A stretch of DNA of 64,000 nt from Clostridia bacterium. Its GTDB lineage: Bacteria; Bacillota; Clostridia; Christensenellales; QALW01. The notes beneath the pieces were generated by a model, which was not told where the DNA came from, searched no databases, and saw only the letters and a list, made by a program, of their open reading frames with translations. This document shows, in pieces, positions 1-64,000 of the stretch (within the stretch, counting starts at the first letter, position 1; every line of letters begins with the position of its first letter). The stretch spans positions 8,854 through 72,853 of the forward strand of contig JAFVVO010000025.1 in NCBI GenBank assembly GCA_017502165.1. The letters run 5' to 3'. Both the position numbers and the translations under genes were made by a program.

Positions 1-612
1 GCCGATGAACTCGGGAATGGGATCAACGAAAGCCATGTGGCCTGCCCATCCGGGAGAGGTGGAAGCAATGTCAGCACCTTCGCCGTTGGTAATGTCCTGA
101 ATAATCTGTGAATAGTTTTTAATATTTGCGTTGGTGGGAAAGTGAACGTTCTCCATAGGCATACGAAGCTTCTCATCAATCTGATAGTAGAGATACTTAA
201 TCATTGAGTGAGCAAAGCCTGCTTCGTAGGTAATAGGAGCAATGTTGCCGTCCTGGTCAGCCCATTCGTCTTCAGCAACAAGGTGAACCTTTGAACAGTC
301 AACCTGGAAATAGTTGATAAGCTGTGCTAAAGGAATATAGGTGTCGGGCTCAGGGTTACCAAGAATCATGGTAAAGCTCTTGCCTGCTTCGGAAGCAGCC
401 TTAAGGCGTTCAAACAAGGTTGCTATCAAAACGGGATGGGGATTCATCATAACCTTAACGTTGAACTCGGGATGCCACCAATCTTCACGCTTTTCAAGGT
501 CTTTGCCGCTGAGTGAGCGAACGTAATCGCAAACCTTTTTGTCCTTAAAAGGAACAAAATCAGCAGGTTCAAAATTGAATTTAGTTGCGGGATCTACGAT
601 AAAATCTTTCAT
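1..612 (-). CDS. NagB/SugarP-isomerase family protein (glucosamine-6-phosphate deaminase-like); C-terminus runs off the window start
   Basis: The minus-strand frame is open from ATG 612-610 (AAGGAG upstream) to the window edge. The translation MKDFIVDPATKF...SPGWAGHMAFVDP resembles the GxDGHxAFNEP region of NagB-type enzymes. Confidence 0.55.
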   Translation of the reverse strand, partial: MKDFIVDPATKFNFEPADFVPFKDKKVCDYVRSLSGKDLEKREDWWHPEFNVKVMMNPHPVLIATLFERLKAASEAGKSFTMILGNPEPDTYIPLAQLINYFQVDCSKVHLVAEDEWADQDGNIAPITYEAGFAHSMIKYLYYQIDEKLRMPMENVHFPTNANIKNYSQIIQDITNGEGADIASTSPGWAGHMAFVDPIPEFIG

Positions 613-740
613 TCTGAAAATCTCCTTTATTTGTTATCGTTGGTATTATTTTAACCTTTATTTTCCAATTAGTCAAGAGCAAGTGACTGAATATTTGTAA
701 TTTTTGCAAAACACTTCGAAAAATTATCATTCGGATGGAA

Positions 741-1841
741 TTATCTTGGTATTCTGTCCTCGCGGCAGGGAAGTGCGTCAAATTTGTTGTGGGGCTCCGA
801 TTGATACCAATATGCAACGGAGGAATAGTCGTCCTGCCGCTCGAATAAGCCTTTGTGTCCCGCACCAATTTGTTGCACCGTAAGGCGTAAATCCTCATGG
901 AACTTAATAGGGTCAAGCACGTGCCAACGATAGAAGCAACGCATAGGTACGCTATCATCATTGTGGTACTGATTCGTTACCATATCGTCGTGGTTTGAGT
1001 AGTAAGGATAACCAAGATACAGTGAATTGTAGTTGGTTTCAATGGTTTTTCCGTTTTCATATCGCGCAAAGCTGAAGGCACCGCCAAAGTAATCTTCCGT
1101 TCCCGTTCCGCAAATTGTGGGATACTCTCTATCACCGTCAAGATAGAATTTCATTTCGCCTTCACCCCACCAATAACGTTCCAAGGTGGCAATAGACATA
1201 AACGTACCGATATATTGACCTGTGCCTTTAATGTTGTCGATAATCGTATAGTCTTTCTTTAAGGTGGTAATCTTCTCTCTGTTGAATTTAGCGTGGAAAT
1301 AGCCGATATCCTCAGGGAGAGAATCATATTCGCAATAGTCTATTTGAAAATAGCAGGCGTTAACGTTTCGGGGGTGTTGTGATTCAATAACTATTTTGGC
1401 GCTCTTTCTGAATGGCATTTGGAAATAGCAGTTCATACCGCGGTTGGGGTTAACAACCACAAGTTGTGAATTAACTTGATACGTTGTACCAAAGCCAAGG
1501 CAGAAGAAGTCACCGATAGGTGATTCGACGGAAGGGGTTTCTTCACCGTCCCAATACATTTTAAGAATAAGGTCACGAAGAATAAAACAGTCTGCATCGT
1601 TTGTTCTGTCGGGCAGAGTAATCCAGATATGGTTTATTATACCGGCAGAGTGAATTTCGGCTAAAACGTTTTCCTGATTAGGCAAAAGAGTAATGCAGGG
1701 AGAGCCTTTGCGTGAGGGACCTAAATTACTTGCGGCTTTGCCACCCTGCCCCTTTGCGCCCGTTTTATTTTCTGCGCAAATGCTGCGCGAGCGACCTGAA
1801 TCAAGTGCATACATAGCAGATAATGGGTTTGCAAAATTCAT
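741..1841 (-). CDS. DUF2961 / GH172 family glycoside hydrolase
   Basis: ORF-track protein. The N-terminal SICAENKTGAKGQGGKA motif and overall pattern are typical of DUF2961. Start moved to the second ATG (MNFANPL), which has better spacing from AAAGGAG. Confidence 0.75.
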   Translation of the reverse strand: MNFANPLSAMYALDSGRSRSICAENKTGAKGQGGKAASNLGPSRKGSPCITLLPNQENVLAEIHSAGIINHIWITLPDRTNDADCFILRDLILKMYWDGEETPSVESPIGDFFCLGFGTTYQVNSQLVVVNPNRGMNCYFQMPFRKSAKIVIESQHPRNVNACYFQIDYCEYDSLPEDIGYFHAKFNREKITTLKKDYTIIDNIKGTGQYIGTFMSIATLERYWWGEGEMKFYLDGDREYPTICGTGTEDYFGGAFSFARYENGKTIETNYNSLYLGYPYYSNHDDMVTNQYHNDDSVPMRCFYRWHVLDPIKFHEDLRLTVQQIGAGHKGLFERQDDYSSVAYWYQSEPHNKFDALPCREDRIPR

Positions 1842-1989
1842 AATCATACTCCTTTTTCATGAGCTTTAATCGCCGTAGTTATACTATAATCCGAGCAAAA
1901 TTTATATGCAATAATTTATCAGGATTATTTTATCATAGATAAGTGCAAAAAACAAGAAAAAGTCTCTCGAATTTCGAAAGACTTTTTTC

Positions 1990-2955
1990 TTATAAAAGCT
2001 CAATAAAAAGCAGGTACATTAAAGGAATAGTTATAACGGAAAGGGTGTGGGAAATCATAACCATTGATGCGCCCGTTTTCGTTTCGCCGCCGTAAGCCGC
2101 AGGATAAACAATGGTGTTTAAGCCTATAGGCGTTGAAAGGAAAATAAGTGCCAGAACAAGCCAATCGTCCGGAACGTTAAGAAGCTTTAATACGGGCATA
2201 AATAAAGCGGGAATAAGAATCAGGCGAATGAGTGTAACAAAGTATACTCTTTTGTTGCGAAACAGCTCTTTTAGGTCGTAACTTCCTATAACGAAGCCTG
2301 CGAGCACCATAGCAACGGGGCCTTGACAGGAGCTTGCGCTTTCGAGGGCGGTGAGAATAAAATCGGGAATATACTGCTTTGCGTTCAGTAAGCCTAAAAT
2401 GATACCTGAAACCAGGAAAATAACGGCTGGGGATGTAAAGCTTTTAAGAAGGTTTTTCCAGACGCTTAAGTTGTGCTGCTTGGGAATAAGGATGCTTAAA
2501 CCCCAAACGGTACAGAGAATACCGATTAAAAAGCCGAACAAGCTATACTTGAAGTACATATCTGAGCCAAATACGCCGAGAATGATAAAGTTGCCCATAA
2601 ATCCGTAGTTGCTGAACGCTAAAGCGTATTTGAAAACGTTTTTGCTATAGGCTTCAGCATCATTGTGCGTCTTGGGAAAGAACAATCTCGAAATAGGGTA
2701 AGAAAGAAGCACCGTTACACAGGCAATTAAAAGACCTGCCGCAATCAGACCGATATTTTCTTTGAAGGATTCAACGTTGCATTTTGTTATTTGCGTAAAG
2801 AGCGAAAGGGCCGGAACGAATACCCACATTTCCAGCTTAGCCATAGTCGAATCCGAGTTTTTAGGCAAAATTTCCTTCTTGCGAAGAAAAAAACCAATCA
2901 TAATTAACGAGAACATCATCAGCATTTGCTGAAGCGTCAGAAAAAATACTTCCAT
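1990..2955 (-). CDS. AEC (auxin efflux carrier) family transporter
   Basis: 321-aa polytopic membrane protein with an N-terminus typical of AEC permeases. Confidence 0.75.
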   Translation of the reverse strand: MEVFFLTLQQMLMMFSLIMIGFFLRKKEILPKNSDSTMAKLEMWVFVPALSLFTQITKCNVESFKENIGLIAAGLLIACVTVLLSYPISRLFFPKTHNDAEAYSKNVFKYALAFSNYGFMGNFIILGVFGSDMYFKYSLFGFLIGILCTVWGLSILIPKQHNLSVWKNLLKSFTSPAVIFLVSGIILGLLNAKQYIPDFILTALESASSCQGPVAMVLAGFVIGSYDLKELFRNKRVYFVTLIRLILIPALFMPVLKLLNVPDDWLVLALIFLSTPIGLNTIVYPAAYGGETKTGASMVMISHTLSVITIPLMYLLFIELL

Positions 2956-3092
2956 AATAATCCTCTGAAAACCGCAAAATTACAAACGCGGCAGCATTCG
3001 TAAAACAAAGACTATTTTATCACCGCAAACAAAAAGTGTCAATAAAAAACCCCGAACGCAAAGGCATTCGGGGTAAAAAAGTTAAAAGTTAA

Positions 3093-3731
3093 TTATTCGG
3101 TAACGGCTTCGCCATCAACTACGGGAGCATCTTCAACTACTGCAACGGGCTTAACGCTGTTGTAGAAGTTTGCAAGTGTTGCCTGCATATAGGGAACAAG
3201 CCAGATTAAAAGGATACCGAAGGTTAAGCCTGCTAAAAGAATCCAACCGAAAAAGGAAAGACCAAGAACAAAGTAGTCCATTTTATGACCTTCCATCATC
3301 TTCTTGGAGCGGTTGATAGCTTCACGGGCGCTCATACCGGGGTTTTCTGCAAGGATAAACATAGCCTGTGAATAGGAGCAAGCCTTTACGATACCGGGGA
3401 TAACGAAAAGTAAGGACCACAGAAAAGTGAAAAGACCTACAAGGAAGGTTACCTTAAAGGCGCTCCAGATATCATTAAAGCCAATAAAAATGTCTGCAAT
3501 CTGAGGCTTTTTGCCTGCTGTTAATGCAAGGTAAATAATCATAAGGCTAAGGGAAAATGCGGCGTTAATAAAAAGAAGACCAATGGAGAATACAAACCCC
3601 AAAAATGGAATACTACTAAGAATATTAGGCAAAGCAGTGATTACAGAAACGATAAGAGACATTACGAAAAGAATGCCAATGTTGCCTTTGATTTGTTGTT
3701 TTGCTAAAGCTTTAAGTTCAGCGCGTGTCAT
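3093..3731 (-). CDS. DUF975 family membrane protein
   Basis: 212 aa. The N-terminus MTRAELKALAKQQIKGN followed by multiple TM segments is typical of DUF975. Confidence 0.7.
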   Translation of the reverse strand: MTRAELKALAKQQIKGNIGILFVMSLIVSVITALPNILSSIPFLGFVFSIGLLFINAAFSLSLMIIYLALTAGKKPQIADIFIGFNDIWSAFKVTFLVGLFTFLWSLLFVIPGIVKACSYSQAMFILAENPGMSAREAINRSKKMMEGHKMDYFVLGLSFFGWILLAGLTFGILLIWLVPYMQATLANFYNSVKPVAVVEDAPVVDGEAVTE

Positions 3732-3870
3732 AGAAAATTCCTCCTAAGTAAAATATTTAAGTAAATTATAGCAAATTTGAAAAATAATGTAAAGAATTTT
3801 TTGAAAAAACTTACAATTTTACATAAAACGGAAGCCAATAAAAAAATTTTAACCCAAACGTAATTTTAAC

Positions 3871-3898
3871 TGGACAAATAAAATTTTTTTGATATAAT
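3871..3898 (+). promoter_or_regulatory. Candidate sigma-A promoter for the tRNA-Thr/tRNA-Leu pair
   Basis: TGGACA, a 16-nt spacer, then TGaTATAAT (extended -10), about 15 nt upstream of the tRNA-Thr 5' end. Confidence 0.45.
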
Positions 3899-3912
3899 AA
3901 TCAATGTGCTAC

Positions 3913-3988
3913 GCTACCGTGGCTCAGTCGGCAGAGCGGTTCACTCGTAATGAACAGGTCGCCGGTTCGATTCCGGCCGGTAGCTCCA
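3913..3988 (+). tRNA. tRNA-Thr (anticodon CGT)
   Basis: A cloverleaf was drawn by hand. Acceptor GCTACCG/CGGTAGC, anticodon stem GTTCA/TGAAC with loop CTCGTAA, T-arm GGTTCGATTCC, CCA encoded. Confidence 0.9.
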
Positions 3989-3997
3989 ACAAAATAC

Positions 3998-4084
3998 GCC
4001 GGTGTGTTGGAACTGGCAGACGAGACGGACTCAAAATCCGTTGTCAGCGATGGCGTGTGGGTTCGAGTCCCACCACCGGCACCA
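3998..4084 (+). tRNA. tRNA-Leu (anticodon CAA), type II with long variable arm
   Basis: Acceptor GCCGGTG/CACCGGC, anticodon stem ACGGA/TCCGT with loop CTCAAAA, long variable arm, T-arm GTGGGTTCGAGTCCCAC, CCA encoded. Confidence 0.9.
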
Positions 4085-4243
4085 CGTCGCCGCAAGCTAA
4101 AAAAGGCTTGCGGCATTTTTTTGTCAAAAAAACCGCAATGCCTTTGGCGCTGCGTCTCCTTATACGCAAAAAGTCTCGCTCGGCTCATCTGCTCGGTTGC
4201 AAGCGCCCTCACGACGATTCACTGTCGCTACCAACTTTTTGCG
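4085..4243 (+). repeat. Module X: conserved non-coding module, repeated in inverted orientation at 19129-19288
   Basis: Roughly 90 percent identity by eye to the reverse complement of 19129-19288. It begins with a terminator hairpin and contains a 10-bp stem (CGCAAAAAGT with ACTTTTTGCG) enclosing about 57 nt. Confidence 0.8.
4089..4122 (+). terminator. Intrinsic terminator after tRNA-Leu(CAA)
   Basis: GCCGCAAGC ... GCTTGCGGC hairpin followed by a T7 run. Confidence 0.7.
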
Positions 4244-4254
4244 TTAGCGTGTTA

Positions 4255-4282
4255 AGCAGACAAGTAGTCTGCTCTTTTTTTA
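4255..4282 (+). terminator. Intrinsic terminator-like hairpin between modules X and Y
   Basis: AGCAGAC aagta GTCTGCT followed by CTTTTTTT. Confidence 0.55.
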
Positions 4283-4301
4283 TTTAAGAACGGAGAGAAA
4301 A

Positions 4302-4551
4302 AACGGGGTCCCCGAAAAGCAGTATTGCTTTTTGGGGAAAAGGAAGCACAATGGAGCGATTTAGCTTTCTTGTAAAACAAGAAAGCGCTTAAGCGTAATT
4401 TGTGCTGACGCGGGACTCGAAGCCTGAGAGGGAGCAAAGCGTTAAGAAAACGATTGATAATCGTTTTCAGCTTTGCTGTGCGAGACGGGTACTGCGAGCA
4501 TTACGGAGTAAGCGGAGCGGTCGTTGAGCAGGTAAGGCGCGAAGCGACTGT
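4302..4551 (+). ncRNA. Module Y: candidate structured RNA or repeat element of unknown class, second copy at 19306-19560 (minus strand)
   Basis: About 250 nt and about 88 percent identical to the other copy. It has a 12-bp hairpin (4310-4337), a 9-bp hairpin GCTTTCTTG/CAAGAAAGC and nested stems AGCAAAGC/GCTTTGCT and AAAACGAT/ATCGTTTT. Differences between the copies keep the pairing: G-U versus A-U at 4314, C-G versus U-A at 4418/4426, and G-U versus G-C at 4519/4549. Confidence 0.5.
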
Positions 4552-4569
4552 GTCCCACCACCGGCACCA
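4552..4569 (+). repeat. Exact 18-nt duplicate of the 3' end of tRNA-Leu(CAA) (equals 4067-4084)
   Basis: GTCCCACCACCGGCACCA occurs at 4067-4084 (T-loop end to CCA) and again at 4552-4569. Confidence 0.95.
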
Positions 4570-4602
4570 AAAAATCGACAGGTTTCGACCTGTCGATTTT
4601 TT
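4570..4602 (+). terminator. Intrinsic terminator after the duplicated tRNA 3' end
   Basis: ATCGACAGG tttcga CCTGTCGAT followed by a T6 run. Confidence 0.65.
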
Positions 4603-4604
4603 AT

Positions 4605-4780
4605 CCATTGCGAAAGCAATGGTATATCATCACGCGCAAGCGTGCATCTCATCACCGAAGGTGTATATCATCAGCCGCAGGCTGCATTTCTTTTCGCAAT
4701 GATGATATGCAAAACTTCGTTTTGATGATATGCAATTCCTGCGGAATTGATGATATACACGGCTTTCGCCGTGATTTATG
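4605..4780 (+). other. Array of seven short hairpins separated by an inverted 9-11 nt arm motif (TATATCATCA / TGATGATAT)
   Basis: Hairpins lie at 4605-4622 (GAAA loop), 4631-4644 (GCAA loop), 4653-4663, 4672-4684, 4710-4724, 4733-4749 and 4759-4772. Arms lie at 4622-4632, 4645-4654 and 4664-4673 (one sense) and 4700-4709, 4723-4732 and 4748-4758 (reverse complement). Confidence 0.6.
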
Positions 4781-4833
4781 TAAGAGTTCGAATTCATACG
4801 CAAAAACATCTTTTTTGTAGCCCATAGACATAA

Positions 4834-4864
4834 CAAAAAAACAGACTAAGGGTCTGTTTTTTGT
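4834..4864. terminator. Bidirectional terminator-like hairpin, similar to the one at 19099-19120
   Basis: A-run, CAGAC taagg GTCTG, T-run. Nearly the same sequence (AACAAAAAAACAGACcaacGGTCTG) occurs at 19093-19118. Confidence 0.5.
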
Positions 4865-4869
4865 TATTT

Positions 4870-4922
4870 TGGGGGAAGGAAGGGACTTGACCACAAACCG
4901 TTAAAAAAACGATTGATAATCA
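4870..4922. repeat. Degenerate third fragment: reverse-complement tRNA 3'-half-like sequence plus a partial module-Y core
   Basis: TGGGGGAAGGAAGGGACTTGACC resembles the reverse complement of the tRNA-Leu(AAG) 3' end (TGGTGCGAATGAAGGGACTTGAACC). CGTTAAAAAAACGATTGATAATC repeats the Y core seen at 4440-4466. Confidence 0.45.
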
Positions 4923-5008
4923 TCAGTGCTTTCTATAACTCTCAAATTGACTTTTTATGCGCATTATAATATAATACTTTACAGAATAATCAGTTAAGGA
5001 ATACTCTA

Positions 5009-6352
5009 ATGGAATCTAACAAATTTTTTGCAACGGCACCGCCCGTAAAACTGTTTTTTATTGCCGCAATACCGGGTATGATAAGTATGCTTGCGGCGAC
5101 GGCATACGGTATTGCCGAGGGCGTTTTTATAGGTAATTGGCTTGGCGAAACTGCTTTTGCGGCAGTAAGCATAGGCTTTCCCTTTGTTTTGATAAACTTT
5201 TCCCTTGCAGACCTGGTGGGCGTAGGCTCTTCTGCACCGATTTCCATTGCCTTAGGCAAAAAGGATCAGGAAAAGGCAAACAATATTTTCACCTGCTCGT
5301 TAATTTTAATGCTTGCAACGGCAGTTTTTATGGGAATTTTAATGTTCGTTTTTGCGGACGCCTTGGTATCACTTTTAGGCGCAACGGGAGAGCTGGCGGC
5401 TCTTGCGGCTCTGTACGTGCGTGTTTATGCAATTTTCAGTCCGCTCACCACAGTGGTTTTTGCGGTAGATAATTACTTAAGAATATCGGGCTTTGTAAAA
5501 TTCAGTATGATAATAAACATAGTGATGACGCTTATTACCGTTTCACTTCTGTTTTTGTTTTTAGAGGTTATGTCAATGGGGGTTGAAGGTTCAGCCTTGG
5601 CATCAAGTCTCAGTATGTTTATTTGCGCGGTGATAGCCTTCGTGCCTTTTTTGCTTAAAAAGACGGTGCTGAGGTTTACGCGGCCGAGGTTTTCTTTTGC
5701 AATGATTAAGGAAATAGTTGCCTGCGGTTCACCCGTGTTTCTCAACAACGTTGCAGGAAGAGTTACGTCTATAGTAATGAATTCGGCACTTCTTAATTTA
5801 GGCGGACAAACTGCCGTTGCGGCGTTTTCCGTGCTGATGTATTCGGGGGAGATTATTCAGCCCTTAATGTACGGTATGTGCGATTCCGTTCAGCCTGCCA
5901 TTGGCTATAACTGGGGAGCAAAGCAGCTTGACAGAGTTAAAAATATAGCAAAATGCTCCTTTGTGGGAAGCGGTATTATCTCTGTTTTAGGTGCGGCAGG
6001 AATGTTATTATTCAGCCGTGAGCTTACCTCACTGTTTGTTGCAAAGGGTGACGTTGAACTGCTTGAAATGTCCGTTTATGCTCTGAAACTGTTTGCCTCA
6101 ACGTATTTGTTCCGTTGGTTTGCCTTTGCAACCCAAAGCTTCCACAGTGCTATCGGAAAGCCCAAGCCTGCGGCAATTTTATCAGTTTCAACCGCGTTTG
6201 TTTTCCCGATACTTTTCGTTGTCGCTCTTTGGCCGCTGGGACTTGACGGTTTATGGCTCAACCAAAGCGTAACGGCGCTTGTGGTTTGCATAATGGCGCT
6301 TTTTATGATTCTTCGAACTCAAAAGAGCATCAAATATTATATTGCAGCTTAA
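5009..6352 (+). CDS. MATE family efflux transporter
   Basis: 447 aa with about 12 TM segments and a MatE-like sequence pattern. Confidence 0.8.
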   Translation: MESNKFFATAPPVKLFFIAAIPGMISMLAATAYGIAEGVFIGNWLGETAFAAVSIGFPFVLINFSLADLVGVGSSAPISIALGKKDQEKANNIFTCSLILMLATAVFMGILMFVFADALVSLLGATGELAALAALYVRVYAIFSPLTTVVFAVDNYLRISGFVKFSMIINIVMTLITVSLLFLFLEVMSMGVEGSALASSLSMFICAVIAFVPFLLKKTVLRFTRPRFSFAMIKEIVACGSPVFLNNVAGRVTSIVMNSALLNLGGQTAVAAFSVLMYSGEIIQPLMYGMCDSVQPAIGYNWGAKQLDRVKNIAKCSFVGSGIISVLGAAGMLLFSRELTSLFVAKGDVELLEMSVYALKLFASTYLFRWFAFATQSFHSAIGKPKPAAILSVSTAFVFPILFVVALWPLGLDGLWLNQSVTALVVCIMALFMILRTQKSIKYYIAA

Positions 6353-6399
6353 TTTGAATAAAAAATCTTACAAATATTTGCTAAAAAGGATAAAAGAAA

Positions 6400-9288
6400 A
6401 TGAGTGACTTTTCCGTTTCAAAGCGTAGCAATGCGAAAATTTATGACCTGCGTATAAATGACCTTTATGCGCCTATGGGTATTGACAGCTCCAACCCCGT
6501 TTTCAGCTGGAAAATGGCGTCGGAGAATATAGGCGCAAGGCAGACGGCATATTCCGTTACCGTTTCCGATGAGAATGGAAGCTCTGTTTGGGAAACGGGC
6601 TGGGTCCAAAGCGATGCTTCTATCGGTATTCGGTATGAGGGCAAAAGGCTTGAAGAGGCAACAAAATATTTCGTTCTAGTTAAAATCAAGGACGAAACGG
6701 GCGCGTTGCTTGAGGCAAGCAGTTGCTTTGAAATGGGGCTTTTAGGTGAAAATCCCTTTAAGGAAGCCAAATGGATCGTCATTGACGAAAACGAAAAAAA
6801 GGAAGGCAATCTTCCTGCTATGCGAAAGTCGTTCGTACTGCAGGACAAGGAGATTGTACGGGCACGGCTCTACGTTTGCGCCTTAGGCGTTTACGAGGCG
6901 TATATAAACGGCAATCGTATCAGTCGCGCTTTGGAAAACGGGGAAGAGTATTTTGAAGAATTAAAGCCCGGCTACACTCAAATGGAGGACAGAAAGCTCT
7001 ACAGCACCTTTGACGTTGGCTCAATGCTTTTCAAAGGGCAGGAAAACGTTATTTCCTCTATTGTAACTTCAGGCTGGTGGAACGGTCCCGTGGTTCAGTT
7101 TATGATGCCTGATTCTTTGTGCTTTAAGGAAAACGGATTTTTGGCAAAGCTGGTAATTACCTACTGTGACGGAACCCGGACCGTGCTTGATACGGATGAA
7201 ACCTGGAAGGCATCTCGCGCCTCTGCTTATCAGGAGGGAACAGGCATCTGGGAGGGAGAGGTTTTCGACGCTTCCGTTGACCAAGGCTGGATGCTTCCCG
7301 GCTATTGCGACGCTAATTGGCAAAGGGTAAAATTCAATACTGAATTTAAGGGAAAAATCTGTGCTTTTGCCGACGTTCCCGTTACCGTTCGCAAGGATTT
7401 GGAGCGAAAGGCAGAAAAAATCACCGTTTACAAGGGCGCCTGCGACGTTAAGGAAGGCTTCTACGGAAAAATCAACGTTGAAAGCACGCAGGATTATATC
7501 AGCGAGCAAGGAATACGTATCCAACCCGACCAAACTCTGCTGGTAGATTTCGGACAAAACTTTTCGGGCTGGGAAAGAATGAGATTAAAGGCTGAAAAGG
7601 GCACGAGAGTTTTCGTTAAGCACGGCGAAATGCTGAACGACAACAACGGACAGATTTCCCGTCAGAACGACGGTCCCGAGGGTAGCCTTTACAACATAAA
7701 TTACACAAAAAATACTTCTACCGTAGGAAGAACAATTTATTTCGCTTCGGGAGATCCAAACGGGGAAAGCTATCATCCTACCTTTACCTTCTACGGCTTC
7801 AGATATATTGAAATTACGGCTGATAAGCCTATCACTCTATACGAAATTGCAGGTGAGGTTGTCAGCTCCGCGTATAAAGATACGGGAATATTAACCACCT
7901 CCGATGAGGCGGTTAACAAGCTGATTTCCAACGCCCGTTGGGGTATGTACTCAAATTATCTGTCAGTTCCCACGGACTGTCCTCAGCGCGATGAAAGGCA
8001 GGGCTGGACGGCGGACACCCAAAACTTTGCCGAGGCAGGCTGTTATCTTAACGATTCCAAGAGCTTTCTTCGCAAGTTTATGCAGGACGTTCGTGATGCC
8101 CAGGATTCTGCTACGGGCTCTATCCCGGGCGTAGCGCCTACGGGCTACAAAAACGGCGCCCGTTGGGGCGTTGTAGGCTGGGCAGACGCAGTTGTGCTTA
8201 TTCCCTGGTTCTTATATCTTATGTACGGCGACGCCTCCGTTATTAAAGAAAATTGGGACGCTATGCAGCTCTTTATGGATACATATATGGCTTCTACAAA
8301 CGGTTGCGGCGGCGCATACGGCACGTTTTTAGGCCCCGACGGCGAGAGGCAGGGAGCATACGGCGATTGGCTTTCCCTTGAAAATGACGGACAAGAGGTT
8401 TCAGACAGAATAAGCGTTGCCTATTACGCCTGGGACGCTGTCCTGATGGCTAAAATGGCAAAAATCATCGGCAAGGATAAGGCAACTGAAGAAAAATATC
8501 AGGCGTTGTTCGAGAAAGAAAAGGAGCTGTTCATTTCCCGTTACGTAAAGGAAAACGGCGAGGTTGACCTGCCTACCCAGTCAGTTTGCCTGCACGCTCT
8601 TTATTTAGATTTGTTGCCTGATGAAAATTCTGTTGAAGCCGTTACAAAACAGTTGCTTGCAAATATTGAAAGCAAGGGCAACAAGCTTTATACGGGCTTT
8701 TTAGGCACTGAAATTATTATGCACACCTTAACCAAGATTGGCAAAAGCGACGTGGCTTTCCGCTTGCTTTTGCAACACGAATTTCCTTCCTGGCTCTATT
8801 CCGTTGACCAGGGCGCCACTACCATCTGGGAAAGATGGAATTCCTACACCTTGGAAAACGGCTTCTTCGGCAAGCACCCCGGCGGAAACTCCTTTAACCA
8901 TTACAGCTACGGAAGCGTTGTTGCCTGGATGTTCAGAGCAATGGCAGGTATCAGCTATGACGAGGAAAAGCCCGGCTTTAAGCATATCGTGCTTATGCCT
9001 CAAAGAGATGCGTCATTGCCCGTTGTTACGGCTTCCTATGATTCCGCTTACGGAAAAATCGTAAGCGCTTTGCGTCAAGAAAAAGACCTTTGGTATTTTG
9101 ATGCAGAAATTCCTGCAAACACCTCCGCAACGATTTTGTTGCCTACTGAGGAAAAAGAAAGCATTCGCATTTGCGGAAAGGAAATAACGGAAAATATCCC
9201 CGGCATTTTCTTTGAAAAATATGATGAAAACAAAAAAACCGCCATATTTAAGGCGGTAGCAGGAAAATATTCCTTCTGTGCAAAATAG
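6400..9288 (+). CDS. alpha-L-rhamnosidase (GH78)
   Basis: 962 aa. Contains PTDCPQRDERQGWTADTQ and the typical Bac_rhamnosid N-terminal and six-hairpin layout. Confidence 0.85.
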   Translation: MSDFSVSKRSNAKIYDLRINDLYAPMGIDSSNPVFSWKMASENIGARQTAYSVTVSDENGSSVWETGWVQSDASIGIRYEGKRLEEATKYFVLVKIKDETGALLEASSCFEMGLLGENPFKEAKWIVIDENEKKEGNLPAMRKSFVLQDKEIVRARLYVCALGVYEAYINGNRISRALENGEEYFEELKPGYTQMEDRKLYSTFDVGSMLFKGQENVISSIVTSGWWNGPVVQFMMPDSLCFKENGFLAKLVITYCDGTRTVLDTDETWKASRASAYQEGTGIWEGEVFDASVDQGWMLPGYCDANWQRVKFNTEFKGKICAFADVPVTVRKDLERKAEKITVYKGACDVKEGFYGKINVESTQDYISEQGIRIQPDQTLLVDFGQNFSGWERMRLKAEKGTRVFVKHGEMLNDNNGQISRQNDGPEGSLYNINYTKNTSTVGRTIYFASGDPNGESYHPTFTFYGFRYIEITADKPITLYEIAGEVVSSAYKDTGILTTSDEAVNKLISNARWGMYSNYLSVPTDCPQRDERQGWTADTQNFAEAGCYLNDSKSFLRKFMQDVRDAQDSATGSIPGVAPTGYKNGARWGVVGWADAVVLIPWFLYLMYGDASVIKENWDAMQLFMDTYMASTNGCGGAYGTFLGPDGERQGAYGDWLSLENDGQEVSDRISVAYYAWDAVLMAKMAKIIGKDKATEEKYQALFEKEKELFISRYVKENGEVDLPTQSVCLHALYLDLLPDENSVEAVTKQLLANIESKGNKLYTGFLGTEIIMHTLTKIGKSDVAFRLLLQHEFPSWLYSVDQGATTIWERWNSYTLENGFFGKHPGGNSFNHYSYGSVVAWMFRAMAGISYDEEKPGFKHIVLMPQRDASLPVVTASYDSAYGKIVSALRQEKDLWYFDAEIPANTSATILLPTEEKESIRICGKEITENIPGIFFEKYDENKKTAIFKAVAGKYSFCAK

Positions 9289-9346
9289 TGCCTGTTACAC
9301 TCAGATTATAAAAAACGCACTCTGAATAACTTCAGAGTGCGTTTTG

Positions 9347-9865
9347 TTATTTTATTTGCAATAGCTTTTTTGCGTATTCAAACAACTTTATTGCGGGGAT
9401 AGTTAAAAAACCCCAAACAAAATTGCTTACGCCGTGGATAGCGTCAAATCCAAGACCGCGAAGCATCCAAACAATCCAACCGTTTACGTCAAGCCCCGAA
9501 AACAATGCTTCCGCAGGGGAATAAAGGATTCCGAACAAAAACCCGTGCAAAGCGGAAATACAAGCGTAAACAAAAGGCTTGACCTTCTCGGGAAGGGTTT
9601 TGGGTAAAAGCATAGTTAAACCCCAAAGAGGCGCCCAGATGTAAAGGTATGGAATCCACCAGACGTTAAAACCTGAAAATACGCCTTCAAGAAAAACGTA
9701 AACGTAAATGGGGTATAATGCCTTAAAGCGAAACACCACCGTCATAGCAACGATGAGCACGCCGTTTAAGTGTACGTTTGGGAGAAATTCCATCATCAGC
9801 TGAAGAACGTACATCAAGCCTCCAAGTAAGCCGAACAGTACAATTTCCCGAACGTTTATTTTCAT
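9347..9865 (-). CDS. Small polytopic membrane protein, ECF S-component-like; putative corrinoid transporter component
   Basis: 172 aa with 5-6 TM segments. It overlaps the upstream DUF4430 gene (ATGA) and lies behind a cobalamin riboswitch. Confidence 0.5.
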   Translation of the reverse strand: MKINVREIVLFGLLGGLMYVLQLMMEFLPNVHLNGVLIVAMTVVFRFKALYPIYVYVFLEGVFSGFNVWWIPYLYIWAPLWGLTMLLPKTLPEKVKPFVYACISALHGFLFGILYSPAEALFSGLDVNGWIVWMLRGLGFDAIHGVSNFVWGFLTIPAIKLFEYAKKLLQIK

Positions 9866-10293
9866 GCCTTCTCCGCCTTAAAGGTGTAGGTTTTATCTGC
9901 CTCAATGCTTGTTGAGTCTGCGCCTGAGGAAGCATATCCGCCGTCAACGTAGAATGACCAGTAGGCCTTATCGGCATCATAATCAAGAGTTTTTCCGTTA
10001 ACCGATTTAACGTATAAGCCGAATTGCTCAGAATCACCTGCAATAATTTCGGCGTCTAACAGAGCTTCGCCAACGGTAGCCTTGTCGGTTTTTACGGTAA
10101 CCTTGGTCTCGTTGCCCGATAGGTCAATAACGGAAAACGCAAATTCCGTTGCGCCTACGCCGTAGGTTTCGCCGTCTGTCAGAGTAATGGTGGAATATTT
10201 GTTGTCTTGACAACCTGAGAAAAGTGCCATAGCCGCAATAAGCACAATACAAAGGCATAAAGACAGTAACTTGGTAGCATTTGTCTTTTTCAT
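9862..10293 (-). CDS. DUF4430 domain lipoprotein (transcobalamin-like corrinoid-binding fold)
   Basis: 143 aa with lipobox LFSGC. The sequence pattern is typical of DUF4430. It is the first gene after the cobalamin riboswitch. Confidence 0.7.
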   Translation of the reverse strand: MKKTNATKLLSLCLCIVLIAAMALFSGCQDNKYSTITLTDGETYGVGATEFAFSVIDLSGNETKVTVKTDKATVGEALLDAEIIAGDSEQFGLYVKSVNGKTLDYDADKAYWSFYVDGGYASSGADSTSIEADKTYTFKAEKA

Positions 10294-10334
10294 ATTGTTT
10301 TCTCCTTAAATTTTATTTCCCTAAGCGGTTTTAA

Positions 10335-10535
10335 CAAAATCGGCGCTCGCGATTATTTTCTTAAGGCTGACACAAGAAAAGTATTTCGACTCTATGCATA
10401 TCCGTTCAGGATGCGTTTTTCGCCTTCTCGGAATTTTCCAATGGCTTGTCCCTTGCTTGCGGCGCAAGGTAGAAAAACGCGTTTAGCATATCACGGCGAC
10501 GGGCTCGTGCAGGATTTTCACCTGCTTCCGTTTCT
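10335..10535 (-). promoter_or_regulatory. Cobalamin (B12) riboswitch
   Basis: The minus strand reads GGAAGCAGGTGAAAATCCTGCACGAGCCCGTCGCCGTGA ... AGCCATTGGAAAATTCCGAGAAGGCG. This matches the conserved GGTGAAAATCC / CCCGCCACTGT core and the B12-box region. It lies in the 5' leader of 10293..9347. Confidence 0.75.
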
Positions 10536-10575
10536 TGTGCAAAAATAGTTTATCATATTTGCTTTTTTAATGCAA

Positions 10576-10599
10576 CAAAAAACCCCGCTTTTGCGGGGC
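10576..10599 (-). terminator. Intrinsic terminator of the isomerase gene
   Basis: CCCCGCaaaaGCGGGG followed by a T-run on the minus strand. Confidence 0.7.
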
Positions 10600-10604
10600 A
10601 AGAT

Positions 10605-11468
10605 TTAATTTTCGTCTGCTAAAGAAATTACGTGGTCTGCAATCCCCTTTAACAGCTTTATTACCATAGTGTATAAATGCTCCGGCAGCTGCTGCTTGGG
10701 CGAAATTTCAAGCTCGAATAAGCCGTCAAACTTGATTTCCTTAAGTGCCTTGCTGAAGGATGCCCAATCGGTGTTTCCTTGGGTGGGGAAAAGGTGAAGG
10801 TCCATATTATAGAAGTTATCGTGCACGTGAAGCACCTTAAGATATTTTGCAGTTGTTTTCACGCAGGAATCCATGGTTAACTCATTATAAATATTTGCGT
10901 GGCCCGTATCCAAGCATACCTGACAGTTAGGATGGTTTACTGCCTCAACAACCTTTACAATATCAGCGGGCTTTGCTACGGAGAAATTAAGCATAGGCAT
11001 ATTTTCAAAGCAAAGAATAACGTTATTTTCGGCAGCAAACTCGGTTAATTCCTTCATAACGCGTACGTTGGTTTCAAAGGAAATTTTAGATTTTTCACTA
11101 TCGTTAATTTCATTTATTCCGCAGGGCAGGAAGGGATGCACAACGCAATATTCAGCACCTAAAACCTTGGTGTTGTGAATAGCGCGTTTGGTATCCTTGA
11201 TTTTTTGATTCAAGCCTTCTTCGGTTTCATCGGGCCACGGAACTCTCCAGGGGCCGTGGCAATGGGAAAATTTAAGACCTGCTTTTTCTGCCTTTTCCCT
11301 TTCTGAAAGCAAATACGGGTCCATTTCTTCTTCGGGTTTAGTGTATAGAGAGCTGTAAATGGTATCGCACATTGCCCAGCAAACTGCATCAAAGCCGTAT
11401 TCTACAATTTTGTTATATTTGTCTTCACCGTAGCGTGAAAAGTTCTTTTGGTCCATTGTAATCTTCAT
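10605..11468 (-). CDS. Sugar phosphate isomerase/epimerase (xylose isomerase-like TIM barrel)
   Basis: AP_endonuc_2-like pattern (HVHD, LFELE). Start set at ATG 11468 (MKITMDQ), downstream of GAAGGAGAA. Confidence 0.75.
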   Translation of the reverse strand: MKITMDQKNFSRYGEDKYNKIVEYGFDAVCWAMCDTIYSSLYTKPEEEMDPYLLSEREKAEKAGLKFSHCHGPWRVPWPDETEEGLNQKIKDTKRAIHNTKVLGAEYCVVHPFLPCGINEINDSEKSKISFETNVRVMKELTEFAAENNVILCFENMPMLNFSVAKPADIVKVVEAVNHPNCQVCLDTGHANIYNELTMDSCVKTTAKYLKVLHVHDNFYNMDLHLFPTQGNTDWASFSKALKEIKFDGLFELEISPKQQLPEHLYTMVIKLLKGIADHVISLADEN

Positions 11469-11584
11469 AGTAGTTCTCCTTCTAACGCGATAATTATCAA
11501 ATTTATTATATAACATCAAAGAGCAAAGTCAATACCAATAACACAAAAATTTCTCCACTTTTATTATATTTTTGGTGGAAATTA

Positions 11585-12406
11585 CTATGTTCGGAAATTT
11601 TTTGGTGACGTGCCGGTTAGGCGGGTAAAGGTTTTGTAAAAGCCGGAGCTGGACTTAAAGCCAAACCTTAGGGCAATATCCAAAATGTTTTCGTTTGTGC
11701 GGTTAAGCTCTAAAATAATACTGTTAATTCGCCTTGTGGCAACGTAATCTCCAAAGGAAATCCCGGCATTTTTCCTAAAGCTCTGGGAAAAGTGAGCTTG
11801 AGAAAAGCCGAAATGCTTTGCAGCAGCACAAAGCGTCAGATCGCCGTCCAAATTAGAGGAAACGTACTGCATAACGCTTGATACAAAGGCGTCACCCTTA
11901 ACGGCGCCGCCGTTTTTTTCCTTGCCGAAGGCACGGGCAACTAAAAGCGCCATACGAATCAAGGTGTTAACTATTAAATCATCTTTATAAGGCTCGTCCT
12001 TTTCCAAGGAATATTTGCGCAAAAGAGCAAAGCAGGCGCAAATTTCCTTTTTTGCGTTTTCGGAGCCTATTTTGTTTGAAAAACCGTCGGGACGGGAAAA
12101 GAAAATTTCCGTACAGCCTCCAAAGGAGCCCAAGGAAGAGGGCAGAAAATTCACCTGCTCAAGAGTTACATCCTCGTCGGCAGAGGTTATTTTTCTGAAA
12201 TCAAGCCGTGAAAAAATGAAAACGTCGTCTGCCGAAAATGCCACGGAGTCCTTGTTTATTTCCCAGGTTCCCTTTCCCTTTAAGATACGCACTATCTTAC
12301 ATTCGTTGTAGTTGTGAAGGGAATCCTTGTATTCGCTGTCAATGGTTTTTTCCTTGTAATAAATTTTAGAAACACCGTCGGCACTGCTTAAGGAATAAAG
12401 CATCAT
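11585..12406 (-). CDS. AraC family transcriptional regulator
   Basis: The C-terminus carries the HTH_18 pattern (FGFSQAHFSQSFRK...GFKSSSGFYKTFTR). Start set at ATG 12406. Confidence 0.8.
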   Translation of the reverse strand: MMLYSLSSADGVSKIYYKEKTIDSEYKDSLHNYNECKIVRILKGKGTWEINKDSVAFSADDVFIFSRLDFRKITSADEDVTLEQVNFLPSSLGSFGGCTEIFFSRPDGFSNKIGSENAKKEICACFALLRKYSLEKDEPYKDDLIVNTLIRMALLVARAFGKEKNGGAVKGDAFVSSVMQYVSSNLDGDLTLCAAAKHFGFSQAHFSQSFRKNAGISFGDYVATRRINSIILELNRTNENILDIALRFGFKSSSGFYKTFTRLTGTSPKNFRT

Positions 12407-12563
12407 TTTAATCACCCACCCAAATATTACCACATAAAAAGGGAAAAATCAATAAAATTCTCAAAAACAAAGCAGAAAAGTAGAGAAAAATCCCTTATAA
12501 GTAGTAGAAAAGGGCAAAAAAGTCTTGTACAATTAAAGTATAAAATTTTTTAGGAGACGTGTT

Positions 12564-14387
12564 ATGAGAAGAAAACAAAAAACTCTTGATTTTGATTTAG
12601 TAGTTGTTGGCGGAGGTATGACGGGTATCTGCGCCGCCATTGCCGCTGCAAGAAACGGCGCCAAGGTAGCCCTCGTTCACGGCAGAAGTGTCCTTGGCGG
12701 TAATGCTTCAAGTGAAATAAGAATTCACATAAATTCAGCAACGGACGGTTGCACAAAGCCTGATTTGGAGGAGGGCGGTATCTTAAACGAAATTATGCTC
12801 GAAAACAAGCGTAGAAATCCTTATTTCAGCTATTCCATCTGGGATAACGTGCTTTTCGAAAAGGTATATTTTCAGGAAAACCTTACTCTGTTTTTAGATA
12901 CCAATATGTATGACGTGCTCTGCGAAGATGATACCATAAAGGAAATTTACGCTTATCAGGATACTACGGAAACAAATTACGTTTTCCGCGCGCCGTATTT
13001 TGCTGACTGTACGGGTAACGGCACCCTTGGCTATTTTGCAGGGGCGGATTTTATGATTGGAAGCGAAACCAAGGATATGTATTCCGAGCCTCACGCACCT
13101 GAAAAGGCAGATAATTTCAGAATGGGCAATACCATTTTGTTCCGCGCGGTTGACAGAGGAGAGCCCGTAAAGTTCGAGCCTCCCGCCTTTGCTAAAAAGC
13201 TTACCGAGGACGATTTGAAGTTCCGCGTTCATTGCAAGAAGATTCCTGATTTCTCTATGGCAGAGGACCCCGAAGAATATGCAAGAACCTCCACAAGAAG
13301 CTCCGCAGGCGTCGATTACGGCTTCTGGTGGATTGAGCTTTGCGGTAAGGACGATATTATCGAAGAATTTGAAGATATCCGTACCGAGCTTTACGCTTGG
13401 CTTTACGGCGTGTGGGATCACATTAAAAACGGCGGTGACCACGGTGCCGAAAACTTTGATTTAGAGTGGGTAGGCGCGCTTCCCGGTATGCGCGAAAGCA
13501 GAAGATTAGTAGGCGACTACATTTTTAACGAATGTGACATCTGGGCGGCACGCTCCTTTGAGGACGCAGTTTGCCACGGCGGATGGAGCGTAGATTTCCA
13601 TACTCCCGGCGGTGTTCTTGATAAGGATCTTTTGCCCAGCGCAACGTGGGTTGTGCCCGGAACTTACACCATTCCTTACCGTAGCTTCTATTCTAAAAAC
13701 ATAAACAATCTGTTTATGGCAGGCAGAAACTTATCTGCTACCCGATTGGGCCTTGCAAGTACAAGAATTATCGGTACTTGCGCAGTTTGCGGTCAGGCAA
13801 TGGGAACTGCGGCGGCTCTTTGTGTGAAAAATGAAGTTTCACCAAGAGGACTGCTTAAGCATATTGACCAGCTTCAGCAAACGCTTCTTAAGGACGATTG
13901 CTTTATTCCCTGGGTTAAAAACCACGACGAAAAGGATATGGCTCTTTCTGCAGAAGTTTTCGCATCTAAAGAGCAGGCAGGTTTCCCTGCGCAAGACGTT
14001 ATCAACGGCGTTTCCCGTCACTTTGAGGGCGCATGGAACGGCTGGAAATGTGATGCAGGAGATAAGCTTACTCTTGCTTGGAAAGAGGCAAAAACTCTTT
14101 CGCAAATCCGCTTGACCTTTGACAGTGACTTTGCAACACCCATCAGAATTACCATGGCGCCTCTTCGTCAGGCACAGCAGAAAAAGGGACTTCCCAAGGT
14201 GCTTGTTAAGAGTTACCGTCTTAACTTTATTAAAAACGGCGAAACGGTTTTTGTTAAGGATGTTGACTCAGTTACAAGCCGACTTTCCGTTGCGGATTTT
14301 GAGCCCGTTACCTGCGATAAAGTAGAAATTGAAATTCTCTCAACCTACGGCGAAACAGGAACGATTTTTGAAGTAAGAGCGTATTAA
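12564..14387 (+). CDS. FAD-dependent oxidoreductase (FAD_oxidored-type) with C-terminal beta-rich domain
   Basis: N-terminal dinucleotide fold DLVVVGGGMTGICAAIAAARNG. 607 aa. Confidence 0.75.
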   Translation: MRRKQKTLDFDLVVVGGGMTGICAAIAAARNGAKVALVHGRSVLGGNASSEIRIHINSATDGCTKPDLEEGGILNEIMLENKRRNPYFSYSIWDNVLFEKVYFQENLTLFLDTNMYDVLCEDDTIKEIYAYQDTTETNYVFRAPYFADCTGNGTLGYFAGADFMIGSETKDMYSEPHAPEKADNFRMGNTILFRAVDRGEPVKFEPPAFAKKLTEDDLKFRVHCKKIPDFSMAEDPEEYARTSTRSSAGVDYGFWWIELCGKDDIIEEFEDIRTELYAWLYGVWDHIKNGGDHGAENFDLEWVGALPGMRESRRLVGDYIFNECDIWAARSFEDAVCHGGWSVDFHTPGGVLDKDLLPSATWVVPGTYTIPYRSFYSKNINNLFMAGRNLSATRLGLASTRIIGTCAVCGQAMGTAAALCVKNEVSPRGLLKHIDQLQQTLLKDDCFIPWVKNHDEKDMALSAEVFASKEQAGFPAQDVINGVSRHFEGAWNGWKCDAGDKLTLAWKEAKTLSQIRLTFDSDFATPIRITMAPLRQAQQKKGLPKVLVKSYRLNFIKNGETVFVKDVDSVTSRLSVADFEPVTCDKVEIEILSTYGETGTIFEVRAY

Positions 14388-14395
14388 AATATAGT

Positions 14396-14423
14396 AAAAA
14401 AGACGGCATCTGCCGTCTTTTTT
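14396..14423. terminator. Terminator hairpin; near-identical copy at 17192-17218
   Basis: AAAAAAGACGGCATCTGCCGTCTTTTTT, compared with AAAAAAGACGGCATTTGCCGTCTTTTT at the second site. Confidence 0.7.
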
Positions 14424-14481
14424 CTTTTCCTATAGGTAGGGGACGGCGCCTTCGACGTCCCGAGCACGTTGTGTTTGTAAG

Positions 14482-14575
14482 TTAATTTTCAAATTCCAGA
14501 ACAGTTTCCATTTCGTTAGTAAACTAATTCTTTTATCCCCAAATTTTATTTCAACGCAAGAATAGGGACCAAGCC
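14482..14575 (-). pseudogene. Decayed duplicate of the 3' end of the GNAT gene (compare 17217-17340)
   Basis: TTAATTTTCAAA (14482-14493) and ACAGTTTCCATTTCGTTA (14501-14518) exactly match 17217-17228 and 17236-17253. AAATTTTATTTC also recurs further on. Confidence 0.55.
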
Positions 14576-14671
14576 TTGTGTAAAAAGCTGTGTACGAAAT
14601 TTTATTCTTTATGTTTTTGTCTGTAGTTTAGTAATGAAAAATTATTGCTAAAAATTTTAAATTTTATTTTT

Positions 14672-14703
14672 AACCCTGACACTTGTTGTCAGGGTTGATT
14701 TTT
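14672..14703 (+). terminator. Hairpin plus T-run upstream of the island operon
   Basis: AACCCTGACA cttgt TGTCAGGGTT followed by GATTTTTA. Confidence 0.5.
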
Positions 14704-14797
14704 ATAATGAGGTTACAGCTGTAAGAAATCGGGACGCTGATTTCAAAAAAATAGTTACATTTTAAACAAAAAAATAAAATTATAGGAGGTAAATAAA

Positions 14798-15472
14798 ATG
14801 CGTACTATTTTCGGTGTTAGTTCAGCTACAACCATCAACAAAAAACTGAAAAATGGTTATACAATGTATGACTGGGTAAAAAGACAAAAATGCTTTCCTG
14901 CTTTTTGTATGAGAACACTTTGCGGTGAAGATAAAATCACTGCAGAAGAAATTGAGTTCTTAAAGGCAAGGGATTGCAAAATTGGTTTGGTTATTCGTGA
15001 CCTTACCGAAGCCAAGGTATCGGGTGTAAACGGTACAGAAGATGCTATTAAGGCAGTAGAATCTGCAAAAGAATTAGGTGTTCCGCAAAATGAGAGTATC
15101 GCTTTGTTTGCAGAAATCAAGCCTGAGTGGAGTGTAAACCATAACTGGATGATTTCATTTGCACAGTTTGTATCTGCTAACGGCTATATACCTGCATTTA
15201 TCGGTAATACCGATTCGTCTAAAAATTTTAACTTTGACCGTCAGTGCAGTCACTATGTGCAGGCAACAAAGGATGCAAATTACTTTGGTGCGCTCTTTAT
15301 GGCAACTGAGCCTAAGCTTGATACAATGCCCGAAGAATGGACACCTTATTGTCCGTCAGCATTAGAACCTGAGGATATGCACCTTTGGTCTTGCGGTACT
15401 ACTACCTTTGATTTTATTCAGGTAGAAGACGTATACGCTAAAGGCGAAAAAGTTCTTGAAAAAATGTGGTAA
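14798..15472 (+). CDS. DUF1906-like (glycoside-hydrolase-like TIM barrel, Rv2525c-type) protein
   Basis: 224 aa with RBS TAGGAGGT. The layout ...ITAEEIEFLKARDCKIGLVIRD...GTEDAIKAVESAKELGVPQNESIALFAEI... fits DUF1906. No signal peptide. Confidence 0.5.
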   Translation: MRTIFGVSSATTINKKLKNGYTMYDWVKRQKCFPAFCMRTLCGEDKITAEEIEFLKARDCKIGLVIRDLTEAKVSGVNGTEDAIKAVESAKELGVPQNESIALFAEIKPEWSVNHNWMISFAQFVSANGYIPAFIGNTDSSKNFNFDRQCSHYVQATKDANYFGALFMATEPKLDTMPEEWTPYCPSALEPEDMHLWSCGTTTFDFIQVEDVYAKGEKVLEKMW

Positions 15473-15488
15473 AGGAGGTATAATAAAA

Positions 15489-16607
15489 ATGAACAAGAAA
15501 CAGTATAATAATGTAATAGAAAATACATTAAAGCACGAACATGCAGACGATTCACTCAGCACAGCAAGAGCTATATTTGATAATATGGGCGTTGCATTGC
15601 CTCAGGGTGATATTAAGACTGTTTATGAAACCATCACAACCGACAATTATATGGGTTGGAAATCTTGCACAATGCAGGAAGCTCAAGCGGCTGCAGATAA
15701 AGGTGTAGCTGCAATAGGTATTAGTGGAGATAAAATTGTAGTTCTTTCTGCTAAGGATGAAGAACAGCCTGTAGCACAGACTGCATCGGTTATGACACTT
15801 GACGAAAAAACTTCTGCTTTTGCGGTTGATGGTATGCGATATTATTCGTATAATTACGGTAGCACAGGGCAAGGTGAGTGTACAACAGGTGGTTCATGTT
15901 GTCATTTTAATAGGTTGTTTAATAATAAAAATAAAGATGCATTGCTTAATGATTTAATTGCAATAATGGGGAATAGGCAAGATCTAATTTCACACTATAC
16001 GACAACTGAATGTGTTGACATTATTCTGAATTACGATAGTACGATAACAAGTTATTGTAATATGTATTGTGTTCCTAAAGAATTGGTGCAGACATTACTT
16101 CTTCGGGAGTTGTGGTGTGTCGATTCAATTGATACAGTAGCTGATGAGGCGGTAAAGGCATATTTTAGATGGAAGGAAGAATGCGAGAATTGGTCAAAAC
16201 TTTCGTTTGCTGAACAACTGATCATTCCTTATCCAGAAGCACCTCTTGTAATGCGAGAAGACTGCTCTACGGGATTAGGACAAATGTTTGCCTGGGTAGC
16301 GATTGATGCCAATAACCTTGCACGTAACAAGGGTCTTATTTCTACTAGGGCATATAACAAAGATGATTGGCATGATTGCAGAGAAGTATGGTTTAATTTA
16401 CACAACAATGATACTTTCGCAATAAAAATGACAACGCTTGAAATGTATCATTGTGCAGATTATGCCGGTATATGTGGTAGTTTATTCCATTGTAAAGAAG
16501 CTCAAATCAAGGCTATACTATCACGGTATAATGGTACGGGAACTGCTGCACAAAATTATGGTAACGAGTGTTACGAATATTACAAAATTTTCAAAAAATA
16601 TTCATAA
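15489..16607 (+). CDS. Two-domain protein with C-terminal lysozyme-like / lytic transglycosylase (SLT)-like region
   Basis: RBS AAAGGAGG. EDCSTGLGQMFAW resembles the SLT E-S...GLMQ catalytic motif. The protein is Cys-rich with no signal peptide. Confidence 0.4.
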   Translation: MNKKQYNNVIENTLKHEHADDSLSTARAIFDNMGVALPQGDIKTVYETITTDNYMGWKSCTMQEAQAAADKGVAAIGISGDKIVVLSAKDEEQPVAQTASVMTLDEKTSAFAVDGMRYYSYNYGSTGQGECTTGGSCCHFNRLFNNKNKDALLNDLIAIMGNRQDLISHYTTTECVDIILNYDSTITSYCNMYCVPKELVQTLLLRELWCVDSIDTVADEAVKAYFRWKEECENWSKLSFAEQLIIPYPEAPLVMREDCSTGLGQMFAWVAIDANNLARNKGLISTRAYNKDDWHDCREVWFNLHNNDTFAIKMTTLEMYHCADYAGICGSLFHCKEAQIKAILSRYNGTGTAAQNYGNECYEYYKIFKKYS

Positions 16608-16629
16608 TTATTAGAAAAGAGGAACAGTT

Positions 16630-16977
16630 ATGCATAAACTTAAAAAACTATTAAAAACCATTTTGTATACAGCATATGGATTCTTTTCCGCCTTATATAC
16701 ACCAAGCTTTTTGAGTGTAGCATTTAACTTTACTCACGGTGCGGCAAATAATCCTGATGGGGAACTTTCCATACCGATTGGTATAGTAATTTTACTCACT
16801 ATTATAGCAATAGATATATTAATAATAGCAAAAACTATTAAATCTAGTGGCATGACAAAATTTGAAAAGGTGCTGACCATTTTACTTTTTGTAATCGTTA
16901 AAATTATTGGTTTAATGGTAGATCAAGACGGATGGAAAAATTTCATACATTGTTTCAAGTGGAAGTTTATGCAGTAA
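16630..16977 (+). CDS. Small 3-TM membrane protein (holin-like topology)
   Basis: 115 aa with RBS AAGAGGAA, three hydrophobic segments and a basic C-terminus. Confidence 0.4.
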   Translation: MHKLKKLLKTILYTAYGFFSALYTPSFLSVAFNFTHGAANNPDGELSIPIGIVILLTIIAIDILIIAKTIKSSGMTKFEKVLTILLFVIVKIIGLMVDQDGWKNFIHCFKWKFMQ

Positions 16978-17101
16978 TAAAAACAAATTCATATACAAAG
17001 AAAAAATTATTCTGTATTCGCCGCAAATCATACCAAAATCTTTTTCGGTGGATTAGCGGTGCTACTTTCCTTCTTTCTAACTTAAATAAACATTCTGTTT
17101 T

Positions 17102-17135
17102 CCGCCTGCATTTTAATAATGCAGACGGTTTTGTA
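17102..17135 (+). terminator. Terminator of the island operon
   Basis: CCGCCTGCAT ... ATGCAGACGG followed by TTTTG. Confidence 0.55.
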
Positions 17136-17137
17136 TA

Positions 17138-17183
17138 GGTGAGTTATACTATTAAGTGTTGTACTTAATAGTATAACTTCACC
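17138..17183. repeat. 20-bp inverted repeat (long hairpin) at the right edge of the island
   Basis: GGTGAGTTATACTATTAAGT gttgt ACTTAATAGTATAACTTCACC, with a single 1-nt bulge. Confidence 0.8.
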
Positions 17184-17191
17184 ATTAAAAC

Positions 17192-17218
17192 AAAAAAGAC
17201 GGCATTTGCCGTCTTTTT
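17192..17218. terminator. Terminator hairpin, duplicate of 14396-14423
   Basis: See the feature at 14396-14423. It serves the convergent GNAT gene. Confidence 0.7.
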
Positions 17219-17684
17219 AATTTTCAAACGTTAACACAGTTTCCATTTCGTTAAGATGATGGATTTTCGGATTGTATTTTTCGGTAATTTTCGTCCAGAA
17301 CTTTTTCGCACCGATGTTTTTCTCGTTAAATTTTATTTCCCATTTGCCCTTAAAGGTGCTTAAAACTAAGGTAGCCGCTTCAAAGCCAAAGCCGTTGCGC
17401 CTGAAAGCAGGAAAAATCGTAAATTCCGCCATAGTGTAGTCGGGATTTCCCCCAAGCACAGAATAGGGGTTAATCATAACGAACCCAACCATAGTTTCAC
17501 CGTTAAAAATAAAATAGGCTTTTCGCTTCGGGTCAACAAAATATTCGTCAAAATAACCGTAATGAAGCACACCCTTTTCGTCCATTTCGTCGGGATAATA
17601 AAGAGTCATTTCATAAAGATATTTTTGATTTATGTTCCAGAACCGCTCTCTGTCGGCTTGGGTGATGGGGTGTAGGGTTAGCAT
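17217..17684 (-). CDS. GNAT family N-acetyltransferase
   Basis: 155 aa. Contains FPAFRRNGFGFEAA, which matches acetyl-CoA binding motif A. Confidence 0.75.
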   Translation of the reverse strand: MLTLHPITQADRERFWNINQKYLYEMTLYYPDEMDEKGVLHYGYFDEYFVDPKRKAYFIFNGETMVGFVMINPYSVLGGNPDYTMAEFTIFPAFRRNGFGFEAATLVLSTFKGKWEIKFNEKNIGAKKFWTKITEKYNPKIHHLNEMETVLTFEN

Positions 17685-17817
17685 GGTTTTCTCCTATGAA
17701 GTGATTGGGATATTACGCAGGGACTTGCGTGCAAATGTGATTGAAACACCGAGCGATTTGAGCCTGCAGGGGCTTTTGTTTATGTTGTTGGAGCCTAATG
17801 CATCAGGCGATAGTTCG

Positions 17818-18984
17818 TTAGTTAGTATCAATTCCTACGTATCCCGTTTCTTCAATAATATACTGTCCTTCGTCAGAAAGTATCCAATCTATTAGTTTTT
17901 GTACGTTTTCGTTGGAATTTTCCTTTTGCGTCACGGCAAAAACAGGCGCAATTATTGCATAGGAGCCATTTTTTATATTTTCTTTAGTAGGAGCAACGCC
18001 CTCAATGGCTATCATTTTTATATCGGGATTTTTAATTATCCCCTCAACGTAGAAGCGAAAAGAAAAACCGATAGACGTAGACTTGTTTTTGTAATCTGCA
18101 ACCTGTTCAATAATGCCTCCCATACCTCCCACCTCTGTTTGCATATCAGGCTCAATGATGGGGGTGCCTTCCATAAAGCGAATGAGCATGCTTTGGCTTC
18201 CGCTGCCCTCGTTTCTTTGAAACGGAACGATCTTTTCATCTTTTCCGCCTACCTGACTCCAGTTAGTGATTTTGCCCGAGTAAATACCCTTTATTTGTTC
18301 TACGGTAAGACTGTCTATGGGATTATCCTTATGAACGAAAAAGACGAATGCTTCAGAGCCTATTTGCGTGTACTTGAAGGTTGTGCCATTTTCTTCGGCA
18401 AAAGAAATCTGTTCTTCGGAAGGAGCGGCACCGATGAAAATATCAGTCTCTTTTTTGGCAAGCAGTTCATAGCCGCGCAGAGTGTTATTATATTCAAAAA
18501 CTCCGTCGCGGAGCTTTGTTGTGTCGGGATATACTGCATTTACAAAGGCCGAATAAACCGGAAATGCCGCCGCGGCACCGTCGATAACTGGCAGCTGATG
18601 CTTTGGTACGTTTTCAAAATTAAGACTTTTACTGCGAAGCTTAACTATTTTAGAAGCTTCATCGAAGGGCATATAATCATTGACGTTGATGCTTGGAGTA
18701 GTGTCAATAGTTATGGAATCGTTATAGGCATTCATGCCTACCTGCGTACATACTAAGATGGTAAAACACAGCAGATACGACATATAAGCGATAAAATACG
18801 GTTTTCTCTTTTTGATCCATATTAAAGGAATAATAAGCGGAATAATCAACAGACTTGCAAAGATGGTTACACTCCAAAGTCCGCAAAAAGAAAGGAGTAC
18901 AAGCAGCATAAGTGAAACGTACGGAACGATTATTCCAAGAATAACCGTCAGCGTTATTTTGATTGACAAATGTGATTTTTTCAT
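17818..18984 (-). CDS. Membrane-anchored PstS-like (PBP superfamily) substrate-binding protein
   Basis: The N-terminus has several TM segments. It is followed by a PBP_like_2 pattern (IKGIYSGKITNWSQVGG...QRNEGSGSQ). Confidence 0.7.
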   Translation of the reverse strand: MKKSHLSIKITLTVILGIIVPYVSLMLLVLLSFCGLWSVTIFASLLIIPLIIPLIWIKKRKPYFIAYMSYLLCFTILVCTQVGMNAYNDSITIDTTPSINVNDYMPFDEASKIVKLRSKSLNFENVPKHQLPVIDGAAAAFPVYSAFVNAVYPDTTKLRDGVFEYNNTLRGYELLAKKETDIFIGAAPSEEQISFAEENGTTFKYTQIGSEAFVFFVHKDNPIDSLTVEQIKGIYSGKITNWSQVGGKDEKIVPFQRNEGSGSQSMLIRFMEGTPIIEPDMQTEVGGMGGIIEQVADYKNKSTSIGFSFRFYVEGIIKNPDIKMIAIEGVAPTKENIKNGSYAIIAPVFAVTQKENSNENVQKLIDWILSDEGQYIIEETGYVGIDTN

Positions 18985-19098
18985 ATACTCACCGCCTTTT
19001 TATATTACAATCATTATATCAGAAAATGCAGAGCAAATCAATTATCTATCAAAAATTTTGTGGAATAAATAGTGGATAATGGAAACAAGGTATAACAA

Positions 19099-19120
19099 AA
19101 AAACAGACCAACGGTCTGCT
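19099..19120 (-). terminator. Terminator-like hairpin following module X' (minus strand)
   Basis: The minus strand reads CAGACCgttGGTCTG followed by T7. Confidence 0.5.
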
Positions 19121-19128
19121 GAAGCGAT

Positions 19129-19288
19129 CGCAAAAAGTTGGTAGCGACTGTGAATCGTCGTGAGGGCGCTTGCAACCGAACAGATGAGCCGAGCGTGACT
19201 TTTTGCGAAAAAGGAGACGCAGCGCCAAAGGTATTGCGGTATTTTTTGATAAAAAATGCCGCAAGCCTTTTTTAGCTTGCGGCGACGA
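19129..19288 (-). repeat. Module X' (inverted copy of 4085-4243)
   Basis: The reverse complement aligns end to end with 4085-4243, including the GCCGCAAGC/GCTTGCGGC terminator. Confidence 0.8.
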
Positions 19289-19305
19289 GGTGCGAATGAA
19301 GGGAC
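19289..19305 (-). repeat. Exact 17-nt duplicate of the 3' end of tRNA-Leu(AAG) (equals 19605-19621)
   Basis: GGTGCGAATGAAGGGAC occurs at both positions. Confidence 0.95.
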
Positions 19306-19560
19306 ACGGTCGCTACGCGCCCTAACTGCTCAACGACCGCTCCGCTTACTTCGTAATGCTCGCAGTACCCGTTTCGCACAGCAAAGCTAAAAACGATTAT
19401 CAATCGTTTTATTAACGCTTTGCTCCCACTTTGGCTTCAAGTCCCGCGTCAGCACAAATTTCGCTCATACGCTTTCTTGAAAACAAGAAAGCTAAATCAC
19501 TCCATTGTGCTTCCTTTTCCCCAAAAAGCAATTCTGCTTTTTGGGGACCCCGTTTATTTT
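19306..19560 (-). ncRNA. Module Y' (second copy of the candidate structured element)
   Basis: The reverse complement aligns with 4302-4551. The stems are preserved. Confidence 0.5.
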
Positions 19561-19565
19561 AAATA

Positions 19566-19596
19566 ACAAAAAACCGAGCTCTTTTGAACTCGGTTT
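19566..19596 (-). terminator. Intrinsic terminator after tRNA-Leu(AAG)
   Basis: The minus strand reads AACCGAGttcaaaagaGCTCGGTT followed by TTTTTG. Confidence 0.65.
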
Positions 19597-19603
19597 TCTG
19601 TTA

Positions 19604-19688
19604 TGGTGCGAATGAAGGGACTTGAACCCTTACGTCTGTTGACACATGATCCTTAGTCATGCCTGTCTGCCAATTCCAGCACACTCGC
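19604..19688 (-). tRNA. tRNA-Leu with anticodon AAG (A34), type II
   Basis: The hand-folded sequence is GCGAGTG TG CTG GAATTGGCAGA CAG G CATGA CTAAGGA TCATG, a 13-nt variable arm, AAGGG TTCAAGT CCCTT CATTCGC A CCA. Confidence 0.85.
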
Positions 19689-19706
19689 AACTTATTGACG
19701 CCGTTA

Positions 19707-19735
19707 ATTATATTGTACTTTATTTAATCTGTCAA
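19707..19735 (-). promoter_or_regulatory. Consensus sigma-A promoter for tRNA-Leu(AAG)
   Basis: The minus strand reads TTGACA, a 17-nt spacer, then TATAAT, about 19 nt upstream of the tRNA 5' end. Confidence 0.6.
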
Positions 19736-19794
19736 GCACTTTTTTTCAAAAACGGGTAACAAGATTTTTTTATTTTGAAAATTGGGCGGCAGGA

Positions 19795-20490
19795 TCATCT
19801 TTTAATGTTTTCCAAGGGAATAAGGTGACCGTTGGAACGGAATGAATAAGTCTTCTCCCCTGCCAGAATAATATGGTCGGTAAGTATAATTCCCAGAGGC
19901 ATAAGTAAGGACTCAATGGTGTCGGTAGTTCTGATGTCCTCCACGGAGGGATCTACAGCGCCGCTGGGGTGGTTATGCACTAACAGTAGCTGCTTTGCCG
20001 AATACATAAGCACGTCCTTAATGAGACTGCGAGTATCCACGTTAGTTGAAAATGCGGAGCCCTCGGAAAGCTTAATGTGTTTAATTAAGTTCAGATGAGG
20101 ATCAAGCAAAAGCGCGTGAAGCATCTCGTTTTTCTCATATCGCAAAAAGGGACGCATATAGTTGCGGACGTCGGAAACAGTTTTTAATAACGGCTTCTTT
20201 TCCAGCTTGCCCTTTTCGTACATTTTCGCAATTTGCGGTATCATTTTAATCAGTACCGCCGAATTTTCGGAAATATATTTTACTTTCATCAGGTCTTCAA
20301 CGTCTGCGTCGATGACCTCCGCAAGAGAGCCAAAGGTGTTGATTAAATCGTGAGCAATTGGGTTTACGTCTATTCTCGGAATAGAATAGGTAAGCAATAA
20401 TTCAAGCACCTGATGCTCCGTTTTGCCCTCCAGCCCTACGGAAAGAAAGCTATTTCTTAAGTTTTTTCTGTGTCCGTCGTGAATACCCAT
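19795..20490 (-). CDS. radC: RadC-like JAB domain protein
   Basis: HNHPSG JAMM-like motif and a helix-hairpin-helix-like N-terminus. Start uncertain (ATG 20490 or TTG 20505). Confidence 0.8.
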   Translation of the reverse strand: MGIHDGHRKNLRNSFLSVGLEGKTEHQVLELLLTYSIPRIDVNPIAHDLINTFGSLAEVIDADVEDLMKVKYISENSAVLIKMIPQIAKMYEKGKLEKKPLLKTVSDVRNYMRPFLRYEKNEMLHALLLDPHLNLIKHIKLSEGSAFSTNVDTRSLIKDVLMYSAKQLLLVHNHPSGAVDPSVEDIRTTDTIESLLMPLGIILTDHIILAGEKTYSFRSNGHLIPLENIKR

Positions 20491-20520
20491 GAAAGTACCT
20501 TTCAAAAATTTTTTGTGTGT

Positions 20521-22929
20521 TTACTCGTTTCCGCTTGAAGCGGGTGTTGTCTCGGGTGTGGGAGTTGCCTCTCCGTCGGGAGCGGGTGCTGTCTCGGGAG
20601 TTGGCGTTGCTTCGGGTGTGGGTGTTGCCTCACCGTCGGGAGTAGGTGTTGGCTCTCCGTCGGGAGTAGGTGTTGGCTCTCCGTCGGGAGTAGGTGTTGC
20701 TTCGCCGTCGGGTGTAGGCGTTGCTTCGCCGTCGGGAGTAGGCGTTGCTTCGCCGTCGGGCGTAGGCGTTGCTTCACCGTCGGGTGTAGGTGTTGCTTCG
20801 CCGTCGGGAGCAGGTGTTACTGCGGGGGTAGGCTTAGCGGTGGGAGTAGGTGTAACGTCGGGGACAGGTGTTTTCCAATCGGGATTAACAACCGCAGGAG
20901 GAGTTGTTGCAGGCGCTCCTGAAGGATTGTATGCGGAATTAGTTCTGTTAGCGTCAACCATTTCCTTTAATTTAGCATCACCGTCAAGAGCCATATCTGT
21001 CCAGCCGTTTTTGGTAAAATGCTGATATTTTAATGCGTTAAGATTAATTCGCGCCAAAACCACGCCGGAATCACTGGTGGTGTGGTAATAGAGCCAGCCT
21101 CCAGCCTGAGAAAGCTCACTGCAAAGAATGTCACTTGAGAGCTTTGCGGGCGTCGCAATAGTTTTGAATTTAACGTAAAGAGAATTTGCGTCTGTTTCGC
21201 TGGTGTAAATCAAATAACGTGTGCCTGCCTGAATGTGATTGTATGCAGCGGGAATAATAGTAGTTGCGGCGGCTTCGTTAAGGCTGATAAGGGGAAGAGT
21301 AAGGCAATGCTTGTCGCTGTAATAACGGCGGTAGCAAAGGTTGTTTTCGTACATAAAGGGGCGGTCAACACGGGAAGAGAGAAGTCTTTGGGATTTTTCG
21401 GTAGTAATGTCGAAACGGTAAAGACGTTCTGCGTTCACGCGTGCGTCCTGCGTATAATAGAAGCTTCCCTTATAGAAGAACAGATGAGAAATATCTCTTG
21501 CCAAAATAGGCTGACGGTTTGATCCGTCCTTTTTTATTTTGAATAAATTGTTCTTATTAAGCGTGTTTGCAAAATATATCCAGTCATTGATAACTAAAAC
21601 GTAGGCGCTGGTGTCAACGGTTGTAACCGTTACGGGCGCGCCCCCTGAAACCGAAACCTTGGTTAAGTGGCCTGCACTGTCAAGATTACTGTAATAAAGG
21701 TATCCGTCGGAATAGTTGAGGTTTGCCGCCTTATGACTTGAAATAAGCGTCACGCTGCTTCCGTCGGGGCGCGATTTGAAGATTTTACCGCCGTTTGTTC
21801 GGTCGATATAATATAACCAGTTGCCTACCTGGCAGGCAATGGAATTGTTCTGAGCGTTAAAGGCGTTAGTGCCTAAAGCGTAAAAGGCCTGATAAGAATT
21901 TTCCGCGTTAGCCTCCAAGGAAAATAAATCTGCAATAATCAGCGGATCGTAATTGCTCATACGGGTGTATTTTGGGTCCTTGGAAAAGCTCTTATAACGA
22001 ATTGCGTCACCGTTGCGGACCTCAACGTGAATGTGGGTGTCGCCTGCAGGGTCGCCCGCGCTTCCGCCAAAGCCTAAAAGGTCACCTTTTTTAACTGTGC
22101 CGCCGCTTGTTACAAGCTGTCTTGCAGGGGCAATATCCTGCCCGTGAAGAATAAGCACCGTAAGGTTATATTCCTTAGAATAAATGGCAATAGTATTGTA
22201 ATCGTCGGAATTAAGAACCGTTAAGGTGCCGTCAATGGGCGAGTAGAAGGGACGGTTTTCCTGAGTGTTGAAATCGGTTGCGGTGTGAATATAATTTTCC
22301 AAAATTCCCGCAGTAGAGGAGTGCTTAGTTAAAAAGCCCTGAATAATGCTTCCGTAATCCTTGCCGAAATAGGATTTATCGTTGGTTTTGAACAGGTTTG
22401 AAGCAAGGCGGACGGCTCTGTCGTCCTCTTGATTGGGATTTTGAGCGTTATAGAAGGTAAGGTCGTCGTATTGGTCGGCATTGCTGAGACCGTAAATAAT
22501 GCCGGGAATATAATCGAATTTTGCGTATGCAAGCACCTTGCCGTCCTCGGTGGTGGATACTACGGCAATCCTGCGGCAGTCGGTGCCGGAAATAACAGCG
22601 CCCTTTTCGATTTTAGTCCAGGAAGAAGCGTCAAAGCCGGGCGCAAAATCTTCAAACTGACCGTTTGCACCGTAAACCTTGTATCTGAAAGTGCCTTCAA
22701 TGTTAGCGTCGAAAATAACGTCGCCTACGCCGTAGGGCGCTTGGCTTGCTCCGTAAAGAAGCATACCGTCGGAGAAAAATACCTCTTGCTTTTCCTCCTG
22801 AGGCTTGTCCGTTAAATCGGGCAAAACGGGAGCCTTAAATCTGTCCCAGGGCAAGAATATGGCGGTTACGGTCAGGGCGAGAATGAGTATTAAAGCCGTT
22901 ACAACCGTAGGAAAATATTTTTTAAGCAT
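20521..22929 (-). CDS. Membrane-anchored M23 peptidase with DUF5050-like beta-propeller repeats and a C-terminal Pro/Thr-rich tandem repeat
   Basis: N-terminal TM segment. The M23 motif is GDTHIHVEV. YY-rich propeller repeats follow, then about 9 copies of TPTPDGEA. Confidence 0.7.
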   Translation of the reverse strand: MLKKYFPTVVTALILILALTVTAIFLPWDRFKAPVLPDLTDKPQEEKQEVFFSDGMLLYGASQAPYGVGDVIFDANIEGTFRYKVYGANGQFEDFAPGFDASSWTKIEKGAVISGTDCRRIAVVSTTEDGKVLAYAKFDYIPGIIYGLSNADQYDDLTFYNAQNPNQEDDRAVRLASNLFKTNDKSYFGKDYGSIIQGFLTKHSSTAGILENYIHTATDFNTQENRPFYSPIDGTLTVLNSDDYNTIAIYSKEYNLTVLILHGQDIAPARQLVTSGGTVKKGDLLGFGGSAGDPAGDTHIHVEVRNGDAIRYKSFSKDPKYTRMSNYDPLIIADLFSLEANAENSYQAFYALGTNAFNAQNNSIACQVGNWLYYIDRTNGGKIFKSRPDGSSVTLISSHKAANLNYSDGYLYYSNLDSAGHLTKVSVSGGAPVTVTTVDTSAYVLVINDWIYFANTLNKNNLFKIKKDGSNRQPILARDISHLFFYKGSFYYTQDARVNAERLYRFDITTEKSQRLLSSRVDRPFMYENNLCYRRYYSDKHCLTLPLISLNEAAATTIIPAAYNHIQAGTRYLIYTSETDANSLYVKFKTIATPAKLSSDILCSELSQAGGWLYYHTTSDSGVVLARINLNALKYQHFTKNGWTDMALDGDAKLKEMVDANRTNSAYNPSGAPATTPPAVVNPDWKTPVPDVTPTPTAKPTPAVTPAPDGEATPTPDGEATPTPDGEATPTPDGEATPTPDGEATPTPDGEPTPTPDGEPTPTPDGEATPTPEATPTPETAPAPDGEATPTPETTPASSGNE
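20560..20830. repeat. 24-bp in-frame tandem repeat (coding, TPTPDGEA units)
   Basis: The unit CCGTCGGGAGTAGGTGTTGCTTCG recurs about 9-10 times with point variants. Confidence 0.85.
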
Positions 22930-23003
22930 AAAAACCTCGAAATTTTAACAATGTAAGGAAACAAAGCGTCCCTGAAAAATATTATATACTATTTCTTTTA
23001 ATT

Positions 23004-24191
23004 TTACAATATCGAGTTTCGGTTCTCCTCAAGATAATCCAGCAGAACCTCCGAAACGTTTTCGCAATCGCCCGAATTTACCGCTTTAAGCAAAAATTCC
23101 TTGGCAAAATGAATTTTCTTTCCCTTAAAGCCTGCCCTGCGGATAAGCTCGCCGTTTAATTGCAGGTCCTTAAGTAAAATGCAGGTTTCGGCAATTTCGT
23201 AGGTAAGGGCGTAAGCCTCGACAGTTTCTTTTTTTGTGCAAACGAGATATTTAACGAAAAATAGCACCGCTTCTTTGGAAAATTCGTTCATCAGCGCCTG
23301 CAGAAATTCTCTGTCACGCTTAAAGGGGATTGAAAGCATTTGCTTTAACAAAAGTATTTTCTTCTTCAGCTTGTTGTCGGCGCGCAACCTGAGAAGCTCC
23401 TGCTCGGTGTTTGCCGAAAACAGAATAAAGGCTAAAACCAGGTCGCCGTCACCTTCCGCAAGACGAGCACAATCGCAAATCTGTTTCCACTGCCTTTTGC
23501 TTGTCTTAAGCGTGGGAAAAATAGCGGAGAAAACGGGAAGCGTTTTTCGCATTATTTCGGGACAGTTCTCAAGAAAAACCATTTTTTTAAGCTCTGCAAA
23601 AATTCTTTCGTAAGCCACGTTTTTAAGGTTTTCGGCAAGCCTGTTGCACCACAAAAGAGTGTTTTTCTCTAAAGAAAAGCCCTTATTAGACGCAAAACGA
23701 AGCCCTCGCATAATACGCAGAGCGTCCTCGGAAAATCTTTCCTTAGGATTGCCTACAGAGCGGATAATTTTATCCTTTAAGTCCTTTCTGCCGTCGAAAT
23801 AATCAATAATATTGCCGTTTGAATCAAGAGCCATTGCGTTAACGGTAAAATCGCGGCGCGCCAGATCCTGCTTCAGCGAAGAGGTAAAGGTAACGCTTTC
23901 GGGGTGGCGGGAATCGGAATATTCTCCGTCAATACGGAAGGTGGTGATCTCTATCATTTCACCGTTTCTGATAACTCCCACCGTGCCGTGCTTTAAGCCT
24001 CGCAGATTAAGCCTGAAGGACGAAAAAACGTCAATAATTTCATCGGGAGTGGCGTTGGTGGTAACGTCAAAATCGTTGGGAATTTTGTTAAGAAGATAGT
24101 CGCGCACGCAGCCGCCTACCGCATAGGCCTCAAAGCCTGCTTCAAGCAGGGAAGCAATAATAAAATTAACGTTTCCAACCAAACGACTCAC
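23004..24191 (-). CDS. cca: CCA tRNA nucleotidyltransferase
   Basis: GGCVRDYLLNKIPNDFDVTT matches the PolyA_pol head-domain motif. 395 aa. The start codon is uncertain (GTG 24191 or TTG 24182). Confidence 0.8.
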   Translation of the reverse strand: MSRLVGNVNFIIASLLEAGFEAYAVGGCVRDYLLNKIPNDFDVTTNATPDEIIDVFSSFRLNLRGLKHGTVGVIRNGEMIEITTFRIDGEYSDSRHPESVTFTSSLKQDLARRDFTVNAMALDSNGNIIDYFDGRKDLKDKIIRSVGNPKERFSEDALRIMRGLRFASNKGFSLEKNTLLWCNRLAENLKNVAYERIFAELKKMVFLENCPEIMRKTLPVFSAIFPTLKTSKRQWKQICDCARLAEGDGDLVLAFILFSANTEQELLRLRADNKLKKKILLLKQMLSIPFKRDREFLQALMNEFSKEAVLFFVKYLVCTKKETVEAYALTYEIAETCILLKDLQLNGELIRRAGFKGKKIHFAKEFLLKAVNSGDCENVSEVLLDYLEENRNSIL

Positions 24192-24362
24192 CTCTTTTTT
24201 TGTAGAATTAAATAATATTTACTTATATAGTATAGCATTAAAAAATTTTTCGTCAACAAACAACTTTTCCTTGAAAAAGAAGAAAGTGTATGGTAAAATA
24301 ATTATGTTCGGCTCAAAAAGACGTGCCGACATTAACAGATAAATTATTTTCAGGAGAAATTT

Positions 24363-24887
24363 ATGAAAAAATTAGAAGATTACGTTATTACTATACCCGA
24401 TTTTCCCGAGGAGGGCATACTGTTTCGTGACGTTACGGGAATTTTGCAGTCTGCTGAAGGCTTCAAGCTTGCCATCGACGAGCTTGCTAAGCTTTTAGAG
24501 GGCGTTGAGTGTGACGTTATTGCAGGAACTGAATCCCGCGGCTTTATTTTCGGCGCACCTCTTGCTTATAAATTAGGCAAGCCTTTTGCACTTTTAAGAA
24601 AAAAGGGTAAGCTTCCGAGAGAAACCATTTCAAAGGAATATGACTTAGAATACGGCACCGCCGAAATAGAAATTCATAAAGACGCCATTAAACCCGGCGA
24701 AAAGGTTGTTATGGTTGACGATTTAATTGCAACCGGTGGAACAATTAAGGCCTGCTGTGAGCTCGTTGAGGAGCTTGGCGGCGTAATTTCCAAGGCATTA
24801 TTTGTTATTGAGCTTAAGGGACTTAACGGCAGAGAAGCGCTTAAGGGTTACGACGTGGCAAGCGTTATTGCTTACGACGGTAAATAA
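24363..24887 (+). CDS. apt: Adenine phosphoribosyltransferase
   Basis: 174 aa. Contains the PRPP motif [13 protein letters not shown] and an FRDVTGIL N-terminus. Confidence 0.9.
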
Positions 24888-24937
24888 TTTTTCAAAAAAA
24901 GCTAACAATAAAAATAAAACAAAAAGGAGAATATGCT

Positions 24938-25093
24938 ATGAAATACGTTTGTGACGTTTGCGGCTGGGTTTATGATGAAGAGCTTGGCTATGCTGAGGGC
25001 GGAATTGCCCCGGGAACAAAATTTGAGGATTTACCCGAGGATTTTGCTTGCGCTCTTTGCGGAGTAGGCAAGGATAATTTCAGTCAGGAATAA
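24938..25093 (+). CDS. Rubredoxin
   Basis: A 51-aa ORF missing from the ORF track because it is under 60 aa. [15 protein letters not shown]...[13 protein letters not shown] carries two CxxC pairs. RBS AAAGGAGAA. Confidence 0.85.
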
Positions 25094-25138
25094 TAAGCAA
25101 AGCTCCCGCACAGCCGGGGGTTTTCTTTTAGGTGAAAT

Positions 25139-25876
25139 ATGATAAAAATACAGAATCTTTTAGAAGAGCTTGATGCGCTTTTAGGCAGAAACGATTATTC
25201 TTCCGCCCTTGAGCTTTTGCTTAGGGCAGAGCAAAACGTCCAAGAGGATCATTCTGCCTTGGTAACGGTTTATAATGAGCTGATAGGCTTAAACAGAAAG
25301 CTTAACAGAGAGGCTGACGCTCTGCTTTACAGTAAAAAGGCACTGGAGCTTCTTGATAGAATAGGCGAAAATACCGTTGCAGGCGCCACTACGCAAATAA
25401 ATGCCGCAACGGCATTTAAGGCCTTCGGCAGAGCGGAGGAAAGCATTGAGCTTTTCCGAAAAGCCAGAAAAACATACGAGGAAAAATTGTCTGAAAACGA
25501 CGGCCGTTTAGGCGGTCTTTACAACAATATGGCGCTGACGCTTGTTGACCTTAAAAAATTTCAGGAAGCGCGAGAGCTTTATTCTCTGGCACTTATTCAA
25601 TGCGATAAGCAGAAAAACGGTGTTTGGGAAAGGGCAATAACCCTTCTTAATCTTGCTTCCTTGGTTGAAGAGGAAAAAGGACTTGAAGATGGGTGCGAGG
25701 AAATAGAGGAGCTAACCCGGAAGGCAGAAGAAAGCCTTAATGAAAAAGCTGATTTTTCCAGCGGTTATTACGCCTTTGTTTGCGAAAAATGCGCAACGGT
25801 GTTCGGCTATTACGGGCATTTTGCCTTCGAAGCGGAATTAAAGGAAAGGGCAAGGAAAATTTATGAACGGACTTGA
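25139..25876 (+). CDS. TPR repeat protein
   Basis: 245 aa, helical, with repeats resembling TPR units. Confidence 0.55.
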   Translation: MIKIQNLLEELDALLGRNDYSSALELLLRAEQNVQEDHSALVTVYNELIGLNRKLNREADALLYSKKALELLDRIGENTVAGATTQINAATAFKAFGRAEESIELFRKARKTYEEKLSENDGRLGGLYNNMALTLVDLKKFQEARELYSLALIQCDKQKNGVWERAITLLNLASLVEEEKGLEDGCEEIEELTRKAEESLNEKADFSSGYYAFVCEKCATVFGYYGHFAFEAELKERARKIYERT

Positions 25877-26798
25877 AATATCAAAGCAATTCTATCTTGA
25901 ATTCGGCGCCGCAGCAATCAAAGAAAAAGCGCCTCACCTTGAGCATCTTCTGGCGGTAGGGCTTTGCGGAAGCGGCTCGGAATGCTACGGCTTTGACGAT
26001 GAAATTTCCCGTGACCACGATTTTGAGCCGGGCTTTTGTATTTTTCTGCCCGGCGAAACGGACAGAAAGGACGTTTTTTTATTAGAAAGAGCCTATGCGT
26101 CGCTTCCTAAGGAGTTTATGGGGTTGAAGAGAAGCCTTGTTTCTCCCGTTGGCGGAAGCCGACACGGAGTAATTTTGCTTGAGGATTTCTTTATGCAAAA
26201 GGCAGGAACACCTAACGGCGAAATGTCACTTTTTGATTGGTGCAAAATTGAAATGAGCGCCTTGTTTGAGGCGGTTAACGGTGAAATTTTCGTTGATAAT
26301 TTGGGAGAGGTTACAAGCATAAGAGAAAAGCTTAAAAATATGCCCGAGGACGCAAGATTAAAGCGCCTTGCATCAAATTTACTTATTTGCGCCCAAAGCG
26401 GACAATATAATTATTCCCGCTTGATTCTGCGCGGAGAAAACGGTGCGGCACAGCTTGCACTTTTCGAATTTGTAAAGGCGGCAATAAACGTGGCGTTTTT
26501 GCTTGAGAAGAAATTTCCGCCGTACTATAAATGGGTATTTAAGGCTATGGAAAGCCTTAAAACCTTTTCAAAAATCAAAGAGCCCTTGGAGTTTTTGATT
26601 TCAACGGAAAATTCCGAGGAAATGGCACCGTTCAAAACACAGATAATTCAGGATATAAGCGCCCTTTTTGCCGAAGAATTAAAAAGACAGGGAATTACCA
26701 AGGCAAGCTGTACGGATTTAGAGCAGCACGCCTATTCGGTTAACGATTTTATTTCAGATTCCTCTCTTCGCAATGAGCATATTTTGTTTTGTGTGTAG
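25863..26798 (+). CDS. DUF4037 domain protein (nucleotidyltransferase-like)
   Basis: LCGSGSECYGFDDEISRDHDFEPGF is characteristic of DUF4037. It overlaps the upstream TPR gene by 14 nt. Confidence 0.65.
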   Translation: MNGLEISKQFYLEFGAAAIKEKAPHLEHLLAVGLCGSGSECYGFDDEISRDHDFEPGFCIFLPGETDRKDVFLLERAYASLPKEFMGLKRSLVSPVGGSRHGVILLEDFFMQKAGTPNGEMSLFDWCKIEMSALFEAVNGEIFVDNLGEVTSIREKLKNMPEDARLKRLASNLLICAQSGQYNYSRLILRGENGAAQLALFEFVKAAINVAFLLEKKFPPYYKWVFKAMESLKTFSKIKEPLEFLISTENSEEMAPFKTQIIQDISALFAEELKRQGITKASCTDLEQHAYSVNDFISDSSLRNEHILFCV

Positions 26799-26854
26799 TA
26801 AAAACAATCGCAAAGAATTGCTGATAAAAAACGGCGACAATAAATACGGAGCAA

Positions 26855-26887
26855 AATCGGACAATGCTTTCATTGTCCGATTTTTTA
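26855..26887 (+). terminator. Intrinsic terminator
   Basis: ATCGGACAATG ctttc CATTGTCCGAT followed by T6. Confidence 0.65.
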
Positions 26888-26988
26888 ATGGTTTGTGTTG
26901 CAAATACGTTTGTTATGTGATATAATAATTTAAGTTCCATAGCTAATGATAAAAGCCGACAAAGTACGTGCTTTGGGAGAAATATAAT

Positions 26989-27423
26989 ATGAAATTACAG
27001 GTTAAAAAGCTAAACGAAAAGGCTATTATTCCCACCTACGGTACAGAATTTTCCGCAGGGGCGGATTTGTACGCCTTGGAGGATTCTTCCGTTACAATTG
27101 GTCCTAACGAAACAAAATTTATCCATACCGGCATCTGCCTTGCAATTCCCTCAGGATACGTGGGCTTGATCTATGCCCGAAGCGGTTTAGCCTGCAAAAA
27201 GGATCTGGCACCTGCTAATAAGGTAGGCGTAATTGACAGCGATTACCGTGGTGAAATTATTGTAGCGCTTCACAATCACGGGGGCGAAGAAAGAATTATT
27301 GAAAGCGGTGAGCGTATTGCACAGCTCGTTATTACGCCTTATATAACCGCCGAGTTTGAGCTTGCCCAAGAGCTTGATGAAACTGCAAGAGGCCTTGGCG
27401 GCTTTGGCTCAACGGGAAAATAG
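26989..27423 (+). CDS. dut: dUTP diphosphatase
   Basis: Contains the dUTPase motifs AGADL, GVIDSDYRGEI and RGLGGFGSTG. Start set at ATG 26989 after GGGAGA. Confidence 0.9.
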   Translation: MKLQVKKLNEKAIIPTYGTEFSAGADLYALEDSSVTIGPNETKFIHTGICLAIPSGYVGLIYARSGLACKKDLAPANKVGVIDSDYRGEIIVALHNHGGEERIIESGERIAQLVITPYITAEFELAQELDETARGLGGFGSTGK

Positions 27424-27515
27424 TCCTAAAAGTAAAGCGGCGAAATATAATTTATTGACCGCTATTTTGTTGACGAATTGTTTTTATTGATTTATTGTTT
27501 GTCGAGGAGTAAAAA

Positions 27516-28058
27516 ATGGTTTATTTAGCAGCAGCAATCGGATTTTTCGAGCGTTTTTGGCATCAGATTTTAATAATCGCACTTTCCTGCGTACCGCTTA
27601 TTGAGTCAAGATACGCTATTGTTTTAGGAATAGGCTTGTTCCCTGAATTAACCGTAGTTGAATTATTTATTTTAACACAGCTTGGTGCGTGTTTAACCGG
27701 ACTTGTTATCTTGCTGCTTCTTCGAACTGTTTTTAATTGGATGAAAACTACAAAGGTTTTTAGGCACCTTGTTGAAAAGCTTGAGGAGCACGGCTTAAAA
27801 AAAGGAAAAAGCTTAGAAGAAAAAATGAATTCTTCAAAAAACGAAAAAGCAAGAGCGTGGGCATCGGCAATCGGTGTATTCCTTTTTGTTGCCATTCCCC
27901 TGCCGGGAACGGGAGTTTGGACCGGCTGCTTGGTAGCAACCCTTCTTAATATTCGCTTTAAGTACGCATTCCCTGCAGTATGCTTAGGAAGTATAGTGGC
28001 TACCTTGATTATGCTTGCCTTCAGCAGCGTTTTCTTCCCGGGAGTTCAATTATGGTAA
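27516..28058 (+). CDS. COG2426-type small membrane protein (putative small multidrug export protein)
   Basis: 180 aa. Contains ESRYAI and PLPGTGVWTG motifs. Confidence 0.6.
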   Translation: MVYLAAAIGFFERFWHQILIIALSCVPLIESRYAIVLGIGLFPELTVVELFILTQLGACLTGLVILLLLRTVFNWMKTTKVFRHLVEKLEEHGLKKGKSLEEKMNSSKNEKARAWASAIGVFLFVAIPLPGTGVWTGCLVATLLNIRFKYAFPAVCLGSIVATLIMLAFSSVFFPGVQLW

Positions 28059-30265
28059 AATTAGTCGGAGAGGTTGAAGGTATTATCTACCGCAACGAAG
28101 ACACGGGCTATACAGTGTTCGTTCTTTCCGCAGACCAAGAATTTGAAACAGTAACAGGCACCTTCCCGCTAATCAGGGAAGGTGATTTTGTAGAGCTGAC
28201 GGGCGAATTTTTACTTCACGAGGTTTACGGAAAGCAGTTTAAGGCAACGTCCTACGAGATGGTTACGCCCAAAACAATCGACGAAATCGAAGCCTATCTT
28301 GCTTCCGGCATAATTCGCGGTGTCGGCCCCAAGGTTGCAAGGGATATTGTGGATTATTTCGGCACCAAGGCGCTGGAAATAATTGAGCATTCGCCCGAGG
28401 AGCTTTGTCTTGTGCAGGGCATCGGCAAAAAGAAGGCGGCGGTTATTGCCGAATCCTTCGGTGAGCTTTTAGGTGCCCAAAGAACTGTGATGTTTTTACA
28501 AAAATACGGTCTTACACCTAATATGGCGCTTAAAATATACGCCTTTTACGGTGATTCCACCATTTCCGTTTTGCAGGAAAATCCCTATAAAATGGTTAAT
28601 GATATTGATGGCATTGGCTTTTTAACTGCAGATAAAATGGCGTCAAGTATGGGCGTTAAGAAAGATTCCCATTTCAGAATAAGCGCCTGCTTCCGCCACG
28701 CCTTAACAGAGGCAGGAAGCGAAGGACACGTGTTTTTGCCTGAGGAGGTGCTCCTGAACAGAGCGGCACTTCTTCTCGGTATAGATAAAGAAAATATCCG
28801 CGCTCACATAATGCAATCTGCAAATGAGCAGAGTATAGTTATAAGAGTGATTCAAGGTGTACGAGCGATCTATCATCCTGCGTTTTTCTATGCGGAATCC
28901 ATGGTAGCAGGAGGTTTGCTTTTCCTTGAGGCGTCTGCAAAGGGTGAAAAGGAAAAACGGATACTTAAAGAAATTGAAGCCTATGAGCAGGAGAAAAAAA
29001 TAACTCTGGCGGAAAACCAGCGTTTAGCGGCTTCCCAGGCGGTTGAAAAGGGCGTTTGCGTTATTACGGGAGGTCCCGGTACGGGAAAAACCACCACGTT
29101 AGACTGTATTTTGCATCTGTTCCGCAAGCGCGGCTTAAGCATTGCTCTCTGCGCACCTACGGGCAGGGCGGCAAAAAGAATGGCAATAGCAACGGGCGAA
29201 GATGCTAAAACCATTCACCGCTTATTAGAATACAGTAAAAATGAAAGCGGATTTGCTTTTAAGCGCAATAAGGAAAAACCCGTAGATTGCGACGTTTGTA
29301 TCGTTGACGAAGCAAGTATGATAGATATTTTCCTTATGCAGTCTCTTCTTGAAGGACTTAAAAAGGGAACCCGTCTTATTTTGGTAGGTGACTCCGACCA
29401 GCTTCCGTCTGTTGGAGCGGGCAACGTTCTTGGAGATATTATTGCTTCGGGCGTTTTTCCCACGGTAAAGCTTGACAGAATTTTCCGTCAGGCAAAGGAA
29501 AGCACGATAGTTACCAACGCACACAAAATAAATAACGGACTTGCTCCCGAGGTTAACGTTAAGGGGGGAGACTTTTTCCTTGACCGACGCTTCTCTGAGC
29601 AGGAAATAGCAAAAACCGTTGTGGATTTATGCCTTAACCGACTTCCAAAGGCTTACGGTATTGAGCCGCTTCGGGATATTCAGGTGCTTACGCCCATAAA
29701 AAAAGGCACCTGCGGAGTTTTCAACCTTAATAAAATTCTTCAGCAGGCGCTTAATCCTGCGGATAAAAATAAGCCTGAAAAGGTGTTTGGCGAAATTGTT
29801 TTCCGTAAGGGTGACAAGGTTATGCAGATACGGAATAATTACGATCTGGAATGGAAAAGCTTTGATTCCTACGGCAATTTTGTCTCAGGTACGGGCGTGT
29901 TTAACGGTGACAGCGGAATAATAACTGATATAGATTCAGCAAGCCGAGAAATGACCGTGGTATTTGACGACGAAAAGGTTTGCGTCTATTCCTTCGATAT
30001 TTTAGAGGACCTTTCCTTAGCCTACGCCATAAGCGTGCATAAGAGCCAGGGAAGTGAGTTTCCCTTTGTGATTATGCCGCTTCCTCAGGGTGAGGTGCGT
30101 GTTATGACGAGAAATCTCTTCTATACCGCAGTAACCCGTGCGTCGAAAATGGTGGTGCTTTGCGGAAGAGAGGAATCTATCAATTCAATGATACAAAATA
30201 CCGATACCCAAAAGAGATATTCCGACCTTGCCAATAAGCTGAGAACGGGAATGGAAATGTTGTAA
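28052..30265 (+). CDS. recD2: RecD2-type ATP-dependent DNA helicase
   Basis: Walker A GGPGTGKTT, the DEASM box, an HhH region (GIGKKKA) and a C-terminal SVHKSQGSEF motif. The start ATG overlaps the upstream stop. Confidence 0.85.
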   Translation: MVKLVGEVEGIIYRNEDTGYTVFVLSADQEFETVTGTFPLIREGDFVELTGEFLLHEVYGKQFKATSYEMVTPKTIDEIEAYLASGIIRGVGPKVARDIVDYFGTKALEIIEHSPEELCLVQGIGKKKAAVIAESFGELLGAQRTVMFLQKYGLTPNMALKIYAFYGDSTISVLQENPYKMVNDIDGIGFLTADKMASSMGVKKDSHFRISACFRHALTEAGSEGHVFLPEEVLLNRAALLLGIDKENIRAHIMQSANEQSIVIRVIQGVRAIYHPAFFYAESMVAGGLLFLEASAKGEKEKRILKEIEAYEQEKKITLAENQRLAASQAVEKGVCVITGGPGTGKTTTLDCILHLFRKRGLSIALCAPTGRAAKRMAIATGEDAKTIHRLLEYSKNESGFAFKRNKEKPVDCDVCIVDEASMIDIFLMQSLLEGLKKGTRLILVGDSDQLPSVGAGNVLGDIIASGVFPTVKLDRIFRQAKESTIVTNAHKINNGLAPEVNVKGGDFFLDRRFSEQEIAKTVVDLCLNRLPKAYGIEPLRDIQVLTPIKKGTCGVFNLNKILQQALNPADKNKPEKVFGEIVFRKGDKVMQIRNNYDLEWKSFDSYGNFVSGTGVFNGDSGIITDIDSASREMTVVFDDEKVCVYSFDILEDLSLAYAISVHKSQGSEFPFVIMPLPQGEVRVMTRNLFYTAVTRASKMVVLCGREESINSMIQNTDTQKRYSDLANKLRTGMEML

Positions 30266-30333
30266 AAATTAAAAAATACCCCCCAAAAGTAACATAATTA
30301 TTAAAAATTTTTTAATGTTTTTGAAAAAAATAG

Positions 30334-30362
30334 TTGCAATAGGGTTTTTGATGGTGTATAAT
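30334..30362 (+). promoter_or_regulatory. Candidate sigma-A promoter with a roughly 125-nt leader
   Basis: TTGCAA, a 17-nt spacer, then TATAAT. Confidence 0.45.
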
Positions 30363-30489
30363 ATTTCTGTTGACGAAAGTTTATAATGGATTATGGTTAA
30401 GCCCGAACCTTCTGCTTGGATAATGAAGCCCATTTGACCCAGTATAACACTTGCGCGTGCAACAAAAATAAAAATGGGGGACATATTCA

Positions 30490-30762
30490 ATGTACGAAGA
30501 CAAGACTTTAGTGTGCAAAGAGTGCGGCAAAGAATTCGTTTTCACTGCAGGTGAGCAGGAATTCTATGCTGAAAAAGGTCTCAAGAACGAGCCCGGCCGT
30601 TGCCGTGAATGCCGTCAGGCAAAGCGTAACGCAAACCGTGGTCCCAGAGAGATGTTTGACGCTGTTTGCGCTGATTGCGGTGCTGCAACAAAGGTACCCT
30701 TCCAGCCTAAGGAAGACAGACCTGTATATTGTGACGAATGCTTTAAGGCACACCGTTCATAA
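30490..30762 (+). CDS. Zinc-ribbon protein (CxxC x4, zf-trcl-like)
   Basis: 90 aa with paired CxxC motifs: CKECG, CRECR, CADCG and CDEC. Confidence 0.6.
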   Translation: MYEDKTLVCKECGKEFVFTAGEQEFYAEKGLKNEPGRCRECRQAKRNANRGPREMFDAVCADCGAATKVPFQPKEDRPVYCDECFKAHRS

Positions 30763-30779
30763 TAATCTTGCAAAAAAAG

Positions 30780-30806
30780 AAGAACCTGCTTGCAGGTTCT
30801 TTTTTC
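30780..30806 (+). terminator. Intrinsic terminator
   Basis: AGAACCTGC ttg CAGGTTCT followed by T6. Confidence 0.7.
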
Positions 30807-30971
30807 ATTTTTGGTTGCTTAGTGTTGCTGCAGGCTCGCAATGCATCGGGAAAGCTTTAGCTCTTGCGGTTGTTTTGTTGCCGAAGGCCATCTGGCTTAA
30901 CAAAGACTATTTGACTTAGTCATAAAAATAAAACGCCCGAAATTTCGGGCGCAGATTAACCGGCGGTTTTA

Positions 30972-31187
30972 TCAGCAGGTGGGTCTGTTCTTTTTGGTTA
31001 CGGGAACCTTTGTTCCGTCGGGATACTGAATAACCGTGGAATCCATTATTCCCGAAAGACTTACGCGGAAGGAAGCACGGTATTCGTTTCTCAGCTCCTC
31101 GCGCTCTGCTTTTTCTTCTTCCGTTAAGCCCTCGGCCTTTGCCTTGCGGGCCAAAAAGTTGATTCTGTCAATTTTCTCTTGCTTCAT
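30972..31187 (-). CDS. DUF896 (UPF0291) family protein
   Basis: 71 aa. MKQEKIDRINFLARKAKAEGLTEEEK is a typical DUF896 sequence. Confidence 0.75.
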   Translation of the reverse strand: MKQEKIDRINFLARKAKAEGLTEEEKAEREELRNEYRASFRVSLSGIMDSTVIQYPDGTKVPVTKKNRPTC

Positions 31188-31189
31188 AA

Positions 31190-31381
31190 TTACTCCTGAG
31201 TAAAACGGTCAATTAAATCTTCAATTTCTCTGACACAGCTTCCGCAGGAAGCACCGCAGCCAAGGCGTTTTTCCAGCTCGCGATAAGACGTGCAACCGCT
31301 TTCCACGGCGGACTTAATATCGTTTAAGCGTACCCGTGCGCAAAAGCAAATTACGGGATTTTCCTGATCAAACTTGTTCAT
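31190..31381 (-). CDS. BFD-like [2Fe-2S]-binding domain protein
   Basis: The Cys pattern CFCARV...CGASCGSC fits a BFD-like domain. Start ATG 31381, directly after the ADH stop. Confidence 0.65.
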   Translation of the reverse strand: MNKFDQENPVICFCARVRLNDIKSAVESGCTSYRELEKRLGCGASCGSCVREIEDLIDRFTQE

Positions 31382-31382
31382 A

Positions 31383-32528
31383 TTACCACAACCTCTTGTA
31401 AAGCTCAATAACGTCGCTTAATGTGGGAACGCGGGGGTTAGTGGCGGTACAACCGTCCTTAAGAGCCGCCTCCGCCATTTCGGGAATGCGTGCCTCGTAT
31501 TCCTCTTGAGAAATTGAAAGTATGTCGCGAAGGTGCAGGGGAATATTCATTTCCTCTGCCATAAAGCGCATATAGTTGGCAAGAGAGTGAATAGTTGTAA
31601 CCTCATTCATACCGCCCAAGCCAAGTGAACGGGCAATATTACAGTATTTTCTAACGTATGGCTCGTAGTCCTTACGGCTACGTGAATATTTGGTAACGTT
31701 GCAGTTATATTCAATAACGATGGGAAGAAGCATTGCGTTGGCTCTGCCGTGGGGAATATGAAATTCAGCGCCAAGCTGATGTGCCATACCGTGATTAAGA
31801 CCTAATGAGGCAGAGTTAAATGCCAAGCCTGCAAGGCAGGAGGCAATGTGCATTTTTCTTCTTGCGTGAGAGTCGTTATTATCTGAATAGGAGCGGAAAA
31901 GGAACTGACCGCAGATTTCTACCGATTTTTCTGCCAAAGCCCCTGAAAATTCGTTATTGTTTGTGGAAACGTAGGCTTCAATAGCGTGGGTAAGCACGTC
32001 CATACCCGTATCGGCGGTTACGCTTGCAGGCACGCTCTTAACTAAAACCTCGTCCAAAATGGCTTCATCGGGAGTCATATCGGGAGAAACCAGAGGAATC
32101 TTTGAATGGGTCTCGGTATCTGTTATAACCGAGAATGAGGTAACCTCACTGCCCGTTCCGCTTGTGGTGGGAACTGCAATAAGACGGGGCATAAAGCCTG
32201 AATCGATTTGGTTTGCAATTTTGCGTACAGCCTTTGCTAAGTCCATTGCGCTTCCGCCGCCAACGGCAACGATGCAATCGGGATAATATTTCATAACCGC
32301 GGCAATGCCGGCAATAACCTTTTCGGTGGTGGGATCGGCAACGATATCTGTGTAAACCTCGAAATCAATACCTGCTCTGTCAAGAGGTCTGGTAAGGTAG
32401 CGGATAAGATTGCTCTGTACTACGAAGGGGTCGGCAAAGATAAAGAGCCTTTTGCAATCCAATTCGGAAAGACGGTCCAAAGCATTCTCACCAAAGTATA
32501 TGTCGGTCATTACCTCAAATTTTTTCAT
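31383..32528 (-). CDS. Iron-containing alcohol dehydrogenase
   Basis: 381 aa with Fe-ADH signatures GGGSAMDLAK and the histidine cluster HGMAHQLG...HG. Confidence 0.85.
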   Translation of the reverse strand: MKKFEVMTDIYFGENALDRLSELDCKRLFIFADPFVVQSNLIRYLTRPLDRAGIDFEVYTDIVADPTTEKVIAGIAAVMKYYPDCIVAVGGGSAMDLAKAVRKIANQIDSGFMPRLIAVPTTSGTGSEVTSFSVITDTETHSKIPLVSPDMTPDEAILDEVLVKSVPASVTADTGMDVLTHAIEAYVSTNNNEFSGALAEKSVEICGQFLFRSYSDNNDSHARRKMHIASCLAGLAFNSASLGLNHGMAHQLGAEFHIPHGRANAMLLPIVIEYNCNVTKYSRSRKDYEPYVRKYCNIARSLGLGGMNEVTTIHSLANYMRFMAEEMNIPLHLRDILSISQEEYEARIPEMAEAALKDGCTATNPRVPTLSDVIELYKRLW

Positions 32529-32629
32529 ATTTTTGCTCCTGTGGTCTATAATATGTCAATATTAGTATAACATCTCTCTTCCACAAAGTCAAGAAGAAAT
32601 CCAACAAAAACAACAAAAAAACAGATTTT

Positions 32630-32710
32630 TTAGCAGATAATCAAAAGTCCGAGAAAGGCAAAAACAAGTAATGCAACGGTCGTAATAAAGAAATTACTGT
32701 CATTTCTCAT
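32630..32710 (-). CDS. Candidate 26-aa hydrophobic peptide
   Basis: MRNDSNFFITTVALLVFAFLGLLIIC, preceded by AGAGGTGA 5 nt upstream. Too short for the ORF track. Confidence 0.3.
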   Translation of the reverse strand: MRNDSNFFITTVALLVFAFLGLLIIC

Positions 32711-32872
32711 AAAATCACCTCTTTTTAATTAGTTTTTCATTAAATTCACTAAAAAAACAAGAAAAATTTGTAATTGTTTAGTTGAAATATTCTCAGTATT
32801 TTGGTATAATACAATGTGGAATGCCTTGCAGAAAGGCAAGAAAACACCACAAAAAGAAAGGGGGATACCGTT

Positions 32873-35800
32873 TTGGCAGATAAACAGAATAATTCAAGCT
32901 TTGAAGTTACGTCGGTATCAACCGGACAAAAGATAAAACCGCAGGTTCCTGCTGAAAGAACGGCCGGTGCAACGCGAAAAGCAACTCGTGCAGGAGCCAC
33001 CCGTACAAACGCACCGCGCACAAGTGAGAGCACTCATCCAACTCGCGCAAGCATAGGCGTTGAGTCGGTGCGTCCTGCAAGAGAAAGCGCGTCAAGAGCA
33101 TCAGGAGCAAGAGCAGGTGAAGCCCGTTCAACTTTAACGGGGGAAAGACGTTCAAATGTAACCGGCGAAGCCCGTCCAACTCGCGCAAGCATAGGTGTTG
33201 AGTCGGTGCGCCCTGCAAGAGAAAGCGCTTCAAGAGTAGCAGGAGCAAGAACCGGAGAAGCCCGTCCGGCCCGCGCAAGCGTAGGTGTTGAGTCGGTGCG
33301 CCCTGCAAGAGAAGGTGCGTCAAGAGCAGCGGGAGTAAGAGTAAGTGAAAATGACGGACAAGCAAAGAAAAGAGAGTCTGTTCGTCAAGCAAGCCAAGGA
33401 CCTCGAACAAACGGTGCAGGAGGACAAATCAGCGCTGAAGAAAGAGTGCGTGCAACGGTTGGCGTTGAAACGGTGCGCCCGAGAAGAGAAGGCTCTTTGC
33501 AAAATACTGACGAAAGGTCAGGTAACGGCCAAGCTGCAGTCCGCCGCCGCAGGATAGCGGATAACAGCGGTAATCAGTATCGGCAGGACAGAGAGCAGGA
33601 GAGAATAGAGAAAATCCGCGACGAAAAGCAAAAAGAAAGATATATGCGTCGCAAGGAGATAGAAGAGGCTTCGGCAATTTTTACTAAGAGTGATAAGCCT
33701 CGCAACTACTTTATCAACCTGATGATAGTTACCTTCAAGATGCTTCTTGTTTGTATGCTTATTGTGGGAATTTCGGGAGTAGGATTTATAATCGGTATGG
33801 CACAGTCATATCTTGAAAGCGTGCCTGAGCTTGACTTTGACAGCGTTGCCGAGCAGGAGCAAGCCACCGTTTTGCTTGACAATAAGGGGGAAACCCTCGG
33901 TAACTACTACAATATGGAAAATCGTGAATGGGCTGATTTGGAGGAAATTCCTGCAGATTTACAAAATGCGGTTATCGCCATTGAGGACGTGCGCTTCCAC
34001 AGACACATGGGCATTGACTTTAAGCGCCTTGTAGGTGCAGTGTTCAGCAACCTTACAAGCGATTCTATGCAGGGCGGCTCAACCATTACTCAGCAGCTTG
34101 TGAAAAACACGATGCTTTCCTTTGACCAGACGTATAAGAGAAAAATTCAGGAAGCGTCCCTTGCCATTGAGCTTGAGCAGAAGTATGAAAAGGACGATAT
34201 TTTAGAGGCGTACCTTAATACCATTTATATGGGAGGCTCCTGCTACGGCGTGAAAACTGCCGCAAAGGACTATTTCGGCAAGGAATTAAGCGAGCTTACG
34301 CTTCGTGAGTGCGCCTGCCTTGCAGGTATGATTCAGAACCCCTCAAGATATAATCCCAGAACTAACTATTATAGCCGTAACAATCCTGCAAGAACCGATA
34401 ACAGAACGAATCTTGTTCTTTATGAAATGTGGGAAAACGGTCTTATTTCAAAGGAGACATACGAATCAGCCAAGGCGGATACCATCTCCGTTTTGAAGGA
34501 TTCTCCATATTCAACCAAATCGGGAATGGTTTACTTTACCGATTACGTTATTGATAGCGTGGTTGAGCAGATTTTAATTGACAGAGGTCTTGAGAACAAC
34601 TCTAAAAACAGAAATCAGGTGCGCAAGGAAATCCGTACCGAAGGCTACACCATCTATACAACTATGGATGAGGATAAGCAGCGCGCCGCAGAAGAGCAGA
34701 CGTATAATTTCAAGGGCTATCCCACAATGAGATATTCTGCCGATAGCTATACCGTTGTAGGCAGAAACCCTGACGGAAGTGTTATCCGTCTTGTTCAGCC
34801 TCAGGCGGCGGTAGCGGTTATGGATTATCATAACGGTTATATCGTTGCCCTTGTTGGCGGTCGTCAGGCACCCACGGGAAGCCTGGAATTTAACCGTTCC
34901 TATCAGTCTACAATGCCCGTTGGCTCCTCAATTAAGCCTATTGCCGTTTACGCTCCCGCCATTGAGCGCGGCTCAGGCATCGGCACGGTTTATTACGACC
35001 AGAAAATTAAAATTGACGGTTGGGGCTCTGTTAAGGGTTATCCTGAAAATAACAGCCGAACATACGCCGGCTGGGTAACCATGAAGGAATCCTTTACCCG
35101 TTCCCTTAACACCGGTGCGGCTCAGGCTTTGCTTTATGACGTGGGACTTGATGAATCCTTCAACACCCTCGTTTCCTTAGGCGTTGACCCTGATCACATC
35201 AGTAAAACCGGCTCAGGTCTTGCACTTGGAAGCTCTGGCATAACACCCTTAGAGATGGCAGGAGCATTTTCCGCCATTGCCAATATGGGCGTATACATTG
35301 AGCCCATTGCCTTTACCAAGGTGGTAGATAAAACCGGCAACGTTATCGTTGATATGGTTGCCCGTCAGGACAGACACAGAGTTTTCTCCGAGAGCACCGC
35401 TTGGCAGACCACTTATTTAATGCGTCAGGTTGCTCTTGGCTTGCCCACAAGAATTAAGGTTCCCGGACAGACCGTTTACGGTAAAACGGGTACTAACTCT
35501 GAGCAGAGAGGCGTTTTCTTTGCAGGCTTTACGGGCTATTACACCTGCTGTGTTTGGGTTGGCTCCGACGCTTATAAGCAGCTTCAGAGCAACGCGCAGG
35601 GTAGCTCCTTTGCGGCACCCTTGTTCAGCGCCGTTATGACGGCTCTTCATAAGGGACTTCCCGATAAACCCAATTCCGACGTTGAGCCTGAGGCAATTGG
35701 CGTAATGAAAGTAAATTATTGCTCCGTTACGGGTAAGTTGGCAACTGAAGCCTGCGCAAAAACTCACGTGGCTTACGGAAACCCCTCAAATATGAGCGTT

Positions 35801-36022
35801 TGCGATCTTCACCGTCAGGTAGAAATTTGCTCGGCTTCCGGCGCACTTGCAACGGAAAACTGTCCTGAAGAAACAAGACAAAAGAGCACGCTGGTTATGA
35901 TTCCCGAAAAAGGAATATTCAACTATATGTACTACAATCAGTACAACTGGTTTGTTTCCACCGCGGGCACTCCGGTTACCAATATGAGTAACTGTAAGGT
36001 GCATCAGAATCAAACGGCATAA
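32873..36022 (+). CDS. PBP1A-family bifunctional penicillin-binding protein with a long Arg-rich N-terminal extension
   Basis: GT51 motifs (EDVRFHRHMGID, GGSTITQQL) and transpeptidase motifs (SSIKP, SLN, KTGT). Probable TTG start at 32873 after AAGGGGGA. The ORF track starts at 32816. Confidence 0.85.
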   Translation: MADKQNNSSFEVTSVSTGQKIKPQVPAERTAGATRKATRAGATRTNAPRTSESTHPTRASIGVESVRPARESASRASGARAGEARSTLTGERRSNVTGEARPTRASIGVESVRPARESASRVAGARTGEARPARASVGVESVRPAREGASRAAGVRVSENDGQAKKRESVRQASQGPRTNGAGGQISAEERVRATVGVETVRPRREGSLQNTDERSGNGQAAVRRRRIADNSGNQYRQDREQERIEKIRDEKQKERYMRRKEIEEASAIFTKSDKPRNYFINLMIVTFKMLLVCMLIVGISGVGFIIGMAQSYLESVPELDFDSVAEQEQATVLLDNKGETLGNYYNMENREWADLEEIPADLQNAVIAIEDVRFHRHMGIDFKRLVGAVFSNLTSDSMQGGSTITQQLVKNTMLSFDQTYKRKIQEASLAIELEQKYEKDDILEAYLNTIYMGGSCYGVKTAAKDYFGKELSELTLRECACLAGMIQNPSRYNPRTNYYSRNNPARTDNRTNLVLYEMWENGLISKETYESAKADTISVLKDSPYSTKSGMVYFTDYVIDSVVEQILIDRGLENNSKNRNQVRKEIRTEGYTIYTTMDEDKQRAAEEQTYNFKGYPTMRYSADSYTVVGRNPDGSVIRLVQPQAAVAVMDYHNGYIVALVGGRQAPTGSLEFNRSYQSTMPVGSSIKPIAVYAPAIERGSGIGTVYYDQKIKIDGWGSVKGYPENNSRTYAGWVTMKESFTRSLNTGAAQALLYDVGLDESFNTLVSLGVDPDHISKTGSGLALGSSGITPLEMAGAFSAIANMGVYIEPIAFTKVVDKTGNVIVDMVARQDRHRVFSESTAWQTTYLMRQVALGLPTRIKVPGQTVYGKTGTNSEQRGVFFAGFTGYYTCCVWVGSDAYKQLQSNAQGSSFAAPLFSAVMTALHKGLPDKPNSDVEPEAIGVMKVNYCSVTGKLATEACAKTHVAYGNPSNMSVCDLHRQVEICSASGALATENCPEETRQKSTLVMIPEKGIFNYMYYNQYNWFVSTAGTPVTNMSNCKVHQNQTA
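33040..33345. repeat. In-frame repeat of about 90-140 bp, 3 copies plus a diverged fourth (RASIGVESVRPARESASR units)
   Basis: Near-identical blocks start at about 33040, 33178 and 33266. A diverged copy lies near 33450. Confidence 0.8.
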
Positions 36023-36125
36023 ATATAAATCCTGCTTATCACAGATAGGCAGGATTTTTTAGTAAATATTGACTTTTACAGATAAATAAAATATAATTTA
36101 ATTATAGAAAAAAGGGGAAATAAAA

Positions 36126-36794
36126 ATGAAAAGGATTATAGCAATTTTTGCTGTTTTTGCATTAATACTCACCATTTTTTGCAGTTGCGTTAAAGGTGAT
36201 ACAAATTTTCCTAAAGAATACGTTGAAGTCAAAGGATTTTACGATAAATGGGCAAAATCAAAATCTTATGATGATGCGTTCTTTGGAAAAAATGAACTTA
36301 ATATTGAAGACGTTGCTATAGTGCAAGAAGATGTAAGTGTGAGCTGGACAAGTATGCTTGCGGAATTTGATTCTGAGTACAGAGAAAAAGGACTTAAATA
36401 CGTTTTTGCAGACCTTGATAGTAACGGCATCAACGAGATGCTTGTGATTATAGATGATTACGTAACGGCAATATTTACTCATAACGGAGAAAAAGCTGTG
36501 CTTTTAGATGCCTATTGGCCAAGATATATTGTTTTAGGAATAAAAGAAAATAAGTTGTTAGTTCGTTCTTCTGGTGGGGCAAGCTACACGGCACATCTGC
36601 TTTTTACCATAGACGGTACGGAAATCAATTTATCAGAAGAACTTACTTTTGAGATTGAAGATCTCAGTGCGGATAAAATAGAAGAAACTTATTATCATAG
36701 TGTTGACGGAGAAAAGAAAACCATAACAAAAGACCAATTTTATGAAAAAATAGCTCAGCTTAAACAAGAATACAACAAAACACCCCAAAGTTGA
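36126..36794 (+). CDS. Hypothetical lipoprotein
   Basis: Signal peptide with a lipobox-like IFCSC. No family recognised. Confidence 0.5.
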   Translation: MKRIIAIFAVFALILTIFCSCVKGDTNFPKEYVEVKGFYDKWAKSKSYDDAFFGKNELNIEDVAIVQEDVSVSWTSMLAEFDSEYREKGLKYVFADLDSNGINEMLVIIDDYVTAIFTHNGEKAVLLDAYWPRYIVLGIKENKLLVRSSGGASYTAHLLFTIDGTEINLSEELTFEIEDLSADKIEETYYHSVDGEKKTITKDQFYEKIAQLKQEYNKTPQS

Positions 36795-36917
36795 GTTTTC
36801 AACAAAAATTCCTCTAAATGTGATAAAGATTTCGTTTATAACGGGCTTGGGTGTCTTGACATAATGTGGGAAATGGGGGTATAATGTATAGGCAGTTTGT
36901 GAGAAAGGAGACCACAG

Positions 36918-38024
36918 ATGAAAATACTCTTACTTACTTGTAATACAGGTCAGGGACATAATTCCACCGCCAATTCCATTGCTGAAAAGTTTTCACAGCA
37001 CGGAGTGGAGTGTGTTACTGAAGACGCTCTTGCCTTTTTATCACCTAAGATGTCTGATTTTATAGCGTCGTGGCACGTGCGCATATACAGATATGCTCCC
37101 GTTTTGTTCGGCTTTGGCTATGAATTTGCTGAAAAGCATCCCTCTACCTTTGCTGACGATTCCGTTGCGTATAACTTCTTCAGCCTCGGAGTTAAAAAAC
37201 TTGAAAAATACGTGCTTGATGAAAATATTACTGCAATAATTTGCGTACATATGTTCCCTGCGCTTATGGTTAACGAGCTTGTTAAAAATAAGGAGCTTAA
37301 GGTAAAAACCGCCTTTGTTGCTACAGATTACACCTGCTCACCGGGTGTAGGCGAAAGCAATCTGGACGTGTATTTTATTCCTCATAAAAATCTTGTGGGC
37401 GAATTTGTTGCCTGCGGAATTCCTGAAGAAAATATTATTCCCAGCGGTATTCCCGTTAAGGATATGTTCTACTCCTTTGAAGAAAAAAGAGAAGCAAAAA
37501 AGCAAGTGGGTGTTCCCGAAAACGCGCGCCACATTCTTATGATGTGCGGCAGTATGGGCTGCGGTCCCATGGAAACGGTAGGGGAAGCAATTAAGGAAAT
37601 TATGCCTGAGGACGCATATATGACCATCGTTTGCGGAACTAACAAAAAGCTGAAGAAAAAGGTTGATAAGCTGGAAAGTGAAAGAGTCCGCGTTTTAGGC
37701 TTTACCGACAAGGTTTCACTTTTAATGGACAGTGCCGACCTCTACGTTACAAAGCCCGGAGGTTTAAGCATTACGGAGGCTTCCTACAAGCGTTTACCCT
37801 TAGCGTTTATTGACGCAGTTTCGGGTTGTGAATCCTATAACAGATATTTCTTCATCACTCAGGGAATGGCTCTTGCAAGTAATGACCCCAAACGGCTTCC
37901 TGCCCTTTGCGTTAAGCGTCTTTACGATGAGGAAAAGCTTTCCCGCCAAAGAGAAATTATGCAAAAGGAATTTAACCGTAACCCTGCGGAAATTATTTGC
38001 GAATATTTCTTAAAAACAGAATAA
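36918..38024 (+). CDS. MGDG-synthase family glycosyltransferase (diacylglycerol glycosyltransferase-like)
   Basis: MKILLLTCNTGQGHNSTANSI is a typical MGDG_synth N-terminus, with a GT28-like C-terminus. Confidence 0.8.
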   Translation: MKILLLTCNTGQGHNSTANSIAEKFSQHGVECVTEDALAFLSPKMSDFIASWHVRIYRYAPVLFGFGYEFAEKHPSTFADDSVAYNFFSLGVKKLEKYVLDENITAIICVHMFPALMVNELVKNKELKVKTAFVATDYTCSPGVGESNLDVYFIPHKNLVGEFVACGIPEENIIPSGIPVKDMFYSFEEKREAKKQVGVPENARHILMMCGSMGCGPMETVGEAIKEIMPEDAYMTIVCGTNKKLKKKVDKLESERVRVLGFTDKVSLLMDSADLYVTKPGGLSITEASYKRLPLAFIDAVSGCESYNRYFFITQGMALASNDPKRLPALCVKRLYDEEKLSRQREIMQKEFNRNPAEIICEYFLKTE

Positions 38025-38090
38025 AAAAATAAAAACAGAATAAAAAAAGGCTTGCCCTCGGGCAAGCCTTTTTTGTTGTTTGTGCTTGTA

Positions 38091-38297
38091 TTACTGATTT
38101 AATTCAGCGTTATTATCGGGCTCCTCGGGAACAACCAAGGATGCGATAATATAGGCAAGAATACCGCTTCCTGCCCCAAGACAGAGCAGAACGGCAATAA
38201 GCCTGATAATAGAGGGATCCGCATTAAAATATTGTGCGATGCCTGCGCAAAGACCGGTTAATTTCCGATCGGTTTTTGAACGGTATAATCTTTTCAT
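38091..38297 (-). CDS. PspC domain protein
   Basis: MKRLYRSKTDRKLTGLCAGIAQYF matches the PspC motif, followed by a TM segment. Confidence 0.8.
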   Translation of the reverse strand: MKRLYRSKTDRKLTGLCAGIAQYFNADPSIIRLIAVLLCLGAGSGILAYIIASLVVPEEPDNNAELNQ

Positions 38298-38329
38298 TTT
38301 TTACTCTCCTTATGTGCATTGCATTTGTA

Positions 38330-39799
38330 TTACAGGAAGAAGCATTCGGAGCCGATAGTGCAGTAATAGGTTCTGTTTTTACCTGCCCAGCAGGTGTAAC
38401 GAACGGATTTTGAACAGAAATATCTGCAATCGCCTACGGGCTTTGCTCCCATATAGGCTTCTATTGCCGCATACAGATTGGTGGTGGAATATGTTTCATT
38501 CTTTAAGGTGCTGTTGGCGGTTGAGAACTGATTGGGCGCATAAATGATTGCTTCAACCGAAGCACCCGTTCTCTTAACGCGGTTCATAATAACGCTTCCC
38601 ACCGCCAGCTGACAGCGGTAAATGTTTCCGCCAACCTCACGCTTAATAACTCTTGCCATAAGCTTAACCTCTTCCATCTGCGCGGGAGTAAGCGATTTTA
38701 AGGCGGCGTTTATAACGGTCATATTTGCTGAATTGTATCCGCTTACCGTTACGCCCGATGAGCTTGAGCTTGTGGAGCCTGAAGGCTTCTTGCTTGCTAC
38801 TGCGGCGGCAATTTTTGCTAAGGTTTTGCTTCCTGCAATACCGTCAGCCGTAAGGGAATATGCCTTTTGGAACTTCACAACCGCGGCTTTTGTAACTGAG
38901 CCGTATTCGCCGGTTGCCGTGCCTGAAAAATATCCTAAGGTTTTAAGGTTGTTCTGAAGATTTTTAACTAAGGTGCCTCTGTCACCGAAACGGAGCGTTC
39001 CGGGCTTTGCAACGTACTGAGTTTCGGAATTGTTTTCGTTTACGTTGGTTTTTGCGCTTGTGGAATTAAGCTCCTTTAAGGTTAATTCGGCAACGGTGCC
39101 CGTGGGGCTTATCTGGTGATTTTTCTGAAACTTTTTAACTGCCGAAACAGTAATCGCGCCATAATATCCGGTTACGTATTTTTCTTCCAAGTAGCCAAGC
39201 TCGCATAAACGCTTTTGCAGAGCCTTAACCCCTGCATCCTCGTCACCGGACTTATAAACTCTTGAGGTATCCAGCTTTGTAACGTTCATTAAAACGTTTA
39301 TTTTTTCCAAGGTTATTTTTGCGGCAGTACCCGTAGATTGAATACTGTTTGCTTCCTGGAATTTCTTAACTGCGGCCTCGGTAATATCACCGAAATGCCC
39401 CGTTACCTTGTCTTTAGCAAGGAAGCCCATATTCGCAAGTGCCTGCTGAAGACGTTTAACGTCAGCACCCTCGTCACCGTTTTTAAGCACGAGGCTCGTG
39501 TCAAACTTATTGTAAGAAAACAGTGCTTCGAGAGTGAGCGTGGCTACAACACCCGTCTGATTGATGTTTTGTGATTTTTGATATTTCTTTACTGCATCTT
39601 CTGTGTTGGGACCGAAAAATCCCGTGGCATATTTTTTCTCCAGATGCCCAAGCTCCACTAATTTAAGCTGAAGCTCCTTAACGTCGGGCCCCTTGCTTCC
39701 AAGCTTCATGGTAGAAGTGGGGGCGGCAAATGCCACAAAAGAAGAAGTCAGTAATATTGCCAACACAAGAAATATTGACAACAGTGACCTTTTAATCAA
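38330..39799 (-). CDS. Secreted cell wall hydrolase (SleB/Hydrolase_2-like C-terminus) with 4-5 PG_binding_1 repeats
   Basis: Signal peptide, then repeated G..G..V..LQ..L...GY modules, then a C-terminal VIMNRV...CYFC region. Confidence 0.7.
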   Translation of the reverse strand: MIKRSLLSIFLVLAILLTSSFVAFAAPTSTMKLGSKGPDVKELQLKLVELGHLEKKYATGFFGPNTEDAVKKYQKSQNINQTGVVATLTLEALFSYNKFDTSLVLKNGDEGADVKRLQQALANMGFLAKDKVTGHFGDITEAAVKKFQEANSIQSTGTAAKITLEKINVLMNVTKLDTSRVYKSGDEDAGVKALQKRLCELGYLEEKYVTGYYGAITVSAVKKFQKNHQISPTGTVAELTLKELNSTSAKTNVNENNSETQYVAKPGTLRFGDRGTLVKNLQNNLKTLGYFSGTATGEYGSVTKAAVVKFQKAYSLTADGIAGSKTLAKIAAAVASKKPSGSTSSSSSGVTVSGYNSANMTVINAALKSLTPAQMEEVKLMARVIKREVGGNIYRCQLAVGSVIMNRVKRTGASVEAIIYAPNQFSTANSTLKNETYSTTNLYAAIEAYMGAKPVGDCRYFCSKSVRYTCWAGKNRTYYCTIGSECFFL

Positions 39800-39976
39800 A
39801 TTTAATCCTCCTTAAAAGTGGGAAATAAACAGAAATGTTTTATTGTCGTATTGTAATTATACCATAAAGAAAAAGAAAATGCAACACTTTTGTAACAAAT
39901 GCGGCCTTTGAACAAATTTCGGCAAAAATTTTTCTTAAAATTTTCCTTAAAACCCTTATCAAAAACACATAAACGG

Positions 39977-40005
39977 TTGATTTTTGCCCACAGATATAGT
40001 ATAAT
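39977..40005 (+). promoter_or_regulatory. Candidate sigma-A promoter of metK
   Basis: TTGATT, a 17-nt spacer, then TATAAT. Confidence 0.45.
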
Positions 40006-40070
40006 TAGTTAATATATTAAAATAGAACAACTACGCTTATTAACCAGCGATAAAATTTAGGAGGCTAAAG

Positions 40071-41255
40071 ATGAAAAAATACTATTTTACGTCTGAATCA
40101 GTAACCGAAGGACATCCCGATAAAATTTGTGATCAGATTTCCGATGCGGTGCTTGATGAAATACTTTCTCAGGACCCTGAAGCAAGAGTTGCCTGCGAGG
40201 TTTCCTGCACAACGGGTTTAATTTTAGTTATGGGCGAGATTACCGCTGATGCACAGATAGATATTCAGCAAATTGCCCGTCAGGTAGCGCTTGATATTGG
40301 CTACGACAGAGCAAAGTACGGCTTTGACGGTAACACCTGCGGAGTTATCTGCGCTCTCGATAAGCAGTCACCCGATATTTCCATGGGCGTTTCTCAGGCG
40401 CTGGAATCTAAAAACGGCGAGGAGGACGCAAGATTTTCCGTAGGCGCAGGTGACCAGGGAATTATCTTCGGATATGCCTGCAACGAAACGAAGGAGCTTA
40501 TGCCTCTTGCAATTTCACTTGCCCACAAGCTTGCCAAGAAATTGACCGACGTTCGTAAGGACGGCACTCTTCCTTACCTTCGTCCCGACGGCAAAACTCA
40601 GGTAACCGTTGAATACGTTGACGGCGCGCCTAAGCGTATTGACGCGGTTGTAGTTTCAAGCCAGCATTCACCTGACGTTGATATGGACACTCTTCGCAAC
40701 GATATTATTGAGAAGGTGGTTAAGCAGGTTATCGACGCAAATATGATAGACGAGAACACTAAGTTCTTTATTAACCCCACGGGCAGATTCGTTGTTGGCG
40801 GACCTCAGGGTGACAGCGGCCTTACGGGCAGAAAAATTATAGTTGACACCTACGGCGGAGCGTCACGCCACGGCGGCGGCGCTTTCTCAGGAAAGGATCC
40901 TACCAAGGTTGACAGAAGCGCGGCATATTTTGCCAGATACATTGCAAAGAACGTAGTTGCCTCCGGTGCGGCGGACAAGTGCGAAATTCAGCTTGCTTAC
41001 GCCATCGGAGTTGCACGTCCCGTTTCAATTTTAGTTGAAACCTTCGGCACCGCAAAGGTAAGCGAGGATAAAATTGCCCGGGCAGTTGAAGAATTGTTTG
41101 ACGCCCGTCCTGCCGCGATTATTGATGCTCTTCAGCTTCGCAAGCCTATCTACCGTCAGCTTGCATCCTACGGTCACATGGGCAGAGAGGAAACCGGCGT
41201 TTTATGGGAGAAGACCGATAAGGCGCAGGAAATTAAAGAGTATCTCGGAATTTAG
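40071..41255 (+). CDS. metK: S-adenosylmethionine synthase
   Basis: 394 aa. Contains [26 protein letters not shown] and GGGAFSGKD motifs. Confidence 0.95.
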
Positions 41256-41300
41256 CAGAAAAATTTTATTTTAATCAAAGAAAGTAACAAGGAGAAAACA

Positions 41301-43736
41301 ATGGGGCTTTTCGGATTCGGCGATAACACCGCCAGCCAACTTAAGAAGCTTGAAAAAATAGCCGCAAAAATAGAAGCGCTTGATGAAAAAATGCAGGGGC
41401 TTGAAGACGGCGATTTCAAGGAAAAAACAGAAGAATTTAAACAAAGATACGCTCTTGGAGAAACCCTGGACGATTTACTTCCCGAGGCATTTGCAGTTGC
41501 AAGAGAAGCGGCTTGGCGAGTTTTAGGACAAAAACCCTTCCACGTTCAGCTTCTTGGCGGTATCGTTTTGCATCAGGGCAGAATTGCCGAAATGAAAACA
41601 GGTGAAGGTAAAACTCTTACGGCAACCCTTCCTGCATATCTTAATGCAATTTCGGGCAAGGGCGTGCATATCGTAACGGTTAACGAATATCTTGCAGGAT
41701 ATCAGTCCGAAATGATGAGCAAGCTGTTTAATTTCTTAGGCTTAACCGTTGGTAACATTTTCAACCAGATGACAAGGGAAGACCGTCAGCAAGCTTATGC
41801 GGCGGACATTACCTACGGCACCAACAGTGAGTTCGGCTTTGACTATCTTCGCGACAATATGGCAAAAAGCGGCTCCGCCCGTTCACAGCGCGGACTTAAT
41901 TTCGCTATTGTTGACGAGGTTGACAGCATTTTAATCGACGAAGCAAGAACGCCTTTGATTATTTCGGGTATGGGTGAAGAATCCTCTCAAATGTATCTTA
42001 AGGCAAATGCAATCGTGCGTTCTTTCTCAGGTATTGCCGAAAAGGAAAAGGCAAGTAAAATTGACCTTCCCGACGAGGAGTATGAGGCGGAACGCTTAAA
42101 GCACGAATTTACCTTTGACGAAAAGGCGAGAACCGTTTCCTTAACCGAAACGGGCGTAACAAAGGTTGAACGCGCTCTTGGAATAGAAGATCTTTCGGAC
42201 CCCGAAAACACAGAGCTTGCTCACTATATAAATCAGGCGCTTAAGGCAAACTTTATTTTCAAGCGCGATAAAGACTATATCGTTTCTGACGACGGCCAGG
42301 TTAAAATCGTTGACGAGTTTACGGGCAGAATTTTAGAGGGCAGAAGATACAGCGAGGGCTTACATCAGGCGATAGAAGCCAAGGAAAACGTTAAGGTTGC
42401 TCAGGAAAACAAAACCTTAGCTACCATAACGTATCAGAACTTCTTCAGAATGTATAAAAAGCTTTCGGGTATGACGGGTACCGCAAAAACCGAGGAAGAG
42501 GAATTTAAGGGTATATACGCTCTTGACGTTGTTTGTGTTCCTACAAATAAGCCTATGATAAGGCAGGATCTGAACGACCGCATTTACAAAAGCATTCCCG
42601 ATAAGTTCAATGCGGTGGTGCAGGAGGTTATAGACCGTCACGCTTTAGGGCAGCCTATATTGGTAGGTACCGTTTCGGTTGAAATCAGTGAGCTTATTTC
42701 CGCAATGCTTCGCAAGCGCGGAGTTAAGCACGAGGTGCTGAATGCAAAGCATCACGCTAAGGAAGCGGAAATCGTTGCTCAGGCAGGAAGACTCGGCGCA
42801 GTAACCATTGCTACTAATATGGCAGGTCGTGGTACGGATATTCTTCTTGGCGGTAACCCCGACTTTATGGCACGAAAAGAGCTTAAAGGCGCAGGCTATG
42901 AAGACGATAAAATCGACCTTGCAACCGGCCATCAGTCAACCGACGATCAGGAAATTCTTGCTCTTCGCGCAAAATATAAGGAGCTTTACGCAAAATATAA
43001 GAAGATAACAGATGCAGAGCACGAGCAGGTTGTTCAGGCGGGCGGACTTTGCATTTTAGGTACCGAGCGCCACGAAAGCAGACGAATTGACAATCAGCTT
43101 CGAGGCCGCGCAGGCCGTCAGGGCGACCCGGGCGCAAGCTGCTTCTTCATTTCCTTTGAGGACGACCTTATGCGTCTTTTTGGCGGAGATAAAATGCAAA
43201 TGCTTGCAGGCAGAGCACTTGACGGTGATATGGCTCTGGAGGCAGGTATGCTTTCCAAGAGCATTGAAAACGCCCAGAAGCGTGTTGAGGGCAGAAACTT
43301 CTCAATCAGAAAGAACGTTTTGCAGTATGACGACGTTATGAATACTCAGCGTGAGGTTATTTATTCTCAGCGCCGCCGAGTGCTTGAGGGGGAGGACGTC
43401 TCCGAGTCCATTCGTGAAATGCGCAAAAAGGTTATCGGCAGATTCGTTCAGCTTTTTACCGCCGACCAGAACAAAAACGACTGGAACTTAAAGGGCTTGG
43501 TTGAAGAGTTAAAGCGTCTTTGCTTACCTAAGGAGGCAACGGCAAATGAGCTTAAGGGACTTTCTCGTGACGACATTGCTTTCCGCCTTAACGAGCTTTC
43601 AGAGGAAAGATACGTTGAAAGAACCAAGGAGCTTGCAAAATTAGGCGTAGATATCCGTGATATTGAGAGGTTTGCGCTTTTAGAGTCCGTTGACCGTCAC
43701 TGGATGGACCATATCGACGCTATGGATCAGCTTTAA
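41301..43736 (+). CDS. secA: Preprotein translocase ATPase SecA, first 811 codons, ending at an in-frame TAA
   Basis: Contains Walker A MKTGEGKT, DEVDSILIDEARTPLIIS and the remaining SecA motifs. The frame stops at HWMDHIDAMDQL*. Confidence 0.85.
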   Translation: MGLFGFGDNTASQLKKLEKIAAKIEALDEKMQGLEDGDFKEKTEEFKQRYALGETLDDLLPEAFAVAREAAWRVLGQKPFHVQLLGGIVLHQGRIAEMKTGEGKTLTATLPAYLNAISGKGVHIVTVNEYLAGYQSEMMSKLFNFLGLTVGNIFNQMTREDRQQAYAADITYGTNSEFGFDYLRDNMAKSGSARSQRGLNFAIVDEVDSILIDEARTPLIISGMGEESSQMYLKANAIVRSFSGIAEKEKASKIDLPDEEYEAERLKHEFTFDEKARTVSLTETGVTKVERALGIEDLSDPENTELAHYINQALKANFIFKRDKDYIVSDDGQVKIVDEFTGRILEGRRYSEGLHQAIEAKENVKVAQENKTLATITYQNFFRMYKKLSGMTGTAKTEEEEFKGIYALDVVCVPTNKPMIRQDLNDRIYKSIPDKFNAVVQEVIDRHALGQPILVGTVSVEISELISAMLRKRGVKHEVLNAKHHAKEAEIVAQAGRLGAVTIATNMAGRGTDILLGGNPDFMARKELKGAGYEDDKIDLATGHQSTDDQEILALRAKYKELYAKYKKITDAEHEQVVQAGGLCILGTERHESRRIDNQLRGRAGRQGDPGASCFFISFEDDLMRLFGGDKMQMLAGRALDGDMALEAGMLSKSIENAQKRVEGRNFSIRKNVLQYDDVMNTQREVIYSQRRRVLEGEDVSESIREMRKKVIGRFVQLFTADQNKNDWNLKGLVEELKRLCLPKEATANELKGLSRDDIAFRLNELSEERYVERTKELAKLGVDIRDIERFALLESVDRHWMDHIDAMDQL

Positions 43737-44036
43737 CAGGGTATTTCTCTGTGCTCAATGGCACAAAGGGATCCCTTGCAGGAATTTAAGATGGAAGGCT
43801 TCGATATGTTTGAAGAAATGACGCGCTCCATTCAGGAGGACGCAGTTCGTTTCGCATTTAACATTGCAATCAACATTCAGCCGAGAGAACATAAAATAAC
43901 AAACGAAAGCACCGACGGAACAAGACCTCAAAAGGTGAAAAAGGCTTCCCAGCAGGCAACAAGCCAGAAGGTTGGCAGAAATGATCCCTGCCCCTGCGGA
44001 AGCGGTAAAAAATATAAGCAATGCTGCGGTAAATAA
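43737..44036 (+). CDS. secA: SecA C-terminal segment (two-helix finger and zinc-binding tail), same frame as 41301-43736
   Basis: It continues [25 protein letters not shown]...[17 protein letters not shown] in the same frame (43737 minus 41301 is a multiple of 3). Confidence 0.7.
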
Positions 44037-44078
44037 ACAAAGCTGAGAAGAGAAATTGACAATAGGGAAGATATAATT

Positions 44079-44687
44079 ATGGAAAATGAATTAAAGCAAC
44101 TGATAGGCAGTGGCGAAAAAGTTTTTTATGAAGGGAAACCTGATAAAAAATGTTTTATACTTGAGAGCATATTTAATCCCATGCTGCCTATTGCTATAAT
44201 TTGGGCGATTATAGACTTTGGTATTTTAGGCAGTACGTTGTTGGATAACGATCAAATTTCTTTTGTTATTATTCCGTTTATGTTATTCCATCTTATGCCG
44301 GTATGGATATATTTAGGCGGTGTGCTCTTTATGTTCAGAAAATATAAGAACACGTATTACATTGTAACGGATAATGCTATATATATTTCAAAAGGAATTT
44401 TTACAAAAACAGTTGTGTCAAAGCCGTTCGCTGAATTATCACATATAAATTTACACAGAGGCTTGTTTGACCAAATGTGTAACGTGGGGGATGTTGTTGC
44501 AACGACCAATCAGCTTACTGCAAATAATAAGGCTGATGTTGTGGCATTAAACAGCATTTCCGATTATACAGAAGTGTACAATTTAGTAAAAAAATTACAG
44601 AGAGATATTTATACTGACGTAATGTATCCCAATGATATGCGTCCTGACGAAAATCATGGATATAATACTAAATACAGAGGCTTATAA
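44079..44687 (+). CDS. Bacterial PH domain (bPH_2/DUF304) membrane protein
   Basis: Two TM segments followed by a YdbT-like PH domain pattern. Confidence 0.6.
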   Translation: MENELKQLIGSGEKVFYEGKPDKKCFILESIFNPMLPIAIIWAIIDFGILGSTLLDNDQISFVIIPFMLFHLMPVWIYLGGVLFMFRKYKNTYYIVTDNAIYISKGIFTKTVVSKPFAELSHINLHRGLFDQMCNVGDVVATTNQLTANNKADVVALNSISDYTEVYNLVKKLQRDIYTDVMYPNDMRPDENHGYNTKYRGL

Positions 44688-44755
44688 GGATAGCACTTCA
44701 AAAGAAAAACAATCTAAAAATAAACGGTCATAAGGACCATAAGGAGATGATAAAT

Positions 44756-45863
44756 TTGATAGAATTCGATTCATTTAAGCAACGTGCGGCTCAGGCGGCT
44801 GCAAATATCAAATTGGCAGGTGAATCCCTTTAACCCTGAGGGGATGAAGGACAGAATATTAGAGCTTAACGAGGAAATGGCTGAGCCTGATTTCTGGCTT
44901 GACCAGGAAAAAGCGCAGAAGAAAAACAAGGAGCTTGCTCACCTTGAAAGCAAGGTAAAGGAGCTTGCGTCCTTTGATAGCTCCCTTGAAGACGTGCAAG
45001 CTATGATTGAGCTTTGCATTGAAATGGAAGACGAGGATACTGCCAGGGAAATTGAGGCAGAGTTAACCTTGCTTGAAGCGAGAATAGAAAAGCTTCAGCT
45101 TGAAACAATGCTTACGGGACAGTACGATGCCAACAACGCTATTTTAACGCTTCACGCAGGGGCAGGCGGAACGGAGGCGCAGGACTGGACGGATATGCTT
45201 TACAGAATGTATCGCAGATATTGTGAGAAATCAGGATATCAGGTTGAAGTTCTCGATTATCTTGCAGGTGATGAGGCAGGAACTAAAAGCGTAACCTTCC
45301 GCGCTATAGGTGAAAACGCTTACGGCTTCTTAAAGGCAGAAAAGGGCGTACACCGTCTGGTGCGTATTTCTCCCTTTGATGCTAACTCAAGAAGACACAC
45401 TTCTTTCTCCGCACTCGAAGTTATGCCCGAAATTGAGGACGAGGGTGAAATCGTTATTCCTCCTGAGGACATTGAAGTTGAAACCCGTCGTTCAACGGGC
45501 GCAGGCGGTCAGCATATTAACAAGACCGAGTCCGCCATCAGAATTATTCATAAGCCTACGGGCATTATCGTTCAATGCCAGCAGGAGCGTTCACAGATTC
45601 AGAACAGAGAAACTGCTATGAATATGCTTCGATCCAAGCTTATTGAACTGCGTGAGCGCGAGCGGGAAGAAAAAGAGCTGGAGCTTAAGGGCGACATTAA
45701 AAAGATTGAATGGGGCAGTCAGATACGTTCCTACGTTTTCCACCCCTACAATATGGTAAAGGACCACAGAACCAATGCGGAAACGGCAAATATTCAGAGC
45801 GTTATGGACGGCAATCTGGATATGTTTATCCGCGCATATTTAGGTAAAAAGGATAATAATTGA
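44756..45863 (+). CDS. prfB: Peptide chain release factor 2, requiring a +1 frameshift at 44828-44834 (join 44756..44830, 44832..45863)
   Basis: ORF0 reads (M)IEFDSFKQRAAQAAANIKLAGESL then stops. The +1 frame continues NPEGMKDRILELNEEMAEPDFW. SPF and GGQHINKTESA motifs are present. The internal SD-like AGGTGA lies upstream of the shift site. Confidence 0.85.
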
Positions 45864-45864
45864 T

Positions 45865-47082
45865 TTGAAAAAGAAAATTACGCCTCTTTCCCGCATTTGC
45901 GGAATTATTCTTGGAATAGTTATGACGGTTGTTCTTGCAAGCGTGTCAATTCATTCAATGCTTGTAAGCACGTCCTTTTATCTCGGGCAGAACGACCGCT
46001 ATAATTTAACTGAGGAAATGAAGCTTCTTTCCGTTGACGATTATCTGGATTTAATTCAGCAGGTAAAGGCAGCGTTTTCCTTTGAAGTAACCGACCCTGA
46101 TGCGTTAATTACCGTGCAGGGCGACGTTGAAAGCTTTGAAGACACATTTATTAAGCAGGATTCGGCAGTTTTAACCTCTGAGAGTCTTCAGGTTTCGGGG
46201 CAGGTGGAATTAAGTGAAAAATTTATTTCCACTGTTAAAAGGCTTGAAAACCGCAAGGGAAATAAAACGGACGAGCAGGTTAATAAGGCTCTGTTTAACA
46301 ACGTAATGGGCTTAAAAATCATCTCTGAGGCGGAAAATCTTAAAATTAAGGACGTAAGGTTTTTCGATAATGAGGGCAACAAATTACAAAGCACACTTTA
46401 TTCTATAATTAAGTATAGCGACGGCTCTGTTAAGCGGGAAGAAGCAAAGGAAGATTTTATAACGCTCAATGCCGACGAAAAGGCCGAAGCGGAAGTGGAT
46501 GCCTTTATTTTCAGCGAGGAAGCCAATATAGACGCATCTAAAATCAGTTATTCTCTCGTTTTAGAGGGAGCAAAGGATATGGAAGCGGAAATCACCTTTT
46601 CGTACAAGGATTCTCTTACTAAAGAGCAGATAACGAAAATTATCGGTAAAAAGGTTCCTATGTTTACGGCAAACGAGCAGGAAGAATTTTCGCGTGTTCA
46701 GGGCGTTTTAAGAGCAGGAATAGGTGTAAACGCCGTTCTCTTTGCTTTAGCGGTTGTATTAGTAGCCGTTGCAATTAAAAAGCAGGGCAAGATAGTTCTG
46801 TTCGGAACGGGCTTTTATGCCGCAATAACAATGGTAATTCTTGCGGCGGCAATGAATATTCTGGCATTAACGGCAGATTTTTCACACGTTATTTCCTTTG
46901 GCTTTGAGGAAAGCACCTTCTTGGCGAGTGTGTTTACCGACAACCTTGTGCGCGACTTTGCTTCGGGCCTTGCGCGTTTTTACGATTTTATGCTTATAAT
47001 TCCGGCGGGAATTATTTATATTCTTATGCGTATAGCGGTGCCTAAAAAGGGCGACCCTAACGACGATTATTTATATCAGTAA
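45865..47082 (+). CDS. Hypothetical membrane protein (possibly TIGR01906/DUF1461-like)
   Basis: TTG start. It has an N-terminal TM segment, a soluble middle region and a C-terminal multi-TM region. Confidence 0.45.
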   Translation: MKKKITPLSRICGIILGIVMTVVLASVSIHSMLVSTSFYLGQNDRYNLTEEMKLLSVDDYLDLIQQVKAAFSFEVTDPDALITVQGDVESFEDTFIKQDSAVLTSESLQVSGQVELSEKFISTVKRLENRKGNKTDEQVNKALFNNVMGLKIISEAENLKIKDVRFFDNEGNKLQSTLYSIIKYSDGSVKREEAKEDFITLNADEKAEAEVDAFIFSEEANIDASKISYSLVLEGAKDMEAEITFSYKDSLTKEQITKIIGKKVPMFTANEQEEFSRVQGVLRAGIGVNAVLFALAVVLVAVAIKKQGKIVLFGTGFYAAITMVILAAAMNILALTADFSHVISFGFEESTFLASVFTDNLVRDFASGLARFYDFMLIIPAGIIYILMRIAVPKKGDPNDDYLYQ

Positions 47083-47093
47083 TTAAGGACAAA

Positions 47094-48167
47094 ATGTATT
47101 ACGAAATTGCAAAAGAAAAAGCTAAAAACTTAATAGAAAAAGGCTCGGCAGTTTTGCTTGCAATAGAGTCTTCCTGCGATGAAACAAGCGCCGCCGTTGT
47201 TAAGGATGGGCGGATTGTTTTAAGCAACGTGATTTCCACACAAATTCCCGTACACAAAAAGTACGGAGGTGTTGTGCCTGAAATTGCGTCACGCTCGCAC
47301 GTAACGGCACTTGTGCCCGTGGTAGAGGAAGCCCTTGAGAAAGCAAACTGCACGCTTGACGATATAGACGCTATTGCAGTAACCCAAGGCCCCGGACTTA
47401 TCGGTGCGCTTTTAACGGCAGTTAACTATGCAAAAGGGTTAGCCTTTGCACGCTCGATTCCCTTAGTTGCAGTTCACCATATCCAAGGGCATATATGCAG
47501 TAATCTTATAGAGTTTCCTCAGTTGACACCGCCCTTTATTGCTCTTGCGGTTTCGGGGGGACACAGCCACATATTAAAGGTCAGCGATTACTGCGATTTC
47601 ACCTTGATGGGAGCAACGAGAGACGATGCGGCAGGGGAAGCCTTTGATAAGGTTGCCCGAGTGCTCGGTCTTGGCTACCCCGGGGGAGTTAAAATCGACG
47701 AGCTTTCCAAACAAGGTAATATTGACGCTTATAGGTTTTCAACGCATCTTGAGAAGGAAGATAATTACGATTTCTCCTTCAGCGGAATAAAAACTGCGGT
47801 AGTAAATTTAGTTCATAACTTAGAACAGAAAAATCAGGAAATTCCCAAAGCGGACATAGCCGCCAGCTTTCAGGCAACGGTTGTGAGAATGCTTGTGGAT
47901 AAGGCAATAAAGGCCGCCAAGGACGTGGGATACAAAAAAATTGTTCTTGCCGGCGGTGTTGCGGCAAACAGCAGGTTAAGGGAAGAAATTACACGAATGT
48001 GCCGCCAGGCACAGATTGAATTGTACTATCCGTCGCCCGTGCTTTGTACGGATAACGCGGCTATGATAGGTTCGGCAGGGTTTTATACCTTGATGAACGG
48101 TAATATTGCAGACATAAACTTAAACGCCTTTGCAACAGGCGGTTTAGACGAATTTTACAGAAAGTGA
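47094..48167 (+). CDS. tsaD: tRNA N6-adenosine threonylcarbamoyltransferase
   Basis: IESSCDETSAAV, GGHSH and Kae1/TsaD motifs. Confidence 0.9.
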   Translation: MYYEIAKEKAKNLIEKGSAVLLAIESSCDETSAAVVKDGRIVLSNVISTQIPVHKKYGGVVPEIASRSHVTALVPVVEEALEKANCTLDDIDAIAVTQGPGLIGALLTAVNYAKGLAFARSIPLVAVHHIQGHICSNLIEFPQLTPPFIALAVSGGHSHILKVSDYCDFTLMGATRDDAAGEAFDKVARVLGLGYPGGVKIDELSKQGNIDAYRFSTHLEKEDNYDFSFSGIKTAVVNLVHNLEQKNQEIPKADIAASFQATVVRMLVDKAIKAAKDVGYKKIVLAGGVAANSRLREEITRMCRQAQIELYYPSPVLCTDNAAMIGSAGFYTLMNGNIADINLNAFATGGLDEFYRK

Positions 48168-48177
48168 GTTAAAGAAA

Positions 48178-50130
48178 ATGAAAAAACCTTATTATATTTC
48201 AACCCCTATTTATTATCCCAGTGATAACCTGCATATCGGCCACAGCTATTGCTCAGTTGCGGCAGATACTATTGCACGCTTTAAGCGTATGCAGGGCTAT
48301 GACGTTTACTTTTTGACCGGTACCGACGAGCACGGTCAGAAAATTGAGCGTAAGGCCGCTCAGGCAGGCAAAACACCTCAGCAGTACGTTGACGAAATCG
48401 TTGCAGGTGTTAAAAAGCTCTGGGAGTTAATGGACGTTAAGTACGACGGCTTTGTTCGCACCACCGACGATTATCACGTTGAAGCAGTGCAAAAGATATT
48501 TAAGAAATTATACGACCAGGGGGATATTTACAAGTCCGAATACGAAGGCTGGTACTGCACACCCTGCGAGAGCTTCTTTACCGAAACTCAGCTTGTTGAC
48601 GGCAAATGCCCCGACTGTGGACGCGAAGTAGAAAAAACAAGAGAAGAAAGCTATTTCTTCAAATTGTCAAAATATCAGGACAGACTTATCGAGTATATCG
48701 AAAGCCACCCCGATTTTATTCAGCCTCCCTCCCGTGCAAAAGAAATGATAAACAATTTCTTAAAGCCGGGCTTAGAAGATTTGTGCGTATCTCGCACAAG
48801 CATTAAGTGGGGTATTCCCGTAACCTTTGATGAAAAGCACGTGGTTTACGTTTGGATAGACGCTCTCTCAAACTATATTACAAAGCTTGGCTACACTACC
48901 GATAACACAGAGCTTTTCGATAAGTATTGGCCTGCAGACGTGCACCTTGTAGGCAAGGAAATTATCCGTTTCCATACTATTATCTGGCCTGCAATGCTTA
49001 TGGCACTTGATTTACCTCTTCCCAAGCAGGTATTCGGTCACGGCTGGCTTGTTTTCGGCGGCGAAAAGATGAGTAAAAGCCGCGGTAACGTAGTTGACCC
49101 CGTGGTTTTATGCGAAAAATACGGCGTTGATTCCATCCGTTATTTCTTAATGCGCGAAATGCCCTTCGGCGCTGACGGTAACTTTACAAACGAAGCGCTA
49201 TTTAACCGTATTAACAGCGATCTTGCAAACGATTTAGGCAATCTTGTAAGCAGAACCTGCGCAATGATTGAAAAGTATTTCGGCGGTGTTCTTCCTGCAC
49301 AAAACTGTGTTGAAAGTCCGGACGACGAGCTTATTTCTCTTGCAGAAAACACATATAAAGAAGTTTGCAAGAAAATGGACGAACTTCAGCTTTCTAACGC
49401 TTTAGTTGAAATCTGGAAGCTTGTTTCAAGATGTAATAAGTATATTGACGAAACTACTCCCTGGGTGCTTGCGAAGGACGAGGCAAAGCGCGACCGTTTA
49501 GGAACCGTTTTATATAATTTGGCAGAGTGTGTGCGTATTATCAGCGTGCTTATTGCTCCCGTTATGACAAAGAGCCCCGCAAAGATTCAAGCGTCCCTGG
49601 GCGTTGACGAATCACTTACCACCTTTGCTTCCGTTGAAAAGTTTGGACAAATTAAAGCAGGCAGTAAGATAACAAAAACCGAGGTGCTCTTCCCCCGAAT
49701 TGATATTGAAGCCGAATTTAAGGCTCAGGAAGAAGCAAAAAAGGCTCAGGAAGAGGCAAAGCAGGAAAAGAAGACAGAAGTTAAAAAGGAAGAAACTGTT
49801 CCTGCGGAAATCACTATTGACGATTTTGCAAAAATTCAGCTTAAGACGGGCAAGGTTTTAACCTGCGAAAAGCTTGAAAATTCCGACAAGCTTCTTAAAA
49901 TGACCATTGATGACGGCGAGAAAGAGCGTCAGGTGGTTTCTGGCATTGCAAAGCATTATTCACCGGACGAGATGGTAGGCAAAACGGTTGTGCTTGTTGC
50001 AAATCTTAAGCCTGCAAAGCTTCGCGGTGTTTTAAGCGAGGGAATGATTCTCTGCGCTGAAAACGAAAAGGGTGAGCTTTCACTCGTTTCTCCCGAAAAA
50101 GCCTTTGGCGCAGGCAATACGGTGCGCTAA
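48178..50130 (+). CDS. metG: Methionine--tRNA ligase with C-terminal tRNA-binding domain
   Basis: Contains the HIGH-type motif NLHIGH, the KMSKS motif and a C-terminal EMAP-like domain. Confidence 0.95.
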   Translation: MKKPYYISTPIYYPSDNLHIGHSYCSVAADTIARFKRMQGYDVYFLTGTDEHGQKIERKAAQAGKTPQQYVDEIVAGVKKLWELMDVKYDGFVRTTDDYHVEAVQKIFKKLYDQGDIYKSEYEGWYCTPCESFFTETQLVDGKCPDCGREVEKTREESYFFKLSKYQDRLIEYIESHPDFIQPPSRAKEMINNFLKPGLEDLCVSRTSIKWGIPVTFDEKHVVYVWIDALSNYITKLGYTTDNTELFDKYWPADVHLVGKEIIRFHTIIWPAMLMALDLPLPKQVFGHGWLVFGGEKMSKSRGNVVDPVVLCEKYGVDSIRYFLMREMPFGADGNFTNEALFNRINSDLANDLGNLVSRTCAMIEKYFGGVLPAQNCVESPDDELISLAENTYKEVCKKMDELQLSNALVEIWKLVSRCNKYIDETTPWVLAKDEAKRDRLGTVLYNLAECVRIISVLIAPVMTKSPAKIQASLGVDESLTTFASVEKFGQIKAGSKITKTEVLFPRIDIEAEFKAQEEAKKAQEEAKQEKKTEVKKEETVPAEITIDDFAKIQLKTGKVLTCEKLENSDKLLKMTIDDGEKERQVVSGIAKHYSPDEMVGKTVVLVANLKPAKLRGVLSEGMILCAENEKGELSLVSPEKAFGAGNTVR

Positions 50131-50892
50131 ATGATAGACGTACATTGTCATTACGAGGACGACCGCTTTAACGAGGACAGAGATGAGGTCATATCATCTC
50201 TATTTCAAAATAACGTTACTGCGGTTATTGACGCAGGCTGCACAATTAAGGATTGCAAAATGATAAGCGCCCTTGCTGAAAAGTATCCCCAATTCTATTT
50301 TTGCGCAGGTATTCACCCGGGCAATGCGGACGAATTTGATGAAAACGCCCTCAAGGAATTAAAAAAGCTGTGGGCGGAAGAAAAATGTGTAGGCGTTGGG
50401 GAAATAGGCCTTGATTATTACTGGGAAAACAATCCGCCTAAAGATAAGCAAAAGGACGTGTTTGTTGCGCTTGTTAATTCCGCCAAGGAAATCAATAAGC
50501 CCGTTGTAATCCATTCCCGCGACGCTATCGGTGATATGCTTGATTTAATTAAGCAGGAAAATATTTCCCATGGTGTTATGCACTGCTTTTCCGAAAGCAA
50601 GGAAACGGCAAAAATTTGCTTAGACGCAGGCTTGTATTTCTCTTTTGGCGGCACCTGTACCTTCAAAAATGCCGTCAGGGCAAATGAAAATCTTCTCTAT
50701 ATTCCCAAAGACAGAATTTTGCTTGAAACTGACTCTCCCTATCTTGCCCCCGTTCCAAATAGGGGAAAGAGAAACGATTCAACCAATTTGCAGTTTGTGA
50801 TTGAACACATTGCAATGCTTTGGAATACAACGCCAAAGGAAGTGGAAAGAATAACCGACGAAAACGCGAAAAGATTATTCAACATAATATAA
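50131..50892 (+). CDS. TatD family metal-dependent hydrolase
   Basis: IDVHCH N-terminus, GEIGLDY and HSRDA motifs. Confidence 0.85.
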   Translation: MIDVHCHYEDDRFNEDRDEVISSLFQNNVTAVIDAGCTIKDCKMISALAEKYPQFYFCAGIHPGNADEFDENALKELKKLWAEEKCVGVGEIGLDYYWENNPPKDKQKDVFVALVNSAKEINKPVVIHSRDAIGDMLDLIKQENISHGVMHCFSESKETAKICLDAGLYFSFGGTCTFKNAVRANENLLYIPKDRILLETDSPYLAPVPNRGKRNDSTNLQFVIEHIAMLWNTTPKEVERITDENAKRLFNII

Positions 50893-51033
50893 TGTATAAA
50901 ATTTAATAGCATTTTGTATTTTGCAGAGGTATGTAACAAATTTTTAGCAGATGCGGTATAGTGTTATTGAGTTTTGTTTGGCAAAAGAAAGCACTCGGAA
51001 TTTTCCGAGTGCTTTCGACTTTGTAAAACAATC

Positions 51034-51237
51034 TTATTTTTTATAATATTCCTCAAAAAGCTCATTGGGTGTGCATTCTAAAATGTCGCAAAGGGCCTGG
51101 AGATTATCAAATTTTATACCGCTTGTTTGATTGTTTACCATTTTGTTAAAGTTTTGATAGCTTAAACCAAGCTGCATATAAAGCCAATATTTCGTTTTTC
51201 CTTTTTCTTCGAGTATGTCAAGAACACGCAATTTCAT
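51034..51237 (-). CDS. XRE-family (Cro/C1-type) helix-turn-helix regulator
   Basis: 67 aa, YozG-like: MKLRVLDILEEKGKTKYWL...NLQALCDILECTPNELF. Confidence 0.8.
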   Translation of the reverse strand: MKLRVLDILEEKGKTKYWLYMQLGLSYQNFNKMVNNQTSGIKFDNLQALCDILECTPNELFEEYYKK

Positions 51238-51298
51238 TATATCACCTACACATTATATTATGTGAAAATTATATAACCAAAAACAGTTGACATAATAG

Positions 51299-51324
51299 AC
51301 ATATACATTATATAATGTATATGT
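51299..51324. promoter_or_regulatory. Perfect 26-bp palindrome upstream of the HTH gene (candidate operator)
   Basis: The sequence is ACATATACATTATATAATGTATATGT. A related 16-bp near-palindrome, CACATTATATTATGTG, lies at 51249-51264. Confidence 0.6.
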
Positions 51325-51356
51325 AGAGCACAAGTGGAGTTCTGCGTCGCCAAACA

Positions 51357-51470
51357 AGAGCACTCGGAAAATTCCGAGTGCTTGATTTTTTTTGTTATTT
51401 CGTTTTGGGGCTTCTCAAGGCTTGTAAATTACATTCTAAAATGTCGCAAAGGGGCGTTGGCGTTATTACC
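51357..51470 (-). pseudogene. Duplicate of the terminator plus a decayed 3' end of the HTH gene
   Basis: GCACTCGGAAAATTCCGAGTGC matches the hairpin at 50988-51016. An exact 22-nt match, CATTCTAAAATGTCGCAAAGGG, occurs at 51432-51453 and 51074-51095. Confidence 0.6.
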
Positions 51471-52613
51471 TTAAAGGAATCCTTTTGCAAATGCGAGGAG
51501 CTGCTCCTTCGTTGATTTAGCAATTCCCTGCAGCATATTGTTGCCGCCTCCGCCTGAGGCAGACAGCTCCTTTTTGAAAACCTCGCATTTATTCTTTTGG
51601 TTTTCGGGGAATAGCGCCATAAAACGATAACCGTCTTTGTCGTTTCCGCAAAAGGCGCAGACAAAGGATGAAAATTTATCAAAAAGCAAATTGGCTCCGT
51701 CCTTTAATAAGGAAGGCTCGTCAACAAAAACAAAGGGGCAAGAAGAATTTTCAATCTCGAAGGTCAATAGCTTTTTTTGTGCGCCTACTGCATCAAAGCG
51801 CGCCTCGTCAAGTGAGGCTTTAAGCTTTTCAATGCCTGAGTCAATTTCCAAATAGGGCAGAGAAAGCAGGTGTGATGCGTTTTTAAGCACCTGCTGCTGC
51901 TTTTGAATTTCATCTAAAGCGAATCGTCCGCATTTGGCGGTTATGCGAACGCCTTGACGGAAGCGCTGGCAGGATAAAATTAAAATGTATCCGATTTCTC
52001 CCGTAAAAGCCACGTGGGGCGCACAGCAGGCACAAAGGTCAACGTTTTCTATTTTAACCAATCGCACGTTTTCGGTTAAATCAAGCTTGCTTCTGTAGGA
52101 AAATTCCTTAGGATTTTCGGGATACCACGCTGTTACGGGAAGATTCGCCCAGACCGCCTCGTTTGCTTCCTCCTCTATTTCGAGCAACTGACTTTGGGAA
52201 ATTTCCCCGTTATAGTCCATAGTTATAAAATCCTCACCCAAGTGAAAGCCTACGTTGTCAAAGCCGAATTTTTTATGTATTATGCCCGAAACAATATGCT
52301 CGGCGGTGTGATTCTGCATTTTGTAAAAACGCTCGTTCCAATCAATTTTGCCATTAACCGTGTCACCCACAGAAATGGGGGAAGCGGTAAAATGATAAAT
52401 TACACCGTTTTCCTCCTGCACGTCAAAAACGGGTATGCCGTTTAATGTGCCTTTATCGCTTTTCTGCCCGCCTCCTTCGGGGAAAAAGCAGGTTGCGTCA
52501 AGGGCTAATTTATATACAGTTTGATTCTGTTCGTTTTTTATTTCTTCTGCACTTAAGCATTTTGCAGTAAAATCCTGCTTGTAGCTATCAATGTCAAATA
52601 AACGTTGCGTCAT
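51471..52613 (-). CDS. AlaX-type alanyl-tRNA editing protein (tRNA_SAD plus DHHA1)
   Basis: HTAEHIVSG and CCAPHV zinc motifs. 380 aa. Confidence 0.8.
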   Translation of the reverse strand: MTQRLFDIDSYKQDFTAKCLSAEEIKNEQNQTVYKLALDATCFFPEGGGQKSDKGTLNGIPVFDVQEENGVIYHFTASPISVGDTVNGKIDWNERFYKMQNHTAEHIVSGIIHKKFGFDNVGFHLGEDFITMDYNGEISQSQLLEIEEEANEAVWANLPVTAWYPENPKEFSYRSKLDLTENVRLVKIENVDLCACCAPHVAFTGEIGYILILSCQRFRQGVRITAKCGRFALDEIQKQQQVLKNASHLLSLPYLEIDSGIEKLKASLDEARFDAVGAQKKLLTFEIENSSCPFVFVDEPSLLKDGANLLFDKFSSFVCAFCGNDKDGYRFMALFPENQKNKCEVFKKELSASGGGGNNMLQGIAKSTKEQLLAFAKGFL

Positions 52614-52745
52614 AGCATTTCCTCCATATTCTACTGAGAAATTATACCATAAATACAGTTCGGGTGCAAGAGTAATAAACTGCTTGCGAAAATAGTGAGA
52701 TGCTGTATAATATAGGTGTATTATAAAAAGACTAAGGAGAACACA

Positions 52746-53120
52746 ATGTCAAAAAGAATTGCACTTATCGCGCACGATAATATGAAGCCCACCATCGTTC
52801 AGTGGTGCTTAGATAATAAGGAAATACTTTCACATCACTTTCTTTGCGGAACGGGTACAACCGCATCAAAAATAAGTTCGGCTACGGGACTTCCCGTCAA
52901 AGCCTATTTAAGCGGACCTCTTGGCGGTGACCAGCAAATAGGCTCACTTGTTGCCGTTGGGGAAATTGACGTTATAATTTTCTTCTCCGACCCCTTAACT
53001 GCAATGCCTCACGACCCTGACGTTAAAGCGCTTTTGCGTATTGCTCAGGTTTATGACGTGCCTATGGCGAGCAACAAGGCAACTGCGGATTGCATTCTGC
53101 ATTCCCTTGAAGAATTTTAA
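52746..53120 (+). CDS. mgsA: Methylglyoxal synthase
   Basis: Contains MSKRIALIAHDNMK and PHDPDV motifs. Start ATG 52746 after TAAGGAGAA. Confidence 0.9.
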   Translation: MSKRIALIAHDNMKPTIVQWCLDNKEILSHHFLCGTGTTASKISSATGLPVKAYLSGPLGGDQQIGSLVAVGEIDVIIFFSDPLTAMPHDPDVKALLRIAQVYDVPMASNKATADCILHSLEEF

Positions 53121-53296
53121 TAACAAATATTTTCAAATCTGCTTTATGCTAAAGGCGTAAAGCGGATTTTTTATAAAAAATAAAGAAAAAAACCAAAACA
53201 AACAAAAACAAACACAAAATATGGTAAAAATTGATTGTTTATACTTGAATTATTTTGGAAAATGCAAGATTTTAAGAAAAAAATGTTTGTTTTGTG

Positions 53297-53325
53297 TTGA
53301 CATTTGGTCTAAATAAGTATAAAAT
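53297..53325 (+). promoter_or_regulatory. Candidate promoter of the glycyl-radical enzyme operon
   Basis: TTGACA, a 17-nt spacer, then TAAAAT. The -35 overlaps one arm of an A/C-rich inverted repeat (53198-53220 and 53285-53300). Confidence 0.4.
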
Positions 53326-53392
53326 AGAATACGGAGAATAATCGCTGACTGTATGCGTTAAAATACTCAATTTATTATCGGAGGAACAGATA

Positions 53393-55921
53393 ATGGATGA
53401 AAGACTCTTAACAGGAATTAAAAAGAGCGAAAGAATTCAAAAGCTTATCGACTATCTTTTTGAGGATAAGCCTCAGGTTGAAGCTGACCGTGCGAGACTT
53501 TTAACGGAATCTTATAAGGCAACTGAGAAGGAGCCTACCGTAACACGCCGTGCAAAAGCCTTTGCGCATATTCTTCGCAATATTCCCATTGTAATAAGAC
53601 CTAACGAGCTTATTGTAGGCGCTTCAACTAAAAAGCCCAGAAGCTGTCAGACCTTCCCGGAATTTTCTTTCCAGTGGCTTGAGGACGAGTTTGAAACTAT
53701 TGCAACCCGTTCTGCTGACCCCTTCTACATTTCTGACGAAACGAAGAAGGCACTTAAGGAAGCCAATTCCTATTGGGCAGGCAAAACCACCAGTGAGCTT
53801 GCAACTGAATTTATGGCTCCCGAAGCACGCCTTGCTATTGAGCACAACTTCTTTACACCCGGTAACTATTTCTATAACGGTATCGGTCACGTAACCGTAA
53901 ACTACGGCAAGGTACTTGCAGTAGGCTTTAAGGGTATTCGCGCAGAAGCGGAAACCGCACTTAAGAAGGCAAAGGTAACCGATAGTGATTTCGTTACCCG
54001 CAGTCACTTCTTAAATGCAGTAATTCTTTGCTGTGATGCAGCTATTGAATACGCTCAGCGTTACAGTGAGCTTGCCAAGGATATGGCGGCGGCAGAATAC
54101 GATGCTACCCGTAAGGCAGAGCTTCTTAAGATTGCTGAAAACTGCAAAAACGTTCCTGCAAACGGCGCTTCAAGCTTTTATGAGGCTTGTCAGTCCTTCT
54201 GGTTCGTTCAGATGCTTATTCAGATTGAATCAAGCGGCCACTCCATTTCACCCGGACGCTTTGACCAGTATATGTATCCCTATTATAAGAAGGACGTTGA
54301 CGCAGGCAAGCTTAGTTTAGAGCAGGCTCAGGAATACATCGATTGCGTATGGGTAAAGCTTAATGACCTTAACAAAGCCCGTGACGCTGCCTCTGCAGAG
54401 GGATTTGCAGGATATTCACTTTTCCAGAACCTTATCTGCGGCGGTCAGGACGAGCACGGTGTTGACGCTACTAACGATTTATCATATATGTGTATCGAAG
54501 CATCAATGCACACTATGCTTCCTCAGCCCTCCCTTTCAGTTCGTGTTTGGAGCTGTTCACCCCACGATTTCTTGATTAAAGCAGGTGAGCTTACAAGAAC
54601 AGGTATCGGTCTTCCCGCTTACTATAACGACGAGGTTATTATTCCTGCGCTTATTAGCCGTGGTTTAACTCTTGCCGACGCAAGAGACTATAATATCATC
54701 GGTTGCGTAGAGCCTCAGAAGTCAGGTAAGACTGACGGCTGGCACGATGCGGCATTCTTTAATATGTGCCGTCCCTTAGAGATGGTATTCTCACGCGGTG
54801 TTGATAAGGGTGTTCAGGTTGGTCCTCAGACACCTGCAGTTCAGACTATGAAGAGCTTTAACGAGTTCTTTGAAGCTTACAAAATCCAGAGCGATTATTT
54901 CGCAGGCTTGATGGTTAATGCTGATAACGCTATTGACGTTGCTCACATGCAGCGTTGCCCCTTGCCATTTATGTCTTCAATGCTTGAGGATTGTATCGGC
55001 AGAGGCAAAACTGCTCAGGAGGGCGGTGCAGTATATAACTTTACCGGTCCCCAGGGCTTCGGCGTAGCAAATATGGCTGACGCGCTTTGGGCAATCAAGA
55101 AGCTCGTGTTTGACGAAAAACGTTACACAATGAACGATTTTGCGTCAGCCCTTGCTAACAACTTCGGTAAGGATATGGATTCCGCCATGGCGCAGAAGCT
55201 TACCGCTCAGGTTGCCATTGAAATTGCAAAGCAGGGCAAAACTCCCGATAACAATGATATAGTTGCAATTTATAATAAGATTGCAAAGAATAAATGCTCC
55301 GAGGACGAAAAGGCATTCTATGCAAAGATGCTTGAAGATATTGAAGGACTTGATAAATTCGGTAACGACCGTAAGGAAATCGACGCCTTTGCAAGAGAGG
55401 TTGCATACGTTTATACCCGCGAGATTGAAAAGTATAAAAACCCCAGAGGCGGCGCATATCAGGCAGGCTTGTATCCCGTTTCGGCAAACGTTCCCCTTGG
55501 TGCACAGACCGGCGCAACTCCCGATGGCAGACTTGCCTTCACCCCCGTTGCCGACGGCGTTTCACCTGCGGCAGGCAGAGATGTAAATGGTCCTACTGCG
55601 GCGGCAAACTCAGTTTCCCGTCTTGACCACTATATTGCATCAAACGGAACTCTTTACAATATGAAATTCCATCCCTCTGCACTTAAGGGCAGAGCAGGTC
55701 TTGAAAGCTTTGTTTCACTTATTCGCGGTTACTTTGACCAGAAGGGCAGCCATATGCAGTTTAACGTTGTAAGCAGAGAAACCCTTCTTGATGCACAGAA
55801 GAATCCCGAAAAGTATAAGTCATTGGTTGTTCGTGTTGCAGGCTACAGCGCATTATTTACAACCCTTTCACGCTCACTTCAGGACGATATTATTAACCGT
55901 ACCGAGCAGGGAGGCTTTTAA
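53393..55921 (+). CDS. Glycyl radical enzyme, PFL2/glycerol-dehydratase family (substrate unknown)
   Basis: 842 aa. Contains the Cys loop IIGCVEP and the C-terminal glycyl-radical motif VVRVAGYSALF. Confidence 0.85.
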   Translation: MDERLLTGIKKSERIQKLIDYLFEDKPQVEADRARLLTESYKATEKEPTVTRRAKAFAHILRNIPIVIRPNELIVGASTKKPRSCQTFPEFSFQWLEDEFETIATRSADPFYISDETKKALKEANSYWAGKTTSELATEFMAPEARLAIEHNFFTPGNYFYNGIGHVTVNYGKVLAVGFKGIRAEAETALKKAKVTDSDFVTRSHFLNAVILCCDAAIEYAQRYSELAKDMAAAEYDATRKAELLKIAENCKNVPANGASSFYEACQSFWFVQMLIQIESSGHSISPGRFDQYMYPYYKKDVDAGKLSLEQAQEYIDCVWVKLNDLNKARDAASAEGFAGYSLFQNLICGGQDEHGVDATNDLSYMCIEASMHTMLPQPSLSVRVWSCSPHDFLIKAGELTRTGIGLPAYYNDEVIIPALISRGLTLADARDYNIIGCVEPQKSGKTDGWHDAAFFNMCRPLEMVFSRGVDKGVQVGPQTPAVQTMKSFNEFFEAYKIQSDYFAGLMVNADNAIDVAHMQRCPLPFMSSMLEDCIGRGKTAQEGGAVYNFTGPQGFGVANMADALWAIKKLVFDEKRYTMNDFASALANNFGKDMDSAMAQKLTAQVAIEIAKQGKTPDNNDIVAIYNKIAKNKCSEDEKAFYAKMLEDIEGLDKFGNDRKEIDAFAREVAYVYTREIEKYKNPRGGAYQAGLYPVSANVPLGAQTGATPDGRLAFTPVADGVSPAAGRDVNGPTAAANSVSRLDHYIASNGTLYNMKFHPSALKGRAGLESFVSLIRGYFDQKGSHMQFNVVSRETLLDAQKNPEKYKSLVVRVAGYSALFTTLSRSLQDDIINRTEQGGF

Positions 55922-56700
55922 TGGGACTGGATACAAAGGGAAGGATATTTGATATCCAACGCTTTTCTGTCCACGACGGCCCCGGCATAAGAACGATAGT
56001 TTTCTTAAAAGGCTGTGTTTTACGTTGCAAATGGTGTTGCAATCCCGAATCTCAGGAATACGCTATTCAGCAAATGGTGCAGGGCGGAAAAACAAAGACC
56101 GTCGGCAGAGACGTCCTCGTTCGCGAAGTTATCGAAGAGGTTGAAAAGGACAGAATATATTTCCGCCGTTCAGGCGGTGGAATGACTCTTTCGGGGGGCG
56201 AATCTATGTGCCAGGCGGATTTTGCCGTGGCGCTTTTAGAGGAAGCCCACAACAGAGGCATAAATACTGCCATTGAAACCACCGCTTGCGCTAAGTGGGA
56301 AGTGGTTGAAAGATTTTTGCCGCACCTTGACACTATCTTAATGGATATTAAGCATATGGATAGTGCAAAGCACAAGGCGTTTACAACTCGGCCTAACGAG
56401 CTTATGATAGAAAACGCAAGAAAAATAGCGGCAACGGGAGCAAATCTCGTTATCCGAGTACCCGTTATTCCCACATTTAACGATACGAAAGAGGAAATCG
56501 GCGCTATTGCTGATTTTGCAAAATCAATTAACGTTAAGAAAATTCATCTTCTGCCTTATCACCGTTACGGCATTGATAAGTACGCAGGTCTCGGCAGAGA
56601 GTACGAATTGGGTAATTTGGTAACTCCTTCCGACGAAAAGATGAACGAGCTTCTTGCCTGCGCATTAAGCAGAGGACTTGACGCACAGATAGGCGGATAA
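55921..56700 (+). CDS. Glycyl-radical enzyme activating protein (radical SAM)
   Basis: The CVLRCKWCCNPES cluster and a GGE motif. The start overlaps the stop of the glycyl radical enzyme gene. Confidence 0.85.
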   Translation: MGLDTKGRIFDIQRFSVHDGPGIRTIVFLKGCVLRCKWCCNPESQEYAIQQMVQGGKTKTVGRDVLVREVIEEVEKDRIYFRRSGGGMTLSGGESMCQADFAVALLEEAHNRGINTAIETTACAKWEVVERFLPHLDTILMDIKHMDSAKHKAFTTRPNELMIENARKIAATGANLVIRVPVIPTFNDTKEEIGAIADFAKSINVKKIHLLPYHRYGIDKYAGLGREYELGNLVTPSDEKMNELLACALSRGLDAQIGG

Positions 56701-56821
56701 ATCAATAAAAAGAAAACGATGCAGTTTGCATCGTTTTTTATAATATTTGCAAGAAAAATTCTTATTGAAAAATTTTCTATCTTAAGTTACAATATAAACA
56801 GGAATATTAAGGAGAAATATC

Positions 56822-57016
56822 GTGGCAAAAATAAACAGATCTTTTATGCTTAAGCTTTCCCAGATGGACGATGAGGACGCCTTTGACCCGGCTGATTTGT
56901 CACCTGAAGAATTGTTCTCTCTTGATTCAGATGGGCATCAGAAGTTTGTTGACCAGTATAAAGCATATTACGACGATATAAAAACCAGCAGTAAACTTCA
57001 TAAGGAGGATTGGTAA
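56822..57016 (+). CDS. Small acidic hypothetical protein
   Basis: 64 aa with a GTG start after TAAGGAGAA. The next gene starts 2 nt after its stop. Confidence 0.4.
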   Translation: MAKINRSFMLKLSQMDDEDAFDPADLSPEELFSLDSDGHQKFVDQYKAYYDDIKTSSKLHKEDW

Positions 57017-57017
57017 A

Positions 57018-57857
57018 ATGGATAGATGGATGAGATTTCCCGGTTTTAAGAAAAAAGCCTTTACAATGAGCTATGACGACGCTGTTCAGCAGGATAAGCG
57101 GTTAGTGGAAATTATGCTCAAAAACGGGCTAAAGGGAACGTTCAATATTTGTACCGAACGTTTTGTTCCTGAAGGTACGAAGTTCCCTGAAGGACAAATT
57201 CACAGACGAATGACAAAAAAGGAAACCTACGAGCTTTTTAATAAAGAAGGCATAGAAATTGCCGTTCACGGTTGCAACCATCCCCGCCTTGAAGCTTTGC
57301 CTGACAATGAGTGCGCCTACGAAATTCTGCAGGACAGAACTAATATTGAAAAAGAAACGGGCAAAATTTGCAGGGGCATGGCATACCCTTACGGCACCTT
57401 CAACGAAAAGGTTAAAGAAATTGCAAAAGCCTGCGGTATTCTTTATGCCCGCGGAATTGAATGCGAGCCAAACTTTGCAATTTCAAATGATTGGCTCGCG
57501 CTTAAACCCACCTGCCACCATAACGCGCCAAACCTTATGGATTTAGCCAAAGAGTTTGTTGAAATGAATGTTTGGGACGAGCCCAGAATGTTCTATCTTT
57601 GGGGACATAGCTTTGAGTTTGAAGCCAACAATAACTGGAACGTTATTGAAGAATTTGCTTCATTTATGGGCAAAAGAGAAGACGTCTGGTACGCAACGAA
57701 CATCGAAATCTTTGAATATATTGAAGCGTATAAGCGCTTGCGTGTTTCCAACGACGGCAAAATTTACTTTAACCCCACAAGCACTACACTTTATTTTGAC
57801 GTGCACTTTAAGCTCTATGAGCTTAAGCCGGGGGAAACGCTTGTGATTGAGGAATAA
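57018..57857 (+). CDS. Polysaccharide deacetylase (NodB homology) family protein
   Basis: FTMSYDDAV...GTFNI...HGCNHP fits the NodB motifs. Confidence 0.7.
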   Translation: MDRWMRFPGFKKKAFTMSYDDAVQQDKRLVEIMLKNGLKGTFNICTERFVPEGTKFPEGQIHRRMTKKETYELFNKEGIEIAVHGCNHPRLEALPDNECAYEILQDRTNIEKETGKICRGMAYPYGTFNEKVKEIAKACGILYARGIECEPNFAISNDWLALKPTCHHNAPNLMDLAKEFVEMNVWDEPRMFYLWGHSFEFEANNNWNVIEEFASFMGKREDVWYATNIEIFEYIEAYKRLRVSNDGKIYFNPTSTTLYFDVHFKLYELKPGETLVIEE

Positions 57858-57952
57858 AAAGGGATATTATAAAAAAGATTAAAGTTGTTGATAGAATATA
57901 AAAACAGAAATTAACTGCATTTGTAATATTATAAAATTAAAAGGAGCATTGT

Positions 57953-59293
57953 ATGAAAAGAATAATATGTTTGGTATTGATGATAATTATTGTTTTTTTT
58001 GCTGCTTGTGAAAATATCAAACCAACAGATGATGTTGATTTTGACAATACAAACAACTCTAACGAAACCTCCGATACGGGCGAAAATGAAAACGAAGAGT
58101 TAAATAGCGGAATTTCCAATACAGATAATGTAACACCGTCCAACGAAAACAATACTCCCAGTGCTAAGCCTGTAGAGATTAGTGTGTGGGATGGTAAATC
58201 TTCTAAGATGTGGACAAAAGGAAAAGGTATAAAGGAAGATCCGTACTTGATAGAAACTGCAGAGCATTTGGCATTTTTGGCCGAGTGTTCTTTAGAAGGC
58301 TATTTTTTGAACTGTCATTTTCTTCAAACTGCAAACATTGACCTTGGCGACAATGTATGGACACCTATAGGGACAAATGGACGAGCTTTTTGTGGGGGAT
58401 ATGATGGCGGAGATTTTACAATATCGAATATTAGATTCAAAAAAGGTGAAGGTAACAAATGTACAATCAGAAATAAAGTTTATGAGAGTATGGGTTTGTT
58501 TGGATATTTGGAAGATGCCACTGTCAAAAATGTGCATATAAGCGGAGTAAAGTTGAAAACGACCCTTACAGAAGTATCTTCGGATGTTTTTTATATAGGT
58601 GGCATAGCCGGTTGTGTAAGGAGTGGTTCCGAAACCATTATGGAACACTGCTTTGTGGATAAAACTTCAATTTCAATAGACTCAAAAGCTGATCGCACGA
58701 TTTATTTGGGTGGAATATTTGGATATGGTGAAATATATGAAGGAGCACTTCAACGTTTTTATAAATTATCAGCAGATGTGGAAGCGAGGGTTTATGTAGC
58801 AGGATACAGTAGTATTGGAGGAATAGCAGGGAAAATTTATCAAAGTGGTAAAATCAAATTTTTTGATATATGTTCATATTTGGATATTATGAAATCAACC
58901 ACAAATACAGGAGAATACTATATTTCACCGCTTATGGGCACATTTGAGGCTTATAAAGGCGACATACAGCTGAAGTCGTGCTATTTGTCACTTAATAGCA
59001 ATGGTGACTCTTTCAATATAACAGACAATAAAAAAGGTCATAAAACAAAAATAAATGGCTGTATTGGTCTGCATTACGGACTATACAAGGGTAAAGCAAC
59101 TATTACAAATGTATTTACTTCTTTTACGCAAAGCGGAAATTATGCAGAGGGGTATTCTTTGTTTTATATTACATGCGAAGAAGAAACTGTGACGCGTACA
59201 AACAGTGCTGTAGTGTATATTCTGCCTCACGACTGTGGCTTTGATAAAAGAATTTGGAATTTGTCAGATATGTCACATCCTAAGTTAAAATAA
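57953..59293 (+). CDS. Lipoprotein with GLUG-like repeats
   Basis: Lipobox FFAAC. Repeated IGGIAG / LGGIFG motifs resemble GLUG repeats. Confidence 0.55.
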   Translation: MKRIICLVLMIIIVFFAACENIKPTDDVDFDNTNNSNETSDTGENENEELNSGISNTDNVTPSNENNTPSAKPVEISVWDGKSSKMWTKGKGIKEDPYLIETAEHLAFLAECSLEGYFLNCHFLQTANIDLGDNVWTPIGTNGRAFCGGYDGGDFTISNIRFKKGEGNKCTIRNKVYESMGLFGYLEDATVKNVHISGVKLKTTLTEVSSDVFYIGGIAGCVRSGSETIMEHCFVDKTSISIDSKADRTIYLGGIFGYGEIYEGALQRFYKLSADVEARVYVAGYSSIGGIAGKIYQSGKIKFFDICSYLDIMKSTTNTGEYYISPLMGTFEAYKGDIQLKSCYLSLNSNGDSFNITDNKKGHKTKINGCIGLHYGLYKGKATITNVFTSFTQSGNYAEGYSLFYITCEEETVTRTNSAVVYILPHDCGFDKRIWNLSDMSHPKLK

Positions 59294-59344
59294 TATGAAA
59301 GCATATAAAAACAAAAGACTCACGTTTGTGAGTCTTTTTTCTTT

Positions 59345-59554
59345 TTATGCCTCTGTAACGGGCTTAATTCTGCGGAAAAGCAAGGTGATTGACCACAATG
59401 CTGTAATTCCGATAACTGCATAAATAATTCTTGCCAAGGTAGTTGCACTGCCACCGCAAATGAATGCTACAAGGTCAAATGAGAACAGACCAACCAGCAA
59501 CCAGTTGAGTGAACCGATAATGGTAAGTGCAAGGGCAGTTTTATCAATAGCCAT
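59345..59554 (-). CDS. DUF378 family membrane protein
   Basis: 69 aa. Contains IGSLNWLLVGLFSFDLVA. Confidence 0.8.
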   Translation of the reverse strand: MAIDKTALALTIIGSLNWLLVGLFSFDLVAFICGGSATTLARIIYAVIGITALWSITLLFRRIKPVTEA

Positions 59555-59602
59555 TTATATCACTCCTTCGCAAGTTATTATGCGCAAGGAAATTTTTTAT
59601 AT

Positions 59603-59878
59603 TCATTTTTTCTTTGAAGAATCAAAAATATTTATTTCAACTCTTTCAAAGTCAACGCTTTCTGGAAAATCGTCGGGCAAAAAGCGTGTTAAAGAATACT
59701 GCTTAATATCGTTAACGTGCTTCTTCATTATCATGGGATTGGGAATATCAAGCTCGTAACAGCATTTTCGCAAACAATCCTCGAGCATTTTTTGTGCCGA
59801 AAGCTTTTCGTCAGCATCGCAAACGGTATCGGTAATCATTTTTCCGTTAGAATAAATACGTAACCAAAATTTCAACAT
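59603..59878 (-). CDS. Hypothetical protein
   Basis: 91 aa from ATG 59878 (AGGTGA 5 nt upstream). No family recognised. Confidence 0.45.
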   Translation of the reverse strand: MLKFWLRIYSNGKMITDTVCDADEKLSAQKMLEDCLRKCCYELDIPNPMIMKKHVNDIKQYSLTRFLPDDFPESVDFERVEINIFDSSKKK

Positions 59879-60002
59879 AAGCGTCACCTAAAAATTTTTT
59901 CTGTAAAACTATTATACCAATTAAAAAGTTTTCGGTCAAATTGTATATTTTCCGTTTTTTCATAAAAAATAATAACAGAAAATTTTGCAAGGTTGGTAAA
60001 AA

Positions 60003-61418
60003 ATGAAAGAAAGCATTTCTCCCAGGGAGATAATCGACGTTTTTAATAAAAATACCGATTTCAAACAGCGCATAATAAAAAATGAAAATAAAAATATTTA
60101 TATTTTCTTTATTGAGGGTATGATAGACCGAGTTGCCCTTACGCAATTCGTTATAGATAACGTGCCTAAGGAATTAAGCCTGCGAAAAGCTGTGGAAAAC
60201 GGTAAAATTTCCTTTTGCGCCTGCGCAGAGGCGGAAAGCAAAAAGGCAGTAATATCGGGCATTTTACGTGGTATGGCGGCGGTGCTTGACGGAGAAGACG
60301 CTTATTTGTTTGACGTTCGCAAGACGGAAAAGCGTTCCGTTAGTCAGCCTGATGAGGAAAGCTCGGTTAAAGCCTCAAAGGATTGCTTCGTTGAAGAGGT
60401 AAAGGTTAACACAACTTTATTGCGCAAAAAGATAATAAGCGAGCATCTTGTTTTAGAAAGCATACAAATAGGTAAGCAAAGCAACACAGAGGTAGTGCTT
60501 GCGTATATGGATAACGTTGCAAACGGGGATTTAATCAAAGCGGTTAGAGAAAAGCTTGATAAAATTGACGTAGACGGAATAATTACGCCCGGAGTAATAG
60601 AGCAGTATTTGTCCTCGAAATTATATTCCGTATTTCCTCAAACGGTTATTACCGAGCGTCCCGATAAGGTCTGCCGTCATCTTTTAAGCGGCAGATGCGC
60701 CGTATTGGTTGACGGCCTTCCCATAGGCTACATTGTGCCTGCAACTGTATCGCAGTTTATGTCAACGCCCGACGATTATTCGGGCAACTTTATTTTTGCG
60801 TCGGTTGTGCGTGTGCTTCGGTATTTTCTTTTGTTTGTGCAGGTGCTTTTGCCGGGTGCGTATATTGCATTAACCACCTTTCATTATGAAATGCTCCCCA
60901 GCAAGCTTGCATTATCCATTGCTCAGGCAAAATCGGGCGTACCTTTTCCCGTAGCCTTTGAAATTTTAGCAATGCTTGCGCTTTTTGAGGTGCTTGTGCA
61001 GGCAGGACTTCATATGCCCAAATCCTCAGGGCAGGCGGTATCCATCGTAGGCGCATTGGTAGTGGGCGAAGCGGCAATAAATGCCGATTTAATTTCTCCT
61101 GCGGCGCTCATTATCGTTGCGGTTTCGGTAATATGCTCCTTTGCAATGCCCAATCAGGAATTTGGTAACGGACTACGGCTTTGGAGAGTTGTCATCGCCC
61201 TTGCAGGAAGTGTTTTAGGATTATTTGGCGTAGTTGCAGGTGGAATAGTGTTGCTTTCTAATTTTGCTCGGCTTGAAAGCTTCGGAGTACCGTACCTTGC
61301 ACCCTTTGCGGGAGTTAAGAAAATTCGCTTGAGGGACGAGCTTGTGGTTTTTCCCGATAAGCTTAACCGATTCAGGCCAAGCGAATTAAACGTAAAGAAC
61401 AGGCGGAGAACAAAATGA
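60003..61418 (+). CDS. Spore germination protein, GerA (A subunit) family
   Basis: 471 aa with a GerA-family pattern and C-terminal TM helices. Confidence 0.85.
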   Translation: MKESISPREIIDVFNKNTDFKQRIIKNENKNIYIFFIEGMIDRVALTQFVIDNVPKELSLRKAVENGKISFCACAEAESKKAVISGILRGMAAVLDGEDAYLFDVRKTEKRSVSQPDEESSVKASKDCFVEEVKVNTTLLRKKIISEHLVLESIQIGKQSNTEVVLAYMDNVANGDLIKAVREKLDKIDVDGIITPGVIEQYLSSKLYSVFPQTVITERPDKVCRHLLSGRCAVLVDGLPIGYIVPATVSQFMSTPDDYSGNFIFASVVRVLRYFLLFVQVLLPGAYIALTTFHYEMLPSKLALSIAQAKSGVPFPVAFEILAMLALFEVLVQAGLHMPKSSGQAVSIVGALVVGEAAINADLISPAALIIVAVSVICSFAMPNQEFGNGLRLWRVVIALAGSVLGLFGVVAGGIVLLSNFARLESFGVPYLAPFAGVKKIRLRDELVVFPDKLNRFRPSELNVKNRRRTK

Positions 61419-62533
61419 AGAAAATTTTTGCAGTAATTTTGCTTTTGACTATGCTTCTGCCCCTTTGCGCATGCAGAGAAAGTGAGCAAATTGATGAAAT
61501 CGCCTTTGTAAAGGTGCTGGGACTTGATAAAACAAAAGACGGAATACTTTTAACTGCAGGTATGCAGGGACCAAAGCCCAAGGAACAAAATCTCGGCTCC
61601 TCTGCCCAGGAATATATTTCCGTTACCTGCGAAACCGTTTCCCAAGGCTTAAGCCTTTTAGAAGCGGAAACGGAAAAGAAAATATTTTTCGGGCAGATAA
61701 ACAGTGTTTTGTTTGGTGAGGAATTTGCCAAGCACGGCATACTTGATACGGTTGATTATCTGGTAGGCTCAGACGAGCTTCGGTTTGATATTCCTTTGGT
61801 GGTGGTCAAGGACACTACGGCATCAAAGCTGATAGAAAACGGCAGTGAAGAGGATATGCACGTTTCCGAAAAAATAGAAAAGCTGCTTGCGGTAATTTAC
61901 AGCACGTCCATTTCCGACAAGGTGGAAATGTCCAAGGTAGTAAATATGCTTGAGGACCCATTCAGGTCAGTTTATCTGCCCTACGTGCAAGCAGAAAACG
62001 GGGGAAAGGATTTTTCTCTTGGGGGCTTTTGCGTCTTCAGAGGGGATAAAATGCTGGACTATCTTTCGCCTGAAATTTCACGCGGTGTAAATTTTCTCAA
62101 CGATAACGTTGAAAATGCGGTGCTTGTTCTTACTCTTGACGATGCAAGGGTAAGCCTTAAGATTTCCAAATGCAAAACGAAAAAGCAGATTAAAAACGGG
62201 ATTTTTAAGGTGGACGTAAGCTTTACCTCCGAGATTTTACAGGCAGACAGCGGGATTGACGAGCTTGACGAAAAAACCGCTCAAAGAATAATTGAAAAGC
62301 AAAACGGTGAAATTAAAAAGCTTCTTGAAGGAACGGTAGAAAAGCTTAAGGACTATCCTACGGATTGTGCAGGCTTCGGTAAAACCTTTGAAAATAAAAG
62401 TCCCAAGGAAGCAAAAAAATTCGAAAAGAACTGGAACGAGACCTTTGGAAGAATAAAATATGAAATCAACGTAGAATCAAAAATAGATCCTTCAAAAACC
62501 TCGGGTAAGCCGGTAAAGCAGGGAGGCGACTAA
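61415..62533 (+). CDS. Ger(x)C family germination lipoprotein
   Basis: Lipobox LPLCAC and a Spore_GerAC pattern. Confidence 0.8.
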   Translation: MKKIFAVILLLTMLLPLCACRESEQIDEIAFVKVLGLDKTKDGILLTAGMQGPKPKEQNLGSSAQEYISVTCETVSQGLSLLEAETEKKIFFGQINSVLFGEEFAKHGILDTVDYLVGSDELRFDIPLVVVKDTTASKLIENGSEEDMHVSEKIEKLLAVIYSTSISDKVEMSKVVNMLEDPFRSVYLPYVQAENGGKDFSLGGFCVFRGDKMLDYLSPEISRGVNFLNDNVENAVLVLTLDDARVSLKISKCKTKKQIKNGIFKVDVSFTSEILQADSGIDELDEKTAQRIIEKQNGEIKKLLEGTVEKLKDYPTDCAGFGKTFENKSPKEAKKFEKNWNETFGRIKYEINVESKIDPSKTSGKPVKQGGD

Positions 62534-62710
62534 ATGAAATATGCGTTCTTATTTCTTATTGCTTACGGAATAATAGAATTATTCGTATTAAAAAGAGTTC
62601 AAAACAAAATTGCCTTTTGCTTTTTGTGCGTCTCCGGTATTCTTGCAGGGGCGGCTAATCTGCTTTTTGAGTTTTCGTTTTTTGATTTAATCAAGGGAGT
62701 ATTGCAATGA
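62534..62710 (+). CDS. 58-aa two-TM peptide between the gerC-like and gerB-like genes
   Basis: MKYAFLFLIAYGIIELFVLK.... Its ATG abuts the gerC-like stop and its stop overlaps the gerB-like ATG (ATGA). Under 60 aa, so absent from the ORF track. Confidence 0.45.
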   Translation: MKYAFLFLIAYGIIELFVLKRVQNKIAFCFLCVSGILAGAANLLFEFSFFDLIKGVLQ

Positions 62711-63804
62711 GAAAAATGTCTATGCGTCAAACGCTTATGATGGTGGTAAGCATAATATTTTCTCCTACCGTCAGGCTGTTTTCTGCATTCGTTTCAGGGC
62801 GCGGCGATCAAGGGGCGTGGGTAGCGCCGATAGTTGCCGGGTGCGGAATGATTCTGTTCGTGCTTGTGCTTGACCGCTTAATTAGGGATAACAGAAATTT
62901 TTATCAGCACTTGGAATATTCCTTCGGTATTTTCGGCGCCAAGGCGCTTGCGTGGATATATATTCTGTGGGGGATATTGCTTTCCTCTGTCCAGATAAGA
63001 TATTACGCTCAGAGAGTTGCAAGCACCATTTATACCGAAATTGATATGGGCGTTTTTGTATTTATTTTCCTTGCAATATGCGTTTACGTGCTCAATAGCG
63101 GTATCGTTACCGTGGCAAGAATGAACGAGCTTTTTTTGCCCGTAATTTTAATTGTAACGGTGGCGCTTTTAGGGCTTTTAAGCGCCAAAATCGACCTGCG
63201 GGCACTGTTTCCCGTAAACAATCCCTTAAGCATTGCCCACGTGGCGCTTTTTAATTTAGCAAGCATGGGCTACGTTACCTTCACCTTGTTTTTCGTTGAC
63301 GAAATTGAGCAAAAGGAAAAATTCAAAAAATATGCGGTGTGGGGAACTATCGGCGTTTCTCTGTGCCTTGTTTGGCTGCTTTTGGCGGTAATCGGCACAA
63401 TCGGACCGACGGTTATCGAAAAGCTTCCTTATCCTTTCTTTGCGGTGGTTAAACAGATTTCAATAGGGGAGTTTTTGCAACACATCGAAGCCTTTGTAAT
63501 AACCTTGTGGATAGTTTCGGATTTCGTTATGACTTGCTTTATTTCCTCCGCAATATTAAAGCTGATGGGGCTGGTTACGAAAAAGGGAAACACAAGGGAA
63601 TTGCTGATACCGTATTTTGCCCTTTGCGCTTGCTTGGTGCCTATGATGGGCAGAACGAACTTCGAGCTTGAAACTCTTTCGGAAAAGGTGTTTATTCCAC
63701 TGAATCTTATTTTGCTCTTTGCTATGCCGATAGTGATTCTTCTTGTTGGCAGAATCAAAAACAAAATAAAAAAGCATTGCGCCGGGGAGCGCAAAATGAT
63801 ATAA
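62707..63804 (+). CDS. Spore germination protein, GerAB (APC-type permease) family
   Basis: 365 aa with about 10 TM segments and a Spore_permease pattern. Confidence 0.8.
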   Translation: MRKMSMRQTLMMVVSIIFSPTVRLFSAFVSGRGDQGAWVAPIVAGCGMILFVLVLDRLIRDNRNFYQHLEYSFGIFGAKALAWIYILWGILLSSVQIRYYAQRVASTIYTEIDMGVFVFIFLAICVYVLNSGIVTVARMNELFLPVILIVTVALLGLLSAKIDLRALFPVNNPLSIAHVALFNLASMGYVTFTLFFVDEIEQKEKFKKYAVWGTIGVSLCLVWLLLAVIGTIGPTVIEKLPYPFFAVVKQISIGEFLQHIEAFVITLWIVSDFVMTCFISSAILKLMGLVTKKGNTRELLIPYFALCACLVPMMGRTNFELETLSEKVFIPLNLILLFAMPIVILLVGRIKNKIKKHCAGERKMI

Positions 63805-63886
63805 TAAATGCAGGCGGTTTGCTGTGACTTTCTGATAATCAGGCAACCCGTCTGCATTGAATTTTACTTAATTTTGGAGTGATAAA

Positions 63887-64000
63887 ATGTTAACTATCGG
63901 CGCGCATCTTTCTTCCTCAAAGGGATATCTTGATATGGGCAAAACCGCAACGAGCATCGGGGCAAACACCTTTCAGTTTTTTACCCGCAACCCCCGTGGC
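63887..64000 (+). CDS. nfo: Deoxyribonuclease IV (endonuclease IV), N-terminal fragment running off the window
   Basis: [38 protein letters not shown] matches the Nfo N-terminus. Confidence 0.75.

Follow-up and report, generated by a model that had tools for sequence, protein, structure and literature searches.

Where an element integrates into a tRNA or tmRNA gene, the host's original 3' end is displaced, and it is this end that forms the copy distant from the gene. [quoted passage not shown] Each repeat is directly preceded by a conserved motif, and the islands are stacked downstream of the gene, some of them without integration genes (PMC3146451). The CIMEs of Firmicutes have lost their integration and transfer genes and kept both flanking sites, and those described can be traced to identified ICE or IME parents whose integrases are known (PMC5704250). 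NBU1, in turn, is a tyrosine-integrase element found at the 3' end of tRNA-Leu (PMC5704250, Table 1).

Here I analyse two tRNA-Leu genes in one stretch of DNA of 64 kb, referred to as the window, and the two modules, X and Y, that accompany them. A slightly better than even case can be made that X, Y and the repeats around them are gene-less remnants of integrative elements that target tRNA 3' ends. As in CIMEs, a repeat of the target's 3' end flanks the inserted sequence, no integration or transfer genes lie between the repeats, and the corresponding site in a related genome is empty; an autonomous relative with the same ends and a recombinase was not found in the searches made. As in the ssrA islands, the repeat begins within the T-loop, here at position 59 after A58, and is directly preceded by a conserved motif, here ...AGCGACYGT, in three of three full copies of Y, two of them in the window and the third in a near-identical strain (L034). 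A large serine recombinase module at the gene-proximal boundary is absent, as judged from window open reading frames of at least 150 aa.

Two tRNA-Leu genes and the modules behind them

An earlier note on this DNA had described two loci that carry X and Y together with matched copies of tRNA 3' ends. The observation is real, and every feature it described was found, with small corrections of coordinates; at locus 1 the distal copy starts at 4552. At this locus the order on the plus strand is tRNA, X, terminator, Y, copy, terminator. A tRNA-Thr(CGT) gene (3913-3988, ARAGORN and Rfam) stands in front of tRNA-Leu(CAA) (3998-4084, ARAGORN; Rfam tRNA, 50.7 bits), the last 18 nt of which (4067-4084, tRNA positions 59-76) form the proximal copy of the repeat. 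X as a whole extends from 4085 to about 4290. Alignments and terminator scans place its core, of about 160 nt, at 4085-4248, directly after the CCA; it reads CGTCG...TTTTTGCG(A) and is followed by terminator T1 (CAGAC...GTCTG plus a T-run, 4255-4281). Y, as delimited by alignments and nhmmer, occupies 4296-4551 and consists of the modules A (about 4303-4411), M (about 4412-4475) and C (about 4476-4551), the last of which ends in ...AGCGACTGT. The exact 18-nt copy of positions 59-76 then follows at 4552-4569, and behind it a second terminator, T2, is seen in the sequence (4570-4602) as an A-run, a hairpin (4575-4596) and a T-run. Because its layout equals that of the native terminator after tRNA-Leu(CAA) in a related genome (L032, positions 2609-2650), where the CCA is likewise followed by an A-run and a hairpin, T2 is probably the original terminator of this tRNA.

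Further downstream on the same strand, at 4826-4924, nhmmer detects a partial third copy (E 2e-11) made up of CATAAC, a CAGAC terminator and the start of an M module. It contains an inverted fragment of the tRNA-Leu(AAG) type, TCAAGTCCCTTCcTTC, with k-mer matches at 4879-4881, and is homologous to positions 1141-1250 of L034. The terminator type CAGAC...GTCTG thus recurs at 4836-4862, and it is also present behind the second copy of X (19120-19102) and after tRNA-Leu(AAG) in L034.

Locus 2 is on the minus strand, in the order tRNA, terminator, Y', copy, a single T, X', terminator. tRNA-Leu(AAG) lies at 19604-19688 (ARAGORN and Rfam) and contains the proximal copy at 19621-19605. The interval between the tRNA and Y' (19561-19603), read from the sequence and from an alignment to L034, holds TAACAG, a terminator hairpin (about 19598-19574) and TTTTTTGTTATTT. 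Y' (19306-19560) has the modules in the order A-M-C and is about 90% identical to Y by alignment. The repeat after it is an exact 17-nt copy of tRNA positions 59-75 (19289-19305), and the 18th base is a T where tRNA-Leu(AAG) has A76. X' (19095-19287) comprises a core (19287-19129) and a CAGACC...GGTCTG terminator (19120-19102), as recovered by alignments and the terminator scan; it is 89% identical to X, and it abuts the duplicate tRNA end, not tRNA-Leu(AAG) itself.

Both tRNA-Leu genes are intact. An exact-match search of the window locates GTCCCACCACCGGCACCA at the two sites of locus 1 and GTCCCTTCATTCGCACC at the two sites of locus 2, and nowhere else. No further copies of either repeat occur in the window with up to two mismatches, and 100 dinucleotide-preserving shuffles gave no match at all, so that the exact repeats are far beyond chance. 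Each copy starts right after A58 of the T-loop and runs through to the CCA end, and the two tRNA-Leu 3' ends have 13 of 18 bases in common. The earlier claim that Y always ends in the 3' end of its neighbouring tRNA holds for each of the three full copies, the pair in the window and the one in L034. The companion claim, that X comes directly after a tRNA-type 3' end, extends to another organism (L037), in which an X-like module starts exactly after the CCA of tRNA-Gly (CCA|CGTCGG...).

The M module shows a second connection with the tRNA. In Y it opens with GGGACTCGAA, the reverse complement of the tRNA T-loop and T-stem (an inverted 10-mer match), and in Y' with GGGACTTGAA, which matches the AAG-type T-loop; in three of four copies the variable base of the motif GGGACT(C/T)GAA agrees with the T-loop of the nearest tRNA. 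When X is set aside, the left ends of the copies are similar, with T(A/T)A(C/G), a terminator and then TTGTTATTT. The window copies lack terminal inverted repeats of the kind that mark a MITE (a DDE transposon derivative), and at the Y-copy-X junction dyad symmetry is weak (10-11 of 22 positions, the two loci not being independent). No other copies were detected by nhmmer in the 64-kb window, the only extent scanned for dispersed copies. I also considered, by reasoning only, an inversion between the inverted copies of X or Y, but undoing one gives no simpler layout.

Gene content and related sequences

Neither X nor Y contains a conserved open reading frame, and no gene is called there in public contigs. 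When all open frames across the two modules were concatenated and compared with a set of 5.8 billion proteins, nothing scored. Within the window there is no recombinase, reverse transcriptase, transposase, LTR or retron-like gene, no TnpB, IscB, Cas or IS110-type gene, and no Resolvase or Recombinase domain in open reading frames of at least 150 aa.

A comparison of empty and occupied sites, as the earlier note had proposed, could be made with two genomes. L032, a distant relative (its RadC is only 65% identical), has both tRNA-Leu(AAG) beside RadC and the tRNA-Thr/tRNA-Leu(CAA) pair, each without X, Y or repeat. L034, in which RadC is 98% identical, presents a variant: it carries a rearranged Y plus the 18-nt copy, and behind the copy, where the window has X' and the PBP-like gene, come a hairpin, short iterated repeats and a truncated gene. 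Its Y is a mosaic, with the A module nearer to Y (90.6%) and the M and C modules nearer to Y' (98-99%), which indicates that copies exchange sequence. Between strains the order of the modules varies (A-M-C, M-A-C and M-C). L034 also has a tRNA-derived inverted pair of 12 bp; of this long-range pairing the window copies keep 5 bp.

In L034 and in a further contig, L035, Y-like sequence lies after what appears to be the tRNA's own terminator; the piece in L035 is of the M-C type and is found just past the end of an element with three serine recombinases and beyond a terminator. Serine recombinases turned up only in contigs that are distantly related (L035 and L042). The end of one serine-recombinase element, ...TTTGCCA, stands in front of two different terminators of the A-run/hairpin type. 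L038 has its X behind the end sequence of a gene block with ArdA, a mobile-element remnant, and this block begins immediately behind a CCA, that of tRNA-Asn in one sample and that of tRNA-Trp in a second. The X-type junctions elsewhere carry no tRNA repeat.

Exact words of Y were searched for in 185,579 species genomes, JGI metagenomes and viral contigs and gave chance matches only, with the exception of a 21-mer from the M module that found L035; exact words of X in viral contigs likewise gave only chance matches. Blastn of X plus Y, and of the X region of L038, against phages and plasmids returned no match. Look-ups by neighbouring genes led mostly to the same strain with an identical layout; the organism is present in ENA ERZ27256864, ERZ28654893, ERZ28653969 and ERZ27229684 and in the runs SRR13872431, SRR31077499 and SRR12529277. 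Homologues of a 253-aa open reading frame beside the Y-like piece led to X-like copies and to no further Y. The collections scanned yielded no parent element in which X and Y plus the repeat form the two ends and a recombinase gene lies between them.

Origin of the matched tRNA ends

As remnants of integrative elements, the two loci could have arisen as follows. A Y-type element would cross over into the tRNA gene within its T-loop (position 58/59) and supply a replacement tRNA 3' end plus a terminator, while the host's own 3' end and native terminator would be displaced to the far side of Y; nearly all of the element would have been lost afterwards. X would come from a second kind of element, which inserts at the CCA terminus and whose end module next to the tRNA it forms; a large serine recombinase like those in the related contigs would probably carry out this insertion. 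At locus 1 the site used would be the genuine tRNA end, at locus 2 the displaced duplicate. The swapped order, tRNA-X-Y-copy versus tRNA-Y-copy-X, would then exist because X entered at different tRNA-type ends. The arms, 90% alike, may belong to one family with a separate lineage for each locus, or a single recombinase may have tolerated both Leu ends, and exchange between co-resident copies would keep them alike. The order Y'-copy-X' at locus 2 might even resemble a junction of joined ends.

It had been argued against a conventional site-specific recombinase that it would not be expected to duplicate two different cores perfectly. This case was put too strongly, because the distal copy would be the host's displaced 3' end and matches the local tRNA by construction. 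The part that stands is that, under the remnant reading, element-borne cores must match the host at two different tRNAs while the arms stay 90% identical. Several other observations also weigh against this reading. The X-recombinase-Y parent is missing from the searches, the copies do not begin alike on the left (X in one case, TAAC plus terminator in the other), and the module order of Y is not the same in all strains. The position of Y behind the apparent own terminator of the tRNA in L034 and L035 suggests that Y could reside in tRNA trailers. X and Y would need two modes of insertion, because X-type junctions elsewhere lack a tRNA repeat, and the junction has little dyad symmetry.

The host-matched proximal copies would be explained more simply if Y and its leading terminator were a small non-autonomous element that duplicates its target in place at tRNA-Leu 3' ends, an alternative that I consider unlikely, though the most serious of the rivals. 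Staggered cuts after position 58 and near position 76, when filled in, would give a duplication of 17-18 bp in which both copies are host-derived, and no matching core would travel with the element. It would account for a repeat identical to the local tRNA end, both at the two Leu genes and in L034, for the constant length of 17-18 nt and the constant right end (...GCGACYGT), and for the similar left ends once X is disregarded. The proximal copies, moreover, pair perfectly with this species' own T-stem, which differs from the T-stem of L032. However, no bacterial transposase is known to make 17-18-bp duplications at a fixed tRNA site. Terminal inverted repeats were not found, the modules inside Y change their order, and the sites known are only two, with about three independent copies. 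[quoted passage not shown] Two more specific mechanisms were dropped, an IS200/IS605-type insertion after TTCRA, as the copies have no common left-end hairpin, and a casposon-like duplication, as there are neither terminal inverted repeats nor Cas1.

Alternatively, and with a somewhat smaller probability, X and Y may be functional structured RNAs of tRNA trailers. X would then be a compact two-way terminator plus stem-loop RNA, and Y a read-through RNA, acting for example on tRNA-Leu processing or as a decoy, with one segment antisense to the T-loop and its 3' tail resembling the acceptor end of the tRNA. The predicted folds point in this direction. Y folds much better than shuffled sequence, and does so more strongly on the tRNA-sense strand (-107.5 kcal/mol, z -5.6) than on the other (z -4.1). 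The X core has a terminator hairpin at 4089-4114, which can also fold as a minus-strand terminator, and a long closing stem, CGCAAAAAGT...ACTTTTTGCG. Compensatory changes affect 8 of 29 predicted pairs of X across four copies and three pairs in the A module of Y, and one-sided changes between Y and Y' all keep their pairs, but the sequences behind this covariation are few and their modules permuted. Terminators are present. The tracking of the T-loop base by the M-module motif would also suit an RNA function. On the other hand, no sigma-70-like promoter lies inside X or Y, and Rfam yielded no family for either, at the gathering threshold or at E <= 10, HEARO-type RNAs included. Permuted and missing modules are hard to square with one conserved fold, the 12-bp long-range pairing of L034 is shortened in the window copies, and related genomes manage without both modules. 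Nor is there a 5' strand that could form an acceptor-like helix with the tail, for which reason a tRNA-like minihelix at the 3' end of Y was dropped.

A shade less probable again is that X and Y belong to a retargetable insertion system at tRNA ends. The element, or the machinery behind its movement, would copy the last 18 bases of the tRNA gene it enters, or would read its target from nucleic acid by way of the 3' tail and the antisense T-loop segment. One pair of arms could in this way occupy different tRNA genes with perfectly matched junctions, and the near-identical gene blocks at the CCA of tRNA-Asn and tRNA-Trp would be a case of such behaviour too.

I regard as very improbable that Y is the scaffold of a guide RNA, of the transposon-end or bridge RNA type, whose effector nuclease or recombinase is encoded elsewhere and whose target is specified by the tRNA-derived 3' tail and the internal antisense segment. 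A hairpin does stand directly before the 17-18-nt tail identical to the target, TTCRA precedes the target in the tRNA, and a single structured region holds one antisense and one sense segment derived from the target. However, the window has no TnpB, IscB, Cas or IS110-type gene to go with it, Rfam offers no match, the module order is not conserved, and the ends on the element side show no paired subterminal hairpins such as IS200/IS605 elements have; self-targeting of an essential tRNA gene would, furthermore, need an effector that does not cut.

Just as improbable is that a single segmental duplication, or plain gene conversion between the loci, produced both of them and that the tRNAs diverged afterwards. 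The loci are 15 kb apart and inverted, X and Y are 89-90% identical between them, and copies do exchange sequence, as the mosaic in L034 illustrates. However, the tRNAs are different isoacceptors, the homology ends exactly at the module borders, and the module order differs; the earlier note had named a single duplication as a counter-explanation, and the presence of both tRNAs at corresponding places in L032, without X or Y, largely refutes it.

Retroviral primer-binding sites have the same length and position as the 17-18-nt copy. The idea, raised formally before, that the copy on the opposite strand, running from right after A58 to the CCA, primes reverse transcription of a retroelement by a tRNA is the least credible of all and is left without support, as the window has no reverse transcriptase, LTR, retron-like gene or terminal repeats, Y folds better on the sense strand, T-loop integration gives the same boundaries (PMC3146451), and the copy matches the physically adjacent tRNA gene, which priming does not require and which points to a junction at the DNA level.

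Comparison with described elements

If the remnant reading is true, these loci are a routine but clean case of tRNA gene ends that stack the scars of mobile elements, in the setting of the poorly sampled gut Clostridia, and X and Y are two new non-coding end modules that could help to delimit such elements in metagenomes. Exact copies of two tRNA ends between 90%-identical arms bear on how integrative elements change their target specificity, as do related elements at the CCA of different tRNAs. The question of one pair of arms around two cores would matter more if the target copy should prove to be made in place.

Short intergenic hairpin modules that vary in order and number and show compensatory changes in the stems are familiar from the pneumococcal BOX elements and the enterobacterial BIMEs, families with tens to hundreds of dispersed copies that are not tied to tRNA ends. 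X and Y share the short hairpin modules, the variable order and the compensatory changes. However, only tRNA-linked copies are seen here, and each full Y ends in a tRNA-derived repeat.

With NBU1-type elements these loci have in common the tRNA-Leu 3' end and the short repeat of it at the far boundary. They differ in having no integrase gene and no recognisable arm-type sites and in belonging to another host phylum, and X and Y matched nothing in the phage or plasmid collections. The likeness to the ssrA islands lies in the boundaries of the repeat and in the C module of Y, which takes the place of the upstream motif in all three full copies. In contrast to those islands, the target is a pair of tRNA-Leu genes and not tmRNA, the repeat measures 17-18 nt, and the 'islands' are only 0.3-0.5 kb long, with no genes and no linked recombinase. 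Unlike the described CIMEs, the remnants are far smaller, no parent was found, and the same arms flank two tRNA cores. Nevertheless, CIME-like remnants built by accretion, an ordinary kind of feature with some unexplained details, appear to be the closest description, and the swapped order and the position of X' behind a duplicate tRNA end fit site-specific accretion (PMC5704250).

The two tRNA-Leu loci and their modules

Three tRNA genes are present in the window, tRNA-Thr(CGT) (3913-3988, plus strand), tRNA-Leu(CAA) (3998-4084, plus strand; locus 1) and tRNA-Leu(AAG) (19604-19688, minus strand; locus 2). In locus 1, the tRNA is directly followed on the plus strand by the hairpin module X (4085 to about 4290), a second such module, Y (4296-4551), then the last 18 bases of tRNA-Leu(CAA), repeated exactly (4552-4569), and a hairpin terminator (4575-4602). 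In locus 2, on the minus strand, tRNA-Leu(AAG) is followed by TAACAG with a terminator and then by Y' (19560-19306); next come 17 bases that repeat the end of this tRNA exactly (19305-19289), a single T, and X' (19287 to about 19095). Identity is 89% between X and X' and about 90% between Y and Y'. Each tRNA-end copy runs from position 59, one base past A58 of the T-loop, to the CCA; with up to two mismatches allowed, neither occurs again in the window, and 100 shuffles gave no instance. The two-locus layout with tRNA-matched 3'-end copies described in the earlier note is confirmed, the sole correction being that the locus 1 copy starts at 4552.

The core of X, CGTCG...TTTTTGCG, has an opening hairpin that, with a T-run, terminates the tRNA transcript; an A-run and a second occurrence of the first stem arm come next, and with these the hairpin has an alternative fold as an opposite-strand terminator. 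On its 3' side lie a long stem-closed region and a CAGAC...GTCTG terminator. Y consists of hairpins in series (modules A, M and C); on the tRNA-sense strand its predicted fold has -107.5 kcal/mol (z -5.6), on the opposite strand -82.8 (z -4.1), and the few differences between Y and Y' preserve pairing. Counting extra copies, two-sided compensatory changes are seen in 8 pairs of X and in 3 pairs of module A.

Module M begins with an inverted tRNA-Leu fragment, of 10 nt in Y (GGGACTCGAA) and Y' (GGGACTTGAA). The lone C/T change between these tracks the G/A change between the two T-loops, which is suggestive, though a matter of one base only. A partial M piece at 4866-4890 of the window has a 16-nt fragment with one mismatch, of the AAG type despite lying at the CAA locus. 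Candidate explanations for the fragment are an additional recombination site in inverted orientation, a relic of an inversion, and a segment for RNA pairing.

X and Y are non-coding: they contain no conserved open frames, the start codons of one copy being missing from the other, and no gene calls cover them in public contigs. No Rfam family matches either module at curated thresholds or at E <= 10, and no sigma-70-like promoter was found inside them; such promoters do precede the tRNA genes. The sequence modules X and Y are previously undescribed. Otherwise the window carries ordinary chromosomal DNA of a spore-former of the Clostridia, with genes for SecA, MetRS, RF-1, pyruvate formate-lyase, germination proteins of the GerA type and a nucleotidyltransferase of the CCA-adding type, and it holds no domain of an integrase, recombinase, transposase, reverse transcriptase or RNA-guided nuclease. 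A cobalamin riboswitch aptamer (10360-10583, minus strand; 40.3 bits, over the Rfam threshold) lies upstream of ORFs at 9347-10293. Repeats occur inside two ORFs: 8-11 tandem 24-nt units (20540-20880) in an 802-aa minus-strand ORF (Peptidase_M23, DUF5050) adjoining RadC, and three of about 90 nt, 79-91% identical (33037-33355), in the N-terminal part of a 1068-aa transglycosylase/transpeptidase ORF. At 4603-4790 there is an array of short hairpins with repeated handles, ATATCATCA three times and then its complement GATGATAT three times, which jointly form one long branched palindrome; a Gut-1 RNA match within it (4619-4694, minus strand) is sub-threshold (32.3 bits against an Rfam cutoff of 50).

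Empty sites and strain variability at the repeat

Copies of Y are rare: scans for exact words of it gave only chance hits in 185,579 species genomes, JGI metagenomes and viral contigs, and searches of phage and plasmid collections found no match. Contigs with identical neighbouring proteins represent the same strain and show the same layout, and short-read contigs stop at the edges of X, the usual effect of a repeat.

In a related genome (L032, GCA_045594045.1), whose RadC is 65% identical to that of the window, tRNA-Leu(AAG) again lies behind RadC, and tRNA-Thr and tRNA-Leu(CAA) again form a pair. At both sites the tRNA is directly followed by an A-run and a hairpin terminator, and X, Y and the repeat are all absent. 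The comparison of empty and occupied tRNA-Leu sites suggested in the earlier note therefore identifies both window loci as insertions relative to L032. In locus 1, the sequence 3' of the distal copy has the native tRNA terminator layout.

A closer relative (L034; RadC 98% identical) shows tRNA-Leu(AAG), a CAGACC terminator and a Y variant with the module order M-A-C, versus A-M-C in the window. The variant ends in ...GCGACCGT, as in the window, followed by a full 18-nt copy; its inverted fragment comprises 17 nt, the reverse complement of tRNA positions 54-70. Beyond the copy lie a hairpin, a run of short iterated repeats and a truncated gene, and X' and the window's PBP-like gene are lacking, which argues that the repeat bounds strain-variable DNA. 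Its module A is nearer to Y, whereas M and C are nearer to Y', and these mixed affinities indicate that the copies exchange sequence.

Related elements at other tRNA ends

A scan with a 21-mer of module M led to L035, a contig of the viral collection in which three large serine recombinase genes lie in tandem, together with a 253-aa ORF. Behind them come a conserved end ...GGCTTTCGCA, a terminator and a Y-like M-C piece running off the contig; its counterpart of the start of M, GGGGATTCGAACCC, is the reverse complement of a canonical T-arm. Homologues of the 253-aa ORF gave L037 and L038-L040. In L037 an X-like module starts exactly after the CCA of tRNA-Gly(CCC) and is followed by a degenerate form of a 31-nt element end; in L038-L040 the element end precedes the X-like module and a second copy of the 31-nt end follows. 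In L038 this direct repeat (5108-5138 and 5303-5333) reads (G/A)TTCGGATATCTTTATTG(G/T)TCGGCTTTTGCA, the end sequence of the neighbouring element, and in L035 and L037 the 31-nt end directly abuts a terminator.

A near-identical block (L038 1-960, L040 1-780) from two metagenomes, which begins CAAAGGAATAG and encodes a 135-aa ORF, an ArdA-like protein, a 247-aa ORF and a YhcG-like nuclease, lies directly after the CCA of tRNA-Asn(GTT) in L038 and of tRNA-Trp(CCA) in L040, with no downstream copy of the tRNA end in either. A serine-recombinase element (L042/L043), with four Resolvase/Recombinase ORFs followed by 247-aa and 271-aa ORFs, ends in ...CCTCCTTTGCCA (...CATCCTCCTTTGCCA at L042 7231 and L043 3947), with two different A-run/hairpin terminators beyond, as if inserted at the CCA ends of two different RNA genes. 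Taken together, these junctions indicate that in these Clostridia a group of elements enters various tRNA genes between CCA and terminator, X being one tRNA-adjacent end module of that group. Among 17 distinct tRNA contexts compared, a downstream tRNA-end copy occurs only at the Y-bearing Leu loci.

Several other features were noted in these regions. L038 carries two inverted partial tRNA-Asn copies (TGTCGTTGGTTCAA; 441-460 and 557-580), covering about positions 45-58 and ending at A58, 120-240 nt downstream of the tRNA-Asn gene; L040 has the same pieces, yet its neighbouring tRNA is Trp. Genes for a small four-helix-bundle '23S rRNA intervening sequence protein' recur beside the tRNA/element-end regions (L037 3371-3710, with an in-frame stop; L032 4293-4646; L043 4127-4471). 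L037 3170-3350 has the architecture of the hairpin array in the window with other handles (GAAATC / GATTTC), likewise between an element end and a tRNA.

Origin of the arrangement

The feature is real, and most probably represents scars that integrative elements specific for tRNA ends have left, with accretion. The species genomes, JGI metagenomes, and viral, phage and plasmid collections yielded no parent element. Intact tRNAs also require that the elements supplied 3' ends fitting the host T-stems at two different tRNAs, with arms that are nevertheless 90% identical. Such host-matched cores can be explained by two locus-specific lineages that exchange has kept alike, for which the mosaic in L034 gives some evidence, or by a recombinase tolerating both Leu ends, which have 13 of 18 bases in common. 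Duplication of the target in place by the insertion mechanism would account more simply for matched cores within such similar arms, and I therefore retain it as the main rival, unlikely as it seems. Slightly less probable is that Y resides in tRNA trailers as a mosaic repeat or an RNA, to which the permuted modules inside Y and the Y-like sequence behind apparently native terminators in L034 and L035 would point. A retargetable system copying or reading the tRNA end is more doubtful still. The guide-RNA and segmental-duplication readings failed their defining tests, as did the primer-binding site entertained in the earlier note, the window having no reverse transcriptase domain.

For integrative elements with accretion, the junction sequences, the empty sites, the variation between strains at the repeat and X at further tRNA ends are observations, and I infer the recombination events, the enzymes and the order of events. 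In this scenario a T-loop-integrating element has decayed and Y with its copy would be its far end, and X would be the near end of a CCA-end-integrating element. For its insertion, X would have used the genuine tRNA end in locus 1 and the displaced duplicate in locus 2; this would explain the swapped order with no special property of Y needed. The loci share an intact RNA gene, an insert, and a repeat from mid T-loop to 3' end with a conserved element-side motif just before it, a geometry also shown by tRNA-integrating tyrosine-integrase elements. Decay of an element to its two flanking sites, leaving a cis-mobilizable element (CIME), with a newcomer then inserting into the distant repeat, is a described route of accretion (PMC5704250). 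It is on this route, and on the Dehalococcoides serine-recombinase islands located at the tmRNA gene, for which the same geometry of intact gene, insert and mid T-loop-to-3'-end repeat is described, including stacked and gene-less islands (PMC3146451), that the reading of Y with its copy and of X as element ends is based.

Follow-up and report, generated by a model that had tools for sequence, protein, structure and literature searches.

The window, a stretch of 64,000 nucleotides, carries a secA gene with an in-frame TAA, and the question is whether this codon is a site that the ribosome decodes, a genuine lesion of the gene, or an error in the deposited sequence. A sequence-only reading had reported the stop, and we confirmed it as codon 812, at 43734-43736, in the context GAT CAG CTT TAA CAG GGT ATT (43725-43745). 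The relevant parts of the gene are as follows.

41301-44036, + strand: secA, 911 codons and a terminal TAA, with the interruption at codon 812 (from translation, Pfam and comparison with the intact protein P0001).
41301-43736, + strand: truncated 811-aa product, publicly annotated as NCBI MBR2861272.1, 'MAG: SecA [Clostridia bacterium]'.
43734-43736, + strand: in-frame TAA, codon 812; the strain's other assemblies have AAA (Lys), the sole difference being A to T at 43734.
43737-44036, + strand: 99 in-frame codons past the stop, encoding part of the two-helix finger (tip and second helix), a linker and the zinc-binding SEC-C tail (from Pfam and alignment to the B. subtilis structures).
43752-43754, + strand: TGC (Cys818), CGC (Arg) in the other assemblies, in the GIxLR motif adjoining the finger tip.

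The secA frame opens with ATG at 41301 and runs for 811 codons to the TAA at 43734-43736; past the stop the codons (43737-44033) continue in the same frame up to a terminal TAA at 44034-44036. The earlier statement that 99 downstream codons stay in frame 0 and encode part of the finger and the zinc-binding tail was thereby upheld, the latter point by Pfam, which assigned SecA_DEAD, SecA_PP_bind, P-loop_SecA and most of SecA_SW to the first piece, and the last 43 positions of SecA_SW (157-199) plus the SEC-C zinc motif to the second. Together the two pieces contain the DEAD motor, the preprotein cross-linking domain, the wing/scaffold and the SEC-C motif of a SecA preprotein translocase in the canonical order. 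The conceptual full-length product is 60-84% identical to annotated SecA proteins, and the window SecA also aligns with solved SecA structures (B. subtilis 1tf2 and 3iqy).

We then compared the locus with other assemblies of the same strain. Two independent metagenome assemblies, L001 (ENA ERZ28653969, scaffold_438) and L002 (ENA ERZ27256853), both have AAA (Lys) at codon 812. The former equals the window across 22,636 aligned bases except for A/T at 43734 and C/T at 43752, and the latter across 22,736 bases except for the same two sites and for 41685, where L002 has a private G/A. Joining of L001 with L090 and L086, also from scaffold_438, extended the comparison to positions 10521-64000 of the window (53.5 kb), over which it differs from the joined contig by three substitutions (16929, 43734, and 43752) and one 1-nt indel at 61801. 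Within secA, 909 of the 911 residues are the same as in the intact allele, and the 2.7 kb of DNA show no further difference, synonymous or otherwise. The intact 911-aa protein (P0001) is found on four contigs and a near-identical intact one (P0122) on one more, while the 811-aa form is known only from a single NCBI MAG contig (MBR2861272.1, 78,435 bp); the 90% cluster of P0001 has as its other members the window's 811-aa product and P0122. The 811-aa and 92-aa ORFs were looked up by exact product, with no contig on record for either, and exact-pattern scans of genome and metagenome contig collections, with N at both variable sites, found no match to the variant haplotype elsewhere. The closest species in the genome contig collection is 79% identical. 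Contigs from other samples or runs match the window exactly where they overlap it or differ at a few sites; judged from these identities, this is one near-clonal strain present in several samples, and the sample names ('XIEF21-1_SAMN158300xx') suggest a single study.

Several other differences among these assemblies lie outside the two altered codons. The difference at 16929, the sole other substitution relative to scaffold_438 in the 53.5 kb, is a synonymous GAC/GAT in a small membrane-protein ORF (16630-16977) and suggests that the window comes from another sample or sub-strain than scaffold_438. The private change of L002 (its position 10385, corresponding to 41685 of the window) replaces Glu129 of SecA with Lys in the conserved TVNEYLA motif. 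About seven variant events were counted among the assemblies of the strain, two of them in secA, which makes up ~4.5% of the compared length; by a rough estimate the probability of at least two is ~0.04, and the share received by secA may be due to chance. At 61801 (L086 13849, L088 7062) a 1-nt deletion in the sister assemblies leaves a GerAC germination gene in pieces of 138 and 243 aa, and at 57560-57564 (L087 6257) a 5-nt deletion in a sister leaves a polysaccharide deacetylase gene in pieces of 195 and 89 aa; both genes are intact in the window. Since these indels break genes, null alleles may be segregating in the population and are possibly common there. A 90-nt tandem repeat (33160-33340; 2.0 copies, 87% matches) belongs to the N-terminal portion of a class A penicillin-binding protein gene (32816-36022); the scaffold of one sister assembly is broken there by a gap of Ns. 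A suspected second lesion, in a RecD2-like gene (27980-30265), was discarded: the 737- and 761-aa versions differ in the start codon only and their DNA is identical.

The orthologue comparison that the sequence-only reading had proposed as a check pointed in the same direction as the sister assemblies. From species-representative genomes we collected 80 related loci, in 65 of which the motif was readable. Codon 812 specified Arg or Lys in all 65, as it does in the two same-strain assemblies, and a stop at this codon was absent from every readable relative. Codon 818 specified Arg in 63 of the 65 and Gln in the other two. The residue lost to the stop had been described as a conserved Arg; this is true of the more distant relatives, but the closest ones have Lys (AAA).

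The gene had also been described as showing no damage apart from the stop, which turned out to be wrong. A C-to-T change at 43752, 18 nt 3' of the first, replaces the near-invariant Arg818 with Cys, and the window reads MDQL*QGISLCS where the intact P0001 reads MDQLKQGISLRS. The stop and Cys818 both fall on conserved residues of the MDxL[RK]xGIxLR motif, within the SecA catalytic core. By our own arithmetic, two random substitutions in ~32.6 kb would lie within 18 nt of each other with a chance of ~1e-3. Because the 53.5 kb hold so few differences and an independent pair would rarely fall 18 nt apart, we think that the changes at 43734 and 43752 are best read as one event, damaging or erroneous, and the linked substitution at 43752 is the strongest clue to such an event. 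As to its nature, a donor for the paired changes, direct or inverted, was absent from the vicinity of the site, and none exceeding 11 nt was present anywhere in the window; template switching and gene conversion were rejected for want of such a donor there. Mutagenesis of the DGR type fits the A-to-T change but not the C-to-T one, and a template repeat is absent. The classic damage signature is matched neither by the A-to-T change nor by the pair as a whole.

What the stop would do to the protein can be judged from homologues. In the solved structures of B. subtilis SecA, MDQLRQGIHLRAYAQ is the stretch that aligns with the motif, and our alignment to E. coli SecA (P10408) pairs Lys812 with Arg786, Arg818 with Arg792, and Met820 with Tyr794, the last at the finger tip. 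In the E. coli protein, approximately residues 1-832 form the catalytic core, with only the tail (833-901) outside it (PMC6620043), and the two-helix finger enters SecY and is critical for translocation (PMC5963308). An E. coli SecA without the C-terminal tail (833-901) is functional, and it resembles the window's product in that the zinc-binding tail and linker are gone in both. However, the E. coli tail deletions keep the finger, whereas the cut in the window (approximately at E. coli residue 786) is inside the core and removes the finger tip and second helix (PMC6620043, PMC5963308). The 811-residue product, deprived of these, is expected to be inactive.

The changes, then, are private and clustered, the orthologues have no stop at this place, a recoding signal is absent, and TAA is an ordinary terminator in this DNA. 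We consider it probable that the stop arose as a consensus error or belongs to a dead-end allele, caught in one metagenome-assembled genome. The possibility of an error (or of a very recent lesion) had been among those listed in the sequence-only reading, and it gains support from the AAA of the same-strain assemblies and from the lack of any orthologue with the stop. By this explanation, AAA (Lys812) would have become TAA through a single-base change limited to one metagenome-assembled genome, together with the change of CGC (Arg818) to TGC (Cys). The source may be an error in the consensus, caused by PCR, by a template that was bad or damaged, or by low coverage at this place; it may also be a dead-end defective allele that the assembler picked. 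The organism's SecA would be the product of the intact gene of 911 codons that the strain's other assemblies contain, and the TAA at 43734 would not be a site meant for ribosomal decoding. We infer that the pair reflects an artefact, or else an allele that is not viable, and not the true genotype of a living lineage.

Of the two sources, an artefact is favored by the fact that the pair is private, clustered and doubly damaging in an essential gene that is otherwise base-identical to the intact allele. Against pure error stand the gene-breaking indels of the sister assemblies at 61801 and 57560, which indicate that real null alleles may be common. Furthermore, short-read metagenome assemblers usually discard k-mers seen once, so a haplotype with two errors in a 78-kb contig needs some read support, which leaves room for a real allele. 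The case resembles the internal stops called in other metagenome-assembled genomes in being a single-base nonsense change in an essential, conserved gene of one assembly, with the sisters and orthologues intact. It is unlike the typical case in that a second nonsynonymous change lies 18 nt away, as in a clustered event and not a lone miscall. If the preferred explanation is correct, the 811-aa 'SecA' of MBR2861272.1 is a truncated call produced by a private lesion and not a naturally short SecA. The comparison with sister assemblies offers a quick way of separating private lesions from conserved recoding sites.

It is unlikely, in our judgment, that the null allele of the window is real and either fixed or predominant in the strain, with the load carried by another SecA (second secA or secA2) encoded elsewhere; the gene would then be a very young pseudogene. 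The change does stand in a deposited 78-kb contig, where it is annotated as an 811-aa protein, the adjacent second damaging change is of the kind expected under relaxed selection, and some Firmicutes have SecA2 paralogues (C. difficile SecA2, structures 6t4h and 6sxh). Yet relative to the intact secA allele the lesions amount to the stop and the adjoining Arg818Cys, with nothing else in 2.7 kb; with 909 of 911 residues intact and no synonymous differences, the gene could have begun to decay only very recently. A pair of changes separated by 18 nt, in 53 kb that are otherwise identical, also looks like one event and not like gradual decay. A tblastn search of the 64 kb of the window found no second secA, and a decaying secA was seen in none of the relatives fetched.

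Rescue of a real allele during translation, either by readthrough of UAA-C or by re-initiation at the AUG at 43758 to give 811-aa and 92-aa pieces, is very improbable. Two features downstream of the stop bear on it.

43738-43776, + strand: RNA hairpin of 16 pairs directly 3' of the TAA (predicted fold, z = -2.2).
43758-43760, + strand: internal in-frame ATG, encoding the finger-tip Met, without a usable Shine-Dalgarno sequence; the nearest GGG ends 16 nt upstream.

In favor of rescue, the C that follows the stop is regarded as giving a weak termination context (bioRxiv 10.1101/2024.09.24.614795), the in-frame AUG begins 22 nt past the stop, and the hairpin is strengthened by the 43752 change, which turns a C.A mismatch into a U-A pair (-18.3 versus -14.4 kcal/mol, i.e., by 3.9 kcal/mol). 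The hairpin, however, is not conserved and is probably incidental: of its 16 pairs, 8.5 on average are retained in the relatives, and 10 in a relative whose peptide is the same. The earlier remark that the ATG at 43758 has no ribosome-binding site agrees with what we found in the sequence, and the 92-aa ORF that it would open (43758-44036) is nowhere on record as a called gene. UAA is recognized by both release factors, and in the window it is the main terminator, closing 29 of the 39 ORFs that have 200 codons or more, among them secA. No suppressor tRNA that might rescue the gene is encoded in the window, whose sole tRNAs are Thr-CGT, Leu-CAA, and Leu-AAG. Since the stop is absent from both the orthologues and the sister assemblies, nothing has been selected to decode it. 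A SecA made by readthrough would still carry Arg818Cys, and a split product would lack seven finger residues and have its catalytic core cut (PMC6620043, PMC5963308).

The same observations bear on context-dependent readthrough of the UAA, which the sequence-only reading had entertained and for which we found no support. Neither a conserved stop with constraint downstream of it nor a conserved 3' stimulatory context was found at secA, and with the stop missing from the relatives and the hairpin unconserved, a conserved readthrough signal was rejected. Recoding, had it been borne out, would have given a new example of a stop codon decoded within an essential bacterial gene. That TAA and TGC are the true genotype of a living lineage with one secA, which would then depend on a two-piece SecA (residues 1-811 plus the 92-residue fragment) or on rare readthrough of the UAA, is barely credible. 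If it were so, the two-helix finger could be cut open in vivo.

Against these alternatives, the consensus error or dead-end allele remains the explanation that we prefer. The last reading concerns the resemblance of the secA site to the frameshift site of the nearby prfB gene.

44756-45863, + strand: prfB (RF2), read with a +1 frameshift; frame 0 at 44756 (or 44747)-44833 and the +1 frame at 44832-45863 (SPF and GGQ motifs).
44828-44834, + strand: true frameshift site of prfB, CTT TAA C, preceded at a distance of 4 nt by AGGTGA.

The use of CTT TAA C by prfB (44828-44834), as had been proposed, was verified, and the L001 copy of the gene has the Pfam domains PCRF and RF-1. At secA the same heptamer, i.e., a slippery CUU, a stop and a C, occupies 43731-43737, with the prfB site 1.1 kb downstream. 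The identity had been called striking, though perhaps a coincidence; the latter view prevailed, as CTTTAAC occurs 18 times in the window versus 15.6 ± 3.8 expected, a count reached in 28 of 100 dinucleotide-preserving shuffles. The identity of the two heptamers is due to chance: the ancestral CTT AAA C was already in place at secA, and one A-to-T change sufficed. In other respects the two sites differ. With the sequence of the 16S 3' tail assumed, the duplex with the anti-Shine-Dalgarno sequence has -11.6 kcal/mol at prfB versus -4.9 kcal/mol at secA, the latter no better than at other copies of the heptamer in the window, and no Shine-Dalgarno-like element was found upstream of the slippery codon of secA. 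The +1 frame past the secA stop closes at 43821 after 28 codons (ORF 43690-43821) while the homology to SecA stays in frame 0, in agreement with the earlier conclusion that a +1 shift could not rescue the protein. Thus, the known prfB site (CUU UGA C or CUU UAA C) has its heptamer in common with secA, but the upstream element, the continuation of the protein in the +1 frame and the conservation among orthologues are all absent from secA. A prfB-like +1 frameshift at CUU UAA C, or a reassignment of TAA, has a probability close to nil: the former has in its favor the heptamer of the genuine site 1.1 kb downstream, but it is excluded by the reading frames (the +1 frame is closed), the weak duplex and the chance-level heptamer, and reassignment is excluded by stop-codon usage, TAA being the main terminator, of secA too.

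The prfB gene of the window merits an observation of its own, in that it uses CTT TAA C and not the usual CTT TGA C. In a survey of 8160 genomes with the motif, CTTTAA was present in 1.4% and was described as scattered and not fixed in clades (bioRxiv 10.1101/2024.09.24.614795). In our small convenience sample, the TAA form may be more persistent than this survey implies and fixed in some clades. It was found in 7 of ~29 readable species, namely that of the window and those of L003, L014, L016, L022, L037, and L038, all of them related uncultured Clostridia, and the prfB sites of L014, L016, and L022 have an identical upstream context.

Follow-up and report, generated by a model that had tools for sequence, protein, structure and literature searches.

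Can a prfB programmed +1 frameshift site do without an RF2-specific stop codon, and what would such a site sense? The question is raised by a prfB locus of a gut Clostridia metagenome-assembled genome, lying in a 64,000-nt stretch of DNA that was analysed over its whole length (hereafter, the window), in which the stop codon that interrupts the RF2 coding sequence is a TAA, where canonical sites have TGA. The initial annotation of this DNA had recognised a prfB frameshift site in its usual position, equipped with an SD-like element, a slippery CTT and a C after the stop, and had ascribed the TAA to one G-to-A change. This description holds in full: the two reading frames give a colinear RF2 product of 371 aa, the elements named are all present between 44818 and 44834, the stop at 44831–44833 is TAA, and the sister species have, in the same place, CTT TGA C with Asp (GAC), so that a single G-to-A change accounts for both the TAA and the Asn of the window.

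The coordinates of the features are collected in Table 1. ORF0 ends with ...GCA GGT GAA TCC CTT TAA C, in which the slippery Leu codon CUU (44828–44830) comes directly before the in-frame stop and could re-pair on UUU, and the C is at 44834; the +1 frame, read from the AAC at 44832, is NPEGMKDRILELNEEMAEPDFW... As for the beginning of ORF0, the most upstream possibility is ATG 44747, which would give 28 codons; this ATG is 0 nt from the AAGGAG, the complementarity of which to the anti-SD runs on through xTGAT to 44751, and the TTG at 44756 is 9 nt from it. Given this spacing and the canonical length of 25 codons, which is also that of the homologous ORF0s of three relatives (L013, L014 and L031), the true start codon is probably the TTG, the one used by the initial annotation. 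The 0 frame of the window species is alone in reading TAA CCC TGA, with CCC TGA at 44834–44839 and hence a second stop two codons on; the relatives have CCG GAA there.

Table 1. Positions in the window of the features discussed in the text.
Feature	Positions	Strand	Remarks
tRNA-Leu gene	19604–19688	−	anticodon AAG, anticodon loop CUAAGGA, encoded CCA end
802-aa ORF	20521–22929	−	repeats at the C-terminus, about 20521–20900
secA	41301–44036	+	in-frame TAA 43734–43736 in a CTT TAA C context; TGC (Cys) 43752–43754
ORF0 ribosome-binding site, AAGGAG	44741–44746	+	segment also kept in relatives
prfB ORF0	44756–44830	+	putative TTG start, 25 codons, (M)IEFDSFKQRAAQAAANIKLAGESL
Internal SD-like element, AGGTGA	44818–44823	+	4 nt 5' of the slippery CTT
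Shift heptamer, CTT TAA C	44828–44834	+	Leu codon in the P site, in-frame stop, C at +4 (weak context)
In-frame TAA closing ORF0	44831–44833	+	A at 44832
ORF1, RF2 body in the +1 frame	44832–45863	+	343 codons, starts with AAC (Asn), ends with TGA 45861–45863
SPF tripeptide	45369–45377	+	RF2 stop-codon discriminator
GGQ motif	45504–45512	+	peptidyl hydrolysis

The product obtained by joining ORF0 and ORF1, in which the junction reads ...AGESL-NPEGMK..., was compared with protein family models. It scored 508.5 bits against NCBIfam TIGR00020 (prfB, cut-off 370), with positions 4–352 of the model matching residues 17–365 of the joined product; the match starts inside ORF0 and is colinear across the junction. 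On the same 371-aa sequence the RF1 models remained below their cut-offs. For ORF1 the precomputed Pfam families were PCRF and RF-1, and both the SPF tripeptide and the GGQ motif are in place. These matches identify the joined product as a genuine RF2. Moreover, the N-terminal helix specified by ORF0 is encoded in frame by RF2 homologues that have no shift (P0070 and P0109).

The heptamer CTTTAAC occurs nine times per strand in the window and, alone, is not significant. On positional grounds, instead, it is beyond chance, as it falls at the exact junction of the two frames that encode RF2 and belongs to a cassette kept in 16 related sequences. In these sequences conservation at third positions was 0.93 over the seven codons that end ORF0 (AAA TTG GCA GGT GAA TCY CTT), compared with 0.72 for the rest of ORF0 and 0.69 for the RF2 body, and the AGGTGA was invariant with the exception of one synonymous-site change. 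The native cassette can be written as AAATTGGCAGGTGAATCC CTT NNN C, and AAATTGGCAGGTGAATCYCTTT is kept at synonymous sites whether the species has TAA, TGA or TAG; a constraint of this kind on the nucleotides of the last ORF0 codons is what a recoding cassette predicts, whichever stop is present. The C at +4 was likewise kept in all the TAA, TGA and TAG sites surveyed, and TAAC is rare at ordinary TAA stops, being found in 3 of the 35 TAA-ended ORFs of the window, one of which is the internal secA stop.

A minor regularity concerns the E-site Ser codon (44825–44827). In a comparison of L001–L015, the five close relatives of the TAA type all had TCC here, and those of the TGA and TAG types that share the AAATTGGCAGGTGA cassette had TCT; exceptions were met among the N-termini of the protein databases, with TCC and TGA in P0005, P0026 and P0043, and TCT and TAA in P0016. 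A local hairpin around the stop (AUCYCUU/ARGGGAU) was considered as the cause of this pairing and discarded, since it is missing from the TAG lineage described below and the folds did not stand out from shuffled sequences (z from −0.6 to −2.8). A Rfam scan of the region 40–48 kb gave no match.

We propose that this locus is a working prfB +1 frameshift site of the canonical type, in which one G-to-A transition converted the in-frame UGA into UAA, and we assign to this reading a probability of about 0.85. According to it, the ribosome would translate the 25 codons of ORF0 and pause on the CUU while UAA-C occupies the A site; the SD-like AGGUGA would pair with the tail of the 16S rRNA, the tRNA would re-pair on UUU, and with AAC (Asn) as the next codon full-length RF2 would be produced. 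Termination at the UAA would compete with the shift. RF2 reads UAA by definition, and would still feed back negatively on its own synthesis; as RF1 would also be able to terminate at UAA, the feedback would no longer be RF2-specific. From the codon specificities of the two factors it is plausible that the quantity sensed is total release-factor activity and not RF2 alone. The occurrence of the shift, its efficiency and the shares of RF1 and RF2 in termination are all things that we infer from the DNA.

No prfA or RF paralogue was found in the 64-kb window. The stop usage of its 48 ORFs was TAA in 35 (73%), TGA in 7 (15%) and TAG in 6 (12%), and the presence of RF1 is implied by the ORFs that end with TAG. 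In a more distant Clostridia group prfA lies directly 3' of prfB (L031:4008–5099, which is of the TAA type, L048:3335–4438, L067:3331–4419 and L077, about 4064–5077); its product is an RF1, with PTT or PET as the P-x-T discriminator and about 33% identity to the RF2 of the window. On the side of the slipping tRNA, CTT makes up 46% of the Leu codons in the window ORFs, and the window holds a gene for tRNA-Leu(AAG). Genes of this type have been described as occurring almost only in Bacilli, with A34 deaminated to inosine (PMC13249217), whereas the present one belongs to a Clostridia genome. Thus, the decoder of CUU, and with it the tRNA that slips, may differ here from the tRNA-Leu(GAG) of E. 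coli.

A different view of the locus would follow if the A at 44832 stood for a G misread in sequencing or assembly, if TAA were not a stop in this organism, or if no shift took place. That single-base oddities do exist in the window copy is clear from secA, 1.1 kb upstream, which carries an in-frame TAA and, 18 nt 3' of it, a TGC (Cys) in place of a conserved Arg codon; in 50 relatives the position of the TAA is Lys or Arg, and that of the Cys is Arg in nearly all. However, same-strain public assemblies from four other samples, found by exact-protein look-ups (L081/L104, ENA ERZ28654893, 6609–13132 bp; L082 and L083, Logan; L103, ERZ28653969, 21,953 bp aligned), match the window with 100% identity across prfB, and the same TAA is present in many related species. 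Moreover, a 359-aa +1-frame ORF containing ...NPFNP... (P0001), which means TTT AAC in the DNA, is recorded on five contigs. The base that the initial annotation had proposed to check is, then, an A in independent assemblies of the strain, and an error at this position is extremely improbable. Only two bases set the same contigs apart from the window over 6.6–22 kb (21,953 bp in the longest alignment), namely 43734, where they have A, and 43752, where they have C, and the SecA that they encode is intact, with 911 aa; exact-protein look-up found no record of the truncated secA products. As far as the sequences tell, the two secA changes are private to the window copy, whether they come from an error, some alteration or a mutation of very recent date, and thus have no bearing on the decoding of TAA. 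This removes the one observation pointing to reassignment or systematic readthrough of TAA, namely a TAA at a conserved Lys/Arg position in the very same CTT TAA C context, since the public contigs have AAA there. In addition, TAA is the stop of most window ORFs, no other gene of the window is interrupted (a six-frame scan for genes split by a single stop returned two other candidate pairs, both ordinary adjacent genes), the prfB 0 frame in any case reaches a TGA two codons past the TAA, and no suppressor tRNA is found in the window; a TAA that is not a stop is hardly conceivable.

The absence of any shift, with ORF0 as a separate leader peptide ending at the TAA and RF2 initiated internally, for instance at ATG 44844 (MKDRIL...), agrees with the public RF2 record, MBR2861275.1, in which the NCBI annotation gives 339 aa (44844–45863) beginning with MKDRIL and no frameshift, and with the G-rich GAGGGG that precedes this ATG. 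The GAGGGG, on the other hand, abuts the ATG with no spacer; ORF0 is homologous to an N-terminal helix that lies in frame in unshifted RF2 genes (P0070, P0109 and also L067), the TIGR00020 match begins inside ORF0 and crosses the junction, and re-initiation offers no rationale for a conserved SD-like element, CTT, stop and C. We regard internal initiation as very unlikely, and the frameshift is simply missed by public annotation: Prodigal-type calling also avoids it, giving the 359-aa P0001 from a GTG of the +1 frame (44784–45863). As the RF2 gene is mis-annotated here by gene callers and by NCBI, TAA-type sites may be under-counted in surveys based on metagenome-assembled genomes.

The site that we favour, a working shift signal with UAA, can be compared with that of E. 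coli prfB, AGG GGG UAU CUU UGA C. They have in common the 25-codon ORF0, the P-site CUU, an in-frame stop followed by C at +4, a nearby SD-like element upstream and an RF2 body in the +1 frame. They differ in the stop, UGA in E. coli, where codon 26 is Asp, and UAA in the window, where it is consequently Asn, and in the SD-like element, AGGGGG with a 3-nt spacer in E. coli and AGGUGA with a 4-nt spacer in the window, a form also occurring in TGA-type Clostridia relatives. The same nucleotide and amino-acid change has been engineered in E. coli by Grome et al. (Nature 2025, PMC11903333), who replaced the internal TGA of prfB with TAA (D26N) and observed no significant growth defect; their RF2.B1, however, operates in a strain that lacks RF1 and has TAG and TGA recoded, whereas the window site is natural and its genome uses all three stops. 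Natural CUU-UAA sites have been published as well, in Chlorobium tepidum, according to the citation of Baranov et al. 2002 in PMC11903333, and in the survey by Prince, Lin and Feaga (bioRxiv, 10.1101/2024.09.24.614795), in which 8160 motif-bearing genomes had TGA in 98.6%, TAA in 1.4% and TAG in none. The latter authors argued that RF2 performs most of the UAA termination in most bacteria, so that RF2 feedback would persist at TAA sites, and reported that TAA sites are scattered and not fixed within clades. The window site has lost the RF2-specific UGA; its membership of the prfB recoding family stands, with TAA as the minority state (1.4%) known from the literature.

To place the site in its clade, we scanned one genome per GTDB species, for a total of 80 loci. 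The frameshift was absent from 27 species and one locus was truncated; the others had CTT TGA C (42 species), CTT TAA C (9 species: L001, L004, L008, L009, L031, L038, L064, L070 and L075) or CTT TAG C (one species, L010). TAA is thus the state of 9 out of 52 frameshift-bearing species (17%), in about six lineages, a value that is not a general frequency, since the use of a TAA-type query biased the sample to its relatives. In the 13 species whose RF2 is 81–90% identical to that of the window, TAA is found in four (L001, L004, L008 and L009), TGA in eight (L002, L003, L005, L006, L007, L011, L012 and L015) and TAG in L010. Sets of species have TAA in common, as indicated by their RF2 identities (window and L001, 90%; L008 and L009, 96%; L038, L064 and L070, 82–87%), differently from the scattered CUU-UAA sites of Prince et al. 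Parsimony on a neighbour-joining RF2 tree without bootstrap support counted at least four changes of state within the group of 16 close relatives, and at least three more elsewhere (L031; L038/L064/L070; L075). TAA was also present in 8/8 assemblies of P0054, an abundant human-gut relative listed in 156 blocks of the collection, and a pattern scan of metagenomes for the cassette gave only three matches, two with TAA and one with TGA. The initial annotation had implied that the site is novel, adding that the novelty would vanish if TAA sites were common in the clade. They are indeed common, in addition to being already published, and the claim of novelty falls; the window site is an ordinary further natural example of a documented minority form.

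In one relative the frameshift has apparently been lost starting from a TAA-type site. L067:2286–2301 reads GAGGGATTCG CTT AAC in one continuous ORF, and its sister L031:2966–2982 has CTT TAA C with the frameshift; a deletion of one T, with the Asn and the SD-like GAGGGA kept, would be enough to explain L067, although this is a single 5-kb contig from a metagenome-assembled genome, in which a homopolymer error is possible.

The TAG species deserves separate attention. L010:2997–3003 is CTT TAG C in the same cassette, about 25 nt 5' of the called RF2 gene, whose product is 86% identical to the RF2 of the window. The TAG was found in 8/8 independent assemblies, i.e., L010 and seven further ones (L087, L088 and L098–L102; six ENA analyses and one Logan run), which represent several haplotypes differing at nearby synonymous sites. 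Shortly past the TAG the 0 frame comes to an end, and the shift is therefore still required. An altered stop specificity of this RF2 was considered and rejected, as its SPF, GGQ and helix alpha-5 region (GAGGTEAQDW) are all preserved and the lineage-specific substitutions are only peripheral; with these motifs unchanged, termination at the site should depend on RF1. TAG is the state found in 0/8160 genomes by Prince et al. (10.1101/2024.09.24.614795), who took the lack of such cases to argue that RF2 autoregulation is universal. A change from TGA to TAG cannot be made in one step and has to go by way of either TAA or the sense codon TGG, so that TAA sites such as that of the window are the likely intermediate.

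What these sites sense is a question on which two readings go further than the working frameshift described above. The first, which we put forward only tentatively, is that in this group of uncultured gut Clostridia the stop of the prfB shift site is evolutionarily labile, varying among TGA, TAA and TAG in an otherwise invariant cassette, with one diversified lineage fixed for TAG; the window TAA would be caught midway from TGA to TAG, and the frameshift would sense general termination capacity, or the balance between RF1 and RF2, and not act as an RF2-specific autoregulator. If true, this would contradict RF2 autoregulation as the universal purpose of the motif. A stronger departure, and one that we consider unlikely, is that the frameshift works but RF2 autoregulation has effectively been lost, because RF1 dominates at UAA or because the shift efficiency is fixed, so that what the site reports would be RF1, or the general capacity for termination, and not RF2. 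In favour of such a loss is the sister lineage, in which an RF1-specific TAG in an otherwise identical cassette indicates that an RF2-specific stop is dispensable in the clade, together with the repeated changes of state counted among the close relatives. Moreover, the stop usage of the window resembles that of Flavobacterium johnsoniae, in which RF1 appears more abundant than RF2 (PMC10798248). Against it, UAA is read by RF2 too, genetic evidence from E. coli suggests that termination at UAA is mainly the work of RF2, and TGA is the majority state in the clade. The window site alone matters little in this respect; the wider TAA/TAG pattern could matter more, since TAA sites that recur and are shared by sets of species, with a TAG sister lineage beside them, form a natural series in which to ask whether a prfB frameshift must have an RF2-specific stop to be useful.

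Outside the prfB region, the C-terminus of the product of the 802-aa ORF on the minus strand contains about nine near-identical Pro/Thr-rich repeats, TPTPDGEA, and, as far as can be judged from its sequence, this product is probably a secreted or surface protein.
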